Source: Bacteroidota bacterium
Lineage (GTDB): Bacteria; Bacteroidota; Bacteroidia; AKYH767-A; 2013-40CM-41-45
Assembly: GCA_031417555.1 (NCBI GenBank)
Contig: JANOVV010000046.1
Location: forward strand, 6,725 to 70,724
DNA length: 64,000 nt
Direction: 5' to 3'
Position 1 is the first letter of the stretch. Each line of letters begins with the position of its first letter. The notes under the pieces were generated by a model that was given only the letters and a program-made list of their open reading frames with translations, was not told the DNA's origin and searched no databases. Shown here piece by piece: positions 1 to 64,000 of this stretch. The position numbers and the translations under genes are program-made.

Positions 1-243
1 GAAAAAATGTCTTCCTTAACGGATACAACTTCACCAATTTGTATGGAACGATCGAAACTTCCGGCAATTCCACAGTTAATTGCCAGATCGTAATGATTAT
101 TCTTTAATTGTCCGGTTAACGAATAAGCCGTAGCAACCATTCCAACTCCTGTAATAAGGAAATCTAACTCATGGTTTATTGATTTTATGCCATTTAGAAG
201 AGAAATTTCCTCTTTTGTCGCAGCCGTAATTAAAATTTTCATG
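1..243 (-). CDS. futalosine hydrolase-like nucleosidase (MqnB / MTA-SAH nucleosidase fold). Only the N-terminal 81 codons are present; the gene runs off the left edge.
   Basis: Hand translation of the reverse strand from the ATG at 243-241 gives MKILITAATKEEISLLNGIKSINHELDFLITGVGMVATAYSLTGQLKNNHYDLAINCGIAGSFDRSIQIGEVVSV. The LITGVGMVATAY and AINxGIAGSF patterns are typical of this family. It is absent from the ORF track because it is truncated. Confidence 0.5.
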
Positions 244-331
244 GCTTCAAAGATAACTCTTAACCTTAGATTCTTTAAACGATTATCTTTGTCTGCAAAT
301 CGATCGGTTTTTGATCGTTAATAATCTTAAG

Positions 332-742
332 ATGATATATATTACCCGCAGGGAAACGTTTAGTGCTGCTCACCGCCTGGCCAGAAAAGATTGGAGTAAT
401 GAGAAAAATAACGAAGTTTTTGGGAAATGCGCGAATCCGAACTGGCACGGACATAATTACATACTTTGGGTAACTGTAAAAGGTGAAGTAAATCAGGAAA
501 CTGGATTTGTCACCAACCTTTCTGACGTAAGCAATGTTTTAAAGCAATTCGTGCTCGACAAGGTCGATCATAAAAACCTTAATGAAGACGTAGATTTTAT
601 GAAAGACAAACTAAGTTCTACAGAAACACTTGCCATTGAAATCTGGAATCAAATTGAAAAGCCAATGAAGAAACTCGGCTGTGTTTTGCATTGCATTAAA
701 ATTCAGGAAACAGAAAAAAATTATGTTGAATATTTTGGGTGA
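332..742 (+). CDS. queD: 6-carboxy-5,6,7,8-tetrahydropterin synthase / 6-pyruvoyl-tetrahydropterin synthase family
   Basis: The ORF 311-742 contains YITRRETFSAAHRL and NPNWHGHNY, the PTPS/QueD signature with Zn-binding His residues. ATG 332 gives the usual N-terminus. It is adjacent to folE. Confidence 0.8.
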   Translation: MIYITRRETFSAAHRLARKDWSNEKNNEVFGKCANPNWHGHNYILWVTVKGEVNQETGFVTNLSDVSNVLKQFVLDKVDHKNLNEDVDFMKDKLSSTETLAIEIWNQIEKPMKKLGCVLHCIKIQETEKNYVEYFG

Positions 743-844
743 TAAATTTCTTCTTAAGATTATATTATCATATTATTTCAGACTTAATTATAATAATCGA
801 TTTCTCAAACCGTTATTTGTAAAGTAGTAAACTCCAAACTAAAT

Positions 845-1480
845 ATGTCTATCGACAAAAATATGATGAATGAAAATGAAATGGATGGATACGAGAAGAT
901 TGATCAATACAATCCTGAACGGATAAAAAAATTATCATCCAATTATAAATCAATTATTACCGAATTAGGCGAAGATGTTAATCGTGAAGGGATATTAAAA
1001 ACTCCTGAACGTGCAGCAAAAGCTATTCAGTATCTTACTCATGGTTACGATTTAGATCCGGAAGAAATATTGAAATCAGCTTTATTCCGTGACGAATACA
1101 GACAGATGGTAATAATAAAGGATATTGAAATTTATTCGATGTGCGAACATCACTTATTGCCATTTTTCGGGAAAGCTCATATTGCTTATATTCCTAACGG
1201 ATGTATTGTCGGACTGAGTAAAATTCCAAGAGTTGTGGATGCTTATGCAAGGAGATTGCAAGTTCAGGAAAGACTTACTACTGAAATCCGTGACTGCATT
1301 CAGCGAACACTCAATCCTTTAGGTGTTGCTGTGGTAATCGAAGCTAAACATCTTTGTATGTTGATGCGCGGTATTCAAAAGCAAAATTCTGTGGCTACTA
1401 CCTCTGCATTTACCGGAGAATTCGAGCATGAGAAAACAAGATCTGAATTCATCCGGCTAATATCTGCCAAACTTTCATGA
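845..1480 (+). CDS. folE: GTP cyclohydrolase I
   Basis: Motifs [20 protein letters not shown] and [11 protein letters not shown] are canonical FolE type 1. Confidence 0.92.
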
Positions 1481-1589
1481 AAATTATAAAGGCAGGATTT
1501 TTGAATAATTCGGAAATAATTAACAAAAAAACAACATCTTAAATCAATAATAAAACAATAAATTTGTTCTAAATAAGTTAATAAAAACT

Positions 1590-2324
1590 ATGGAAAATAA
1601 TAAATGGGGTTTTAATCAAATCCAGCAAACGGGTGTTTCAGATCAACCGGTTGCAAAAACTTTTATGGCAAGTGTATTCTCCTGGATGGGAATTGCATTA
1701 GCGATATCTGCAGTAACAGCTTATGTGTTTGGTACAGATGCATCTTATATGAGCTATTTAATTAATGTACAGAGCGGTGGTCTATCAGGCTTAGGATATG
1801 CTGTGATGTTTGCTCCTCTGGGCTTTGTTCTGCTAATGAGCCTTGGTTTTAACAAACTTTCAGCAACTGCTTTATCCGCTTTATTTCTTGTGTATTCAAT
1901 TATCATGGGAATGAGTCTGAGTTTCATCTTTATGATGTATACAAGCAGCAGTATTTACAATGTCTTTTTTGCATCAGCTGCCATGTTCGGAATTATGGGA
2001 ATTGTTGGCTATACAACTAAAACAGATCTGACTAAGATGGGAAACCTTCTATTTATGGCTCTTATCGGAATCGTAGTAGCAAGTCTTGTAAACCTATTTC
2101 TTAAAAGTAGCGGATTAAGTTATGCAATCAGTTTTATAGCGGTGATTGTATTTACCGGTTTAACTGCTTATGATGTACAGAAACTAAAAAATATCGGATC
2201 AAGTGTAGAGTATGGTTCAGAAGCTGCAACAAAAATGTCAGTTCTTGGCGCTCTTACTTTGTATCTTGACTTTATCAATCTCTTCCTTGCATTACTTCGC
2301 TTATTCGGCAATAGAAGAAGTTGA
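1590..2324 (+). CDS. Bax inhibitor-1 / YccA family inner membrane protein
   Basis: 244 aa with about 7 hydrophobic helices. The C-terminal YLDFINLFLALLRLFG motif is typical of the BI-1/YccA family. Confidence 0.8.
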   Translation: MENNKWGFNQIQQTGVSDQPVAKTFMASVFSWMGIALAISAVTAYVFGTDASYMSYLINVQSGGLSGLGYAVMFAPLGFVLLMSLGFNKLSATALSALFLVYSIIMGMSLSFIFMMYTSSSIYNVFFASAAMFGIMGIVGYTTKTDLTKMGNLLFMALIGIVVASLVNLFLKSSGLSYAISFIAVIVFTGLTAYDVQKLKNIGSSVEYGSEAATKMSVLGALTLYLDFINLFLALLRLFGNRRS

Positions 2325-2347
2325 AAAACAGAATAAAGATTTTTTAA

Positions 2348-2385
2348 AGTGGAAATTTGGGTAACCGGATTTCCACTTTTTTTAT
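2348..2385 (+). terminator. rho-independent terminator after the BI-1 gene
   Basis: agtggaaat (2348-2356) pairs with atttccact (2369-2377), followed by a T-run. Confidence 0.6.
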
Positions 2386-2487
2386 TGTGTTTGCTTAGTA
2401 TAGAATTTAAACACTTTCCTTCATTTATGAAAAAACAATTTTCATTTACCGATTTCTGTTCGTAAACTTGCTTTCAAAGGAATGACA

Positions 2488-3375
2488 ATGAAAACATCGT
2501 ATTTATTTCCAGGTCAGGGATCTCAATTCCCCGGAATGGGAAAAGACCTTTATGAAAATTATCCTGAGGCAAAAGCTTTGTTTGAAAAAGCCAACGACAT
2601 ATTAGGCTTTAAAATAACTGAACTTATGTTTGCCGGTTCGGAGGAAGATCTGAAACAAACAAAAGTCACTCAACCCTCCATTTTTCTTCATTCAGTTATT
2701 CTTGCTCATACGATGGGTGAAAGTTTTAAACCGGATATGGTTGCCGGGCATTCACTTGGGGAGTTTTCGGCACTTGTTGCAAATAAGACGTTAACTTTTG
2801 AAGATGCTTTGATGCTCGTTAAAATCAGAGCATTTGCTATGCAAAAAGCCTGTGAAGCTATTCCTTCCACAATGGCAGCAATACTAAATCTCGACGATGC
2901 TATCGTTGAAAATATTTGTGCAGAAATTAGCGCCTCCGGTGAAATTGTAGTTGCAGCAAATTATAATTGTCCGGGCCAACTCGTTATTTCAGGTTCCATC
3001 AAAGGAGTCAATGATGCCTGTGAGAGAATGAAAGCGGCAGGAGCTAAGCGTGCTTTGATACTTCCTGTCGGTGGAGCATTCCATTCTCCATTGATGAAAC
3101 CGGCTCGTGAAGAATTAGCAGGAGCAATTGCAGCGACTCATTTTTCAACACCTGTTTGCCCGGTTTATCAGAATGTGAATGCCCGTCCGGTCATGGATCC
3201 TCAAATGATCAAAGACAATCTTGTTGCACAATTAACGTCACCGGTTCGTTGGACACAGACCATACAAAATATGATTAGCGATGGGGCAACAAATTTTATA
3301 GAAGTCGGCCCGGGAAAAGTTTTGCAAGGGTTGGTAAAGAAGATAAATAAGGATATGGAAGCGATGTCTGCATAA
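2488..3375 (+). CDS. fabD: malonyl-CoA:ACP transacylase
   Basis: FPGQGSQ, the GHSLGEFSA active-site serine motif and GGAFHSPLM are present. ATG 2488 (MKTSYLFPGQGSQ) fits the family N-terminus; ATG 2482 is an alternative start. Confidence 0.92.
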   Translation: MKTSYLFPGQGSQFPGMGKDLYENYPEAKALFEKANDILGFKITELMFAGSEEDLKQTKVTQPSIFLHSVILAHTMGESFKPDMVAGHSLGEFSALVANKTLTFEDALMLVKIRAFAMQKACEAIPSTMAAILNLDDAIVENICAEISASGEIVVAANYNCPGQLVISGSIKGVNDACERMKAAGAKRALILPVGGAFHSPLMKPAREELAGAIAATHFSTPVCPVYQNVNARPVMDPQMIKDNLVAQLTSPVRWTQTIQNMISDGATNFIEVGPGKVLQGLVKKINKDMEAMSA

Positions 3376-3536
3376 CAAGAAAGTCTGAACCTTGAAAAAA
3401 AGGATTAAAGTATTTCCTGATTAGTAGCAATTCTCTTTCAAGTGTTCGTTAAACATTGAATTTGTAATGTTATTGGTTGGGAAAAAATCAGAATTACTGG
3501 TAATCTATTACGATATTTAACCCTTACAATTTAAAC

Positions 3537-5066
3537 GTGCCAATCCTCAACTCCATATTTAGCTGGTTAATGAAAAAGCGGATCCATCAGATCGAACTTT
3601 TCATAAAATACCCGATGGAAGTACAACAGGATTGGTTTTTCCGGCTGATAGAATCTGCCAAAAATACTGAATGGGGAATTCGATATGATTTTAAATCAAT
3701 TCGGTCGATCGAGGAATTCAAATTAAGGGTGCCTATTCAGAATTATGAATCGTTGAAACCGGACATTGAGAGGCTTATGAACGGTGAGCAAAACATCTTA
3801 TGGCCATCAGATATTAAGTGGTTTGCAAAATCTTCAGGAACAACAGCGGGGAAGAGTAAATTCATTCCTGTCAGCACGGAGGCAATGGAAGAGTGTCACT
3901 TCAAAGGAGGAAAAGATCTGATTTCTATTTACTGCAATAACAATCCGGAGACTAAAATATTTTCAGGTAAAAGTCTGACTTTGGGAGGCAGTCATCATTT
4001 GAATATCAATAATAATGAATCAATTTATGGAGATATATCGGCAATCTTAATGCAGAATCTTCCATTTTGGGCTCAGATGATTCGTACACCGGAATTATCA
4101 ATTGCATTGATGGAGAATTGGGAGGAAAAAATTGAAATAATGGCATCTACAACACTCCTTGAAAATGTGACAACCATCAGTGGAGTACCAACGTGGACGC
4201 TTGTTTTGGCGAAACGAATTTTAGAAATGACAGGCAAAGAAAACTTGCTGGAAGTTTGGCCAAATCTCGAACTGTTTATTCATGGAGCAGTCAGTTTTGT
4301 TCCTTATAAATTACAATTCAATAAACTTATTCCTTCTTCGTCATTTAATTATATTGAAACATATAATGCTTCAGAAGGATTTTTTGGAATTCAGGATAGA
4401 TTGAATTCAAGTGAAATGTTATTAATGCTTGATTACGGAGTCTTTTATGAATTCATGCCATTGGAAGAATATGGTAAAAAGGAACCGCAGACAATTACAC
4501 TGGATTCGGTAGAGTTGAATAAAAATTATGCACTTGTTATATCAACAAATGCAGGACTTTGGCGTTATGTAATTGGAGATACAATTAAATTCACATCCAG
4601 AAATCCTTATCGGATAAAAATAAGCGGAAGAACAAAACTTTTTGTAAATGCTTTTGGAGAAGAGATTATCATTGAAAATGCAGATCAGGCAATATGTATA
4701 GCTTGTGAAAAAACAGGAGCTTTGGTCAAAGATTATACGATGGCGCCAATTTATTTTTCAGACAATCAAAACGGAGCTCATGAATGGCTGATAGAATTTG
4801 AAAAACCTCCGTCAGACCACGGATACTTTAACGATGTACTCGATACAGCATTGAAATCGCTTAATTCAGATTATGAGGCCAAGAGATTTAAGGATATTGC
4901 TTTACGACCGCCAATTATTAAAGCACTGCCGGAAGGAACTTTTTATCTATGGTTGAAAAACAAACAGAAACTTGGCGGGCAACATAAAATTCCACGCTTA
5001 AGCAATGACAGGCAAGTGGTTGATGAGATTAATGAGATGGTAGGGTTTAAGGAAACAATTAAATGA
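3537..5066 (+). CDS. GH3 auxin-responsive-promoter family (acyl-adenylate forming) protein
   Basis: 509 aa. The N-terminus SWLMKKRIHQIELFIKYPMEVQ and the SSGTTAGKSKFIPV AMP-binding-like motif are typical of bacterial GH3 homologues. The start codon is GTG. Confidence 0.75.
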   Translation: MPILNSIFSWLMKKRIHQIELFIKYPMEVQQDWFFRLIESAKNTEWGIRYDFKSIRSIEEFKLRVPIQNYESLKPDIERLMNGEQNILWPSDIKWFAKSSGTTAGKSKFIPVSTEAMEECHFKGGKDLISIYCNNNPETKIFSGKSLTLGGSHHLNINNNESIYGDISAILMQNLPFWAQMIRTPELSIALMENWEEKIEIMASTTLLENVTTISGVPTWTLVLAKRILEMTGKENLLEVWPNLELFIHGAVSFVPYKLQFNKLIPSSSFNYIETYNASEGFFGIQDRLNSSEMLLMLDYGVFYEFMPLEEYGKKEPQTITLDSVELNKNYALVISTNAGLWRYVIGDTIKFTSRNPYRIKISGRTKLFVNAFGEEIIIENADQAICIACEKTGALVKDYTMAPIYFSDNQNGAHEWLIEFEKPPSDHGYFNDVLDTALKSLNSDYEAKRFKDIALRPPIIKALPEGTFYLWLKNKQKLGGQHKIPRLSNDRQVVDEINEMVGFKETIK

Positions 5067-5875
5067 AAAAAGGGCGAAAATATTTTCAACGGACAATTGT
5101 TCTGTTTTTATTTTTATTCATTTTTTGTTCGGCAATAAAAGATGAATATACGTTGATAAATACTATTCCTTTTTCTGAAGCAACTTTTTTAACTACCGAT
5201 AAACTTGGCAATGCATATGTGATAATAGAAAATCAATTACTGCAATTTGATCAGAAGGGAAAACCAAAAGCAAATTACAGTGAAAATAATCTTGGTGCAC
5301 TTCGTTTTGTAGATGCTGGCAATCCAATGAAGGTATTGTTATTTTATCCTGATTTTGCGAAGTTGATACTGCTGGATTCTAAATTATCTCCGCAATCAAC
5401 TATTAATTTGAGAGAGTTGAAAATTAATCAGCCATTATCAGCATGTAATTCTAAGGAGAATGGTTATTGGGTTTATGATCGAGAAGATGATCAGCTTAAA
5501 AAACTGGATCAAAACCTGCAAATCATTCAAAAGAGCGGAAATCTGACTCAGGAAATAGGATATCAGATTCAACCGGGAATGATGGTGGAGGATAATGGGT
5601 TTGTATATATTAACAATCCTTCCAGCGGTATTCTTGTTTTTGATCGTTTCGGTGCTTATTATAAAACTATTCCTTTTAAGAATCTTGTAAATTTTCAGGT
5701 TATAGAAAAAGACATTTTGTTCATAAATAATAATAAATTATTCCGGTTCGATTCCGGTTCACTGTCAGAAACAGAGGTTCTTCTCCCTCAACACGATTTA
5801 ATCCGAACTGCACGCATTGAACAACATCAACTTTATTTATTAACAAGTGACACTCTGAAATTTTATTATTTTTAG
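5063..5875 (+). CDS. hypothetical exported protein
   Basis: The ATGA overlap with the GH3 gene suggests translational coupling. It has an N-terminal hydrophobic signal-like segment. No family was recognised. Confidence 0.5.
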   Translation: MKKGRKYFQRTIVLFLFLFIFCSAIKDEYTLINTIPFSEATFLTTDKLGNAYVIIENQLLQFDQKGKPKANYSENNLGALRFVDAGNPMKVLLFYPDFAKLILLDSKLSPQSTINLRELKINQPLSACNSKENGYWVYDREDDQLKKLDQNLQIIQKSGNLTQEIGYQIQPGMMVEDNGFVYINNPSSGILVFDRFGAYYKTIPFKNLVNFQVIEKDILFINNNKLFRFDSGSLSETEVLLPQHDLIRTARIEQHQLYLLTSDTLKFYYF

Positions 5876-5916
5876 TTTAGCAAACCATTTCACCAAAAAC
5901 TAAATCATTGAACACC

Positions 5917-6672
5917 ATGGCTCCAAAAATTGTTTCCGTTCAGAAATCAAATTCTAAAAAAAGCGATAAGGTTAATCCAGCAAAGTCGCTTCAAATGAAA
6001 ACAACACCTGAAAAAGCAGGTGAAAAATATTCACCTACTAAAAAACAACTTGCTCCTTTACATATTGCTATAGCAGGAAATATTGGTGCAGGTAAAACGA
6101 CATTAACTGGCTTGCTTGCCAAAAACATGAAATGGGAAGCTCATTATGAAGACGTTGATGATAATCCATATCTCAATGATTTCTATGAAGAGATGCAACG
6201 TTGGTCTTTTAACTTGCAGATCTATTTTCTCAACTCCCGTTTTGAGCAGATTACTCGTATTCGTCAAAGTGGTAAAACGATTATTCAGGACAGAACCATT
6301 TATGAAGACGCACACATTTTTGCTCCGAATCTTCATGCTATGGGATTAATGACGACGCGTGATTTCAATAATTATCTTTCTCTTTTTAATCTCATGAGCC
6401 GTTTTGTTTCTCCTCCGGATCTTCTTATTTATCTGAGAGCAAGTGTTCCTACTCTAGTAAATCAAATTGCACGCAGAGGAAGAGACTACGAAAATTCAAT
6501 TCGTATTGATTACTTAAAGCGTCTCAATGAGCGTTATGAAGCGTGGATTTCTACCTATGAACAAGGAAAATTGCTGATCATTGATATTGATGATCTCAAC
6601 TTTGCTGATAATCCGGAAGATATGGGTAAGATTATCAATAAGATTAATGCTGAGATTAATGGACTTTTTTAA
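5917..6672 (+). CDS. deoxynucleoside kinase (dAK/dGK family)
   Basis: P-loop IAIAGNIGAGKTTL, the DRTIYED motif and the RGRDYE lid motif are present. About 45 aa of K/S-rich N-terminal extension precede the P-loop. The start could be TTG 5908 or ATG 5917. Confidence 0.8.
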   Translation: MAPKIVSVQKSNSKKSDKVNPAKSLQMKTTPEKAGEKYSPTKKQLAPLHIAIAGNIGAGKTTLTGLLAKNMKWEAHYEDVDDNPYLNDFYEEMQRWSFNLQIYFLNSRFEQITRIRQSGKTIIQDRTIYEDAHIFAPNLHAMGLMTTRDFNNYLSLFNLMSRFVSPPDLLIYLRASVPTLVNQIARRGRDYENSIRIDYLKRLNERYEAWISTYEQGKLLIIDIDDLNFADNPEDMGKIINKINAEINGLF

Positions 6673-6696
6673 AAAAATAAAAATTTAAATTTGGAA

Positions 6697-6729
6697 CAGG
6701 CCTCAACTTTTGTTGAGGCCTGTTTTTTT
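6697..6729 (+). terminator. rho-independent terminator after the kinase gene
   Basis: A perfect 11-bp stem, caggcctcaac (6697-6707) / gttgaggcctg (6712-6722), with a tttt loop, followed by T7 (6723-6729). Confidence 0.75.
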
Positions 6730-6746
6730 GCTTAAAGTATTTCAAA

Positions 6747-7140
6747 CTCCCGCTGGGCGAAGTCTTAAGCGCTCTTTCCAAATTTTATTCAAAGACGTAT
6801 GACAACTTTAAGCGCGTGACTTCGTCCACGATGCGGCTTTGGAAATTGAAAAATTTATTTACTAGAAACTCACAAGTTCCGCCAGCTGGCGGATGACAAT
6901 GTGTATTTTGATTAAGAGTGCAGTCCACTTGCCGCCAAACAAAAGTTGTTACAAGAAACTAATTTTAATTGGCGGCAAGTGGACTGCACATGAATACATG
7001 ACATGGATGTCAACTTTAAAGGAACATATGAGATTTATAAGCCTCGCATGCCGCATCTTGGACGAAGTCACGCGCTCGAGGGGGGGTTACGATTTTGAAT
7101 AATTTGCGAGGCGAGCGCTTAAGACTTCGCCCAGCGGGAG
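6747..7140 (+). repeat. 394-nt structured repeat, copy 1 (nested long inverted repeats; MITE-like element or structured RNA gene)
   Basis: About 94% identical to 8769-9162 in the same orientation. Nested perfect or near-perfect helices: 6747-6774/7113-7140 (28 bp), 6812-6837/7050-7075 (26 bp, 1 mismatch), 6879-6892 (hairpin) and 6918-6938/6969-6989 (21 bp). Confidence 0.9.
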
Positions 7141-7237
7141 GCAATTCACTGTTCCATCTCAAACAATACTCTGATGTTTCAGGGTTTACACAAGATGACG
7201 GTAGGATTTGAATGTACTTAGACGGGGAAATAATTCC

Positions 7238-7245
7238 TAACTTTG
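7238..7245 (+). promoter_or_regulatory. possible Bacteroidota -7 promoter box (TAacTTTG) for the cyclase gene
   Basis: taactttg lies 31 nt upstream of ATG 7277 and matches the TAnnTTTG consensus. No well-spaced -33 TTTG is present; the nearest is 27 nt upstream. Confidence 0.3.
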
Positions 7246-7276
7246 ACGAGATTAAAAAGTAAATAAAGACAACAGC

Positions 7277-8617
7277 ATGGAAACAATGTTACTGGTAGGA
7301 ATGATTATTCTTCTGCCGGTACTTTTTTTTACCGGTTATATTACCGGAAAAAGAGCTACAAATGATTCGGTAAAAACGAAGAGAATTGAAGAATACCCGT
7401 TCTATCCGTTTATTACAAATGAACTTGGAATTGTGGAATTCAGCCAGCCGTTATTTAATGAAGCGGTGAGATACCTGATCAAAAACAAAAATCCTTTTGC
7501 GACAAAACAATTGATCATAATAGGCGAACAAAATATTGTTCGGGATATTCTTGCAACCGGTGATCTGAATAAATATTTATTGATTTATAATAAATACGAT
7601 GGACAAAAATTACTTTCGGAAAATGATCAGTTCATGGAAAATTACAAACGGATTGTAACGCTGTTCGGAAAGTCATTCAAAGGAACAGGAATGGAAATTT
7701 TGCTTCATAATCTTGTAAATCCGACAAAGTCTGTCATTGCAATTGAAAACGGAGAAGTGACCGGAAGAAAAATAGAAAATGGCACCACTAATTTATTGCT
7801 CGACTTAAAAACCCGAAAGCAGCAGAACCAGGATAAACTCAATTATAAACTTCAGATTGGTTCACGATTGTTTAAGTGCACTACCATTCCGATTTTCAGA
7901 AGAGATTACGGTTTGGTTGGCGCCATTTGCATTAATGTGGATGCAAATTTTATTAAGAATGAAGTAATGAACAAAAAAGAAAAGCTCGAAGCATTCATTG
8001 AAAATATTGTGAAAACAGATTTTGAACTTAATGAAAATATTCTTTCAAAAGAAGAATTCAAAGCTGCAATAGCAGGAAAGAAACATTATGCGGATGATGT
8101 GTTACTTTCAACTCCGGCTTTCAACAGGAATAACCGGCTGATGGCAATTTTGTTTTCTGATATCGTGAATTATTCATCGCTCATGGGAAAAGATGAAAGG
8201 CATGCATTAAATATTCTGGATGAAAACAGGAAAAATCATCAGAGCGGCATGTTAAAATATAACGGAGCGATTCTTAAAGAAATCGGTGATGGAATATTAG
8301 CCAGCTTCAATTCGGTATCGGATGCAGTTCAATGCGGAATTAATATTCAGAAAAAAATTAAAGAGACTGGTAATTACAAGTTAAGAATCGGTATACACCT
8401 TGGCGAAGTTTTCACGGCCAACAATGATGTATTCGGGGATGGAGTAAATATTGCTTCTAGGATACAGTCGGTAGCTTTACCTGGCACTGTTTCGATTTCG
8501 GAAGTAGTTTATAATAATATTAAAAATAAAATAGAAGAAGAAGTGGTATTTGCCGGAGAAAAACAATTAAAAAATATTAACATTCCGGTTAAAATTTATC
8601 AGGTGAATATTATCTGA
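7277..8617 (+). CDS. membrane-anchored YheO-like PAS domain / class III adenylate-guanylate cyclase fusion protein
   Basis: There is an N-terminal TM helix (LLVGMIILLPVLFFTGYI). The central LLHNLVNPTKSVIAIENGEVTGRKIENGTTNLLLDL resembles the YheO-like PAS domain. The C-terminal cyclase motifs are ILFSDIVNYSSL, KEIGDGILASF, IGIHLGEV and GDGVNIASRIQS. Confidence 0.8.
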   Translation: METMLLVGMIILLPVLFFTGYITGKRATNDSVKTKRIEEYPFYPFITNELGIVEFSQPLFNEAVRYLIKNKNPFATKQLIIIGEQNIVRDILATGDLNKYLLIYNKYDGQKLLSENDQFMENYKRIVTLFGKSFKGTGMEILLHNLVNPTKSVIAIENGEVTGRKIENGTTNLLLDLKTRKQQNQDKLNYKLQIGSRLFKCTTIPIFRRDYGLVGAICINVDANFIKNEVMNKKEKLEAFIENIVKTDFELNENILSKEEFKAAIAGKKHYADDVLLSTPAFNRNNRLMAILFSDIVNYSSLMGKDERHALNILDENRKNHQSGMLKYNGAILKEIGDGILASFNSVSDAVQCGINIQKKIKETGNYKLRIGIHLGEVFTANNDVFGDGVNIASRIQSVALPGTVSISEVVYNNIKNKIEEEVVFAGEKQLKNINIPVKIYQVNII

Positions 8618-8768
8618 AATATCGATCATCCTCAGTTTTGTTTGAGTTTAGTAAATTGCATGCAGAAGCTAATTAACTATGGCGCTTGTTTTATATGCAC
8701 GAAAATAAAGATTGCCATACAAAAAAAACATTAAATAATTAAAAGTGCAGTGTCAGCACGATAATAAC

Positions 8769-9162
8769 CTCCCGCTGGGCGAAGTCTTAAGCGCTCTTTC
8801 CAAATTTTATTTAAAGACGTATGCCAACCATATGCGCGTGACTTCGTCCACGATGCGGCTTAGGAAATTGAAAAATTTATTTACTAGAAACTCACAAGTT
8901 CCGCCAGCAGGCGGATGACAATGTGTATTTTGATTACGTGTGCAGTCCACTTGCCGCCAAACAAAAGTTGTTAGAAGAAACTAATTTTAATTGGCGGCAA
9001 GTGGACTGCACATGAATACATGACATGGATGTCAACCTTAAAGGAACTTATCAGTTTTATTAGCCTCGCATGCCGCATCGTGGACGAAGTCATGCGCTCG
9101 AGGGGGGGCTTACGATTTTGAATAATTTGTGAGGCGAGTGTTTAAGACTTCGACCAGCGGGA
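8769..9162 (+). repeat. 394-nt structured repeat, copy 2
   Basis: Direct repeat of 6747-7140 with about 23 differences including one 1-nt indel. The same nested helices are retained. Confidence 0.9.
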
Positions 9163-9263
9163 TTTAAGAAATGTTTCAACATCAAGAATGGGAGTTCCAA
9201 TCTTGATTAAATGAATACTCTTTTGGTTTTTTTTAAACCAATTTTCTATGTAGTCATTGGGAT

Positions 9264-9755
9264 TCAATTCTTAAATCCAATCTTTTTTCTTGGCGGATTA
9301 GAGGGTTTCATAAGTTTCCGGATTGCTTGAAACAACACTTGTATTTCCTTGTCATGTTTGTCAAATTTATTTTCGAGTAATTCAAACTTTGCAGCAAGTT
9401 CCTTATGCGTTGAAATTATTTCACGGAGTTTTACAAACGCTCTTACAACCTGAATGCTTGCCTGAACAGCCACAGAACTATTAAGCATGCTGGCTAACAT
9501 TACTGCTCCGTGTTCGGTAAAAACGTATGGTAGATATTTTGCACCCCTGTGTTTTCTGGAACTCATCACAATTTGTGATGAGTTAATATCGGTATTTGTT
9601 GAATTCCTCACAAATTGTGATCTTAAAGTTTCAAACTCTCTTTCATTAAGTTGAAACATGAAATCCTCCGGAAACCTTTCAATGTTTCTCTTAACCGCCT
9701 GATTTAATACCCGGGTTTCTACCCTGTATATTTCTGCAAGGTCAGAATCAGTCAT
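9264..9755 (-). CDS. ORF6N (KilA-N-like DNA-binding) domain protein. The N-terminus is disrupted by an 8-bp tandem duplication, so it is a possible pseudogene.
   Basis: DLAEIYRVETRVLNQAVKRNIERFPEDFMFQL is the ORF6N signature. The conserved IENKIYFIRGHKV segment lies upstream of the first ATG, in frame but behind a stop codon. Confidence 0.7.
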   Translation of the reverse strand: MTDSDLAEIYRVETRVLNQAVKRNIERFPEDFMFQLNEREFETLRSQFVRNSTNTDINSSQIVMSSRKHRGAKYLPYVFTEHGAVMLASMLNSSVAVQASIQVVRAFVKLREIISTHKELAAKFELLENKFDKHDKEIQVLFQAIRKLMKPSNPPRKKIGFKN

Positions 9756-10236
9756 AACTTTATGTCCTCTGATGAAATAAATTTTATTTTCAATTTTTCA
9801 ATCTCAGTTAATTTCATTATTATTTTTGTTTTTAAGATGATAATCGTTTATGACTAAATCCTGATTTCATTTGGTTTACAGGTATTCTATCTAAAATATT
9901 ATACTCTAATAATATTTATTATTGGAAAGGATTCACAGATCAACATGTCTCTTCGGAATATTTATATTCTCGTTTCAATACACACAAAAATCGAATAGGG
10001 AAACGAAAATGAAAACCAATAAAATGAGGTTTTTATTAAAGTCTCCGTAAAATAGTTAAATCCGTAAATCAGCTAAATCAAAGTCCAAACTTCACTTTCG
10101 GCAACCCCTCAACAATCTCCACAGTCTAGTTGATTTATAGAGAATTATACAGGGTAATTAACCAAAAATGAATCGGTCACTTCTTGCTAGCGAGGAATAT
10201 TAATTATTTTAATAATTAAATAATTTTTTATTTTCC

Positions 10237-10599
10237 CTAAAGCATTTGCATAAATAGCAAAAAGAAAAACAAACCATCTCCAATTAAAATAGATGGGATT
10301 AGTCTGGCCGAATTTATTCTGAATACAATACTGGTGAATGCCAATTCGGCTAATACAGCAAAACTGAACATTATAAAAGGCAAATAATAAAAACCGGTAG
10401 AAGAGAAAACAATGCCCGACAAGCAGGCAATGGTATAAAAAGTTGCTGAACCGGAAATCCAAAGAAGGAAAATTTTTAAAACTGAATTCGTAACAGTATA
10501 ACGGATAAGCAGGATTTTCACCAATAGTGCAAAGATCGTCAGATACCAAAAATCAAAAGTCAGCTTTATCAATAAGCTGGTAATTAAACCTTGTGGCAT
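10237..10599 (-). CDS. small hypothetical membrane protein (about 4 TM helices)
   Basis: 120 aa with a regular hydrophobic helix pattern. It was preferred over the overlapping alternative frame 10187-10549, which is Cys/Phe-rich and low in complexity. Confidence 0.4.
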   Translation of the reverse strand: MPQGLITSLLIKLTFDFWYLTIFALLVKILLIRYTVTNSVLKIFLLWISGSATFYTIACLSGIVFSSTGFYYLPFIMFSFAVLAELAFTSIVFRINSARLIPSILIGDGLFFFLLFMQML

Positions 10600-10679
10600 C
10601 TGTCAGAAATTATCTTGTTTAGAGATTATCATGATGAAATAAAAAATTGAGTTGACCGGTTTTTATAAACATACAATAA

Positions 10680-11570
10680 TTAAAGAGACGATAAAAGTAC
10701 GAGAATAGCTTCATCAACATTATCATTTTCTAAAAGACTTTTAGCCAACAGGTGTAATTTTTCCTGTAAAAGATTTTTATCATGACCGAAACGTTTAAAT
10801 AATTCTTTCATAAAATCTTTTCTACTAAAATCAATGATAGCATTTTCATTGGGAAGTACACTAATATTTCCCAATTGTCCAAGATTATTTCCGGAAAGTA
10901 TATGACTTTGTCTGATTGATTCGGGTAAATTGTCAATACCGATGCCCGGAATACTCAGCGGCTTTGAAACTTCAAATAATGCAGAGTCGGAAGCACGGCA
11001 ATATAAATCGGAACCCATTCGGGCAACCAAATCAATTTTATTCGGATCGATTTTAGAATCAGGAGTCAATACCGCTTCATCAATATGCATGAGAAGAATT
11101 TCACAAATGATGAGATTGGCAGCGCCGCCCATTTTTCCGGTTTCTTTTACTTCAAGTACTTTACATTCCATTTGAACCGGTGATTCTTTTACACGGAAAG
11201 GTTTTACAATGTGAGAAGGAACAGGAGTGAAGCCCGCTTTAATGAATTCATTTACACCTTTGGGATATTCGGAACTGGCAAGTGAAGCTTGCCTTACCAT
11301 GGCGTAGTTTACAACGTTTATTACGACTTCTTTTGTTTCATAAATATTCTCCAACGTGTGTTTTATTGTATTGTCTCTTACACGTCTTGCCGGTGAAAAT
11401 ACAACTACGGGAGGATTGCTGCCAAATGCATTAAAAAAACTGAATGGAGCAAGATTGGGATGTCCATCTTTGTCTACCGTACTAGCAAAAGCAATAGGCC
11501 GCGGTGCAATAGCCGATAACATATAACTATGAAAAACATTTGTTTTTATTTCTTTGGGATCTATGAGCAT
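10680..11570 (-). CDS. flavin reductase-like (FMN-binding split barrel) protein with a C-terminal extension
   Basis: The N-terminal SAIAPRPIAFASTVDKDGHPNLAPFSFFNAFGSNPPVVVFSP is typical of the flavin reductase domain family. Confidence 0.75.
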   Translation of the reverse strand: MLIDPKEIKTNVFHSYMLSAIAPRPIAFASTVDKDGHPNLAPFSFFNAFGSNPPVVVFSPARRVRDNTIKHTLENIYETKEVVINVVNYAMVRQASLASSEYPKGVNEFIKAGFTPVPSHIVKPFRVKESPVQMECKVLEVKETGKMGGAANLIICEILLMHIDEAVLTPDSKIDPNKIDLVARMGSDLYCRASDSALFEVSKPLSIPGIGIDNLPESIRQSHILSGNNLGQLGNISVLPNENAIIDFSRKDFMKELFKRFGHDKNLLQEKLHLLAKSLLENDNVDEAILVLLSSL

Positions 11571-11661
11571 GGATGGTGTTTAAATGTTAATCGTTAATGC
11601 GGAATTTATTATACCCTTTCAGGGTTGGCGTAAGATCGTTCACTTATTTTATAATACTATC

Positions 11662-11814
11662 ATCCCTTTGGGCAATGTCATTAAGTTAAGGTTCATTTGC
11701 CACAAAAACACGAAGACACAAAATTACTGGTATTTTTATTAGTAGTGTTTTTGTGTTTTTGTGGCAAAAAAAACATGACCAATTTCTTAACTTAATGACA
11801 TTGCCCTTCGGGAT
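11662..11814. repeat. 153-bp palindromic element (long composite hairpin) in a non-coding spacer
   Basis: gggcaatgtcattaagttaag (11670-11690) is the perfect complement of 11786-11806. An inner pair is 11696-11711 / 11753-11768 (16 bp). Outer atccc/gggat clamps close the structure. Confidence 0.7.
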
Positions 11815-12024
11815 TTTACATTATCAACTCCGAAGGAGTGGCATTTTTGTAAAATGAAATCCGTCGGTAAGCCTTTCAATCCCGAAGGGATTACATAAAA
11901 TTTCCTCTCTTAGCCTGACGCATATGTGATGGCTATCGGGATTGATACATGATACTAATTTGGTTGAACAAGGTACAAATGTTAGTGAATTACTTTTTAA
12001 AAATAAATTTTAGCTGGCATTAAG

Positions 12025-12366
12025 TTATCTTTTTACAATTATAAAGTAAAAAGCCAGAAAGAGGATAAGTCCGATGATAAAAAACCCCAGCAAAAGAGAA
12101 AAAATATAAAATTTCGAAAAGATAGGTTGCTTTGATTTCAGCCTTTTCTTCATTCTTCTTTTTAACTCATGTGTAATTGAATAAATATGTTTTGCATTGT
12201 CCATTTCAGTGAGGCCTTTTAAAGCATCAGAGCAAAGTTCGCAATGCAAAATGTGATTTTCGATAATTGTATATTCATTTCCAGAAAACTGCCGACGATG
12301 ATATTTTAATAAATCATCGCTGCTTAAGTGATTGTCTGGAAAATTTTCCGTTTTATATGTTGTCAT
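12025..12366 (-). CDS. anti-sigma factor (zf-HC2-like, single-pass membrane protein)
   Basis: It overlaps the stop of the upstream ECF sigma gene by 14 nt. It has an HILHCELCSDAL putative zinc-finger motif and a C-terminal TM helix. Confidence 0.55.
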   Translation of the reverse strand: MTTYKTENFPDNHLSSDDLLKYHRRQFSGNEYTIIENHILHCELCSDALKGLTEMDNAKHIYSITHELKRRMKKRLKSKQPIFSKFYIFSLLLGFFIIGLILFLAFYFIIVKR

Positions 12367-12919
12367 TTGATTTTTTCAAGAGGATAATTTTCAGATTTCT
12401 TTTACCATTCTGAATATAACTTTTTACTTCATTCATACTAAATTTTGTCTTTTCACTAATTTCCTGATAACTCATTTTTTTAATATAAAATAAATCGATA
12501 CATAGTTTTTGTTCTTTATTCAACATATTTATAGCATCGTCAAGAAAAGGAAGATAAAACTCTTCGAAACTATTCTCTTCTTCATCAATGTTGTCGGGAA
12601 TATTTTCCGTAATGAGAGGGAAATTCTTTTTTTTCGACAGAAATCGAAAGCAATAGTTTTTTGTAACTGTATGTAGCCAGGAGGAAAAGTTGTGAATGCT
12701 GTACACAGTCAGGTCGCGCGGTATTTTTTCAAATATCTGTATTACGGCATCTTTGCTGTCTTCTTCGTTTTTCAGAAATTTCATACAAACAGCGAAAACA
12801 AGATGGCTGTAGCGGTTAAAAAGTATTCCTATAATAAGAGTATCCGGATTTGTCCGATAGGAGAATATTAATTCTTCATCGCTTTTATTTGACCCTTTTC
12901 CGGATTTTATGAATTGCAT
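12353..12919 (-). CDS. RNA polymerase ECF-type sigma-70 family factor
   Basis: 188 aa with region 2 (FNRYSHLVFAVCMKFLKNEEDSKDAVIQIF) and a region 4 HTH (MSYQEISEKTKFSMNEVKSYIQNGKRNL). Confidence 0.8.
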   Translation of the reverse strand: MQFIKSGKGSNKSDEELIFSYRTNPDTLIIGILFNRYSHLVFAVCMKFLKNEEDSKDAVIQIFEKIPRDLTVYSIHNFSSWLHTVTKNYCFRFLSKKKNFPLITENIPDNIDEEENSFEEFYLPFLDDAINMLNKEQKLCIDLFYIKKMSYQEISEKTKFSMNEVKSYIQNGKRNLKIILLKKSNDNI

Positions 12920-13034
12920 AAGAATGATTACTAATCAGAGATAGAAAAATAGGGTTTTTCCATAATTACAAATGAAAGGAAAGAAAAAAAATGTATCTTC
13001 GCGTCCTTTCTAAATTAAAATCATCACAATTTAC

Positions 13035-13116
13035 GCGGGCGTGGCGTAATTGGCAGCCGCACCAGACTTAGGATCTGGCGGAGCAATCCGTGGGGGTTCG
13101 AGTCCCTTCGCCCGCA
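13035..13116 (+). tRNA. tRNA-Leu (anticodon TAG)
   Basis: Hand-folded cloverleaf. Acceptor stem gcgggcg/cgcccgc; anticodon stem ccaga/tctgg with loop cTTAGga; long variable arm cggagcaatccgtg; T-loop ttcgagt; discriminator A. Confidence 0.9.
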
Positions 13117-13127
13117 CATAAAAAATT

Positions 13128-13181
13128 GTATCAAGTATCAGGTATCAAGTATCATGATACTTGATACCTGATACTTGATAC
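13128..13181. repeat. 54-nt perfect palindrome built from GTATCAA/GTATCAG heptads
   Basis: gtatcaagtatcaggtatcaagtatc-at-gatacttgatacctgatacttgatac. It lies 12 nt after tRNA-Leu and 7 nt before the tig ATG. Confidence 0.95.
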
Positions 13182-13188
13182 GAATAGT

Positions 13189-14562
13189 ATGAATATTTCA
13201 AAACGTCAAAATGGTGAATTAAACGCCATTATTACAATCGAAGTAAAGCCTGAGGATTATCAGCCAAGAGTTGATGAAACCATTAAAAATTACAGGAAGA
13301 GTGCCAATATTCCCGGTTTCAGACCCGGACATGTACCAGCCGGCATCATTAAAAAGAAATACGGTAAAGAAGTTCTTGTTGAAGAATTGAATCGATTATT
13401 GGGAGAAGAGCTTGTAAATTATCTGCGCGACAATAATATTGATGTTTTGGGTTCGCCGCTTCCCGTTCAGAAACTTGAACAATTGACTTTTGCAGAAGGC
13501 GAAAATTTCAGTTTTGATTATGAAATTGGAATTGCTCCGGCAGTGAATGTCAGCATGCCCGATTCTAAAATTCCATTTTATCTTATAAAAGTTGACGACA
13601 AAATGGTTGATGATGATATCAATGAAATGCGTCGTCGTTATGGTAAATTTTCGAATCCGGAATCTGCTGAAATTACCTCTGTTCTTTATGGTGAATTTTC
13701 CGAATTAAATGAAAATGGTGAATTAAAAGAGGGAGGAAATACGACAACGACAACCCTTTCCATTGAGATGATCAAAGATGCTGATGAGCAAAAAAAATTC
13801 ATTGGTATTAAGAAGGATGAAGTAGTGCGTTTTAATCCTATAAAAACATTAAAGAATGAAACGGAAGTTTCAGCCATGTTGAAGATAGAAAAAAGCTCGG
13901 CTTCATTAAACGCTGATTATAATTTTACTGTTAAGACAGTTAATAAAATTGAGAAAGCAGATTTAAATCAGGAGTTTTTTGATAAAGCTTTTGGTGAAGA
14001 CGTCGTTCATAATGAAGAAGAATTCAAAGCTAAAATCCGTGAAGGAATCGCTTCTTATTTTGAAAAAGAAAGCGATAAAAAATTCCAGAAAGATATTCGA
14101 ACCACATTCCTGGAAGAAAATAAACTTCCATTGCCGGATGATTTTTTAAAGAGAATGCTTAAGACCAGACAAGAGAAAGCTATTGATGATCATGAATTCG
14201 AACATCAGTATTTTCATTTGGCTGAAGATCTTAAATGGGATCTTATTCAAAATAAAATTGCAACAGATCAGACAATTGTTGTGGGTCATGAAGATATTCT
14301 TCAAACAGGCAGGGTATTAATTTCCCAGCAATTCGCTCAGTACGGAATTGCTCCTCCCGATAATGAAAAACTCGATGAATTGGTTTTAACTTATCTTCAA
14401 AAAGATGATAATAATGAAAGATTAGGACGCACTCTTTTGAGTCATAAGGTTTTCGATTATCTGAAGAAAAATTTGAAGTTGAATATGATAGAGCTTCCTT
14501 ACGAAGATTTTATTGCAAAACTTAAAGAAAAGACAGAACACGAAACAGAGCATCACCATTAG
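13189..14562 (+). CDS. tig: trigger factor
   Basis: 457 aa. The N-terminal ribosome-binding motif GFRPGHVP is present, and the gene sits in the conserved tig-clpP-clpX context. Confidence 0.9.
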   Translation: MNISKRQNGELNAIITIEVKPEDYQPRVDETIKNYRKSANIPGFRPGHVPAGIIKKKYGKEVLVEELNRLLGEELVNYLRDNNIDVLGSPLPVQKLEQLTFAEGENFSFDYEIGIAPAVNVSMPDSKIPFYLIKVDDKMVDDDINEMRRRYGKFSNPESAEITSVLYGEFSELNENGELKEGGNTTTTTLSIEMIKDADEQKKFIGIKKDEVVRFNPIKTLKNETEVSAMLKIEKSSASLNADYNFTVKTVNKIEKADLNQEFFDKAFGEDVVHNEEEFKAKIREGIASYFEKESDKKFQKDIRTTFLEENKLPLPDDFLKRMLKTRQEKAIDDHEFEHQYFHLAEDLKWDLIQNKIATDQTIVVGHEDILQTGRVLISQQFAQYGIAPPDNEKLDELVLTYLQKDDNNERLGRTLLSHKVFDYLKKNLKLNMIELPYEDFIAKLKEKTEHETEHHH

Positions 14563-14871
14563 AATTTGGTGTACTTTAATTCGTATATTAATTGATTGTG
14601 ATGATTTTTCTTTCCTTTACAAAACAAGGAAGAAAACAGTTGTTGAAAAATTCACAATTCTACTTTCAAATTGTGCAGCGTAGAGTTAAATGGAATGATT
14701 TGGTTGAAAAGACATAATAACAAATAAGGACGTAAAGTCAATATTTATTATTTTTTTGCTTAAAAATGCATGTTTTTTAAGGTTCTTTTTTTTACTATCT
14801 TTAATGAGAATAAAATAAATATAACAAATATTAATTTTGTTCGTTTAATTTGAATCTATATTTGAAACATT

Positions 14872-15255
14872 ATGGCTAAAGAAAAATTCCGTTCCAGCAT
14901 CGAAATTGGAGGCAAAGAGAGGATCGATGTCGGCCTTTCAATTCTTATTTGGAAGGACGAAAATGATATTCACTACTATTATTCACCAGCTTTAGACATT
15001 ACAGGCTATGGTAAATCCGAAACCGATGCTCGTAAATCTTTTGAATTTACTTTAAATGATTTTGTTACATATACACACAACAAGAAAACAATTTTCGAAG
15101 AGCTCGAGAAATTAGGATGGACAATTAATAAAAAGAAAAAAAGAGCTATACCTCCAACCGAAGAAGAGTTATTAAAAGATAACGAAAACTATAAAAATCT
15201 TTATAAAACTGAGGGTGTAAGACAAGAGCAACAACAAATAGAACTCGCGCTTTAA
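14872..15255 (+). CDS. HicB-like antitoxin-fold protein (tentative)
   Basis: LSILIWKDENDIHYYYSPALDITGYGKSETDARKSFEFTLNDFV resembles the HicB N-terminal fold pattern. It lies immediately upstream of a HicA-like ORF. Confidence 0.4.
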   Translation: MAKEKFRSSIEIGGKERIDVGLSILIWKDENDIHYYYSPALDITGYGKSETDARKSFEFTLNDFVTYTHNKKTIFEELEKLGWTINKKKKRAIPPTEEELLKDNENYKNLYKTEGVRQEQQQIELAL

Positions 15256-15335
15256 TTATTCAAATTATCTCTTCTCATCATCTGCGCAATATATCAGTTT
15301 CACAATTTGAATCTTTTTTAGAATTAGTACATTGT

Positions 15336-15560
15336 ATGGATATAACACACAAAGGCGGACATCATCAAAAGTGGACAAGATCAGATTTAACAAGACCAAT
15401 TATATTTCAGAAAAAAATAGACCCTATTCCTGAATTTATTGTAAAAAATAACTTAAGAGTATTGGGTTATAGTAAGGAGAATTTTTTTGAGGTATTAGAA
15501 TCCATAAAAGAAGTTGTTAAAAACAAATCTGAGTATATTTTAATAGACTGCAAGAAGTAG
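15336..15560 (+). CDS. HicA/YcfA-like mRNA interferase-fold protein (tentative). The true start is probably upstream of the first ATG.
   Basis: The KGGHHQKW ... IIFQKK..IPEFIVKNNLRVLGYSKENFFEVL pattern resembles HicA (GSHH motif). The in-frame upstream sequence (open from 15213) encodes LRNISVSQFESFLELVHC, which resembles the HicA N-terminal helix but has no ATG/GTG/TTG. CTG 15282 is a possible start. Confidence 0.45.
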   Translation: MDITHKGGHHQKWTRSDLTRPIIFQKKIDPIPEFIVKNNLRVLGYSKENFFEVLESIKEVVKNKSEYILIDCKK

Positions 15561-15784
15561 TTTTTAATCAATTAAATGGCATTATATGCAATCACATTTC
15601 CCATTTTTCCCTACTCTTTTAGTCATTGCTTTAGCTATCTCGTAAAAGTTTCCCCTTTTGTTGAAAACTATTTACAGGAAACATTCGTTAAGCAGTTCAG
15701 CCATATAATTTTGGAACGTTGAAATAATTTTTGATTTTAACCGTCAATACTTTTAGCATTAACTTAAAAAAAAATAAAAAATTT

Positions 15785-16468
15785 ATGAATTACGCAGATG
15801 AGTTCCGTAAGTATGCCGTTAAGCATCGCGGCATCAGCAGTTTAACCGTTGACAGTTTTGTTTCTGCAGTTCGGTCCGATTACATTTCTCCGACGATTAT
15901 AGAAGAGCGTCAGCTTAATATTGCAACGATGGATGTGTTTTCCCGTCTTATGATGGATAGAATCATTTTCCTTGGTGTAGGTATTAATGATTACGTTTCA
16001 AATATTATCCAGGCACAACTTCTTTTTCTGGAATCAGTTGATTCTAAAAAAGACATTCAAATTTATATGAATAGTCCGGGAGGTTCTGTTTATGCAGGAT
16101 TAGGTATTTACGATACCATGCAATTTATTCAACCACAGATTGCAACAATTTGCACAGGCATGGCAGCATCGATGGGTGCAGTATTAATGTGTGCCGGCGC
16201 CAAAGGAAAACGTGCAGCCTTAAAACATGCAAGAGTAATGATTCACCAGCCAATGGGTGGAGCCGAAGGCCAGGCATCGGATATTGAAATCACAGCAAGA
16301 GAAATACAGAAACTCAAAAAGGAATTGTACGACATCATTGCTTTACACAGCGGACAGGAATATGAAAAAGTATATAAAGATTCTGATCGTGATTACTGGA
16401 TGACAGCTGAAGAGGCGAAAGCGTATGGTATGATTGATGAAGTTTTGACCAGAAAGAAAACAGCTTAA
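15785..16468 (+). CDS. clpP: ATP-dependent Clp protease proteolytic subunit
   Basis: MNSPGGSVYAGLGIYDTMQ, the GMAASMGA catalytic Ser motif and MIHQPMGG are present. ATG 15785 was preferred over the TTG-extended ORF from 15731. Confidence 0.92.
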   Translation: MNYADEFRKYAVKHRGISSLTVDSFVSAVRSDYISPTIIEERQLNIATMDVFSRLMMDRIIFLGVGINDYVSNIIQAQLLFLESVDSKKDIQIYMNSPGGSVYAGLGIYDTMQFIQPQIATICTGMAASMGAVLMCAGAKGKRAALKHARVMIHQPMGGAEGQASDIEITAREIQKLKKELYDIIALHSGQEYEKVYKDSDRDYWMTAEEAKAYGMIDEVLTRKKTA

Positions 16469-16476
16469 TATTTATC

Positions 16477-16539
16477 GAAGATTGAAGATTGAAAATTGAA
16501 TTGTAAAACCACTTTTCACTTTTCAATCTTCATTTTTTT
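16477..16539 (+). terminator. heptad-repeat hairpin plus T-run, the likely clpP terminator or attenuator
   Basis: Heptads gaagatt gaagatt gaaaatt ... cttttca cttttca atcttca. gaagattgaaaa (16484-16495) pairs with ttttcaatcttc (16520-16531), followed by T7. Confidence 0.6.
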
Positions 16540-16616
16540 CGCATTTTAAGGGTTGATTTTTAGAACAATTAAGATTAGCTTGCGTTTAATTTTTTAATCG
16601 TAATGCATTTTTTTAT

Positions 16617-17858
16617 ATGAAAAATCAGAAGGAAATTAAATGTTCGTTTTGTGGACGTGATAAAAGTGAAACTTATGTCCTTATTGCCGGAATAACCGGC
16701 CATATTTGTGACCAATGCATTCAGCAGGCTCAGAACATTCTTAATGATGAGATGAACAGCAAGCTTAAGAATACGATAAGCTCTCATCTCACACTCTTAA
16801 AGCCCGTTGAAATCAAAAAATTTCTTGATCAATATGTTATCGGCCAGGACGATGCAAAAAAAGTTTTAGCTGTTTCCGTTTACAATCATTATAAGCGTAT
16901 CTCCAGTAAAATAAAAAAGCAAGATGAAATTGAGATTGAAAAATCGAATATTATTCTTGTAGGAGAAACAGGTACAGGAAAAACCTTGTTAGCGAGAACT
17001 ATTGCTAAAATGTTAAACGTTCCATTTTGTATTGCCGATGCCACCGTTTTAACAGAAGCGGGTTATGTTGGAGAAGATGTAGAAAGTATATTGTCACGAT
17101 TATTACAATCATCCGATTACGATGTAGCCGCGGCTGAAAGAGGCATCGTTTATATTGATGAAATAGATAAGATTGCCCGTAAGAGTGATAATCCATCCAT
17201 TACACGGGATGTGAGCGGTGAAGGTGTTCAGCAGGCATTGTTAAAATTACTGGAAGGCTCAATAGTAAATGTTCCGCCTCAAGGAGGACGTAAGCATCCG
17301 GAGCAAAAGATGATTGCTATGGATACGCAAAACATTCTTTTCATTTGTGGAGGTGCTTTTGATGGCATAGAAAAGAAAATTGCGAAAAGACTTCAATCAC
17401 ATGCCATCGGTTACAAAGCCGGCCGTGATTCTGATCAGATAGATAAAACAAATTTTTTACAGTATATAAATCCGGTGGATTTAAAAGCATTTGGTTTAAT
17501 ACCAGAGCTAATCGGACGATTGCCAATCATCACTCATTTAGAACCACTTGATAAAGCAGCCTTGCGTGCTATATTAACAGAGCCGAAGAATGCTATAATA
17601 AAGCAATATGAAAAACTTTTCCAGCTTGAGACGTTGAATCTTGTCATTGAAAAAAACGTACTCGATTTTATTGTTGATAAAGCATATGAATTTAAACTGG
17701 GCGCCCGTGGACTTCGTTCTATTTGCGAAGCGATTTTATTGGATGCCATGTTTGAAGTTCCATCAGCCAAACACAGTTCAAAAGATTTTACGATTACATT
17801 GGCTTATGCAAAAGAGAAATTTGCTAAAACGAATGTGAATAAGTTGAAGGTGGCTTAG
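16617..17858 (+). CDS. clpX: ATP-dependent Clp protease ATP-binding subunit ClpX
   Basis: It has the N-terminal zinc ribbon CSFCGR...CDQC, the Walker A motif GETGTGKT, and [10 protein letters not shown]. Confidence 0.95.
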
Positions 17859-17914
17859 TTTTTACAATCCTTTTTATTAATAAGATTATAAAGTTTAAGT
17901 CTAAATAGTTTTAG

Positions 17915-19498
17915 TTATTTTGTAAAGCTTACGATTGCAAATTGATCTTTTCTTCTTTTCTCTCCAAACAAAAGTATTTCATGATCATTTATCTGATCAC
18001 AAACTTTTGGACGAATACCTACTTCTATATCAGCATCATTTATTAATGCTTCTAGTGTTTTTTTACCATCTTTATCAATTGTTGCCAGTGTAACAATGCC
18101 ATCTTTGTCCCTGAAAGAATAGTTTTTAATATAACCTTGCTTTTTTGGTTTTAAGTTTTCACGACTGTCATTGTAAATGAATCTTAGTTTGTCATCAGTT
18201 ACTGCCAGAGCAAAAGACGAATAAAATCCACCATCGTTTGAGCTAATCTGTCGTTTTGAAATTGTTTCGGACCAATCAATCTTTCCTGAATTATCGATAT
18301 TTACAATTATAATATTGTTGTAATGATAAGTATAGATGGTAGATGTGGTTTTTCCATTATACACGGTAGTTGTTCGTATGAAAAATTGTTCACCTATAAG
18401 TATTATACCCCCATCACTGCGTTTTACCAGGTCATGCAGATCATACTCAAATAGTTCCTGATCTTTTCCTTTTTCATCTTTTTTACGTACTTTTTTTTCT
18501 TCTTTTTCTGTCATTCCCTGAGTGATAAAATCAATATCAAATTCTTTAAAACTTGAATTCTTGATTTCCTTTGTTTGTCCATTTAGAACAAGATAATAAG
18601 CTCCATCAACGGAGAAATTACCTTTTTTAGAATAGAAGCCACCAGCGATTATATCTCCATTTTCATTTATAGAAAATGAAATATCCGTTATGAATTTATC
18701 GTCAAGCTTGATTTCATAGTCGACTTTATTTTCGCCATTATTTGTATAAGCTAATAAATGGTAAGAAAAATTTTGTTTTCCACGTTTATATTCTTTAACT
18801 TTTTCTTTGTACAGTTTACCTAATATATAGGCATTCCCGTTTTTATCACATGCAAATTGATTGCGGGTAAAAAGTTCGCTGGCATAAGGTATCTGGAAAT
18901 TTTTTTTCCAAATCGAATTAAGTGAGTTATCACACATTATAATAGTGAACTGCTCATTCTCATTTTTTTCTGTTGGAATACCAATAGAAATCATAAGTTT
19001 AGCATCTTTACTCTCCACTTCAATTGTTTTAGTTGTAGTTATTTCAAAATAACCTTTGTCGCGTGATGATAGGTAAGTTAATTCTGTGATTTTTTTTGTT
19101 TTCCCGGTAGCATTCAATGTGCTTTTATTTATTTCCTGATAGTTTAACTCTCTTGTCTTATCACTACGATTAGTATTAGACTTAAATACTAAAAGTTTTT
19201 CGTTAAAATATCTGCACCCTTCAAATTCATATTTTATTTTTGTTTCAGGATCTTTTTCTTCAAATTTATACTCTCCCACATTATTTAATTTTGTATTGAT
19301 TTTTTGAATGACGATATCTCTTTTATCATAACCTTTAATATAATATCCGGAATCATCATACCCAAGAACGGATGAAATAGTGCTTCTTTTGGACCCCTCG
19401 AGCTCAGGCCCCCACTTAATAGTTACCTCTTTTATTGGTGAAAAGGCAAAAAGAGAAGATATTACAAATATCAAAGTTATTAATGTATATTTTTTCAT
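17915..19498 (-). CDS. hypothetical secreted protein
   Basis: 527 aa with an N-terminal signal-like peptide (MKKYTLITLIFVISSLFAFS). No family was recognised. Confidence 0.6.
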   Translation of the reverse strand: MKKYTLITLIFVISSLFAFSPIKEVTIKWGPELEGSKRSTISSVLGYDDSGYYIKGYDKRDIVIQKINTKLNNVGEYKFEEKDPETKIKYEFEGCRYFNEKLLVFKSNTNRSDKTRELNYQEINKSTLNATGKTKKITELTYLSSRDKGYFEITTTKTIEVESKDAKLMISIGIPTEKNENEQFTIIMCDNSLNSIWKKNFQIPYASELFTRNQFACDKNGNAYILGKLYKEKVKEYKRGKQNFSYHLLAYTNNGENKVDYEIKLDDKFITDISFSINENGDIIAGGFYSKKGNFSVDGAYYLVLNGQTKEIKNSSFKEFDIDFITQGMTEKEEKKVRKKDEKGKDQELFEYDLHDLVKRSDGGIILIGEQFFIRTTTVYNGKTTSTIYTYHYNNIIIVNIDNSGKIDWSETISKRQISSNDGGFYSSFALAVTDDKLRFIYNDSRENLKPKKQGYIKNYSFRDKDGIVTLATIDKDGKKTLEALINDADIEVGIRPKVCDQINDHEILLFGEKRRKDQFAIVSFTK

Positions 19499-19620
19499 AA
19501 TAAAATAATTATCGGATATTTAAATTATAATTGTAGCTTCAATATTAATAAATTTTATTAATATAATTATACTTACGAAGGGAAAATCAGTTTTATACGT
19601 AATCTTTTAAATTTATTGAA

Positions 19621-21135
19621 ATGCATAGAAATTGTTTTTTTCGAAGTTTCATTCTATTTTGTCTAATATTATCAGTATTTGGTTGCGCAAGTATTTTGAA
19701 TCAGCAAAAAGGGCCGAATACATTTAATACTGAACCATCTGGTGCTGAAGTTTATAATGAAAATAATATCAAACTGGGTACAACACCGATTGATTTGAGC
19801 AATATTCCCAAAAATACAAAGGGGTTTAAGGTAAGAATGGATGGTTTTCAGGAATCTGAAATTGGTATTCGTTCGATGGACAGAAATGATATACTATTTG
19901 TTGATGCCATGTTATTGTGTATTCCATGTCTATTCGATTTGAGTGGAAAGGATATTTATTCGTTTAAGCCGAAAAATGCAACTGTACGATTAAGGAAAAT
20001 AATTAAAGAAAGAAAAAATGCAATTAAAATCGCAATTGATAAACTTTATATTGAAAATAAGAATGAATTACCCTTGAAGATAAATGAACGTTCGGTTAAG
20101 TTGAGCGATAAGTTTTTATCAAGGGTATTCGGCGAAATTGATGAAGAGGATGAAATAATTAAAGAAATATTAATGAAATCATTTTTTGATGTAACCTATT
20201 TAAATCGTGTCGATAATTTAAAATTAGCTATGGATCGACCGAAAATTCTTATCAAGCCTGTAGTTGAAAGTATTTCTTTTGATCTTAATGGGAAATCGTT
20301 AATTGACTACACAGGACATGAGAGTATTAAAATAAACTGGAATATTTACAAAATGTCAGAAAAGAGCACATTGCTGACAACTATTAAAACAAAAACAGAA
20401 ACATTTCGAATCTCAGGATCTTCAACCAAAATTCTCGATCATTTAATTTCTGAGGCTTCAATGGATTTACTTGAGAACGATTCCATTTATGATTATCTGC
20501 AAAAAGTTGAAAAGGAATATATGGTATCAACAAAAGGGGAAGAAATAAAAATAAATATACAGACTGCAACAAAATATTTAACAACAAAAGATGCATTGAA
20601 AAATTCTAAATCTGCAGTAGTAACTGTAATAAATAAGGATGGCTTTGGAAGCGGTTTTATTATTTCAACGGATGGATATGTAATGACAAATTATCATGTA
20701 ATTAAAGATGAAAAAAATGTTTCTGTCAGATTAAATAATGATTTTAAAGTAAAAGCTACAGTTGTAAAATCAAATAAAGATTACGACTTAGCTTTATTAC
20801 ATATCGATGGTGAGGATTTAAATGCATTACCAATGGGGAATAGTGATTTAATAGAAGTAGGAGAAGAGGTATATGCAATTGGTACGCCGATGGATGAATC
20901 ATTTGGACAAACGATAACGAAGGGGATAATCAGTGGCCAGCGATTAATTAATGGGATAAATTTTCTTCAGACTGATGTCAGTATAAATTCGGGAAACAGT
21001 GGTGGTCCCTTATTAAATGAAAAAGGAGAGGTGATTGGAATAACAACGATGAAGCTTTCCGGAGAAGGTGTGGAAGGAATTGGTTTTTGTATACCATCAA
21101 ATGCTGCATTTGAAATGTTGAACATTAAACACTAA
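19621..21135 (+). CDS. lipoprotein with a PEGA-like domain and a C-terminal trypsin-like (S1C/HtrA-type) serine protease domain
   Basis: There is a lipobox-like LSVFGCAS, then TEPSGAEVY..LGTTPIDL (PEGA-like). The protease motifs are GSGFIIS..GYVMTNYHV (His), DLALL (Asp) and GNSGGPLLN (Ser). Confidence 0.7.
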   Translation: MHRNCFFRSFILFCLILSVFGCASILNQQKGPNTFNTEPSGAEVYNENNIKLGTTPIDLSNIPKNTKGFKVRMDGFQESEIGIRSMDRNDILFVDAMLLCIPCLFDLSGKDIYSFKPKNATVRLRKIIKERKNAIKIAIDKLYIENKNELPLKINERSVKLSDKFLSRVFGEIDEEDEIIKEILMKSFFDVTYLNRVDNLKLAMDRPKILIKPVVESISFDLNGKSLIDYTGHESIKINWNIYKMSEKSTLLTTIKTKTETFRISGSSTKILDHLISEASMDLLENDSIYDYLQKVEKEYMVSTKGEEIKINIQTATKYLTTKDALKNSKSAVVTVINKDGFGSGFIISTDGYVMTNYHVIKDEKNVSVRLNNDFKVKATVVKSNKDYDLALLHIDGEDLNALPMGNSDLIEVGEEVYAIGTPMDESFGQTITKGIISGQRLINGINFLQTDVSINSGNSGGPLLNEKGEVIGITTMKLSGEGVEGIGFCIPSNAAFEMLNIKH

Positions 21136-21155
21136 CAAATATATATATTCGGCTT

Positions 21156-21833
21156 ATGAAGAGACAACCAGTCTTCTTTTTCTTTTTATTATTATTTTCC
21201 ATACCAATTTTTTCTAATGGTCAGGCAATTCGGGTTAATTATGTCGGTTATTCAGGATATCAAAAATCAGTCTCAACATCAAATTATTTTTATGGATTTG
21301 GTTACGAGCATAATATTGGGTCTAAGATTGCCCTGCAGTTTGAGTACAATAAGGGATATTCCTTAGATGAAAACTATGGTTATTACTATTATGACAATAT
21401 TAATTCTCCGGTTAATTTTGAATATAACCTTGAAATTCCCTGGTACGAATTTGCTTATCAGTCAAAATATTTTTTTTCCGGCAATGACGAAAAGTCTTTT
21501 TACATTTCTTCCGGGATTTCAATGCGGATGGCCAAGTACAACATGGAAATTTATTCAGTATCCTATAATCCACAAAATGTTACAGCACCACCCCCAATTC
21601 CAACCGGTTTAATAATAAAATCATACAACCTTTTTCCAATTTCTTTAAAAGTTGGTTGGCGAAATACAATTGATGGTTGGTTCGGCGACTATAATTTCGG
21701 AATAAGTTTCATTCCTGGAGCCAATAACAGAAAATCAGGTAACCCAAATATCGATCAGTATTTGAAGGACGAAGGATTGAAAAACATTAGTTTCAATATA
21801 GGATTAACATTTGGTTTCGGTTGGGTTGATTAA
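21156..21833 (+). CDS. hypothetical exported protein, possibly an outer-membrane beta-barrel
   Basis: It has a signal peptide and aromatic-rich alternating segments, and ends in ...GLTFGFGWVD. No family was recognised. Confidence 0.5.
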   Translation: MKRQPVFFFFLLLFSIPIFSNGQAIRVNYVGYSGYQKSVSTSNYFYGFGYEHNIGSKIALQFEYNKGYSLDENYGYYYYDNINSPVNFEYNLEIPWYEFAYQSKYFFSGNDEKSFYISSGISMRMAKYNMEIYSVSYNPQNVTAPPPIPTGLIIKSYNLFPISLKVGWRNTIDGWFGDYNFGISFIPGANNRKSGNPNIDQYLKDEGLKNISFNIGLTFGFGWVD

Positions 21834-21888
21834 TTAAAAAGTTTAAAATTTTATTTAGAATTAATTTTAGAAATAAGAGTGATATTCA

Positions 21889-23955
21889 ATGCATCTGCGT
21901 TTTCAAATTTTTATTCTTTTATTATTGTCAGCTTTATTTTCTTTAGCGGGAGATTTTAATCTGCCTTGCACACAAACGGATGCATTTTTACGAACGCTTG
22001 TAAAATATCATTTTAAATCTCCAACACTCAATTATGAAACAGAAAAACTGGTTTATAATCGTTTCATTGAAAGACTTGATCCCGATAAAATAATTTTTAC
22101 GGTTCAACAAATAGATTCTCTTAGAGAATTAGTTCCAGGAATATTGGATACAAATCAACATCAATCATGCATATTTCTTGAAAAGATCTTTAATGTTTAC
22201 CGGCAAAGAATTATTATGGCTGATATCCAGATTTGCAATTATGGAAAAAAAAGTTTTCAGTTTTCCGGAAATGATTCTATTTATTTTGACAGGAAAATGA
22301 ACATTGAATTTACTGCATCAGAAAGTGAAATTGAAAAAAGAAGAATCCGGCAATTAAAATATTACTTTCTTTCTGAATTATTTTCCGAAATTGAGGATAG
22401 TTCTTTTTCTATCGACAAAATTGATGTATTGATTAGGGAAAAGGAAAAATTATTAAGGGAGAAAACAATAACTGCGAAACACTGTAAGCTATTAAAGTTG
22501 CTTGATACTCCTAATGGATTTGAACAAAAAGTTACTTCCGAATTTTTAGAATCTATAGCCTTAACTTTTGATCCTCATTCAGATTTTTTTACATCCGTGC
22601 AACGGACTTCGTTTGAATCAAGTTTGGCGGTGGAATCAGGTTCATATGGATTGAAAATAAATATGAATGAAGGGCAATTGGTTGTAGCCAGTCTTGTTCC
22701 TGGTGGTCCGGCCTGGAAATCGAATGTAATTCATAAAGGAGATTTTCTGTTAAAAATTACGACCCTAAAAGCAAAATATCAGGATTTAACTTGTATGTCT
22801 TCAGACGAAGTAGAGTATTTGATAAATAATTCAGAAGGTAATTGGATCGAATTGGAATTTAAAAGTAAAGGTGGCAAGGTTAAGATTATAAAATTAATAA
22901 AAGAAAAAATGCGGGTTGATGAAAATAATGTCAATTCTTGTATTTTAAATGGCAGTCTAAAAGCAGGATATATTTCATTACCGGATTTTTATTCGGATGA
23001 TTTTACAAGTGGACCAGGATGTGCAAACGATGTTGCCAAAGAAATTCTAAAAATGCAGAAAGCAGGAATCGAAGGTTTAATTTTAGATTTAAGGTTTAAT
23101 GGCGGAGGCTCTTTGGATGAAGCACTTGATCTTGCAGGATTATTTATTGATTATGGACCAATCGGAATAATGAAAGTTAAATCGGAAAGGCCGCAAATTT
23201 TAAAAGATCCAAATCGGGGTACAGTTTATAATGGGAGCTTGGTAATTCTTGTTAACGGATATAGTGCATCAGCATCAGAATTATTAGCCGGTGCTTTGCA
23301 AGATCATAACCGCGCCATTATTGTCGGTCAGCCAACATATGGTAAGGCCAGTGGACAATATATAATTCCGGTTGATAAAAATAATTCACCTGAATATGGT
23401 TTTATAAAAGTTACCAATATTAAAATTTATAGATTAAATGGGGAAAGCAATCAGCTTTCAGGAGTTATTCCTGATGTATTAATTCCAGATTTATACGAAG
23501 GTGTACTTTTAAGGGAAGTGGATGAGCTATCAGTTTTGGAGAAAGATACTATCGATAAAAAAATTGAATTCCTTTTTCCAAAACCCCTTCCGATTGAAGT
23601 TCTCAAATCAAGCAGTAAACAAAGGATATTAAAAAGCATTGTTATGCAAAAACTTATAGAACAAAATCACAGACTTAAAGAATTATATAATTATAAAAAT
23701 TCTATCTCTTTGCGACCCGAGTCTTTTTATAAATGGGTTAAGGAAATGGATGTGATATACGAACTTGCAGAAGAGGATTCTAGTGATGATAATAATGTAT
23801 TTAGCGTAGAGAATAATACATTTGATAAAGTTCTGATGCAAATCGATGAATACAAACGCGAATTCATCAAAAGTAATAATGAAAATATTTTAAAAGATGC
23901 TCAGGTAATTGAAGCATTTTCTATATTATTGGATTATAAATCAATCACTCATTAA
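21889..23955 (+). CDS. S41 family carboxy-terminal processing peptidase with a PDZ domain
   Basis: LDLRFNGGGSLDEA and NGYSASASELLAGALQD (catalytic Ser region) plus GKASGQ (Lys) match S41. There is a PDZ-like segment around VASLVPGGPAWKS. Confidence 0.8.
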   Translation: MHLRFQIFILLLLSALFSLAGDFNLPCTQTDAFLRTLVKYHFKSPTLNYETEKLVYNRFIERLDPDKIIFTVQQIDSLRELVPGILDTNQHQSCIFLEKIFNVYRQRIIMADIQICNYGKKSFQFSGNDSIYFDRKMNIEFTASESEIEKRRIRQLKYYFLSELFSEIEDSSFSIDKIDVLIREKEKLLREKTITAKHCKLLKLLDTPNGFEQKVTSEFLESIALTFDPHSDFFTSVQRTSFESSLAVESGSYGLKINMNEGQLVVASLVPGGPAWKSNVIHKGDFLLKITTLKAKYQDLTCMSSDEVEYLINNSEGNWIELEFKSKGGKVKIIKLIKEKMRVDENNVNSCILNGSLKAGYISLPDFYSDDFTSGPGCANDVAKEILKMQKAGIEGLILDLRFNGGGSLDEALDLAGLFIDYGPIGIMKVKSERPQILKDPNRGTVYNGSLVILVNGYSASASELLAGALQDHNRAIIVGQPTYGKASGQYIIPVDKNNSPEYGFIKVTNIKIYRLNGESNQLSGVIPDVLIPDLYEGVLLREVDELSVLEKDTIDKKIEFLFPKPLPIEVLKSSSKQRILKSIVMQKLIEQNHRLKELYNYKNSISLRPESFYKWVKEMDVIYELAEEDSSDDNNVFSVENNTFDKVLMQIDEYKREFIKSNNENILKDAQVIEAFSILLDYKSITH

Positions 23956-23964
23956 ATTTAAAAC

Positions 23965-24996
23965 ATGAAAAAAGTTCAATTTTTTTTAATACTTGTAGGA
24001 GTAGTATTTATTATAAATCCACTTAAAGCACAAGACTATTCCAATCCCGGATCGTATATGCAATATTTCTCTGATCAAAATAAACAGATATCTAAAGATT
24101 CATGGGATTATATGAGTGCTATTGCACGGGGCAAGAATGCAAGAAAAGTTGATTCACGTCGAAAAGATCTTTTAAAAACATTACTTGATGCAAAAAGAAA
24201 AATAGCTGCTGTTAGACCATATAAGGACGACAAAGCGTTGCGAGATTCTACTGTTTCCTATATTCAAATGACATATAATATTCTTCATAAAGACTATGAT
24301 AAAATTGTTGATTTGGAAGAAATTGCTGAGCAATCGTATGATAATATGGAGACGTATATGTTAGTCAGAAAAAAAGCAAGTCAAAAGTTAAGTGAAGCGT
24401 CCGATGCTTTTCAATTGGAACAAAAAAGATTTGGTGCTGTTCATAATGTTACAATTATTGAAGATGAATCCAGACTTGGTAAAAAAATGGCTCGTGCCGG
24501 TAAAGCATTTGATTATTATGATGATTTATATTTAATTTTCTTTAAAAGCCAGATACAGGAATCTAAAATGGTTACTGCATTAAATACATCAGATATTAAT
24601 GCTGCAGAGCAATGCAAAAATTCCTTAAAACAATATACAGAACAGGGTTTGTTATCATTAAAAGAGGTAAAAGCTTATCAAGGTGATGCTTCACTAATAG
24701 TTGCATGTAAAAACCTTTTTAATTTTTATAAGAAAGAGTCTGAACTAAAAGCTCCAATAATGATAGATTTTTTCCTTAAAAAAGAAAATTATGACAAAAT
24801 GAATTCAGCAATGAAAGCAAAAGGTAAATCAGCCACCAATGAAGAAATTAATAGTTATAATGAAAGTTTAAAGGAATATAATAAGATAGTTAATTCTTAT
24901 AATTTAATTAATAATGAAGTTAATAAGGAAAGAACTGAAAAACTAAATGCATGGAATAATGCGGTTAAAGATTTTTTAGATAAACATGCAAGTTAA
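23965..24996 (+). CDS. hypothetical exported protein
   Basis: It has a signal peptide and is a helical K/E-rich protein. No family was recognised. Confidence 0.5.
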   Translation: MKKVQFFLILVGVVFIINPLKAQDYSNPGSYMQYFSDQNKQISKDSWDYMSAIARGKNARKVDSRRKDLLKTLLDAKRKIAAVRPYKDDKALRDSTVSYIQMTYNILHKDYDKIVDLEEIAEQSYDNMETYMLVRKKASQKLSEASDAFQLEQKRFGAVHNVTIIEDESRLGKKMARAGKAFDYYDDLYLIFFKSQIQESKMVTALNTSDINAAEQCKNSLKQYTEQGLLSLKEVKAYQGDASLIVACKNLFNFYKKESELKAPIMIDFFLKKENYDKMNSAMKAKGKSATNEEINSYNESLKEYNKIVNSYNLINNEVNKERTEKLNAWNNAVKDFLDKHAS

Positions 24997-25114
24997 ATAA
25001 TAGAGCAAAAAATTGAATTTAAACGATAATTTCATTTCTTTTATGGTTTATTAGCCTCTCTATTTTAGATTTTCTCAAAGAACGTTGAATTGTTTAAAAA
25101 TTTTTTCAACAAGA

Positions 25115-25145
25115 TTTGGTAAATAAGATCATTCTTGTACCTTTG
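25115..25145 (+). promoter_or_regulatory. putative Bacteroidota sigma-A promoter of the str operon (-33 TTTG, -7 TAccTTTG)
   Basis: TTTG at 25115-25118 and tacctttg at 25138-25145 are separated by 19 nt, about 66 nt upstream of the rpsL ATG. This matches the published Bacteroides consensus TTTG/TAnnTTTG. Confidence 0.45.
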
Positions 25146-25211
25146 CGTTCCCTAAAAATAGGCGAAAACAATATAAATTACTCAATCTTAACACGGTAAG
25201 AAGCTCTAAGA

Positions 25212-25604
25212 ATGCCTACAATACAGCAGTTAGTTCGAAAAGGACGCTCAAAATTGATTGACAAAAGTAAGTCACCAGCATTGGTTTCTTGTCCTCAGCG
25301 CCGTGGTGTTTGCACCAGGGTGTATACGACAACTCCAAAAAAGCCGAATTCTGCAATGCGTAAGGTTGCACGTATTCGTTTGACTAATAAATATGAAGTG
25401 ACTGCCTATATTCCGGGTGAAGGACACAATCTTCAGGAGCACTCTATAGTAATGATTCGTGGAGGCAGAGTAAAAGATCTTCCGGGAGTTCGTTATCACA
25501 TTATCCGCGGAACTCTTGATACAGCAGGTGTAGAAGGAAGAAAGCAGCAGAGAAGTAAATACGGTACAAAGCGTCCAAAAGAGGGTGGTGCTGCCAAGAA
25601 ATAA
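25212..25604 (+). CDS. rpsL: 30S ribosomal protein S12
   Basis: [12 protein letters not shown] and the [11 protein letters not shown] motif are present. Confidence 0.97.
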
Positions 25605-25622
25605 ATAAAAGAGATCAAAATG

Positions 25623-25642
25623 AGACGTCTAATTAGACGTCT
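25623..25642. repeat. 20-nt perfect palindrome agacgtct-aatt-agacgtct in the rpsL-rpsG spacer
   Basis: Read directly from the sequence. It starts 19 nt after the rpsL stop. Confidence 0.9.
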
Positions 25643-25672
25643 ATATTTATTAAAAAATAAACAATATCAATA

Positions 25673-26140
25673 ATGCGTAAGTCGAAGCCAAAGAAAAGAA
25701 TTCTGTTACCAGACCCTAAGTTCAACGATACATTGGTTACCCGTTTTGTAAACAATCTAATGTATGGCGGAAAAAAGAGTACTGCTTATGGAATTTTTTA
25801 TGCAGCCATCAATCGTGTTGAAGAAAAAACAAAAGAGATTGGATTAGATGTGTGGAAAAAAGCAATGACAAACGTAATGCCTACTGTGGAAGTAAAGAGC
25901 CGCCGTGTAGGAGGAGCCACTTTTCAGATTCCCAGCGAAATTCGCCCGGATCGCAGAGTTGCTTTAACGATTAAATGGCTGATCAGTTATTCACGAAACA
26001 GAAATGAAAAATCAATGGCAGAAAAACTTGCTAATGAAATCATTTCAGCTTCAAAAGGTGAAGGCGCTGCAGTAAAGAAAAAAGAAGATACACACAGAAT
26101 GGCAGAAGCGAATAAGGCTTTCTCTCATTTTAAAGTATAA
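25673..26140 (+). CDS. rpsG: 30S ribosomal protein S7
   Basis: 155 aa with [23 protein letters not shown] and HRMAEAN. Confidence 0.97.
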
Positions 26141-26147
26141 ATAAAAT

Positions 26148-26165
26148 CGTGTACACGTGTACACG
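26148..26165. repeat. 18-nt perfect palindrome cgtgtacacgtgtacacg, copy 1
   Basis: It starts 8 nt after the rpsG stop. The identical 18-mer recurs at 34489-34506. Confidence 0.9.
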
Positions 26166-26341
26166 AGGAAGGTAGTTCTTTCTTTTACAGATAACCACTG
26201 ACTTGCCGCAGAAATACGAGCAAGATAAAACTGGAAAACTGAATGACAGGGAGTTGATCCCAATAAAAAAAGTAGTCATTCAAAGTGTCCTGTTATCGCG
26301 AAAAAGAAAACTATCGTTATGATTAACGGAGAAATAATCAA

Positions 26342-28489
26342 ATGAGCAAAGATTTAAAACATACTCGCAACATAGGTATCTCTGCACACATAGATGCAGG
26401 AAAGACTACGACGACGGAACGTGTACTTTACTATACAGGAAAAGTTCATAAGATCGGTGAAGTACATGAAGGCGCTGCTACTATGGACTGGATGGTTCAG
26501 GAGCAGGAGCGTGGAATTACCATTACTTCAGCAGCAACAACTACTTATTGGAATTACGACGAACAAATTTACAAAGTCAATATAATTGACACACCGGGCC
26601 ACGTTGATTTTACCGTTGAGGTAGAACGATCATTACGTGTATTAGACGGTGCTGTTGCGCTTTTTTGTGCTGTTGGTGGTGTTGAGCCTCAATCAGAAAC
26701 AGTTTGGCGTCAGATGAACAAATATCATGTTCCGCGAATCGGTTTCGTAAATAAAATGGATCGCGCGGGAGCAAATTTTCTTAATGTTGTTCAGCAGGTA
26801 AAAGAGCGTCTTCATGGAAATCCTGTACCGCTTCAATTACCGATTGGTGCAGAAGACATGTTTACAGGTGTTGTTGATCTTATTTTGAATAAGGCAATTA
26901 TCTGGCACGATGAAACAAAGGGAGCTACATTTGATGTTGTTCCTATTCCTATTGATATGCAGGCAGAAGTAAATCACTGGCGTGCAAATCTTGTTGAAGC
27001 TGTTGCAGAATTTGAGGATCATTTGATGGAGAAATTCTTCGAAGATCCGAATAGTATTACTGTTGATGAACTTCGCAGTGCAATTCGTAAGGCGACCATT
27101 GCAATGAAGATTACTCCGTTGCTTTGTGGTTCTGCTTTTAAAAATAAAGGTGTTCAGGCAATGCTTGATGCAGTTATACAATATCTTCCTTCTCCTATGG
27201 ATGTTCCTAACATTAAAGGAATAAATCCTGATACAGAAGCTGAAGAAGAAAGACGTGCAGATTCTACAGAAAAATTTGCAGCACTTGCCTTTAAGATTAT
27301 GACTGATCCTTTCGTGGGTCGTTTAGCTTTCTTCCGGGTTTACTCCGGTAAACTTGATGCGGGCTCATATGTTCTAAATGCACGTACAGGTAAAAACGAA
27401 AGGATTTCCCGAATTATCCGAATGCATGCAAATAAACAAAGTCCAATCGATTTTATCGAAGCGGGTGATATTGGTGCAGCTGTAGGATTTAAAGAAATCA
27501 GAACAGGTGATACACTTTGTGATCCTAAGTTCCCAATCGTTCTTGAATCAATGAGTTTTCCTGTTCCCGTTATTGGTTTAGCTGTTGAGCCTAAAACTCA
27601 GGCTGACGTTGATAAGTTGGGAATTGCTTTAAATAAATTAGCAGAAGAAGATCCGACTTTCAGAGTGAATACTGATGAAGAGACAGGCCAGACCGTTATT
27701 AGCGGAATGGGTGAACTCCATTTGGAAATTATTGTTGACCGTCTACGTCGTGAATTTAAAGTTGAATGTAATCAGGGAGCTCCTCAGGTTGCATACAGAG
27801 AAGCGATTACCGGTTCAACGAAACACAGGGAAACTTATAAAAAACAAACGGGTGGTCGCGGTAAATTTGCCGATATTCAGTTTGAAATTTCTCCAGTTGA
27901 TCCGGATTGGTTAGAAAAATCGCATACTGAAACGACAAAGGGTCATAAAGGACTTCAGTTTGTAAATGAAATATCGGGAGGTAATATTCCTCGCGAATTT
28001 ATTCCTTCTATTCAAAAAGGATTTGAGCAGGCTATGGCTTCAGGTGTTCTTGCAGGATATCCTGTTGAATATTTGAAAGTAAGACTGTACGATGGTTCTT
28101 TCCATGCAGTTGACTCAGATGCTCTATCATTTGAAATCTGTGCTAAGATTGCTTTCCGTGAAGCAGCTCCAAAAGCGAAACCAATGCTCTTAGAGCCAAT
28201 CATGAAAATTGAAGTTGTTACCCCTGATCTATATATGGGTGATGTAATGGGCGATCTAAATAAACGTCGCGGTCATCTTGAAGGAATGGATACTCGTGCA
28301 GGTGCACAGGTTATCAAAGCAAAAGTTCCTTTATCTGAAATGTTCGGTTATGTAACAACACTTCGTACAATTACTTCCGGACGTGCAGCATCTTCAATGG
28401 AATTCTCTCATTATGCAGAATGTCCTCGTACATTATCTGAAGAGGTTATTGCGAAAGTAAAAGGAAAAATAAAAGCTGAAAAAGTATAA
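26342..28489 (+). CDS. fusA: elongation factor G
   Basis: 715 aa with the G-domain motifs [17 protein letters not shown] and NKMD. Confidence 0.97.
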
Positions 28490-28521
28490 TACTATCATAA
28501 ATAATATTAAACGTTCTTTCA

Positions 28522-28830
28522 ATGTCACAACGAATCCGCATTAAATTAAAATCCTACGATCATAATCTGGTTGATAAATCAGCTGAGAAGATCGTGAAAA
28601 CAGTAAAGATTACCGGTGCTGTGGTTAACGGACCTATTCCGCTACCGACAGACAAGAAAATCTTTACGGTACTACGTTCACCACATGTGAACAAAAAAGC
28701 AAGGGAGCAATTCCAGCTTTGTGCCTATAAGCGATTGTTAGACATTTATAATTCATCTGCAAAAACGGTAGATGCACTTATGAAATTAGAATTACCAAGT
28801 GGAGTAGAGGTAGAAATTAAAGCATCATAA
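28522..28830 (+). CDS. rpsJ: 30S ribosomal protein S10
   Basis: 102 aa with [10 protein letters not shown] and the [19 protein letters not shown] pattern. Confidence 0.97.
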
Positions 28831-28926
28831 ATAGTATCGAGTATCAAGATTAAAAATAAATATTAAAATAATAACAGCGAATGTCTCTGCCAACTGGCAT
28901 AGACCTATGGCTAAAAAATAAAAACA

Positions 28927-29544
28927 ATGTCTGGAATAATCGGAAAAAAGATAGGAATGACGAGTGTTTTCGGTGTAGATGGAAAAAATATTCCATGTAC
29001 CGTAATACTGGCCGGACCGTGTGTTGTTACACAAATCCGTACAAAGAAAACGGACGGCTATGAGGCGGTTCAGCTTTCATTCGACGAAAAGAAAGAAAAG
29101 CAGTCGCTTAAATCTGAAATAGGTCACTTCAAAAAATCAGGAACGACACCGAAACGTAAAGTAGTTGAGTTCCGTGAATTTCCTGAAGCACCAGAACTCG
29201 GAAGCGAAATAAAAGTTGAATTATTTACTGAAGGAGATTTTGTTGACGTTGTTGGAACTTCTAAAGGAAAAGGATTCCAGGGAGTTGTTCGCCGACATCA
29301 TTTTGCCGGTGTAGGAAGTCAGACACACGGACAGCACAATCGATTACGTGCACCGGGATCACGTGGAGCATCTTCTTATCCGTCACGAGTACTTAAAGGA
29401 ATGCGTACAGCAGGACACATGGGTGCTGCGCGTGCAAAAATTCAAAACCTTGAAGTTGTTAAAATTATTCCTGAGCAAAATTTGCTTGTAATAAAAGGAT
29501 CAGTACCGGGTCATAATGGTTCATATGTAATTGTGGAGAAATAA
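28927..29544 (+). CDS. rplC: 50S ribosomal protein L3
   Basis: [10 protein letters not shown] and [13 protein letters not shown] are present. Confidence 0.97.
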
Positions 29545-29546
29545 GA

Positions 29547-30179
29547 ATGGAATTAGCAATTGTAAATATATCCGGTAAAGAAACCGGGAAAAAGGTGAAG
29601 CTTAATGCTGACATCTTTAGCGTTGAGCCTAATGATCATGCAATCTATCTTGATTGTAAGCAGTATTTGGCTAATCAGCGTCAAGGAACTCATAAATCAA
29701 AAGAGCGTGCAGAAATATCACGTACAACGAAAAAACTTAAAAATCAAAAAGGAACCGGTGGAGCACGTGCAGGTTCAATGAAGTCACCATTGTTTGTCGG
29801 TGGTGGTCGTGTTTTTGGTCCTCGCCCGCGTGATTACTCTTTCAAATTGAATAAGAAATTAAAACATCTTGCTTGTCTTTCAGCATTAACTTATAAAGCA
29901 CAGGATAAAAGTATAATGATCGTAGAAAATTTTGTAATCAATGCACCAAAGACAAAAGACTATACAGCTATTCTGAAGAATCTGAATATATCAGATAAAA
30001 AGGTGCTTGTGGTTCTTCCTCAGCATGACAAGAACATTTATTTATCAGCGCGTAATTTAGATCGTAATAAAATAACAACAGCTTCTGAGCTGAACACGTA
30101 TGATGTGCTTAATGCACAACTTCTTGTTCTTGCAGAAGGTTGTGTACCAGTATTAGAAAACAGATTCTTAGCAAAATGA
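29547..30179 (+). CDS. rplD: 50S ribosomal protein L4
   Basis: [14 protein letters not shown] and QKGTGGAR.G are present. Position in the S10 operon supports the call. Confidence 0.95.
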
Positions 30180-30466
30180 GCATTCTGAAAAAACCCCTTA
30201 TCACTGAGAAGATGTCTAAAGCCGGAGAAAAGCTTGGACATTATGGATTCATAGTAGAATACAAGGCCAATAAGATCCAGATCAGGCAGGCCATAGAAAA
30301 AATGTACAACGTAACTGTTGAGCGGGTAAATACTATGTGTATACCTGGCAAGATCAGAACACGTCAGACAAAAAACAGCATGAGTAAAGGAACTACAGGT
30401 GCTTATAAAAAAGCAGTAGTTACTTTGAAAAAAGGCGAAACGATTGATTTTTATAGTAATATTTAA
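30176..30466 (+). CDS. rplW: 50S ribosomal protein L23
   Basis: [12 protein letters not shown] gives the family N-terminus. The ATGA overlaps the rplD stop. The track ORF from 30140 is an upstream over-extension. Confidence 0.92.
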
Positions 30467-30477
30467 TAGAAGAAGAC

Positions 30478-31299
30478 ATGGCAGTAAGAAAACTTCGTCC
30501 TATAACACCGAGTCAACGTCATACGATCGTTGATTCATACGACGATATTACAGCTTCAAAACCAGAAGCGTCACTTGTTGTAAAGAAGAAACGTTCCGGA
30601 GGTCGGAATAACGATGGTAAAATGACTATGCGTTATATCGGCGGAGGTCATAAGAAAAGATATCGTCTTATAGATTTCAAGCGTGAGAAACACGGTATTG
30701 ACGGAATAGTAAAGACAATAGAATACGATCCGAACCGTACTGCGAGAATTGCACTAATTTACTACAAAGACGGAGAGAAGCGATATATCGTAGCACCGAA
30801 TGGTTTAAAAGTCGGACAAAAAATTATGTCGGGCGATAGCGCTACACCGGAAGTTGGCAATACTATGTTTCTGAAAGATATTCCTCTGGGAACATTGATT
30901 CATAACATTGAAATGCGTCCGGGACAGGGTGGAGAGATTGCAAGAAGTGCAGGATCGTATGCTCAGTTAGCTAACCGTGATGGAAAATATGCAATTGTGA
31001 AAATGCCATCCGGTGAGACGCGTATGATTTTAATTACATGCCTTGCTACTATTGGAACTGTATCGAATGCAGATCATATTCAAGAGACTCTTGGTAAAGC
31101 GGGTCGTTCACGTTGGATGGGTCGTCGTCCGAGAGTAAGAGGTGTTGCGATGAATCCGGTTGATCACCCGATGGGTGGTGGAGAAGGACGTGCATCGGGA
31201 GGACATCCTCGTTCGCGTAAAGGATTACTTGCAAAAGGATTTAAAACGAGAAAGAATAAATCAACCGATAAATATATAATCGAAAGAAGAAAAAAATAA
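30478..31299 (+). CDS. rplB: 50S ribosomal protein L2
   Basis: [26 protein letters not shown]. Confidence 0.97.
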
Positions 31300-31345
31300 T
31301 CTAATGTAAAGACGCATATCAATGCGCCTCAACAAAAAAAAATAA

Positions 31346-31618
31346 ATGGCACGTTCACTAAAAAAAGGTCCTTACATCGCTCATCATCTTTTAAAGAAGA
31401 TGGAAAAGATTGGTGACAATAAAAAGAAAACTGTAATCAAAACATGGTCACGTAGTTCGATGATTGCACCGGATTTCGTAGGACAGACATTTGCAGTTCA
31501 TAATGGAAATAAATTTATTCCAGTTTATGTAACCGAAAATATGGTTGGACATAAACTTGGAGAATTCGCACCAACTCGTACGTTCCGTGGTCATAGCGGA
31601 AGCCGTACAGCATCATAA
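31346..31618 (+). CDS. rpsS: 30S ribosomal protein S19
   Basis: ARSLKKGPY and [27 protein letters not shown]. Confidence 0.97.
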
Positions 31619-31632
31619 ATATCAGTAAAGAC

Positions 31633-32088
31633 ATGGGAGTCAGAAAAAGATTAGCTGCAGAAAAGCGCAAAGAAATAATTAAGACAACAGCAATTGCAAG
31701 AAACGTTGCTGTGCCTACATCACCTCGTAAAACCAGAGTTGTTGCTGATTTAATCCGCGGCATGGAAGTTATGCAGGCGATGAATATTCTTCGTTACAAT
31801 GCAAAGAAGGCACCGGCAGCACGCCTCGAGAAATTACTTCAATCGGCTATTTCCAATTGGGAATCTAAAAGTGGAGAGAAGATCGATGAAGGAGCAGTTT
31901 ATGTTAAAACAATAGCAGTTGACAGCGGAAGAATGTTAAAGAGACTTCGACCGGCTCCTCAGGGACGCGGTCATCGTATCCGTAAGCGTTCGAATCATGT
32001 CACAATTATTCTTGACATTCTTGCGAATCGTAATAAGAAAAATGTAAATGCTGAAGTATCAGCAGAAGAAACAAATACAGAAGCATAA
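31633..32088 (+). CDS. rplV: 50S ribosomal protein L22 (with a short C-terminal extension)
   Basis: SPRKTRVVADLIRG and RPAPQGRGHRIRKRSNHVTI. Confidence 0.95.
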   Translation: MGVRKRLAAEKRKEIIKTTAIARNVAVPTSPRKTRVVADLIRGMEVMQAMNILRYNAKKAPAARLEKLLQSAISNWESKSGEKIDEGAVYVKTIAVDSGRMLKRLRPAPQGRGHRIRKRSNHVTIILDILANRNKKNVNAEVSAEETNTEA

Positions 32089-32111
32089 CATCTAAAAAAA
32101 TAAAATCTTCA

Positions 32112-32127
32112 TCAGCCAGCTGGCTGA
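32112..32127. repeat. 16-nt perfect palindrome tcagccagctggctga in the rplV-rpsC spacer
   Basis: Read directly from the sequence. Confidence 0.85.
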
Positions 32128-32142
32128 CCAAAGGAAAAAACG

Positions 32143-33006
32143 ATGGGACAAAAAGCAAATGCGATAGGTAACAGATTAGGAATCATTAGAGGATGGGATT
32201 CAAACTGGTATGGCGGAAGAAATTATGCCGACAAACTGGTAGAAGATGAAAAGATCCGCAAATATTTAATGGCGCGTCTTTTAAAAGGCGGTGTTTCCAA
32301 GATTGTTATTGAGCGTACTCTTAAACTTATTACTGTTACTGTTCATACAGCCCGTCCGGGTATTGTTATCGGAAAGGGAGGACAAGAAGTAGATAAGTTG
32401 AAAGAAGAAATCAAAAAACTTACAAAGAAAGATGTTCAGATAAATATATTCGAGATTAAGCGTCCGGAGTTGGATGCGCAGCTTGTGGGAGATGGAATAG
32501 CACGTCAGATAGAAGCTCGTATTTCTTTTCGCCGTGCAGCAAAGATGGCCATAGCATCAACGATGCGAATGGGAGCAGATGGAGTTCGTATAAAAGTATC
32601 AGGAAGACTAGGCGGCGCAGAGATGGCCCGTACAGAAGGATATAAAGATGGCCGCGTTCCATTACATACATTCCGTGCAGATATTGATTTTTCAATTTCA
32701 GAAGCACAAACATCATATGGAAAAATCGGGATTAAAGTCTGGATTTGTAAAGGAGAAGTTTATGGTAAGAGAGATTTATCACCAAATATAGGAACTACAG
32801 CAACAGGTGCAGGAGCCAAAGGATTTACCGGTGGTCGTGAAAGAGGAGAAAGAAATGAAAGAGGCGGAGGAGATCGTGGTGGTCGTGGTGGAGCTGGTGG
32901 ACGTGGCCGTAGTGGTGGAGCAGGAGGAAGAGGCGGACAGGGTAGTGGCGGTGGACAAAGTGGTGGTGGTGGAGGAAATCGCGGTGGAGGCGGAGGAAGA
33001 CGGTAG
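32143..33006 (+). CDS. rpsC: 30S ribosomal protein S3 with a ~65-aa C-terminal Gly/Arg-rich (RGG-like) tail
   Basis: It has [13 protein letters not shown], a KH domain and [10 protein letters not shown]. The tail is [58 protein letters not shown]. Confidence 0.95.
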
Positions 33007-33015
33007 GACGCTTGG

Positions 33016-33066
33016 ACGAGTAGACGAGAACACGATTTAGACTAGAACACGAGTAGACGAGAACAC
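33016..33066 (+). repeat. 18-nt direct repeat acgagtagacgagaacac, two copies (33016-33033 and 33049-33066), in the rpsC-rplP spacer
   Basis: Read directly from the sequence. The period is 33 nt and the region is also 7-nt periodic. Confidence 0.8.
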
Positions 33067-33102
33067 TAGCAAAAGTAAAACAACAAATAAGAATACAAAA
33101 AA

Positions 33103-33525
33103 ATGTTACAGCCGAAGAGAACGAAATTCAGAAAACAGCATAAGATGGTTCCAAAGGGAAATGCTACCAGGGGACATGAACTTTCATTTGGTTCTTTTGG
33201 AATCAAGTCTCTTGAGATTGGTTGGATTCCCAGTAAACAAATTGAAGCAGCTCGTGTTGCTGTTACGCGTTTCATGAAGCGTGAAGGACAGATCTGGGTA
33301 CGTATATTTCCGGATAAACCGATTACGAAAAAGCCGGCTGAAGTGAGGATGGGAAAAGGAAAAGGTAGCCCGGAATATTGGGTTGCAGTTGTAAAGCCTG
33401 GAACGATCATCTTTGAAGCAGAAGGTGTAACAGAGCTGGTTGCGCGGGAAGCACTCCGACTAGCAGCGCAGAAATTATCAGTAAGTACAAAGTTTATAAA
33501 GCGCAGAGACTACAGCGCATCATGA
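33103..33525 (+). CDS. rplP: 50S ribosomal protein L16
   Basis: [14 protein letters not shown] and [19 protein letters not shown]. Confidence 0.97.
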
Positions 33526-33556
33526 TCGGAATTGTATAAAGAATAAAGCTGAACCA

Positions 33557-33769
33557 ATGAAAAAAGAAGATATAATAGAACTAACGACAGTAGAGTTAAC
33601 ACTCAGACTGCAAGAGGAAAAAACCATGTATTCAAAATTAATTTTGAATCATGCGATTTCTCCGATAGAAAATCCAATGAAAATCCGAAACACCCGTCGT
33701 GGTATTGCGATGATCCATACAGAGCTGACCAGACGTCAGAGATCTGAATCAGTAAAAAATCAAGCATGA
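33557..33769 (+). CDS. rpmC: 50S ribosomal protein L29
   Basis: 70 aa, helical, positioned between rplP and rpsQ. Confidence 0.9.
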
Positions 33770-34053
33770 TCAGTACAATGGAAAATTCAACAACAACAGA
33801 AAAGCGCGGACTGCGCAAAGAAAGAACAGGCGTAGTTGTCAGTACCAAAATGAATAAAAGCATTGTGGTTGCTGTAGAACGTAAAGTGAAACATGCCAAA
33901 TATGGTAAGTTTATAAAACTTACTACAAAGTTCATGGCTCATGATGAAAAAAACGAGTGTGGAGAAGGTGATCTGGTATTAATTGCCGAAACCCGTCCGA
34001 TCAGCAAGAACAAGTGCTGGAGGATGAAACAAATAATTGAAAAAGCAAAATAA
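33766..34053 (+). CDS. rpsQ: 30S ribosomal protein S17
   Basis: [22 protein letters not shown] pattern. The ATGA overlaps the rpmC stop. Confidence 0.93.
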
Positions 34054-34111
34054 ATTTCTTTTGCCATTTGGCGGAGAAGAATAATTTATAAACGAATAAT
34101 ATTACAGAGAG

Positions 34112-34480
34112 ATGATACAGCAAGAATCAAGATGCGTGGTAGCTGATAACAGCGGGGCTAAAGAAGTTCTTTGCATTCGCGTACTTGGAGGTACTCGTAA
34201 AAAATATGCAAGTGTCGGCGATAAGATTGTCGTTACTGTAAAACACGCCCTTCCTTCAGGTAATATTAAAAAAGGAACCGTATCAAAGGCAGTTGTGGTG
34301 CGTACTAAAAAAGAAGTAAAGCGTTCGGATGGATCATATATCCGTTTCGATGATAATGCTGTTGTTCTTCTTACAGCTCAGGATGAATTACGGGGTACTC
34401 GTATTTTCGGACCTGTTGCGCGTGAGTTAAGAGAAAAACAGTTTATGAAAATTATTTCGCTTGCCCCTGAAGTACTTTAA
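34112..34480 (+). CDS. rplN: 50S ribosomal protein L14
   Basis: [17 protein letters not shown] and [10 protein letters not shown]. Confidence 0.97.
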
Positions 34481-34488
34481 CGAGATTA

Positions 34489-34506
34489 CGTGTACACGTG
34501 TACACG
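34489..34506. repeat. 18-nt perfect palindrome cgtgtacacgtgtacacg, copy 2
   Basis: It starts 9 nt after the rplN stop and is identical to 26148-26165. Confidence 0.9.
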
Positions 34507-34535
34507 ATTAAAATAGTAAAGAACACTTAGTTACA

Positions 34536-34871
34536 ATGGAAAGAAAATATAACAAACAACCAAAGCTTAACCTGCGCAAAGGAGATATTGTAAAGGTTAT
34601 TGCCGGTGATTCGAAAGGATCGCAAGGCCGTGTGCTAGAGGTGTTACGCGAAAAGCGAAAAGTGCTTGTAGAAGGAGTGAATCTGGTTAGCAAGCATACG
34701 AAGCCAAATGCAAAACAAACTCAGGGAGGCATTATTAAAAAAGAAGCACACATACATATTTCCAATGTTTTATTGGTCGACGGTAAAGGAAATGCTACCC
34801 GTGTCGGACGTAAAATGGAAGATGGAAATTTAGTTCGATATTCTAAAAAGTCAGAGGAGGTAATCAAATAA
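34536..34871 (+). CDS. rplX: 50S ribosomal protein L24
   Basis: The KOW motif KGD.V.VIAG..KG..G.V is present. Position in the spc operon supports the call. Confidence 0.95.
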
Positions 34872-35422
34872 TGGCATACGTTCCAAGATTAAAAGAGAAG
34901 TACACCAAGGAAGTTGTACCGGCTCTTTCGAAAAAATTTAATTATAAGAGTTCAATGCAGGTTCCACGCTTTCTTAAAATATGCATTAACCAGGGTGTTG
35001 GTGATGCGGTAAGCGATAAGAAACTGATTGAATCAGCGATCAATGAGATGACAATGGTTACCGGACAAAAGGCCGTTTCTGTAAAGTCGAAGAAAGATAT
35101 TTCGAATTTTAAGTTACGTGTTGATGTACCGATTGGAGTTCGTGTTACACTAAGAGATGTAAACATGTATGAATTCCTTGACCGGTTAATATCTGTGTCT
35201 TTACCACGTATCCGTGATTTTCGCGGAATCAATCCAAAAGGATTTGATGGAAGTGGAAATTATACATTGGGAGTTACTGAACAAATCATTTTTCCGGAAA
35301 TCGATATTGACAAAGTTGGTAAGGTTACGGGAATGGATATAACATTTGTAACATCTGCAAAAACGGATGAAGAAGCGATGGAATTAATGAAGGAATTCGG
35401 ACTACCATTCAAAACAAATTAA
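34871..35422 (+). CDS. rplE: 50S ribosomal protein L5
   Basis: [29 protein letters not shown]. Confidence 0.97.
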
Positions 35423-35443
35423 TAAAAGCAAAAAGAAAGTAAC

Positions 35444-35713
35444 ATGGCAAAAGAATCAATGAAGGCTAGAGAAGTGAAACGAGCTCAAATGACCGCACGT
35501 TATGCCGCAAAGCGCAAAGCACTAAAGGCTGCCGGTGATTATGAAGCGCTTGATAAACTTCCAAAAAATGCCTCGCCTGTTCGCAAACATAACCGTTGCA
35601 AACTTACAGGAAGACCTCGCGGCTACATGCGTACGTTCGGGATATCCCGAAATGTATTTCGTTTGATGGCACTTAATGGAAAAATCCCAGGAGTAACAAA
35701 AGCCAGTTGGTAA
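35444..35713 (+). CDS. rpsN: 30S ribosomal protein S14 (long, zinc-independent type)
   Basis: 89 aa with RNRC..TGRPRGY.R.FG.SR...R pattern. Confidence 0.95.
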
Positions 35714-35753
35714 ATAATTAATAGATAACAAGGACAAGTATAATATAACAACA

Positions 35754-36149
35754 ATGACAGATCCTATTGCAGACTTCATTACACGTATTCGGAATGCAGT
35801 AAAAGCTAATCATCGCATAGTGCAGGTGCCTGCTTCGAATCTTAAGAAGGAAATGACTAAAATTTTAAAAGAGAAAGGATATATTCTCGATTATAAATTT
35901 GATGACGACAGTAAACAAGGCCTCATAAAGATTGCCTTGAAATATCATCCTGTAACCAAGGTGCCGGCTATTCGTAATCTTACGCGTATAAGCAAACCGG
36001 GTTTACGTAAATATGCGGGCATTGAAACTATGCCTCGCGTACTCAACGGCTTGGGGATTGCAATCCTGTCAACATCGAAAGGCGTGATGACTGATAAAGA
36101 AGCCAAGCAGGAAAAAGTTGGCGGCGAAGTGCTATGTTATGTTTATTAA
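35754..36149 (+). CDS. rpsH: 30S ribosomal protein S8
   Basis: [14 protein letters not shown] and GGEVLCYVY. Confidence 0.97.
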
Positions 36150-36170
36150 TCTTAAAATAGAGAAAGACAG

Positions 36171-36725
36171 ATGTCACGTATAGGAAAATTACCAATTACA
36201 CTACCCGCTAAAGTTGACGTAAAAGTTACCGGCGATACAATTAGTGTTAAAGGTCCGAAAGGAGAACTTTCGCAGAAATTAGTAGGAGGGATCTCTTTAA
36301 ATATTGATGGTAGTACCATTACTCTTGAAAGAGCTTCTGAATCGAAGAGTCATCGTGCCCTTCATGGTTTATATCGTTCATTGGTATATAACATGATTGT
36401 TGGTGTATCGCAAGGCTTTAAAAAAGAACAAGAACTCGTGGGTGTGGGATATAAAGCCAGTAACCAGGGTCAGCTTTTAGATCTTGTTTTAGGATACTCT
36501 CATCATTTTATTTTTGAATTACCATCTGAAATAAAAGTGACCACGAAGCAGGACAAAGGAGGAAATCCTACAATCATTATGGAAAGCATAGACAAACAAT
36601 TACTTGGTGCAGTTGCAGCAAAAATTCGTTCGTTACGTGCCCCAGAACCATACAAAGGAAAAGGAATTAAATTTACAGGTGAGGTACTAAGAAGGAAAGC
36701 CGGTAAATCAGCAGCTAAAAAATAA
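36171..36725 (+). CDS. rplF: 50S ribosomal protein L6
   Basis: MSRIGKLPI and PEPYKGKGIKF. Confidence 0.97.
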   Translation: MSRIGKLPITLPAKVDVKVTGDTISVKGPKGELSQKLVGGISLNIDGSTITLERASESKSHRALHGLYRSLVYNMIVGVSQGFKKEQELVGVGYKASNQGQLLDLVLGYSHHFIFELPSEIKVTTKQDKGGNPTIIMESIDKQLLGAVAAKIRSLRAPEPYKGKGIKFTGEVLRRKAGKSAAKK

Positions 36726-36732
36726 TTGAATC

Positions 36733-37086
36733 ATGTTAAGAAAACAGCTCCGTAGAAAAAGCATTCGTACCCGTATCCGTAAGGTGATAAAAGGAACAGC
36801 AGAACGTCCCCGTTTATCAGTATTCCGTAGCAATAAGCAAATTTATGCTCAGCTTATTGATGATCTGAACGGTGTAACCATTGCAGCTTCATCATCATCA
36901 ACAAAAGAATTTGAAGCGATGAAAGCAAAAAAAGTTGATATCGCTAAAGAAGTAGGAAAGTCTATTGCTACTAAAGCAAGTCAAAGCGGTATAAGTTCTG
37001 TAATATTTGACCGTGGAGGTTATCTCTATCATGGCAGAGTGAAAGCATTAGCAGAAGGTGCACGTGAAGCAGGACTAAAATTTTAA
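36733..37086 (+). CDS. rplR: 50S ribosomal protein L18
   Basis: [19 protein letters not shown] and [26 protein letters not shown]. Confidence 0.97.
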
Positions 37087-37117
37087 TTAACAGAAACAAC
37101 TCTTACCCGAAAGTAAT

Positions 37118-37636
37118 ATGTCAGAAACAAATGTAAAGAGAGTTAAATCAAGCGAGATCGAACTTAAAGATCGTCTTGTAACGGTTAACCGAGTAACGAA
37201 AGTTACAAAAGGAGGACGTGCCTTTAGTTTTGCAGCTATTGTTGTAGTAGGCGATGAGACCGGCGTTGTTGGTCACGGATTAGGCAAAGCGAAAGAAGTA
37301 GCAGATGCAGTTCAAAAAGGAATTGATGATGCGAAAAAGAATTTAGTGAAGGTTCCAGTTTTGAAAGGAACAGTTCCTCACGAATCGTACGGAAAATTCG
37401 GCGGAGCTTTGGTATTTCTGAAGCCTGCTGCACCCGGTACCGGTGTAATTGCCGGCGGTGCCATGCGTGCTGTTCTTGAGAGCGTTGGTATTCATGATGT
37501 GCTTGCAAAATCAAAAGGAAGTTCAAACCCACACAACGTTGTAAAAGCTACCATCGATGCGCTTCTTCGTATGCGCGATCCGGCTACAGTTGCACAACAT
37601 CGTGGAATTAAAATGACAAAAGTATTCAACGGCTAA
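37118..37636 (+). CDS. rpsE: 30S ribosomal protein S5
   Basis: [21 protein letters not shown] and [15 protein letters not shown]. Confidence 0.97.
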
Positions 37637-37659
37637 TTAGCCTTTAATGATAATAAGAT

Positions 37660-37839
37660 ATGGCAAAAGTTAAAATCACACTTGTCAAAAGTGGCATAGA
37701 CCGCCCGGAAAGGCAGAAGAGTACGTTGAGAGCATTAGGTCTTAGAAAAATGCATCATACAGTTGAAAAGGAACTTACTCCACAGATCAAAGGAATGATC
37801 AATAAAGTAGTACACCTTGTAGTTGTAAAAGAAAGTTAA
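37660..37839 (+). CDS. rpmD: 50S ribosomal protein L30
   Basis: Hand translation gives [59 protein letters not shown] (59 aa). This is below the track's length cut-off. The position between rpsE and rplO is as expected. Confidence 0.9.
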
Positions 37840-37870
37840 ACAAGATTAATTTAGATCAGATATTTCAATC

Positions 37871-38317
37871 ATGAACTTATCATCACTTAGACCTGCGAAA
37901 GGTTCAGTAAAAGATACCAAACGAATCGGACGCGGTACCGGTTCAGGTAAAGGCGGAACATCTACGCGTGGACACAAAGGTGCACAATCACGTTCCGGTT
38001 ATTCTTCAAAGCGTGGCTTCGAAGGAGGTCAAATGCCTTTGCAAAGACGTTTGCCGAAATTTGGATTTAAGAATCCTTTCCGTATAGAATATCATGGAAT
38101 TAATCTCGATACTTTACAAGCGTTAGCTGAATCGAAAAAAATTACAAACATTGATATTAAAGTATTGGTCGAAAACGGCCTTGCTCAGAAAAAAGAACGA
38201 ATCAAAATCCTTGGAAGAGGTGAATTGAAATCAAAGCTGGATGTAGTAGCGCATGCGTTTTCAACATCAGCGAAAGAAGCAATTGAAGCCAAAGGAGGAA
38301 GCATTTCTACCATCTAA
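37871..38317 (+). CDS. rplO: 50S ribosomal protein L15
   Basis: GRGTGSGKGGTSTRGHKGQ and FEGGQMPL.RRLPK.GF. Confidence 0.97.
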   Translation: MNLSSLRPAKGSVKDTKRIGRGTGSGKGGTSTRGHKGAQSRSGYSSKRGFEGGQMPLQRRLPKFGFKNPFRIEYHGINLDTLQALAESKKITNIDIKVLVENGLAQKKERIKILGRGELKSKLDVVAHAFSTSAKEAIEAKGGSISTI

Positions 38318-38325
38318 GCTAAACT

Positions 38326-39687
38326 ATGAAAAACCTCATCCAGACAATACGAAATATATTTAAGATCGAAGATCTGAGAGTTCGTATTCTCAATACTCTC
38401 CTTTTTCTTTTAATCTACCGTTTAGGTACTCATATTGTTTTACCTGGCGTTGATCCGGAGCAATTAGCGAATCTTCAGAATCAAACTTCCGGTGGAGTTC
38501 TAGGTTTACTTGATATGTTTTCAGGTGGAGCATTTTCTCACTCTTCTATTTTTGCATTAGGAATCATGCCATACATTTCGGCATCCATTGTAATACAGCT
38601 TTTAAGTATTGCAATTCCTTATTTTCAAAAGTTACAGAAAGAAGGCGAAAGCGGTAGAAAACGAATCAATAATATTACACGTTGGCTGACAGTAATTATC
38701 ACTGCATTTCAGGCTCCCGGGTATATTGTTAACTTAAGATCACAGGTGCCGGGTGCAATTATTTCTGTTACAAATCCTGAAATAGTTTCTCCGTTTACTT
38801 TTTGGTTTACATCCATCGTTATTCTTGTAGCCGGAACCATATTCGTTATGTGGCTTGGTGAAAAGATTACCGACAAAGGCATAGGAAATGGTATTTCACT
38901 CATTATCATGATTGGAATTATTGCACGTCTCCCATCGGCATTGAAAGATGAAGTTCTTTCACGAGCTAATTCGAATGGCGGAATGGTTGTTTTACTGTTA
39001 GAACTTGTTGCGCTGGGAGGGGTGATTGCTTTGGTAATATTGCTCGTCCAGGGTACCCGAAGAATTCCGGTAAACTTTGCAAAGAAAATAGTTGGTAATA
39101 AACAATATGGCGGAGTTCGTCAATACATTCCTCTGAAAGTAAATGCTGCCGGTGTAATGCCAATCATCTTCGCTCAGGCGATTATGTTTATTCCAGCAAC
39201 AATTGCTCAGTTCTTTCCTGATGCAAGTGCATCTCAGGGAATTCTGACAACTTTTGGAAACTTCGCATCGTTCTGGTATAATTTTGTTTTTGCCACACTG
39301 ATAATTCTCTTCACATACTTCTATACGGCTATTGCGGTTAATCCAAATCAAATGGCTGATGATATGAAGAGAAATAATGGCTTTATACCCGGAGTAAAAC
39401 CAGGTCGTAGTACTGCAGATTTCATCGATGATGTAATGTCTCGCATAACTTTACCGGGAGCAATTTTCCTGGCATTAATTGCAATCATGCCAACATTTGC
39501 TTTACTATTAAATATTAACAACAACTTCGCTCAATTCTATGGAGGGACATCTCTCCTTATCCTTGTGGGTGTTGTTCTAGATACTCTTCAACAAATTGAA
39601 AGCCATTTATTGATGCGTCATTACGATGGATTAATGAAAAGCGGAAGAATTAAAGGAAGAAATACACAAGTGGCTTCAGCTGTTTAA
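38326..39687 (+). CDS. secY: preprotein translocase subunit SecY
   Basis: 453 aa with 10 TM segments, GIMPYISASI, and a conserved position after rplO. Confidence 0.95.
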   Translation: MKNLIQTIRNIFKIEDLRVRILNTLLFLLIYRLGTHIVLPGVDPEQLANLQNQTSGGVLGLLDMFSGGAFSHSSIFALGIMPYISASIVIQLLSIAIPYFQKLQKEGESGRKRINNITRWLTVIITAFQAPGYIVNLRSQVPGAIISVTNPEIVSPFTFWFTSIVILVAGTIFVMWLGEKITDKGIGNGISLIIMIGIIARLPSALKDEVLSRANSNGGMVVLLLELVALGGVIALVILLVQGTRRIPVNFAKKIVGNKQYGGVRQYIPLKVNAAGVMPIIFAQAIMFIPATIAQFFPDASASQGILTTFGNFASFWYNFVFATLIILFTYFYTAIAVNPNQMADDMKRNNGFIPGVKPGRSTADFIDDVMSRITLPGAIFLALIAIMPTFALLLNINNNFAQFYGGTSLLILVGVVLDTLQQIESHLLMRHYDGLMKSGRIKGRNTQVASAV

Positions 39688-39717
39688 AATCAGATATGTC
39701 TATACTAAAAACGACGG

Positions 39718-40515
39718 ATGCTGTATTATAAAACAAATGAAGAGATTGAATTAATTAGGGAAAGTTCTTTGCTTGTTGCCAAAACCCTTGCTGAAGTGGC
39801 GAAAGTCATTAGGCCGGGTATTACCACTCTGAAACTCGATCGTTTAGCCGAAGAGTTTGCCAGAGATAATAATGCAGTGCCTGCATTTTTGAATTACAAT
39901 GGATTTCCAAATTCCGTTTGTATTTCAGTAAATGCACAAGTGGTGCATGGAATTCCAAACAATACGGAATTAAAAGATGGTGATATCTGTTCAGTTGACT
40001 TCGGTATTCTGAAAAATGGTTTTTATGGAGATTCGGCCTATACATTTGCCATCGGCGATGTAAAGCCCGAGACCTTAAAACTATTAAGGATTACAAAGGA
40101 ATCTTTGTATAAAGGACTTGAAAAAGCGGTATCGGGATACCGGTTGGGTGATATCAGTTATGCGATTCAGGAGCATGCAGAAAAAAATGGTTTTTCTGTC
40201 GTAAGAGAACTTGTCGGTCATGGAATCGGACGTCACTTACATGAAAAACCGGAAGTTCCTAATTATGGAAAAGCGGGAAGTGGAATGGTGTTGAAAGAAG
40301 GATTAGTCATAGCAATAGAGCCAATGATTAATATGGGAGGAAAAGCAGTGGTTCACGAGAAAGATGGTTGGACAGTTCGGACAGCAGATAAATTACCTTC
40401 CGCTCATTTCGAACATACAGTGGCAATAAAAAAAGGTGAGGTGGATATTCTGAGTTCATTTAAATATATAGAAGAAATTTTAAAAGATAATATAAATACA
40501 AAAGTCAGTTACTAA
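39718..40515 (+). CDS. map: type I methionine aminopeptidase
   Basis: VHGIP, the D..G..GD metal ligands, GHGIG..LHE.P and EPM motifs are present. Confidence 0.95.
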
Positions 40516-40517
40516 GA

Positions 40518-40736
40518 GTGGCGAAACAGGCAAACATAGAACAAGACGGTACGATAACCGAAGCATTATCAAATGCAATGTTCCGTGTGGAACTTGAAAA
40601 CGGGCACGAAATAATAGCCCACATCTCGGGAAAGATGAGAATGAATTATATAAAAATTCTTCCCGGTGATAAAGTGAAAGTTGAAATGTCGCCTTACGAT
40701 CTGACTAAAGGGAGAATAACATATAGATATAAATAA
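40518..40736 (+). CDS. infA: translation initiation factor IF-1
   Basis: 72 aa with the S1-like pattern [49 protein letters not shown]. The start codon is GTG. Confidence 0.95.
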
Positions 40737-40738
40737 AA

Positions 40739-40794
40739 GTATCGGGTATCAGGTATCGAGTATCGGGTATGAAGTGCCAGATACAAGGTATTTA
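40739..40794 (+). repeat. 8 tandem degenerate heptads (gtatcgg gtatcag gtatcga gtatcgg gtatgaa gtgccag atacaag gtattta) in the infA-rpmJ spacer
   Basis: Read directly from the sequence. It starts 3 nt after the infA stop. Confidence 0.85.
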
Positions 40795-40816
40795 AGAATC
40801 ATAAAAAATAAAGGAA

Positions 40817-40933
40817 ATGAAAGTAAAACCTGCAATTAAAAAAAGAAGTGTCGACTGCATCATAGTACGCAGGAAGGGCAGATTATATGTGATAAACAAA
40901 AAGAATCCTCGGTTTAAACAACGCCAGGGATAA
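40817..40933 (+). CDS. rpmJ: 50S ribosomal protein L36
   Basis: Hand translation gives [38 protein letters not shown] (38 aa). This is too short for the ORF track. The position between infA and rpsM is as expected. Confidence 0.92.
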
Positions 40934-40958
40934 TTGTTTATTTGTTTAGACAAACGAT

Positions 40959-41007
40959 TAACCAGTATCAAATAACTATTAACTAATAACCAGTAACTAA
41001 TAACTAA
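40959..41007 (+). repeat. 7 tandem TAACNNN-type heptads (taaccag tatcaaa taactat taactaa taaccag taactaa taactaa) in the rpsM leader
   Basis: Read directly from the sequence. It ends 6 nt before the rpsM ATG. Confidence 0.85.
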
Positions 41008-41013
41008 CAAAAA

Positions 41014-41391
41014 ATGGCACGTATTTCAGGTGTAGATTTACCAAAGCACAAAAGAGGCGTAATCGGATTGACCTATATTTTCGGTATAGGAACGGCGACC
41101 GCTGAACGCATTCTTAATGAAGGCGGTATTGACCATTCAATTAAAGTTGAAAACTGGAATGATGAACAGTTGAATAAAATTCGTCAGATCATCAATGAAC
41201 TTAAAGTTGAAGGATCACTACGTTCGGAAGTTCAATTAAATATTAAACGACTTGTTGATATAAACTGCTATCGTGGTATACGTCATCGTGTTGGATTACC
41301 TGTGCGTGGTCAGCGTACAAAAACTAATTGTCGTACAAGAAAAGGAAAACGTAAAACTGTTGCCAACAAAAAGAAGGCAACTAAAATGTAA
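41014..41391 (+). CDS. rpsM: 30S ribosomal protein S13
   Basis: [10 protein letters not shown] and [21 protein letters not shown]. Confidence 0.97.
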
Positions 41392-41400
41392 TTGATAATC

Positions 41401-41811
41401 ATGGCTACACAACAAACAGCAACCAATAAACCCACGAAGGCTGCAAAGAAAAAAGTGGTAAAAGTTGAAGCATACGGTAAAGCATTTATCAATGCAACGT
41501 TCAACAATATTATTATTTCATTAACCAACGACGCCGGCCAGGTTATTTCCTGGAGCTCAGCGGGTAAAATGGGATTCAAAGGCTCAAAGAAAAACACACC
41601 GTATGCGGCTCAGTTAGCTGCAGGAGATTGTGCAAAAGCTGCCTTTGATTTAGGTCTCAGAAAAGTAAAAGTATTTGTAAGAGGACCCGGAGCAGGCAGA
41701 GAATCTGCAATGAGAACTCTTCATCAATCTGGAATTGAAGTAACAGAAATAATGGATCTGACACCAATACCTCATAATGGTTGTCGTCCACACGGAAAAA
41801 GAAGAGTATAA
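41401..41811 (+). CDS. rpsK: 30S ribosomal protein S11
   Basis: [35 protein letters not shown] 41401 was preferred over the TTG 41392 used in the track. Confidence 0.95.
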
Positions 41812-41840
41812 TTTTAATTAGGAAAAGAATTCTATAAATC

Positions 41841-42446
41841 ATGGCAAGATACACCGGCCCATCAACAAAAATTGCACGTAAATTCCGTGAACCGATCTTC
41901 GGACCGGATAAATCTTTTGACAAAAAGAATTATCCACCGGGACAACATGGTTCTACTAAAAAGCGTGCTAAGCAATCAGAATACGCAGTTCAGCTTATGG
42001 AAAAGCAGAAGGTAAAATACATGTATGGTATTCTTGAGCGTCAGTTTGCAAAAATATTCGACCGTGCTTCCCGTAAGGCAGGTATTACCGGCGAAAATCT
42101 TTTACAACTTATCGAATCACGCTTGGATAATGTAGTATTCCGTCTTGGACTTGCTCCAACACGTATGGCTGCCCGTCAGCTGGTTTCGCATCGTCATATT
42201 ACTGTTAATGGTAAAGTTGTAAATATTTCATCTTACACATGCAGAAGCGGTGATGTTGTTGCCGTTCGTGAACGTTCAAAATCACTTGAAGTTATTACAG
42301 GTGCAACAACAGGATATGGACACAAACATGCTTGGCTTGAATGGGATCGTGCTTCTATGACGGGTAAGATTTTAAATTTACCTACACGTGATCAGATTCC
42401 TGAGGCAATCAAAGAACAGCTTATCGTCGAATTATATTCTAAATAA
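41841..42446 (+). CDS. rpsD: 30S ribosomal protein S4
   Basis: MARYTGP..K..R and the S4 domain [27 protein letters not shown]. Confidence 0.97.
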
Positions 42447-42522
42447 GCGAACAGAGTAATTAATGAGGAAGCAAACTTTCTCTAAATTTTATTAAGTCAA
42501 ACCTTTAACTATATACGATAAA

Positions 42523-43512
42523 ATGGCCATCCTAGCATTTCAGAAACCGGAAAAAGTGATCATGATCAACTCCGACGACCGTAACGGTGTATTTGAGTTT
42601 CGTCCTCTTGAACCAGGTTATGGAATTACCATCGGTAATGCATTGCGCAGAATATTGCTTTCTTCACTCGAAGGGCATGCAATTACCTCGATTAAAATTT
42701 CTGGTGTTGATCACGAATTTTCTACTATTAAAGGCGTGGTTGAAGATGTAACAGAACTAATTCTTAATTTGAAACAAGTTCGTTTCAAACAACAAATTCA
42801 AGGAACAGATTCAGAAAAAGTAACTGTAAGTGTTAGCGGCAAAACTCAGTTTACAGCCGGCGATATTAGCAAATTTACTACTGCTTTCCAGGTTCTTAAT
42901 CCAGAGCTGGTTCTTTGCAATATGGAAACAAGCGTAAAACTTACTATCGATATTCATATCGACAAAGGTCGCGGTTATGTTCCTTCTGAAGAAAATAAAC
43001 TGAGCAGCGCACCAATAGGAACTATACCAATGGATTCTATTTTTACTCCTGTTCGAAATGTAAAATATTCAGTAGAAAATTACCGTGTTGAGCAGAAAAC
43101 AGATTATGAAAAACTCATTATGGAAATTTCTTCCGACGGATCAATTCATCCGAAAGAAGCTTTGAAAGAAGCTGCTGAAATTCTTATTCACCATTTCATG
43201 CTTTTCTCTGATGAGAAAATTACACTGGAGACTAAAGAAAAGACACCAACTGAAGAACTCGATGAGAATACACTTCATATGCGCCAGCTTTTAAGTACGA
43301 AACTTGTCGATATGGATCTTTCAGTTAGAGCATTAAACTGTTTGAAAGCAGCGGATGTTGAGACGTTAGGTGATCTTGTTTCTTACAACAAATCTGACTT
43401 GTTAAAGTTTCGCAACTTTGGTAAGAAATCACTTACAGAACTCGAAGAACTTGTTCGTGCTAAGAACCTGTCATTCGGAATGAACGTAGGTAAATACCTT
43501 GATAGAAAATAA
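42523..43512 (+). CDS. rpoA: DNA-directed RNA polymerase alpha subunit
   Basis: 329 aa with [14 protein letters not shown] and the C-terminal domain L.LSVRA.NCLK.A...TLGDLV. Confidence 0.97.
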
Positions 43513-43643
43513 TTAGTAGTTAATAATTAATAGTTAATAGTTATTTGTAGTAAGAGAGTAAATTAAAAGTATAAATTTATTAAACTAAATAGTATAACCA
43601 TTAACAAATAACCATTAACCAATAACGAGTACCAATAACCAGC
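43513..43643. repeat. rpoA-rplQ spacer: two roughly complementary heptad-periodic arms flanking an AT-rich loop. The left arm carries tagttaa-type words and the right arm taaccat/taaccaa-type words.
   Basis: ttaatagttaatagttatttg (left) pairs with caaataaccattaaccaataa (right). Complementarity is imperfect, and both arms are 7-nt periodic. Confidence 0.6.
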
Positions 43644-43647
43644 ATCA

Positions 43648-44214
43648 ATGAGACACGGAAAAAAATTCAATCATCTTGGAAGACAACACTCACACCGTGA
43701 GGCAATGCTTTCAAATATGTCTTCTTCACTGATTTTGCACAAACGTATCAATACAACGGTTGCAAAAGCAAAAGCACTGCGGAAATATGTAGAACCTCTT
43801 ATTACACGTTCAAAAGACGACAGTACACATTCCCGCAGAACTGTTTTTAGTTACCTGCAGAATAAATTAGCTGTTGCTGAATTATTCCGTGAAGTAGCTC
43901 CAAAGATAGCTGATCGTCCGGGAGGATATACACGGATTATCAGACTTGAAAACCGTCCCGGTGACAATGCTGAAATGTGTATGATGGAACTGGTCGACTT
44001 CAATTTAATTTATGGAGTTGATGGTAAAGAATCTACTGCTAAAAAAGCAAAAGGAACACGTCGTAAGAGCACCACAAAAAAATCAACAGCTGATGGTGAA
44101 GTGGATGCAACTGTTTCAGAGGTAAAAAAGAAATCTGCTAAGAAAACTGATTCTAAGGAAGCTCCTAAAAAAGCAAAGAGTAAGAAATCTGATTCTTCAG
44201 ACGAAAAAGAATGA
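43648..44214 (+). CDS. rplQ: 50S ribosomal protein L17 with a Lys/Ser-rich C-terminal tail
   Basis: MRHGKK.N.LGR...HR.AML.N and GGYTRI. The ~60-aa tail is rich in KKSAKK-type repeats. Confidence 0.95.
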
Positions 44215-44237
44215 TAATAGAACTCATTATAGAAAAA

Positions 44238-44270
44238 GGGATAGGACGAAAGTTCTGTCCCTTTTTTTTT
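44238..44270 (+). terminator. rho-independent terminator ending the ribosomal protein superoperon
   Basis: gggataggac-gaaag-ttctgtccc forms a stem of 9 bp including two G:U pairs, followed by T9 (44262-44270). Confidence 0.7.
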
Positions 44271-44390
44271 ATCCACAAAAAAATATCAAGGCATGTTTAA
44301 ATTAATACAAATTATCATTTTAGGAAAATTTACTAACAATTCCATAATTCAGATTTAAGAAACTCAAAACTATTATCTTTGAACTATACG

Positions 44391-45512
44391 ATGAAATACT
44401 TAGAAAAAAAACCGGCAATTTTACTTCTTGAAGATGGAACATTTTTTCTGGGCAAAGCTGCCGGGGCTATTGGAATAACTACCGGTGAGATTTGTTTCAA
44501 CACGGGTATGACCGGTTATCAGGAAATATTTACTGATCCTTCTTATTACGGACAAATTCTGGTTGCCACACATGTACATATTGGTAACTATGGAATTCAT
44601 CCCGGTGAAGTTGAAAGTGAAAGAATCAATATTTCAGGACTGGTTTGCCGAAGTTTTAATGTTAACTATTCCAGAAAAGCTGCAATAGAATCTATCGAGG
44701 ATTATTTCATTCGTCAGAATGTTGTAGCAATCTGTGATATTGATACACGTGCTGTAGTCAGACATATTCGTTCTAAAGGAGCAATGAATTGTATTGTTTC
44801 TTCCGAAACAACAGATATAGATATTTTAAAGAAAATGCTTTCAGAAGTACCACAGATGGCAGGACTGGAGCTTTCTTCTAAAGTTACTACAAAGACTCCT
44901 TATTTTACAGGCAATCCGAATTCGAATTTGAGAGTGGCTGTGATGGATTTTGGTGTTAAGAAAAACATCATCCGAAATTTGGTGCAGAGAGATTGTTATG
45001 TAAATGTTTTTCCCGCGTCTACTTCTTTCAGGGAAATTAAACAATGGAATCCGGATGGAATTTTATTAAGCAATGGTCCGGGTGATCCATCTGCAATGCT
45101 TGGAGTAGTAGAAAATGTAAAAGCCGCACTTAATGGTAATGTTCCGCTATTTGGAATTTGCCTAGGACAACAATTACTTGCCGAAGCGTGTGGAATAGGA
45201 ACGTATAAAATGTTTAACGGGCATAGAGGGATTAATCATCCGGTAAAAAATCTAATAACCGGAAGAAGTGAAATCACATCTCAGAATCACGGCTTTTCTG
45301 TAAATGAAGAAGATATTAAAAAATCTAAGTCTGTTGAAGTAACGCATATAAATTTAAATGATGATACTGTTGAAGGTATTCGTGTAAAAGATCGAATAGC
45401 TTTCAGTGTGCAGTATCACCCCGAATCGGCCCCGGGTCCACATGACAGTTCATATTTGTTTGATGATTTTGTTGAAGCAATGAAGAAGGTTGAAGAGCCG
45501 GTAAATGTTTAA
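44391..45512 (+). CDS. carA: carbamoyl-phosphate synthase small (glutamine amidotransferase) subunit
   Basis: LLEDGT.F.G and the GATase motifs GICLGQQLL and VQYHPE are present. ATG 44391 was preferred. A TAtcTTTG box at 44374-44381 lies just upstream. Confidence 0.93.
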   Translation: MKYLEKKPAILLLEDGTFFLGKAAGAIGITTGEICFNTGMTGYQEIFTDPSYYGQILVATHVHIGNYGIHPGEVESERINISGLVCRSFNVNYSRKAAIESIEDYFIRQNVVAICDIDTRAVVRHIRSKGAMNCIVSSETTDIDILKKMLSEVPQMAGLELSSKVTTKTPYFTGNPNSNLRVAVMDFGVKKNIIRNLVQRDCYVNVFPASTSFREIKQWNPDGILLSNGPGDPSAMLGVVENVKAALNGNVPLFGICLGQQLLAEACGIGTYKMFNGHRGINHPVKNLITGRSEITSQNHGFSVNEEDIKKSKSVEVTHINLNDDTVEGIRVKDRIAFSVQYHPESAPGPHDSSYLFDDFVEAMKKVEEPVNV

Positions 45513-45555
45513 GTAGGCATTGTTTTATAATACTTTTTTTTAGATTTTATTTTTT

Positions 45556-46122
45556 ATGAATGCTCAAATTTTATTGAAAATAAATAGGGTTTTGTTTTTT
45601 ATAACGATTATTATTTTTTCTGTTGATATTTTATTTGCCCAGGACAATGTTCCAGTAAGAACAATTAATCAACAAATAAATTTTGGAGTAGGAGTAGGAT
45701 TAGATTATGGCGGAATTGGACTTAGATTATCTGTTTTACCTGATAGCCACTTGTCTTTATTTGCCGCATTTGGAAATAATTTAAATGGTGCTGGTTATAA
45801 TTTGGGTGTTGCTTATCGATTTACTCCATTTAATAGCACTTGTTGGTATTATACAATGATGTATGGATATAATGCAGTTATTGTTATTAATAATGCTTCG
45901 CAATATGATCAAACCTATTATGGTATTTCTCCCGGATTTGGAATTGAATTTCATGGAAGAAGACATCCGGGTAATTTTTTTAATTTAGAAATTCTGATAC
46001 CATTAAGAACACAGGAATATCGTGACGATATAATTGCTTTACAAAACAAAAGGACTATTACATTTAAATCACAGCCTCTTCCTTTTACAATTAGTATTGG
46101 TTTCCATTTTAAATTGGGATAA
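45556..46122 (+). CDS. hypothetical exported protein (possible small beta-barrel)
   Basis: It has a signal-like N-terminus and Gly/aromatic-rich alternating strands. No family was recognised. Confidence 0.45.
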   Translation: MNAQILLKINRVLFFITIIIFSVDILFAQDNVPVRTINQQINFGVGVGLDYGGIGLRLSVLPDSHLSLFAAFGNNLNGAGYNLGVAYRFTPFNSTCWYYTMMYGYNAVIVINNASQYDQTYYGISPGFGIEFHGRRHPGNFFNLEILIPLRTQEYRDDIIALQNKRTITFKSQPLPFTISIGFHFKLG

Positions 46123-46170
46123 TATAGTTGCTTTCGCTGTTTAATTAATTGACAAGGATAAATAGCATAA

Positions 46171-46929
46171 TCAAATTAACAAATGATTCTTGACTCCTTG
46201 TGCCATTAATTTCCAAAAATATTTTTCTTCAACAACACGACTTAGACTGTCCATGTGACGATGTCCATGTAAATCGCTGCCGATAAAATCTATCATGTTC
46301 TCATCAATTAATCGTTCAGCTGTTTTTTTGGACTCTTTACCATAATAACCGGTAAGAGAATTGATGTTCAGTTGAAATAAAACACCGGCTTCTTTTAGTT
46401 TTTTATATTCATCAAATTTATTAGCCCAATAATTATATCGTTCCGGATGAGCCAGAAGCGGAGTATAGTTGTGTACGTTTATTTCAAAAATTACTCCTAA
46501 AAGATTGTCGGGCGGATTTATATATGAAATTTCAAAAAGAAGATATTTATTATTTATAGTCAGCATTTTTTCGTTTTTAACTTTCTGAAGAAAATTTTCA
46601 TCAAGGTAATATTCAGCTGCTGCATCAATGGTAATATTAATTCCTTCTTTTTTAATTTCTAATCTGACGGTTTCTAATCCTTGCATTATTATTTCAGGAG
46701 TATTTTTAAAATAATCACTCATGATGTGTGGCGTTGTAACCAGTCTTTTAAATCCTAATTCCGAAAAAGCTCTAATCATTTCCATCGATTCTTCTATGGA
46801 CTTTACACCGTCGTCTATGCCCGGAATCAGATGGCTATGGATATCAGTAGCGACTGCTGAAAAGTCTGATACTGACGGGTAATCGGGCTCTTTTGGTTTT
46901 TTAGAAAATAATGATCCGAATAAAGACAT
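46171..46929 (-). CDS. CpsB/CapC-type (PHP family) protein-tyrosine phosphatase of capsule/EPS regulation
   Basis: DIHSHLIPGIDDG at the N-terminal third, and GSDLHG..H near the C-terminus. Confidence 0.8.
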   Translation of the reverse strand: MSLFGSLFSKKPKEPDYPSVSDFSAVATDIHSHLIPGIDDGVKSIEESMEMIRAFSELGFKRLVTTPHIMSDYFKNTPEIIMQGLETVRLEIKKEGINITIDAAAEYYLDENFLQKVKNEKMLTINNKYLLFEISYINPPDNLLGVIFEINVHNYTPLLAHPERYNYWANKFDEYKKLKEAGVLFQLNINSLTGYYGKESKKTAERLIDENMIDFIGSDLHGHRHMDSLSRVVEEKYFWKLMAQGVKNHLLI

Positions 46930-46930
46930 A

Positions 46931-47926
46931 TTAGTTTGAATTAATCATTGATTGCCTAAACCATTCTATCGTTAATGCGAGTCCTTCATCAAGTCCTATC
47001 AATGGATTATACGACAATAATTTTTTTGCGGCAGAAATATCAGCCAATGAATCTCTGACATCGCCTGAACGTTTTTCTCTATAAACAGGTTTGATATCTG
47101 ATTTATATATTCTTGCAATAATATTAAATAATTCATTTATTGACACACGTTCGCCTAAAGCAACATTGTAAACTCGGTTTATTGCTTCAGAATTCGTTGT
47201 GAGTAAAGCTCTGATGTTTGCCTGAACAACATTATCGACAAAAGTAAAATCTCTCGTTTGTTCACCATCACCATCAATAAATGGCGGTTTATTATCGATG
47301 ACGCTTTGAATAAAAAGAGGAATCACTGCAGCATAAGGTCCGGAAGGACTTTGGTTCGGACCGAAGACATTGAAATATCGGAGACCAATCGTTTCTATTT
47401 TAAATGTATTTGAAAAAACCTGAGCATATAGTTCATTCGTTTTTTTGCTTACAGCATAGGGTGAAAGAGGGTTGCCGGTTTGCTCTTCTTTTTTAGGAAG
47501 TACCGGATGATCACCGTAAATGGCAGAGGTACTAGCATAAATAAATCTTTTAACAGATGATTCTTTAGCAGCAAGAATCATATTCAGAAATCCATTAGCA
47601 TTTACCTCATTTGTTGTAATCGGATCTTTTATTGAACGAGGAACCGATCCTAAAGCAGCCTGGTGTGAAACATAATCAATCCCTTCACAACATTTTTTAC
47701 ACGTTTCGTAATCACGAATATCGCCTTCAATAAAATCAAAATTTTTGTGGCCAATAAATTGTGAAATATTTTTTAATAACCCATTTGAAAAATTATCAAG
47801 TACTCTTATTTTTCCTGCATTATTATTAAAAAGATATTGAACGATATTAGAACCAATAAATCCCGCTCCGCCCGTAATTAGAAAAGAGGTCTTAGATAGA
47901 TCTGTGGTATGATAAGTTGCAGGCAT
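46931..47926 (-). CDS. NAD-dependent nucleotide-sugar epimerase (WbpP/TviC-like UDP-GlcNAc(A) 4-epimerase family)
   Basis: Rossmann motif ITGGAGFIGSN, the catalytic SPYAVSK (YxxxK), and RYFNVFGP.Q. Confidence 0.75.
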   Translation of the reverse strand: MPATYHTTDLSKTSFLITGGAGFIGSNIVQYLFNNNAGKIRVLDNFSNGLLKNISQFIGHKNFDFIEGDIRDYETCKKCCEGIDYVSHQAALGSVPRSIKDPITTNEVNANGFLNMILAAKESSVKRFIYASTSAIYGDHPVLPKKEEQTGNPLSPYAVSKKTNELYAQVFSNTFKIETIGLRYFNVFGPNQSPSGPYAAVIPLFIQSVIDNKPPFIDGDGEQTRDFTFVDNVVQANIRALLTTNSEAINRVYNVALGERVSINELFNIIARIYKSDIKPVYREKRSGDVRDSLADISAAKKLLSYNPLIGLDEGLALTIEWFRQSMINSN

Positions 47927-47941
47927 TAATTATTTAAAATT

Positions 47942-48047
47942 GAAGATTGAAAACTGAAGATACCGAATCGAAAATTACTCTTTTAATAATACAAATCTAT
48001 CAAATATTTTTTTCTTGATTCTTGATTCTTGATTCTTGATACCAGAT
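47942..48047. repeat. two heptad tracts in the epimerase-rfbB spacer: gaagatt gaaaact gaagata ccgaatc gaaaatt (47942-47976), and four tcttgat units plus accagat (48013-48047)
   Basis: Read directly from the sequence. Confidence 0.85.
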
Positions 48048-48048
48048 A

Positions 48049-49116
48049 CTATCTTTTCTCATACTGCTGCTCATAGTAATGCAAATAATCGCCGGAAATC
48101 AATTCGTTCAACCATTCATCATTATTTAAATACCAATCGACGGTGAGTTCAAGTCCTTCTGCAAACTGTAGAGAGGGTTTCCAACCCAATTCTTTTTGAA
48201 GTTTAGATGAATCGATAGCATAACGAAGATCATGGCCAGCGCGATCTTTAACATAAGAGATCAGTTTGGCAGAAGTTCCGGGTTCTCTGTGTAGTTTGTG
48301 ATCCATGATGGTACATAAGAGTAGTATGAGATCGATATTTTTCCATTCATTATTTCCGCCAATGTTAAAAGTTTCTCCTACCGGAGCGTTATGAAAAATA
48401 ACATCAATTGCTTTTGCATGATCATCAACAAAAAGCCAATCACGAACATTTTCACCTTTTCCATAAACGGGAACGGGCCGGTAATTTTTGATATTGTTTA
48501 TTGCCAGTGGAATAAGTTTTTCCGGAAATTGATAAGAGCCATAATTATTCGAGCAATTGGAAATGACAACTGGTAATTTATAAGTATCAAAATAAGCACG
48601 CACAAGATGATCGGAACCGGCTTTGCTGGCTGAATACGGACTGTGTGGATCATACGGGCTTTTTTCTGTAAAGAAGCCAGTTGCTCCCAGTGAGCCATAA
48701 ACCTCATCGGTAGATACGTGATAAAATAAATTTTTACCCTGAACAGCTTCTTTCCAAAAAGTTTTAGCGGCACTTAAAAGATTGGCAGTTCCAATTACAT
48801 TTGTCATTACAAATTCAATTGGATTTGAAATGCTGCGATCAACATGAGATTCGGCAGCCAGATGGATTACTGAATCTATATTGAAGCGTGAAAAAGTTTC
48901 ATTTATACTTTCAACATCATTTATATCACCTTTTACAAAAACATAATTTTCTTTTGTATCAATGTCTTTGAGGTTGGCAAGATTACCGGCATAAGTCAGT
49001 TTGTCAAAATTGACAATACGGTAAGAAGGATATTTATTAATAAAATGACGAATGACGTGTGAGCCGATAAATCCGGCACCACCGGTGACAAGAATATTTT
49101 TTTGAAAGTTGCTCAT
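48049..49116 (-). CDS. rfbB: dTDP-glucose 4,6-dehydratase
   Basis: ILVTGGAGFIGSH, HVSTDEVYG and SPYSASKAGSDHLVRAY. Confidence 0.92.
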   Translation of the reverse strand: MSNFQKNILVTGGAGFIGSHVIRHFINKYPSYRIVNFDKLTYAGNLANLKDIDTKENYVFVKGDINDVESINETFSRFNIDSVIHLAAESHVDRSISNPIEFVMTNVIGTANLLSAAKTFWKEAVQGKNLFYHVSTDEVYGSLGATGFFTEKSPYDPHSPYSASKAGSDHLVRAYFDTYKLPVVISNCSNNYGSYQFPEKLIPLAINNIKNYRPVPVYGKGENVRDWLFVDDHAKAIDVIFHNAPVGETFNIGGNNEWKNIDLILLLCTIMDHKLHREPGTSAKLISYVKDRAGHDLRYAIDSSKLQKELGWKPSLQFAEGLELTVDWYLNNDEWLNELISGDYLHYYEQQYEKR

Positions 49117-49123
49117 ATATTTT

Positions 49124-50146
49124 TCAGACGATTATACGTTCATTTAATTTCATTTCCCATGCCCAGGCTGATCGCATTATATCTTCAAGGTTGAGTTCGC
49201 ATTTCCAGGCAAGTTCTTTATTAGCCAGTGTGGTATCGGCCCAAACTTTTTCTACATCTCCGGCACGTCGCGGACCTACCATGTAATTTAATTTATTCCC
49301 GGAAATTTTTTCAAATGTATTTATTGCTTCGAGAACACTGTTGCCATTTCCGGATCCGAGATTAAAAATTTCAAACGGTTTCTTATTTTTTTTATTTAAA
49401 AGCCTTTCAATCGCAGCAATGTGAGCTTTGGCAACATCTACAACATGTATATAATCCCGAATACATGTCCCGTCAGGAGTTGAATAATCATTACCATGTA
49501 TTGTTACAGACTTTCGTTTGCCAATGGCAGTTTGGGTAATTACCGGAACAAGATTTGTTGGAGGTTGTAGAGGATATTCACCAATCAATGCACTCTTATG
49601 TGCTCCGGCAGGATTGAAATAACGCAAAGCTATCCCATTAAATTTAATTGCCCGAATAGCATCTTCAATAATTTCTTCTCCGATTTGTTTCGTATTTCCA
49701 TAAGGAGATTCTGGTTTTTTTAGTGGAGAACTTTCGGTAACGGGAAGCTTGTCTGCTTGTCCGTAAACTGAGCAAGAAGAAGAGAAAACAAAATTGTCTA
49801 GTTTTCTTTCATTATAAATTTCTAAAAGATTAATGAGAGACAGAAGATTGTTTTTGTAATATTTCAAAGGATCTTCCACAGACTCGCCAACTGCTTTCCA
49901 CGCGGCAAAATGAATGGTAGCATCAATCTTAAACTGATCAAAAATTTTATCAGTTTCTTTTTTATTGCAAAGATCAATATTAATAAAAGGAACCTTTACT
50001 CCGGTGATTTCGAAAATAGCATCGATAACATTTTCTCTGGAATTACTTAAATTATCGGCAATAACAGGGTGAAAACCTTTTTCCAAAAGTTCGACGACTG
50101 TATGTGAGCCAATATATCCGGCTCCTCCTGTTACGAGTATGTTCAT
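49124..50146 (-). CDS. galE: UDP-glucose 4-epimerase
   Basis: ILVTGGAGYIGSHT, SPYG.TK, RYFNP.GAH and IRDYIHV.D. Confidence 0.9.
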   Translation of the reverse strand: MNILVTGGAGYIGSHTVVELLEKGFHPVIADNLSNSRENVIDAIFEITGVKVPFINIDLCNKKETDKIFDQFKIDATIHFAAWKAVGESVEDPLKYYKNNLLSLINLLEIYNERKLDNFVFSSSCSVYGQADKLPVTESSPLKKPESPYGNTKQIGEEIIEDAIRAIKFNGIALRYFNPAGAHKSALIGEYPLQPPTNLVPVITQTAIGKRKSVTIHGNDYSTPDGTCIRDYIHVVDVAKAHIAAIERLLNKKNKKPFEIFNLGSGNGNSVLEAINTFEKISGNKLNYMVGPRRAGDVEKVWADTTLANKELAWKCELNLEDIMRSAWAWEMKLNERIIV

Positions 50147-50147
50147 T

Positions 50148-51437
50148 TTATAAACTCCAGTAATTTAAATTTTTTATTTTTCCTTTCAACATTCCTTTGA
50201 TATCGACAACTAATCCGTCTTTGCTTAAAGCTGATGCGAACCATTCTTCATTCAGATTTTTAAATTCGTCATGGTTTACTGCAACAATAATTGCATCATA
50301 ATTTTTTCCCAGCGACTTTACTAATTCAAAACCATATTCGTGTTTTAATTCATCACTGTTAGCTCTTGGATCTGAAACTTCAACAGTAACACCATATGAA
50401 ACTAATTCTTTAACGACATCAGCAACTTTTGAATTTCGAATGTCTTCTACATTTTCTTTAAAAGTTGCACCGAGAACCAGCACTTTTGATTTGGAAACAT
50501 CTTTGCCTGAAGAAATTATTTTTTTAACAGTTTGTTTAGCTACATAAAACCCCATGCTGTCGTTTACATATCTTCCGCTATTGATCACTTGTGCATGATA
50601 GCCCAGTTCTTGTGCTTTATAAGTAAGGTAATAAGGGTCAACACCAATACAATGTCCGCCTACAAGTCCGGGCTGAAATCGGATGAAATTCCATTTTGTA
50701 CCTGCTGCTTCTAAAACATCATAAGTATTTATTCCCATTTTGTTAAAGATAATGCTAAGTTCATTCATGAGAGCAATATTCACATCTCGTTGTGTGTTCT
50801 CTATGATCTTTGCAGCTTCGGCAACTTTTATCGATGGAGCCCGATGAACACCTGCTTTAACGATTATCTGATATGATAATGCAATTTCCTCAAGAGCTTC
50901 TTCATCGCTTCCGGAAACTACTTTTAAAATTTTTGTAATAGTATGTTCGGTATCTCCCGGGTTAATCCGCTCGGGTGAATAACCGACTTTAAAATCAGTT
51001 TTGTGTTTCAATCCGGAAAGTTCTTCAAGAATAGGAATACAATCCTCTTCCGTACATCCTGGATAAACGGTGGATTCGTAAACAACGTAGTCGCCCTTTT
51101 TGAGGATTTTACCTATGGAACGCGTTGCGCTAAGAATTGGTTTAAGATCCGGCAGATTGTGTTCGTCGATTGGTGTAGGAACTGTAACAATGAAAAAGGA
51201 TGCTTCTCCCAATTTTTCTAATGAAGAAGTAAATTCGATAGATTTATTTTTGAAGTGCTCCGATTTTAATTCACCGCTGGGATCAACTCCGTTTCTCATT
51301 TTTTCAAGTCTCTGTTCATTAATGTCAAATCCAATGACATTAATCTTACCGGCAAATTCAAGGGCGATAGGAAGCCCAACATACCCTAGGCCTATAACTG
51401 CTAATTTTTTTTTCTTTTCAACAAGTTCTTTATACAT
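50148..51437 (-). CDS. nucleotide-sugar 6-dehydrogenase (TviB/WbpO/WbpA-like UDP-N-acetylhexosamine dehydrogenase)
   Basis: VIGLGYVGLPIALEF, GFDIN..R and the catalytic GGHCIGVDPYYL. Confidence 0.8.
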   Translation of the reverse strand: MYKELVEKKKKLAVIGLGYVGLPIALEFAGKINVIGFDINEQRLEKMRNGVDPSGELKSEHFKNKSIEFTSSLEKLGEASFFIVTVPTPIDEHNLPDLKPILSATRSIGKILKKGDYVVYESTVYPGCTEEDCIPILEELSGLKHKTDFKVGYSPERINPGDTEHTITKILKVVSGSDEEALEEIALSYQIIVKAGVHRAPSIKVAEAAKIIENTQRDVNIALMNELSIIFNKMGINTYDVLEAAGTKWNFIRFQPGLVGGHCIGVDPYYLTYKAQELGYHAQVINSGRYVNDSMGFYVAKQTVKKIISSGKDVSKSKVLVLGATFKENVEDIRNSKVADVVKELVSYGVTVEVSDPRANSDELKHEYGFELVKSLGKNYDAIIVAVNHDEFKNLNEEWFASALSKDGLVVDIKGMLKGKIKNLNYWSL

Positions 51438-51454
51438 ATGATTGATTCCGGTAA

Positions 51455-52495
51455 TTATTTTTTCTTAAGCAATGGAAGATTACGGTGAGAATAAATTCTT
51501 TCAATGATGTCAACAACTTTTAAACCTTCCAAAGCATTTGTTGTAACTATTGTTCTTCCTTTCAATGTATCAATAACATTTTCGATTATGTAGTGATGAT
51601 TTGCAGCAGAACCTTTATACGTTCCATAATCATTTGCTGGATTTACAGGAGGAAGTACAGGCATTTTGTAATTATTAATATGACAATACTCAACTTCATT
51701 CATGTATTGCCCGCCGATCTTTACACTGCCGTTTTCTCCTATAATTGTAATACTGCTTTCAAGATTATTATCCCATACAGCAGTGGAGTAATTAATACAA
51801 CCCATACCGCCGTTTACGAAATCAAAACTAACAATTCCGGAGTCTTCAAATGTTGTATTGTCTTTATGATTGAAGTCTGCAAAACGTGCTTTAATGTCAA
51901 TGATATCTCCAAAGAGCCAATACATGATATCAATGAAATGAGAAAACTGTGTGAATAATGTTCCACCATCAAGATCTGCTGATCCTTTCCAGTTTTTACC
52001 GTTATAATAGCGCTGATCTCTATTCCAGTAACAATTTAATTGTACCAAAAAAATACGTCCAATGACATTACTTTCGATTACTTCTTTAATCCACATGGAA
52101 GGAGGTGAGTAGCGATTTTGCATCACGCAAAAAACTTGTCTTGAAACCTGTAAAGCTTTGAAAATAATTTTTTCGCAATCAGCTACTGTTAGAGCCATTG
52201 GTTTTTCAATGACAACATGTCTTTTATGGTCGAGTGCTTTTAGTGTATGTTCGGCATGTAGTCCATTGGGAGAACAAACGGAAAGAACTTCAAAATCGAT
52301 CCCGGAATTTAAGAGACTTTCGATCGTAGAGAAAAAAGGAACATCAACATCAGAAAGCCCGATTTCTGATTTGTCTTTTACATCACACATAGCGACAAGT
52401 TCCGACTCAGGATTACGGCGGATCATTTCAGCATGCCGTTTCCCGATATGTCCGCTGCCAACAATTGCAAATTTTATTTTTCTGTTCTCATTCAT
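51455..52495 (-). CDS. Gfo/Idh/MocA family oxidoreductase (WbpB-like)
   Basis: FAIVGSGHIGKRH Rossmann N-terminus and the EKPMA motif. Its context between the dehydrogenase and the acetyltransferase supports the call. Confidence 0.75.
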   Translation of the reverse strand: MNENRKIKFAIVGSGHIGKRHAEMIRRNPESELVAMCDVKDKSEIGLSDVDVPFFSTIESLLNSGIDFEVLSVCSPNGLHAEHTLKALDHKRHVVIEKPMALTVADCEKIIFKALQVSRQVFCVMQNRYSPPSMWIKEVIESNVIGRIFLVQLNCYWNRDQRYYNGKNWKGSADLDGGTLFTQFSHFIDIMYWLFGDIIDIKARFADFNHKDNTTFEDSGIVSFDFVNGGMGCINYSTAVWDNNLESSITIIGENGSVKIGGQYMNEVEYCHINNYKMPVLPPVNPANDYGTYKGSAANHHYIIENVIDTLKGRTIVTTNALEGLKVVDIIERIYSHRNLPLLKKK

Positions 52496-53073
52496 TACTT
52501 GATACGTTTAACTTTATTGCCGGTAAGTTTATATTCCTGTTTACTTTCCGGACAAACAGCTATTCCGTTGGCATCAAAATTAAGTCGATGCCCGTATTCG
52601 CTCATCCATCCGATTTGTTTCGATGGATTTCCAACAACGAGAGCATACGGAGCAATGTCTTTTGTAACTACTGAGCCGGCACCTATAAAAGCATATTCGC
52701 CTATATTATTTCCACAAACGATTGTTGCATTAGCACCTATCGTTGCACCTTTGCCGACATTCGTTCTCAGATATTGATCGCGGCGAATGATGGCGCTGCG
52801 TGGATTATTTACATTCGTAAAAACCATCGACGGTCCCAGAAAGACATCGTCTTCGCAAGTTACTCCTGTGTAGATAGAGACATTATTCTGGACTTTAACA
52901 TTGTTGCCTAGTTTTACCTTTTGCGATATCACTACGTTTTGTCCGATTGTACATTCAGAGCCAATTTCACTGTCAGACATTATATGGCAGAAATGCCAGA
53001 TTTTTGTTCCATTGCCAATCACAGATCCATCATCTATAACAGCAGTTTCATGAGCAAAATATTTTTTTTCCAT
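52495..53073 (-). CDS. left-handed beta-helix N-acetyltransferase (WbpD-like)
   Basis: Hexapeptide repeats run throughout, and the C-terminal VVGNPSKQIGWMSEYGHRL is typical of WbpD/WlbB-type enzymes. Confidence 0.75.
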   Translation of the reverse strand: MEKKYFAHETAVIDDGSVIGNGTKIWHFCHIMSDSEIGSECTIGQNVVISQKVKLGNNVKVQNNVSIYTGVTCEDDVFLGPSMVFTNVNNPRSAIIRRDQYLRTNVGKGATIGANATIVCGNNIGEYAFIGAGSVVTKDIAPYALVVGNPSKQIGWMSEYGHRLNFDANGIAVCPESKQEYKLTGNKVKRIK

Positions 53074-53126
53074 TTTGATGTTAAATTTAAAGAAACAAAG
53101 AGAAAGAATTTCTGTTTTTAATTTTA

Positions 53127-54095
53127 TTATGCAAACCGATGTGCCGAATTATATAATTCTTCTTTTGAAAGGTTTTTAAAATATTCATACGTTCTTTTCA
53201 ATCCTTCACCTCTATTTATTTTTGGTTCCCAATCAAGAATTTTCCTTGCGTTAGTAATATCAGGCTGTCTTTGTTTCGGATCGTCTTGAGGAAGAGGCCG
53301 GGAAATAATTTTTTGTTTCGTTCCAGTAAGTTTAATAATCTCTTGTGCAAATTCTAAAATGGTGATTTCATCCGGATTGCCGATGTTGACAGGAAGATAA
53401 TAGTCGCTTAATAACAAACGGTAAATTCCTTCGATCAAATCATCTACGTAACAGAAAGATCTCGTCTGGCTTCCGTCGCCGAAAACTGTTAAATCTTCTC
53501 CACGTAAAGCTTGTCCGATAAAAGCAGGTAAAACTCTTCCATCATTCAATCGCATCCTTGGACCGTATGTATTGAAAATTCTGACAATTCTTGTTTCAAG
53601 TTTATGATACGTATGATAGGCCATTGTAATCGCTTCCTGAAAACGTTTAGCTTCGTCATACACGCCTCTTGGTCCGATTGGATTTACATTACCCCAATAA
53701 TCTTCCGTCTGAGGATGTACGAGCGGGTCACCGTATACTTCTGATGTTGATGCAACGAGTATTCTGGCCGACTTTGCTTTTGCAAGGCCCAAAAGATTAT
53801 GCGTTCCAAGGGAACTTACTTTTAATGTTTGTATGGGAATTTTTAAATAATCGATCGGACTTGCGGGTGAAGCAAAATGAAGGATATAATCAAGTTTGCC
53901 GGCAACAGTTACGAATTGCGATACATCATGATTATAAAATTCAAATTCTTTGAGTTTGAAAAGATGTTCGATGTTTTTGAGATCGCCGGTAATTAAATTA
54001 TCCATTCCAATTACTTCATACCCTTCTTTGATAAAACGGTCGCAGAGATGCGATCCCAGAAAACCTGCAGCACCTGTAATAAGTATTCTTTTCAT
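53127..54095 (-). CDS. UDP-glucuronate decarboxylase (UDP-xylose synthase)
   Basis: [29 protein letters not shown] and YDEAKR. The internal ATG at 54095 avoids overlap with ugd; the track ORF extends to 54158. Confidence 0.85.
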
Positions 54096-54114
54096 CGGAG
54101 TAGAATTCAAGACG

Positions 54115-55425
54115 TCAGTTAATTTTATTTCTTCCAATACTGTAATAGGTAAAACCAAGATCTTTCATCTGATTTAAATCGTAAACATTTCTTCCGTCGA
54201 AAATCAGTTTGCTTTTCATCAGATCACTGATTCGGTTAAATTCAGGTGTACGGAAGACAGACCATTCTGTTGCTATAACTAGAAAGTCAGCATCCTTAAG
54301 AACATCGTATTCATCTTTTCCATAATTAATTTTATCACCTATGGAGTTTTTTACATTAGGAATTGCTTCCGGATCGTAAGCGCTGATTGTTACACCTTCT
54401 TTTACAAGTGCATCAATAATATATAATGCAGGTGCTTCACGGATGTCATCCGTATCCGGTTTGAAAGCAAGTCCCCATACTGCGGCTTTTTTTCCTTTTA
54501 GATTATTACCGAAATGTTTTTTTATTTTATCTACAATAATTGTTTTTTGTTTTTCATTTACATTGATTACCGATTTTAGAATACTGAAATCGTAATGATT
54601 TTCTTCGGAAGTATGCAAGAGAGCTTGTACATCTTTTGGAAAACAACTACCGCCATAACCGATTCCCGCGAAAAGAAAACGTTTTCCAATACGATCATCA
54701 GTACCGATACCAATTCGAACAGCATCAACATTTGCATTTACTTTCTCGCAAAGGTTTGCAATCTCATTCATGAAAGTAATCTTCATGGCAAGAAAAGAAT
54801 TGGCAGCATATTTCGTGAGCTCAGCAGAACGTTCATCCATAAAATAAATCGGATTCCCCTGCCTTACAAAAGGAGAGTAAAGTTCTGTCATCAGCTTTTT
54901 TGCTTTTTCAGAAGTAGTTCCAATTACAACTCGATCGGGTTTCATGAAATCATCAACAGCAAAACCTTCACGTAAAAATTCCGGATTGGAGACAACATCG
55001 AAATCGGCAGAACAATTTTTTGAAATGGCTTCCTTCACCAATTCAGCAGTCCCAACAGGCACGGTACTTTTATTGATTACAATACAATAATCTTTTATGA
55101 GTTTACCAAGTTCGTTTGCAACCTGTAAAATAAATTTAAGATCAGCAGAACCATTTTCACCCGGAGGTGTAGGTAGGGCAAGAAAAATAATTTTGGAATC
55201 TTTAATTCCTTCACTCAGATTAGTAGTGAAATGTAAACGACCTTGTTTTATATTTCTTTCAAAGAGTAAATCCAGATGTGGTTCGTAAATGGGAATCTCA
55301 CCATTTTGCATTCGTTCGACTTTATTTTTGTCGATATCCACACAAACAACCTGGTTGCCGGTTTCTGCAAAGCAAGTTCCTGTAACCAGACCGACATAGC
55401 CGGTTCCCACAACTGTAATTTTCAT
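54115..55425 (-). CDS. ugd: UDP-glucose 6-dehydrogenase
   Basis: [16 protein letters not shown] and the catalytic GGSCFPKD. Confidence 0.92.
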
Positions 55426-55459
55426 AGTTAAATTTCCTTTCCTCTCCCGGGGAAAAGGG

Positions 55460-56626
55460 TTAAATTAGTTCTACATTCTGCCGGGAAGACAGACTTTTTT
55501 TATTGAGAAAACCAAGAACGTTTTCGGTAATATAGTTTAATGTTTCTTCATTCATTTCCGTATGAATAGGTAATGAAATTACATTTGCACACAACCATTC
55601 AGTAACAGGAAAATCGCCCGCCTTATATCTTGGATCCGTATACGCTTTTTGAAAATGCAAAGGGACAGGATAATAAATCATCGCAGGAATTTCTTTCGAT
55701 GCAAGATATTCGCGCAATTGATCACGGTTTGAATTTTTAAGAACAAGAGTATATTGATGAAATACATGCGATGAATTTGGGAATCGTTCCGGTATGATAA
55801 TATTTGGATGATTGGCAAATGCGCGATCATAAAATGCTGCAACTTTCTGACGGGCGCTTGCATATTCATCGAGATGCCGCAATTTAATTCGAAGGATTGC
55901 TGCTTGTATACTGTCGAGGCGGGAATTTACACCCACTTCATCATGATAATACTGAACAGACTGGCCGTGATTGGCAATCATTTTAATTTTTTTACCTAAA
56001 GCATCGTCATTGGTAAATAAAGCTCCGCCATCCCCATAACAGCCGAGATTTTTAGAGGGGAAAAAAGAAGTACAACCGATAATTCCGAGAGTTCCGGCTT
56101 TTTGAACCGTACCATTTTTCATAGTATAATCGGCACCGATGGCCTGTGCAATATCTTCGATGACGAAAAGATTGTGTTTTTTGGCAATGGCATTTATAGT
56201 TTCTATATCGGCACATTGGCCGAAGAGGTGAACGGGAACAATAGCTTTTGTTTTGGGAGTGATGGCCGCTTCCATGGCTTTGGGATCAATCGTAAAAGTG
56301 CCGGGAAGTACATCAACCAAAACGGGTTTAAGCTGAAGAAGAGCGATGACTTCGGCTGTAGCTACATAGGTAAAACTGGCCGTGATTACTTCGTCGCCGG
56401 GCTTTAATCCAAGAGCCATCATGGCAATTTGAAGAGCATCTGTACCATTAGCACAAGGAATGACGTGCTTTACTTTCAAATAGTTTTCGAGTTCTGACCG
56501 GAAAGCCGTGACTTCAGGGCCATTAATATAGGCAGATGAGCGAATGACATCGATTACGGCTTTGTCAATTTCCGGTTGAATTTTTTCGTATTGACCTATA
56601 AGGTCAACCATTTGAATTTTCTTCAT
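55460..56626 (-). CDS. DegT/DnrJ/EryC1/StrS family PLP-dependent aminotransferase (WbpE-like)
   Basis: 388 aa with CANGTDALQIA and SFFPSKNLG (PLP Lys). Confidence 0.85.
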   Translation of the reverse strand: MKKIQMVDLIGQYEKIQPEIDKAVIDVIRSSAYINGPEVTAFRSELENYLKVKHVIPCANGTDALQIAMMALGLKPGDEVITASFTYVATAEVIALLQLKPVLVDVLPGTFTIDPKAMEAAITPKTKAIVPVHLFGQCADIETINAIAKKHNLFVIEDIAQAIGADYTMKNGTVQKAGTLGIIGCTSFFPSKNLGCYGDGGALFTNDDALGKKIKMIANHGQSVQYYHDEVGVNSRLDSIQAAILRIKLRHLDEYASARQKVAAFYDRAFANHPNIIIPERFPNSSHVFHQYTLVLKNSNRDQLREYLASKEIPAMIYYPVPLHFQKAYTDPRYKAGDFPVTEWLCANVISLPIHTEMNEETLNYITENVLGFLNKKSLSSRQNVELI

Positions 56627-56928
56627 TTATTGGGTTCTGAGAGAGTGCGAATATAGACATAGAAAATCAGAAAGAGAATAGGTTAAAATGCAAAAGTGAA
56701 GGGTTAAAAAAGGATTATATTTGAGCGTCATTTAGTATAAAAGTCAATAATATACTTCCAATTTATTAAATCATCTTTACTATTGATCTAAACTAGGATA
56801 ATTGCTTTTCTGTTTTAATTTTAAGTAAAAATTACAATAAAGTACCTATTTTTGACTGTTAACTTTTGACAATCGAGCTTCAATTTATATCCATGGAAAA
56901 TCTATCTTTGCCGTCCCTACAAACAATT

Positions 56929-57924
56929 ATGCCTGAAACGAAGTTTACAAAAAAACATTACCTGAAATGGTATGAGGACATGCTTCTCATGCGCAAATTT
57001 GAAGAGAGAGCGGGACAGCTTTATGGTATGCAAAAAATCAAAGGCTTTTGTCATTTATATATTGGACAAGAAGCTGTAGTTGCCGGGGCGATGTCGGTGT
57101 TACTTCCTGAGGATAACATGATTACAGCCTATCGAGATCATGCTCATGCTATTGCAAAAGGAGTTTCATCACGATCTGTAATGGCTGAACTTTTTGCCAA
57201 AGCTACCGGGTGTTCGAAAGGTAAAGGCGGTTCCATGCATATGTTTGATGCTGAGCATCGCTTTTTTGGAGGGCATGGTATAGTAGGCGGACAAATTCCG
57301 TTGGGAGCAGGGATTGCTTTTGCGGAAAAATACCGTGGCAGCAAGAGTGTTACCGTTTGTTACATGGGAGATGGTGCCGTTCGGCAAGGAGCATTTCATG
57401 AAGCATTAAATATGGCAATGACGTGGAAACTTCCTGTTGTTTTTGTTATTGAAAATAATAATTATGCAATGGGGACATCAGTGGAGCGTACAAGTAATAT
57501 GACAGACCTTTATAAGCTCGGTCTTGCTTATGACATGCCTTCAGAACCTGTGGATGGAATGAGTGTAGAAGATGTTCACGATGCTATGTTTAAAGCAGTT
57601 GGCCATGCAAGAAAAGGTGATGGTCCGTATTTATTGGAGATTAATACATACAGATACAAAGGACATTCGATGAGTGATCCTGCCAAATACAGAACGAAAG
57701 AAGAAGTAGAAGGTTATAAAGCAAAAGATCCGATAGAAGTAGTTCTTAAAACGATACGTGAAAAAAAACTTGCTACAGATAAAGAGATAGAGATTATCAA
57801 TAATAAAGTTAAAGATATAGTAGAAGATTCAGTTGTCTTTGCTGAAGAGTCTCCGTATCCGGATCCGTCGGAATTGTTTATTGATGTTTATACACAGAAG
57901 GATTATCCGTATATTTTGGATTGA
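56929..57924 (+). CDS. pdhA: pyruvate dehydrogenase E1 component alpha subunit
   Basis: GFCHLYIGQEA, the TPP motif GDGA..QG...E..N.A and YR..GHS.SD are present. The start is uncertain (56893 or 56929). Confidence 0.88.
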   Translation: MPETKFTKKHYLKWYEDMLLMRKFEERAGQLYGMQKIKGFCHLYIGQEAVVAGAMSVLLPEDNMITAYRDHAHAIAKGVSSRSVMAELFAKATGCSKGKGGSMHMFDAEHRFFGGHGIVGGQIPLGAGIAFAEKYRGSKSVTVCYMGDGAVRQGAFHEALNMAMTWKLPVVFVIENNNYAMGTSVERTSNMTDLYKLGLAYDMPSEPVDGMSVEDVHDAMFKAVGHARKGDGPYLLEINTYRYKGHSMSDPAKYRTKEEVEGYKAKDPIEVVLKTIREKKLATDKEIEIINNKVKDIVEDSVVFAEESPYPDPSELFIDVYTQKDYPYILD

Positions 57925-57931
57925 GAATTAT

Positions 57932-58049
57932 GTATCAGGTATCAAGTATCATGAATGGTTCGTAATTGATAATTATAATTTAAAGAATTAAAAAAATTAA
58001 ACATGTAAAATTAGTATCTGTCCTAATCTTGATACTTGATACTTGATAC
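57932..58049. repeat. pdhA-E2 spacer: heptad arms gtatcag gtatcaa gtatcat (57932-57952) and cttgata cttgata cttgata c (58028-58049), complementary to each other across a ~75-nt AT-rich loop
   Basis: The reverse complement of the right arm is gtatcaagtatcaagtatcaag, against the left arm gtatcaggtatcaagtatcatg. Confidence 0.8.
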
Positions 58050-58078
58050 AAAAAAACCATCCCCTAAATTCCTCCCCC

Positions 58079-59371
58079 ATGGCCGAAATCGTACGAATGC
58101 CCAAAATGAGTGATACAATGACTGAAGGAGTTGTTGCTAAATGGCATAAGAAAGTTGGTGATAAAATAAAATCCGGCGAGTTGGTTGCAGAGATTGAAAC
58201 CGATAAAGCGACCATGGAATTTGAATCGTACCAGGAAGGTGTGCTTCTTTATCGTGGTGTGGAAGAAGGGAAAGCTGCACCTGTTGATGGCATACTTGCT
58301 ATTGTAGGGAAAGAAGGAGAAGATTATAAATCATTACTTGAATCTGAAAATGCTAAACAAGCAAAACCATCTGTCAGTGTTGCCGATAATAAAGTAGAAG
58401 AAAAAGTAGTAAAGAGTGTTGCTGAAACTCCAAAAGCAAAACCTGTAGCACAACAACAAAACAATTCGGTTGTCGCTACTGATTCTAAAACGGTTTCTAA
58501 TTTACCATCAGGATTGAAAGCATCGCCATTAGCAAAAAGGCTTGCAGGCGAAAAGGGAATAGATCTTGGGAAAGTTATGGGAAGCGGAGATCAGGGGCGG
58601 ATTGTAAAAAGAGATATTGATTGGTTCAAGCCGGGAATGGCAGTAAATGGCGGAGGATTTGGAAGTGCTGTGATGGAAGAAAGTTTTGATGAAATTTCAG
58701 TTTCACAAATGCGTAAGACGATTGCAAAGCGTTTAAGTGAAAGTAAATTTACATCGCCGCATTTTTATCTTACGATAGAAATTGACATGGACAATACAAT
58801 TTCAGCGAGAGAGAGTATTAATTTAGTTACAGGCTCAAAAGTTTCTTACAATGATTTTGTTGTTAAAGCAGTTTCTGTTTCTTTGCGTCATCATCCAAAG
58901 GTAAATTCGTCGTGGATGGGAGATACGATACGATATAATCATCACATTCATATTGGAGTAGCAGTTGCAGTAGAGGAAGGGTTGCTTGTTCCTGTGGTTC
59001 GTTTTGCAGATTCGAAAACATTGCGTGAGATTAATGCTGAAGTAAAAACATTTGCTCAGAAAGCAAAAGATAAAAAACTTCAGCCATCCGATTGGGAAGG
59101 GAATACATTTACGATTTCCAACTTAGGAATGTTCGGCATTGAAGAATTTACTGCCATCATTAATCCCCCTGATGCATGCATATTGGCCATTGGCGGCATA
59201 CAACAAAAGCCGGTTATTAAAAATAATATGGTAGTTCCGGGAAATGTTATGAAAGTTACAATGAGTTGCGATCACAGAGTAGTAGATGGCGTAACCGGTG
59301 CTGATTTTTTAAAAACATTTAAAGGATTGATGGAGAATCCGGTTGTATTGTTGGGAGAAGCGGCGATATAG
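58079..59371 (+). CDS. dihydrolipoamide acetyltransferase (E2) of the pyruvate dehydrogenase complex
   Basis: It has a lipoyl domain (EIETDKATME), an E3/E1-binding domain (ASPLAKRLA.E.GIDL) and the catalytic DHRVVDG. ATG 58079 (MAEIVRMPKMSDTM) was preferred. Confidence 0.9.
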   Translation: MAEIVRMPKMSDTMTEGVVAKWHKKVGDKIKSGELVAEIETDKATMEFESYQEGVLLYRGVEEGKAAPVDGILAIVGKEGEDYKSLLESENAKQAKPSVSVADNKVEEKVVKSVAETPKAKPVAQQQNNSVVATDSKTVSNLPSGLKASPLAKRLAGEKGIDLGKVMGSGDQGRIVKRDIDWFKPGMAVNGGGFGSAVMEESFDEISVSQMRKTIAKRLSESKFTSPHFYLTIEIDMDNTISARESINLVTGSKVSYNDFVVKAVSVSLRHHPKVNSSWMGDTIRYNHHIHIGVAVAVEEGLLVPVVRFADSKTLREINAEVKTFAQKAKDKKLQPSDWEGNTFTISNLGMFGIEEFTAIINPPDACILAIGGIQQKPVIKNNMVVPGNVMKVTMSCDHRVVDGVTGADFLKTFKGLMENPVVLLGEAAI

Positions 59372-59993
59372 GTTTTTTTGAAGAAATTATTTTCGATTTT
59401 TAAAATTCTTCGGAAATAAATCATTTTTATTCCTTTTTATTCTAATTTTTCTTATAAAATATTGTTTTTTTTCAGTAAATTTTGAATAGAAATTAAATTA
59501 TTGAATAGGGAATTTGTATTATTAAGAATCATTATTACATTTACTAAACAAATTCGAATTTAAAAAATTTGTCGAATTAAAACTGTTTCAGTTTTATTGT
59601 AATTTTTTCAAAAATATATACTATGCTTTTTTGCATAGTCATCATAAAAAAATAAGCCATGGATACGGTAGTTTCGGCATCATATTCATTTTTGTATTTT
59701 ATTTCTCTGCCTAAGTTAGCAAATTCAAATGCAACAGATAGAGTAGGTCTTTCTAAGGACTCCTCTAATAAAATCTCAAACTTTAATTCTAAATAAATAT
59801 TCTCTTCGAATGTTGACTGTATTAAAAATTTATTTGAATTTGAGCTTGACTGTATTGATTCTGCTTTTTAGTTAATAGAAGATATTTAGGATTTTAATTT
59901 TGATGGAGCTATTTTCTAAGCTAAAGAGTTAGTATTAGTTGAGAATATTTTTTTTATTAATTGAAAAATTAAATCATTTAATCTATTGCAAAC

Positions 59994-62900
59994 ATGAAAA
60001 CTTGTAAACCATTCAACAGTTTTTTAAAAAGTATTCTTTTTTGTTTTTTACTTTTAAATTTAGTTGCTAGTAAAGCACAACTATCAGGAACTTATCACAT
60101 TCCTTCTGATTATTCTACATTGGCAACGGCAATTGCAGATCTAAATTCTCAAGGTGTTTCTGCAGCAGTAACGATAGTTGTTGATGCGAGTAGTCCGCAA
60201 ACTGCCCCAGCCGGTGGTTATGTAATTGGAGGGGCTGGTTCTGCATTGCTTACTTCAACCAGTGCTGTGAATACAGTTACAATTAATGGCGGAGGAAATA
60301 TCGTTACAGCATTTACTCCACAAACAGTTGGAGCATTAAATGATGCTATTTTTAAATTAATAGGCGCCGATTATATAACTCTTACAGAGTTTATCATGAT
60401 TGAGAATTCTTCAAATACCGGGTCTACTGCAGCGGCCTCTCAAATCAGGACTGAATTTGGAGTTGCGCTTTTTTACGTGAGTACTGGAGATGGGGCAAGA
60501 AATAATACGATTAGTAATAATGACATTTCTCTTAGCAGAACGTATCAAAATTCATTTGGTATTTATAGCAGTGTTAGACATACAGACGCTGCACCAACTG
60601 TAGCTGCTGATATTACTGCTGCTTCAGGTTCGAATTCAAACTTACATGTTTATACCAATGCAATACATAACGTAAGTTATGGTGTTGCAAGTATTGGATC
60701 AGCTTCTCTTACTGCCGGACTTATGAACGACGGTACAGATATCGGTGGCAGTTCAGCTGCAACTGGAAATACAATTACAGACTGGGGAAATCCGGGAACA
60801 GCAATTTCTGCTTATGTGAGTATGACAACAACATCTTATCCTTGTGTTTATTCAATAAATGAATTCAATAATAATGTATCATTTAATTCAATGCTAAGTG
60901 CTAACCTTACACTTCCTGGTGCAGGTACATTGTATGGAGTATTTCAAACGTATACAGGTGTAAACGTGGCTCCTCAGCCGACAGGAACTTTTTTTACAAG
61001 AGTTAACAACAATACATTTACTCTTGTAAACTCTCCGATAGCATCTGCAACAGGCGCTATTGAGTGTGTACGTACTCAGAACCTTGGACCAGCTTCCGGT
61101 GCATCAATTTCTATCAGTAATAATACAGTTTCAGCGTGTAAAATTCTTGGAGCTAACGCTACATCAAACTTATTCCGTCCAATTATAAATATTTCTTCAC
61201 CCAATGTTTTAACCATTGATGGAAATATTATAAAAGACAATGAACTTAATACAACTACAGGACAATGTCAGTTGCTTAGAAATTCAAGTGATGTAATTAC
61301 AGATGTTTTTATCAGAAACAATAAATTAGGAATTGCACCATCAGGACCGGGAGTTTGTGTTACATGGACAAGAGCCAGCAGCGCCAATTTTTTCATGTTG
61401 ATTAATGGTCCGGGTGCAATTAATGCACAATCTACCGTTTATACTATTACAGGAAACGAACATACAGGATTTATTCAAGTTAATCATACAGGATTCCTTG
61501 TAGGTGCAAGTATTACTGTTGGTGGATCTGTAAACTATAATTTCAATACGTTTAATCTAAATCTTAAGAATTCATTTATTATTCGATTAATAAGTGAATC
61601 AGGTCAAAAGCCGAACTCAATTGCCAATTATCTGAATAATACAATTTCAATTGCCAACACTTCTGGTGGTGCTGCAATGGCAGAATTTTCTCTTTACCTG
61701 GATGCTTTTGATGTAACATCAAATCAAACTTCAGCATGGAATTTTTCGAACAACAATTGTTCGAATATTTCATTTGACGGAGTTGGTTCCGACTGGATTG
61801 GTGTTTATAGTGTTGCCGGAAATGGTAAGAAAAAAACTGCTTCCAACAATACATTCAATAACATTTCTTGTACAGCAAATGGTATTATTGAAAGCATCAT
61901 TCGTGTTGAAAGCGGATCTTCATTATTTGCAAATACGGTAAGTAATAATACTATTTCAAATATATCAAGTGCAGGTGGAAATATTACCGGTATATTATCT
62001 ACTGATTCAAATCTTACAGTTGTTGGAAATACAATCAGCAATTTGTCAACTTCAGGAGCTGTAGTAGTAGGTATAGATTTAGAAAATGGAACAGATGTTT
62101 TAGTACAGAAAAATAAAATCTGTGGATTAACATCAACCTTCAATGGATCTCCTGTTGTTGTGGCAGGTATTGTAGTAGGTACATTAAACAGTGCTGAAAT
62201 ATCAAATAATACTATTGGCGACTTACATGCAACTACTGCAGCAGGTACTTCAGTTTATGGAATACGTGCCGATACAATTACTACTTCATTAAAAGTGTAT
62301 TATAATACAGTTCATTTGAGTGGTACAAGTACCGGTGCCAATTGGAGTGCAAGCGACTTTGATGTTGCTCGTTCTCCGTATGAATTAAATAATAACATTT
62401 TTGTTAATACGTGTTCTCCAACAGGAACAGGTGTAGCAGCTGCTATCAGTACAACAGACGCTACTCTTGCTAATTTTGCAGTAACATCAGACAGAAATAA
62501 TTATTTTGCTTCAACAATCTTTACCAATGGTACAGGCCCGCTTACATTTGCATCTTTGGCCGCTTATCAGACGGGTGTTTCGCCTCGGGATTTTAATTCC
62601 TTTGCTCAAAACCCTCCATTTATCAGCACAACATGTTCTAATGTAAACTTCCTGCATTTGACAGCCGGAGCTACTACATCTATGGAAAGTAGTGGAGCAC
62701 CAATTGGTGGCATAACAACAGACATTGATGGCCAGGTAAGAAATGCTTCAACACCGGATATTGGTGCTGATGAATTTTCCGGGATTTCTCAACCATTTTG
62801 TACCGGTGTACCAACGTCGGGTTCAATCAATGGAATCGGAAATATATGTTCCGGATCCGGAACAACTTTAACATTAACAGGTGCATCAACAGATATTGGT

Positions 62901-64000
62901 ATTGTTTATCAATGGAATTCCGGAACAAATTCCGGCGGACCATATCCAAACGTTTTAGGAACAGGGACTTTTCAGGCAACAGGACCTTTGACAGTAACTA
63001 CTTATTATAAGGTTACAATAACCTGTACGCGTCCGGGTGGTTCTTCAGTAACAACGGGTGAAAAAGGGGTTTTCCTAATTTCTCTTCCTACAGTAACAGT
63101 TTCTCCCACCTCTGCTTTGATATGTCTTCCAGGTGGATCTCCTGCAGTATTAACTGCAGGCGGGGCTTCAACGTATACTTGGTCACCTTCACAAGGATTA
63201 TCGGCTACTACTGGTTCTGTTGTATCTGCCAATCCCATACTTACTACTTCTTATATTTTAACTGGCACAAACGTAAGCGGCTGCACAGATGATACTACGG
63301 TTATTATTTCTGTAAGTAATACACCAACAAATTTAATTGCAAGTGCAACGCCAACTTTGGTTTGTAACAATGGAACATCCACACTTGATGTTACAGCCGG
63401 ATTAACAATTCCTTCATATGCTTCATTGTATTCCTTAGCAGCATCAAGTGGTACTTTTACTCCTTTAACAGGAGCTGTGCATGTTCCGTCAATTGAAGCC
63501 GATGATGTAGCTGCATCTGTTCCTTTTGGATTTACATTTAGTTATGAAGGAAATTCTTATTCAAATGCATTTGCCAATTCAAATGGATTTTTATCTTTAA
63601 ATAATACCGGTGGCGGACAGAATAATAATTTGGCAACAGGCACAATCCGGCCTGTTATTGCTCCTCTTTGGGATGATTTAAGTGGCATTTCGTCAGCACC
63701 TGATTTAACTAAAGGAATCGCTTCTTATTTAACTACAGGATCCAATGGCTCCCACGTTTTTACTTTTGAATGGTTAAATTGGTATTGGGATTTTTCAGCG
63801 GTCGATTCATCAATATCATTTCAGGTAAAATTATACGAAGCAGATGGTCATATAGAATTTATCTACAGATCAGAGTCCGCAACTCCAACAAGTGCCAGTG
63901 CTTCCGTTGGTTTATCCAGTACATTATCCGGTAACTTTTTATCATTGAGTAATCTTTCTGTTTCTCCAGTTGTAAGTTCTGTTATTGAAACAAATACGAT
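59994..64000 (+). CDS. giant secreted surface protein (5' part) with right-handed beta-helix-like repeats, Cys-containing Ig-like repeats and a NIDO-like segment
   Basis: Hand translation from ATG 59994 (stop TAA 59979 upstream) gives the signal peptide MKTCKPFNSFLKSILFCFLLLNLVASKAQ. The frame then stays open for about 1330 codons rich in N/T/S/G/V. It is missing from the supplied ORF track. An apparent in-frame TGA at 63987 is followed by protein-like sequence in the next frame, so the real 3' end is uncertain. Confidence 0.7.
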   Translation, partial: MKTCKPFNSFLKSILFCFLLLNLVASKAQLSGTYHIPSDYSTLATAIADLNSQGVSAAVTIVVDASSPQTAPAGGYVIGGAGSALLTSTSAVNTVTINGGGNIVTAFTPQTVGALNDAIFKLIGADYITLTEFIMIENSSNTGSTAAASQIRTEFGVALFYVSTGDGARNNTISNNDISLSRTYQNSFGIYSSVRHTDAAPTVAADITAASGSNSNLHVYTNAIHNVSYGVASIGSASLTAGLMNDGTDIGGSSAATGNTITDWGNPGTAISAYVSMTTTSYPCVYSINEFNNNVSFNSMLSANLTLPGAGTLYGVFQTYTGVNVAPQPTGTFFTRVNNNTFTLVNSPIASATGAIECVRTQNLGPASGASISISNNTVSACKILGANATSNLFRPIINISSPNVLTIDGNIIKDNELNTTTGQCQLLRNSSDVITDVFIRNNKLGIAPSGPGVCVTWTRASSANFFMLINGPGAINAQSTVYTITGNEHTGFIQVNHTGFLVGASITVGGSVNYNFNTFNLNLKNSFIIRLISESGQKPNSIANYLNNTISIANTSGGAAMAEFSLYLDAFDVTSNQTSAWNFSNNNCSNISFDGVGSDWIGVYSVAGNGKKKTASNNTFNNISCTANGIIESIIRVESGSSLFANTVSNNTISNISSAGGNITGILSTDSNLTVVGNTISNLSTSGAVVVGIDLENGTDVLVQKNKICGLTSTFNGSPVVVAGIVVGTLNSAEISNNTIGDLHATTAAGTSVYGIRADTITTSLKVYYNTVHLSGTSTGANWSASDFDVARSPYELNNNIFVNTCSPTGTGVAAAISTTDATLANFAVTSDRNNYFASTIFTNGTGPLTFASLAAYQTGVSPRDFNSFAQNPPFISTTCSNVNFLHLTAGATTSMESSGAPIGGITTDIDGQVRNASTPDIGADEFSGISQPFCTGVPTSGSINGIGNICSGSGTTLTLTGASTDIGIVYQWNSGTNSGGPYPNVLGTGTFQATGPLTVTTYYKVTITCTRPGGSSVTTGEKGVFLISLPTVTVSPTSALICLPGGSPAVLTAGGASTYTWSPSQGLSATTGSVVSANPILTTSYILTGTNVSGCTDDTTVIISVSNTPTNLIASATPTLVCNNGTSTLDVTAGLTIPSYASLYSLAASSGTFTPLTGAVHVPSIEADDVAASVPFGFTFSYEGNSYSNAFANSNGFLSLNNTGGGQNNNLATGTIRPVIAPLWDDLSGISSAPDLTKGIASYLTTGSNGSHVFTFEWLNWYWDFSAVDSSISFQVKLYEADGHIEFIYRSESATPTSASASVGLSSTLSGNFLSLSNLSVSPVVSSVIETNT

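Follow-up and report, generated by a model that had tools for sequence, protein, structure and literature searches.

REP/REPIN-RAYT systems are well studied in Proteobacteria. REPINs and their RAYT were reportedly described by Bertels and Rainey in 2011 for Pseudomonas fluorescens SBW25, and the REP/BIME sequences of Escherichia coli go with TnpA_REP (structure 4ER8). Canonical REPs measure 20-40 nt and REPINs about 70-110 nt, with GTAG/GTGG as the conserved 5' foot, and single-strand transposition by Y1-HUH enzymes (IS200/IS605, TnpA_REP) leaves no target-site duplication (TSD). To our knowledge, the REP/RAYT repeats of Bacteroidota were known only as 'atypical secondary structures' beside RAYT genes. 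Subclass 2.6 of TnpA_REP, equivalent to RAYT group 5 in Bertels et al. 2017, belongs to Bacteroidetes, and Quentin et al. 2018 (PMC6006769) describe it as 'flanked by atypical secondary structures'. The locus analyzed here adds a sequence-level description of one Bacteroidota family (boxA, 39-nt spacer, boxB; doublets of 250-394 nt), evidence that recombination driven by its doublets makes strains gain and lose accessory genes, and evidence that an IS110 element takes the repeat as a landing site.

The window (the whole 64-kb stretch of DNA that was analyzed) contains two repeats around one gene, and these are most probably copies of a REPIN-like element from a RAYT-linked family, in which a long centre separates two REP-like hairpin modules of opposite orientation. 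The first-pass annotation had placed direct repeats of ~394 nt and ~94% identity at 6747-7140 and 8769-9162; three methods (MAFFT, blastn and repeat finding) recovered them in direct orientation at 94.4% identity (394 alignment columns, one 1-nt indel, E = 1e-176). The unique spacers of 136 nt (7141-7276) and 151 nt (8618-8768), the single gene between the copies and the terminator upstream of copy 1, found as a terminator-like hairpin, were likewise as it had given them. Features of the locus are listed below, with a strand where one was assigned.

6693-6726, + strand: terminator of the dNK gene and left edge of the variable island; collinearity between strains ends at or just after it (hairpin, strain comparison)
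6747-7140: REPIN-like element copy 1, 394 nt, with left REP module, centre and inverted right REP module (terminal inverted repeats, alignment, fold)
6747-6865, + strand: left REP-like module of copy 1, with boxA at 6752-6772, 39-nt spacer, boxB at 6812-6827 and tail to position 119 (motif scan, nhmmer E = 7e-25)
6918-6989: central 33-bp hairpin of copy 1 (inverted repeat, 88% complementary)
7048-7140, - strand: right REP-like module of copy 1, inverted, with boxB at 7060-7075 and boxA at 7115-7135 (motif scan, nhmmer)
7277-8617, + strand: accessory gene for a TM / YheO-like PAS_6 / class III nucleotidyl cyclase, outside the repeat system (PAS_6 and Guanylate_cyc in Pfam; homologues elsewhere without repeats)
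8769-9162: REPIN-like element copy 2, 394 nt, mosaic (alignment, blastn, comparison with strain contig L006)
8769-8887, + strand: left REP-like module of copy 2, with boxA at 8774-8794 and boxB at 8834-8849 (motif scan, nhmmer; absent in L007-L009)
8910-8936: crossover interval between ancestral copy 2 and copy 3 (diagnostic sites copy 2-like to 8909, copy 3-like from 8937)
8939-9012: central hairpin of copy 2 (inverted repeat)
9070-9162, - strand: right REP-like module of copy 2, inverted and slightly decayed, with boxB at 9082-9097 (1 mismatch) and boxA at 9138-9158 (3 mismatches) (motif scan, nhmmer)

Outside CTCCCGCTGG...CCAGCGGGA, identity in the alignment drops to background at once, at both ends of both copies. 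Copy 1 lies between ...TTTCAAA and GCAATTC, and copy 2 between ...ATAATAAC and TTTAAGA. No TSD is visible in the flanking sequence of either copy, in agreement with the first-pass annotation, and none is expected, because Y1-HUH single-strand transposition makes none. The terminal inverted repeats are 27 nt long and perfect. Segmental duplication of arbitrary sequence was rejected, because identity ends exactly at these terminal inverted repeats. Each copy is itself a long palindrome, a feature that had gone unreported: self-complementarity is 68% across the full length (blastn), and nested inverted arms enclose the central 33-bp hairpin. The predicted fold of copy 1 has an energy of -205 kcal/mol on the + strand and -200 kcal/mol on the - strand (z about -17 each).

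In the motif scan both copies read A+B+ ... B-A- and are thus inverted doublets of a module made of boxA (GCTGGGCGAAGTCTTAAGCGC), a 39-nt variable spacer and boxB (GCGCGTGACTTCGTCC). In the predicted fold of the module, a 10-bp stem (GGGCGAAGTC / GACTTCGTCC, one G.T) leads through an internal loop to a 4-bp GCGC stem with a loop of ~40 nt, and the same 10-bp plus 4-bp stem was predicted in 26 of 27 distinct modules, the exception being L002_782. The G.T is conserved and the two strands are therefore non-equivalent. Like the P. fluorescens REPIN and E. coli REP/BIME systems, the family consists of extragenic repeats that form hairpins and pair up as inverted doublets; it also surrounds a single Y1-HUH transposase gene in inverted orientation, lacks a TSD, forms BIME-like mosaic clusters and serves as a target for the IS110 family. 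In contrast to a canonical REP (20-40 nt), the modules are ~90-120 nt long with a variable loop of ~40 nt, and unlike a canonical REPIN the doublet spans 394 nt and has a central hairpin of 33 bp. At the 5' foot, YGCT is conserved and GTAG is not, the host belongs to the Bacteroidota, and copies are known from one locus of the window. Because its size and foot depart from the canonical REP size and GTAG/GTGG foot, the element was named REPIN-like, or atypical, in the same sense in which subclass 2.6 of Bacteroidetes has been described as atypical; it is an unusually large REPIN-like member of the REP/REPIN-RAYT kind.

The module family and its tie to RAYT genes were observed in uncultured Bacteroidota, with the RAYT-flanking modules lying on contigs other than that of the window. 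In other Bacteroidota MAGs (L001-L005), boxA and boxB keep a fixed 60-nt start-to-start spacing around a variable spacer, and doublets and arrays of modules are also present (motif scan). One intergenic doublet of ~277 nt sits mid-way in a 145-kb contig, and MAG VAR_35 has modules on at least 4 contigs. Inverted-orientation modules stand on both sides of the RAYT gene at 4 of the 5 RAYT loci examined (L005, L037, L038 and L039); at the fifth, L040, the contig ends at the gene and its downstream side is unseen. The left module of copy 1 is 82% identical (element positions 3-120) to the RAYT-adjacent module at L037 860-977. L037 derives from sample ERZ27315200, which is also the source of the cyclase locus L007, and a sample containing the cyclase locus also has RAYT cluster P0010. 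As a side observation, contig L032, which belongs to one MAG with L010, shows a module dimer arranged head to tail, either real or an assembly chimera.

The L005 ORF scored 87.1 bits against NCBIfam NF047646 (REP-associated tyrosine transposase, cut-off 80) and 23.2 against Pfam Y1_Tnp (cut-off 23). HMH, WQ and Y[IV]HNNP motifs are carried by the RAYT homologues, and the top PDB match, a weak one, was E. coli TnpA_REP 4ER8 (E = 0.064). By its motifs only, the RAYT would fall in subclass 2.6 rather than 2.4 (YIxNNP). It shares with subclass 2.6 (PMC6006769) the phylum, a similar length (184-187 aa here, mean 179 there), WQ and a YIH[QN]NP-type Y motif, and flanking hairpins of non-canonical form that recur elsewhere in the genome, structures which that paper describes by manual inspection and which are likened here by description. 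Its HUH motif differs, being T-H-M-H where subclass 2.6 has NH[LIV]H.

Only 4 modules were found in the 64-kb window with the nhmmer module profile, all at the repeat locus, and tblastn of the window with RAYT queries found no RAYT. The earlier statement that the window holds no transposase therefore stands for RAYT, the one kind that this check covered. Nowhere else was the 394-nt form, centre included, recovered; the genome scan returned only other module arrangements. Scanning metagenome contigs with a 21-mer of the central hairpin gave one match, a chance one in unrelated high-GC coding sequence (L016), two viral-contig scans (boxA; centre) gave no matches, and a protein search with a 69-aa spurious ORF inside the element, run to find other copies via gene calls, gave no candidates. 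The known copies of the 120-394 unit are 2 in the window, 3 in L006 and 2 in L007, all at the same locus. Absence of copies elsewhere is weak evidence, because the searched collections probably do not include the rest of the genome.

An IS110-family element inserts site-specifically in boxA. It lies at one fixed boxA site, bordered by a CT dinucleotide on each side, both in L011, in the equivalent of window copy 1, and in L040, where the same IS110 (98.3% identity over 1448 nt) adjoins the RAYT. Its ends are unrelated to the terminal repeats of the element. IS110-family elements that target REP sequences have been described, namely IS621 in E. coli and ISPpu9/ISPpu10 in P. putida (PMC8450116). 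Here too an IS110 (DEDD) element occupies one fixed repeat position, a comparison that concerns the IS using the repeat as target and not the repeat.

Strain contigs were found by exact look-up of the dNK protein (251-aa start); for the 254-aa dNK ORF and for the flavin reductase, such look-ups returned no record. Across strains the locus is a hypervariable island from which the cyclase is sometimes missing, and other genes stand in its position in strains with an identical dNK protein (L029, L031, L033, L034). In L006, two repeat copies bracket 3.1 kb of secretion-cargo (T9SS-cargo) genes. Relative to L006, window copy 2 is a copy 2 x copy 3 recombinant, its left part like copy 2 and its right part like copy 3. 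Recombination between the repeat copies is thereby supported, and homologous recombination between direct copies explains the 3.1-kb presence/absence polymorphism of the neighbouring T9SS-cargo genes. In L006 and L007, a decayed module and the relic of a RAYT 3' end lie beside copy 3 (in L006, 15 aa of the RAYT C-terminus). In L007-L009 the cyclase is identical, the upstream copy is truncated, the downstream left module is absent and cargo genes directly adjoin position 8768. The point at which L007 diverges is, to the base, the left terminus of copy 2. Some breakpoints between strains fall exactly at the element terminus (8768/8769) or at the module boundary (119/120), and in the L007 version of copy 1 boxA stops after GAAGTCT, at the IS110 site. 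The dNK and ORF6N look-ups gave 26 contigs, none of which showed an empty site with a single joined copy; most of them break inside the repeat.

In the preferred reading, the copies occupy both intergenic regions around the accessory cyclase, in a strain-variable island that starts at the dNK terminator. A RAYT gene elsewhere in the same genome, at which co-occurrence in one sample and the shared IS110 hint, would supply the enzyme that binds the modules as single-stranded hairpins and cleaves them. The two copies may have arisen through RAYT-dependent copying or through local duplication within a decayed REPtron, and a transcribed copy may double as a 3' hairpin, probably with no specific tie to cyclase function.

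Readings that join the repeats to the cyclase were weighed against the homologues of that gene. A pair of small elements in the same orientation, each with terminal inverted repeats, around one accessory gene resembles MITE-flanked composites, such as the MITE pairs around integrons or resistance genes in Acinetobacter and the integron mobilisation units, which have TSDs and DDE transposases. Here, however, there is no TSD, the element is linked to a Y1 enzyme and the composite occurs at no second site. It is decidedly unlikely that the repeat-cyclase-repeat unit (or the unit between the like-oriented left modules) moves whole, with the cyclase as captured cargo and a RAYT acting on the flanking hairpins as on IS200/IS605 ends. 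The replacement of the cyclase in strains with an identical dNK protein, the differing contexts of its homologues in relatives, and breakpoints at 8768/8769 and 119/120 that look site-specific rather than homologous would fit such a cassette. But the homologues occupy three unrelated contexts (91%, 79% and 76% identity), REP modules were found at 0 of 4 homologue loci (L041-L044), and DNA homology of the cyclase loci is confined to window 7216-8611, short of both repeats; moreover, L007-L009 keep the gene with damaged repeats, no second genomic site with the composite was found and no RAYT is nearby. The cyclase is an accessory gene and not part of the repeat system, and the repeats are neither its partners nor its carriers to this site. 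The same homologues bear on the other idea of the first-pass annotation, that of two paralogous structured RNA genes acting with the cyclase, which was weighed together with cis-regulatory RNAs. A very stable predicted fold (z = -17) and G.U pairing on the + strand at 2 of the 3 mismatches in the right arm of copy 2 speak for it, but the reverse strand folds equally well, Rfam gave no family match at gathering thresholds or at E <= 10 (only spurious miRNA-hairpin matches on the central stem), modules adjoin transposase genes and unrelated genes or intergenic sites in other genomes, and the cyclase occurs without modules and, in sister strains, with truncated ones. Because folding is symmetric and cyclase homologues show no link to the repeats, the RNA reading was rejected and is scarcely credible.

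The annotation's alternative of a gene captured between recombining MITE-like elements held in part: the elements are discrete, non-autonomous and bounded by terminal inverted repeats, and their recombination is documented against L006, but they are of the REP/REPIN-RAYT kind (Y1/HUH), and capture or mobilisation of the cyclase found no support. A classical DDE-type MITE, an IS deletion derivative mobilised via its terminal inverted repeats, would account for the perfect 27-nt repeats, small size and lack of coding capacity; it is very improbable, given that neither copy has a TSD, that the element ends are boxA/boxB hairpin modules of the kind that flanks Y1 (RAYT) genes, and that the sole IS found was the IS110 inserted into the element, none being seen with these terminal repeats. 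A purely local origin, with the copies as duplicated flanks of a decayed RAYT locus (REPtron), shuffled by unequal recombination and now immobile, is unlikely. Every known copy of the 120-394 unit sits at this locus, the RAYT relic and decayed module lie next to copy 3, scans for the element centre gave no other site and recombination between copies is documented; against this, the ends of both copies are sharp and coincide with perfect terminal inverted repeats, and the agreement of the copy 2 left terminus with the L007 divergence point is the behaviour of a discrete element. It is also quite unlikely, though suggested by breakpoints that hit 8768/8769, 119/120 and the boxA IS110 site (L007 copy 1) to the base, that the island by dNK is a decayed REPtron now serving as a gene-exchange site, a Y1-transposase analogue of an integron cassette array. 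Modules would then be breakpoints for site-specific (RAYT-mediated or hairpin-directed) as well as homologous events, and the swapped cassettes, of one or few genes each, would be the cyclase, alternative T9SS-cargo sets and a 281-aa gene. Integron attC-type sites themselves were dismissed on the size of the repeats and their Y1/RAYT association.

In genome annotation, such repeats are to be taken neither for RNA genes nor for evidence of a mobile cyclase cassette. The repeats also explain the breaks that short-read assemblies of this organism show here. The ORF6N gene next to copy 2 had been called frameshifted; its product (9264-9755, - strand) indeed lacks the first ~11 profile positions, and a frameshift is plausible, because an ORF of 21 codons immediately upstream, in a different frame, resembles the lost N-terminus.

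The repeat pair was located by three routes (repeat search, MAFFT and blastn), all of which placed copy 1 at 6747-7140 and copy 2 at 8769-9162. The two ~394-nt direct repeats reported in the first-pass annotation, at about 94% identity, were confirmed (94.4% over 394 columns, one 1-nt indel, E = 1e-176). In the MAFFT alignment of both copies, similarity outside CTCCCGCTGG...CCAGCGGGA dropped abruptly at all four ends, and the repeats are therefore discrete units and not remnants of an arbitrary segmental duplication. The single enclosed gene (unique spacers of 136 and 151 nt), the terminator just 5' of copy 1 (that of the upstream dNK gene, 6693-6726) and the lack of a target-site duplication (none visible in the flanks of either copy) also held as first described.

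The copies are long palindromes in their own right, each 68% self-complementary across its full length (blastn), with perfect 27-nt terminal inverted repeats (TCCCGCTGGGCGAAGTCTTAAGCGCTC), a second pair of arms nested inside these, and a central 33-bp hairpin. Predicted folding energies were -205 and -200 kcal/mol for the two strands (z about -17), which fold equally well; such symmetry is characteristic of palindromic DNA and not of a strand-specific RNA. The arms are modules, each made of boxA GCTGGGCGAAGTCTTAAGCGC, a 39-nt spacer, boxB GCGCGTGACTTCGTCC and a tail to about position 119. A module profile search of the 64-kb window returned exactly four instances, all inside the two copies.

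Features of the repeat locus and of comparison contigs (L numbers)
6918-6989: central 33-bp hairpin of copy 1
8939-9012: central 33-bp hairpin of copy 2
7277-8617: enclosed gene, membrane-anchored PAS_6 / class III cyclase product
L006 7687-7800 and L007 5761-5880: relic of a REP-associated tyrosine transposase (RAYT) gene, then a decayed, compacted module, just left of a partial third copy; no counterpart in the window
L011 1-1349 and L040 129-1477: IS110-family element, at a site equal to window ~6764, in boxA of copy 1

Modules of the same family occur in other genomes. A scan for the terminal 21-mer, with a single genome representing each species, located five loci, all in two further Bacteroidota MAGs, where boxA and boxB keep the same 60-nt start-to-start spacing around unrelated spacer sequences. 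Modules stand there singly, in head-to-tail arrays or in inverted doublets that span about 245-280 nt, one such doublet lying in an ordinary intergenic gap within a 145-kb contig. A common fold was predicted for 26 of the 27 distinct modules, in which a 10-bp stem (GGGCGAAGTC/GACTTCGTCC, its G.T conserved) leads through an internal loop into a 4-bp GCGC stem closed by a ~40-nt loop. The exact 394-nt form was found at this locus only, across species-representative genomes, metagenome contigs, viral contigs and a protein search, collections that probably lack the rest of the organism. Just 5' of the REP doublet in L002, from another Bacteroidota MAG, short repeated motifs (CTGAGCGCAG.CGAAG..., 700-790) possibly represent another small-repeat family.

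In one of these Bacteroidota MAG loci (L005), modules in inverted orientation bracket a 184-aa ORF that matched Pfam Y1_Tnp and NCBIfam NF047646 ('REP-associated tyrosine transposase', equivalog; 87.1 bits, cut-off 80). A homology search returned 52 relatives, several named RayT by their sources. Four further RAYT contigs were fetched, and inverted modules lay on both sides of the gene in three (L037, L038, L039); the fourth, L040, ends at the RAYT gene, leaving only its upstream side visible. L037 carries two modules upstream of the gene and two downstream, one of them 82% identical to window element positions 3-120, spacer and tail included, and its source sample (ERZ27315200) also holds a copy of the cyclase locus (L007). 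The RAYT proteins share the motifs H-M-H, WQ and Y[IV]HNNP, and their best solved-structure match, a weak one, was E. coli TnpA_REP (4ER8). By description they fit TnpA_REP subclass 2.6, that is RAYT group 5, which is Bacteroidetes-dominated, averages 179 aa in length and carries the motif YIH[QN]NP (Quentin et al., 2018; PMC6006769), and subclass 2.4 is also possible.

The modules are also targeted by an insertion sequence. In L011, boxA of copy 1 is interrupted by an IS110-family element with a 359-aa DEDD transposase, and the same element lies beside the RAYT gene of L040 (98.3% identity over 1448 nt) at the same boxA site, GAAGT[CT]-IS-[CT]TAAGCGC, with CT at both sides. IS110-family elements such as ISPpu9 are known to insert site-specifically into REPs (PMC8450116), and the boxA insertions fit a REP-targeting element of this kind.

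Strains were compared by aligning contigs that encode identical cyclase, dNK or ORF6N proteins (ORF6N being the downstream neighbor of copy 2) against the window. The window arrangement recurred in L010 (MAG GCA_031384345.1), L012 and others. In L006, a complete copy 2 is followed by an extra 3.1 kb with three genes, of which two encode Por_Secre_tail domains; an incomplete third copy (positions 120-393) comes next, and then ORF6N. Against L006, diagnostic sites in window copy 2 were copy 2-like up to 8909 and copy 3-like from 8937 on, right flank included, so the two arrangements are separated by a recombination event that joined two like-oriented copies of the repeat and whose crossover falls in 8910-8936; it is more simply read as a deletion in the window lineage. 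In L007-L009 the cyclase is identical, the upstream copy lacks positions 20-119, and a different 3.7-kb Por_Secre_tail gene set meets window position 8768 to the base, replacing the left module of copy 2. The two T9SS-sorted sets (L006 4741-7668, L007 2203-5741) occupy one slot between cyclase and ORF6N, and only the final ~430 nt are common to both. Next to copy 3, a 15-aa remnant of a RAYT C-terminus and a decayed module survive in L006-L009, which suggests that a RAYT locus formerly lay at this island. Three contigs with an identical dNK protein and no cyclase (L029, L033, L034, GCA_031431715.1 among them) keep no more than ~90 nt of a module past the terminator, then an unrelated 281-aa gene; L031 has an HTH gene in that position. 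In L032, a second contig of the L010 MAG (GCA_031384345.1, JANNAL010000557.1; 1567-1820), the left module of copy 1 is followed head-to-tail by that of copy 2; this alternative order may be genuine or a chimera produced by assembly across the repeat. Because most short-read contigs terminate within the repeats, a cyclase-deleted junction would have escaped detection even if it exists.

The cyclase family is large (>3800 matches, from 98% down to 50% identity). Three unrelated neighborhoods surround the homologues at 91%, 79% and 76% identity. A search of these loci found no modules, and their DNA homology to the window covers 7216-8611 only, within the unique spacers. The contig of the homologue with 79% amino-acid identity (L042, ERZ25039488 contig_35437) has 55% GC, against 36% in the window, a hint that the gene family has moved horizontally among distant hosts. 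Inside the conserved stretch, TAACTTTG (7238-7245) matches the Bacteroidetes -7 promoter consensus, TAnnTTTG, and is offered as a lead only.

Taken with the RAYT contigs, the repeats are probably an unusually large REPIN-like (inverted REP) doublet of REP-like modules, of a RAYT-associated Bacteroidota family, in intergenic gaps of a hypervariable island. IS200/IS605 and TnpA_REP enzymes act on single-stranded hairpins without target-site duplication, and a RAYT of the same genome would mobilize the element in trans in this way. The two copies could have arisen by RAYT-dependent copying or by local duplication of the old flanks of a RAYT gene with its REPs (a REPtron). That the island is a REPtron-derived, module-bounded cassette-exchange site is quite unlikely.

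A purely local duplication is an unlikely source of the pair, the ends being sharp and element-like. The first-pass annotation had proposed a cyclase captured between MITE-like elements; the mobile-element-like nature of the repeats was borne out, as was their recombinogenic nature by the copy 2/copy 3 recombinant, but a composite mobile cassette with the cyclase as cargo is very unlikely, given homologues without repeats around them and sister strains with truncated copies. A DDE-type MITE is highly improbable, as target-site duplications are absent and the element ends are of a kind associated with a Y1 enzyme. The other early proposal, paired structured RNA genes acting with the cyclase, is scarcely credible: the fold is symmetric between strands, Rfam has no family for the repeat, and there was no co-occurrence with cyclase homologues.

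The product of the ORF6N gene (9264-9830, minus strand), first described as frameshifted, begins at profile position 12, and a 21-codon ORF in another frame directly 5' of it (MKLTEIEKLKIKFISSEDIKL*) resembles the missing N-terminus. A 1-nt frameshift is thus plausible. The identical 163-aa call was made on the 13 contigs with this exact product. The seemingly ORF-free end of the window (59982-64000, plus strand) is one ORF of >1339 aa running off the window and is nothing unusual.
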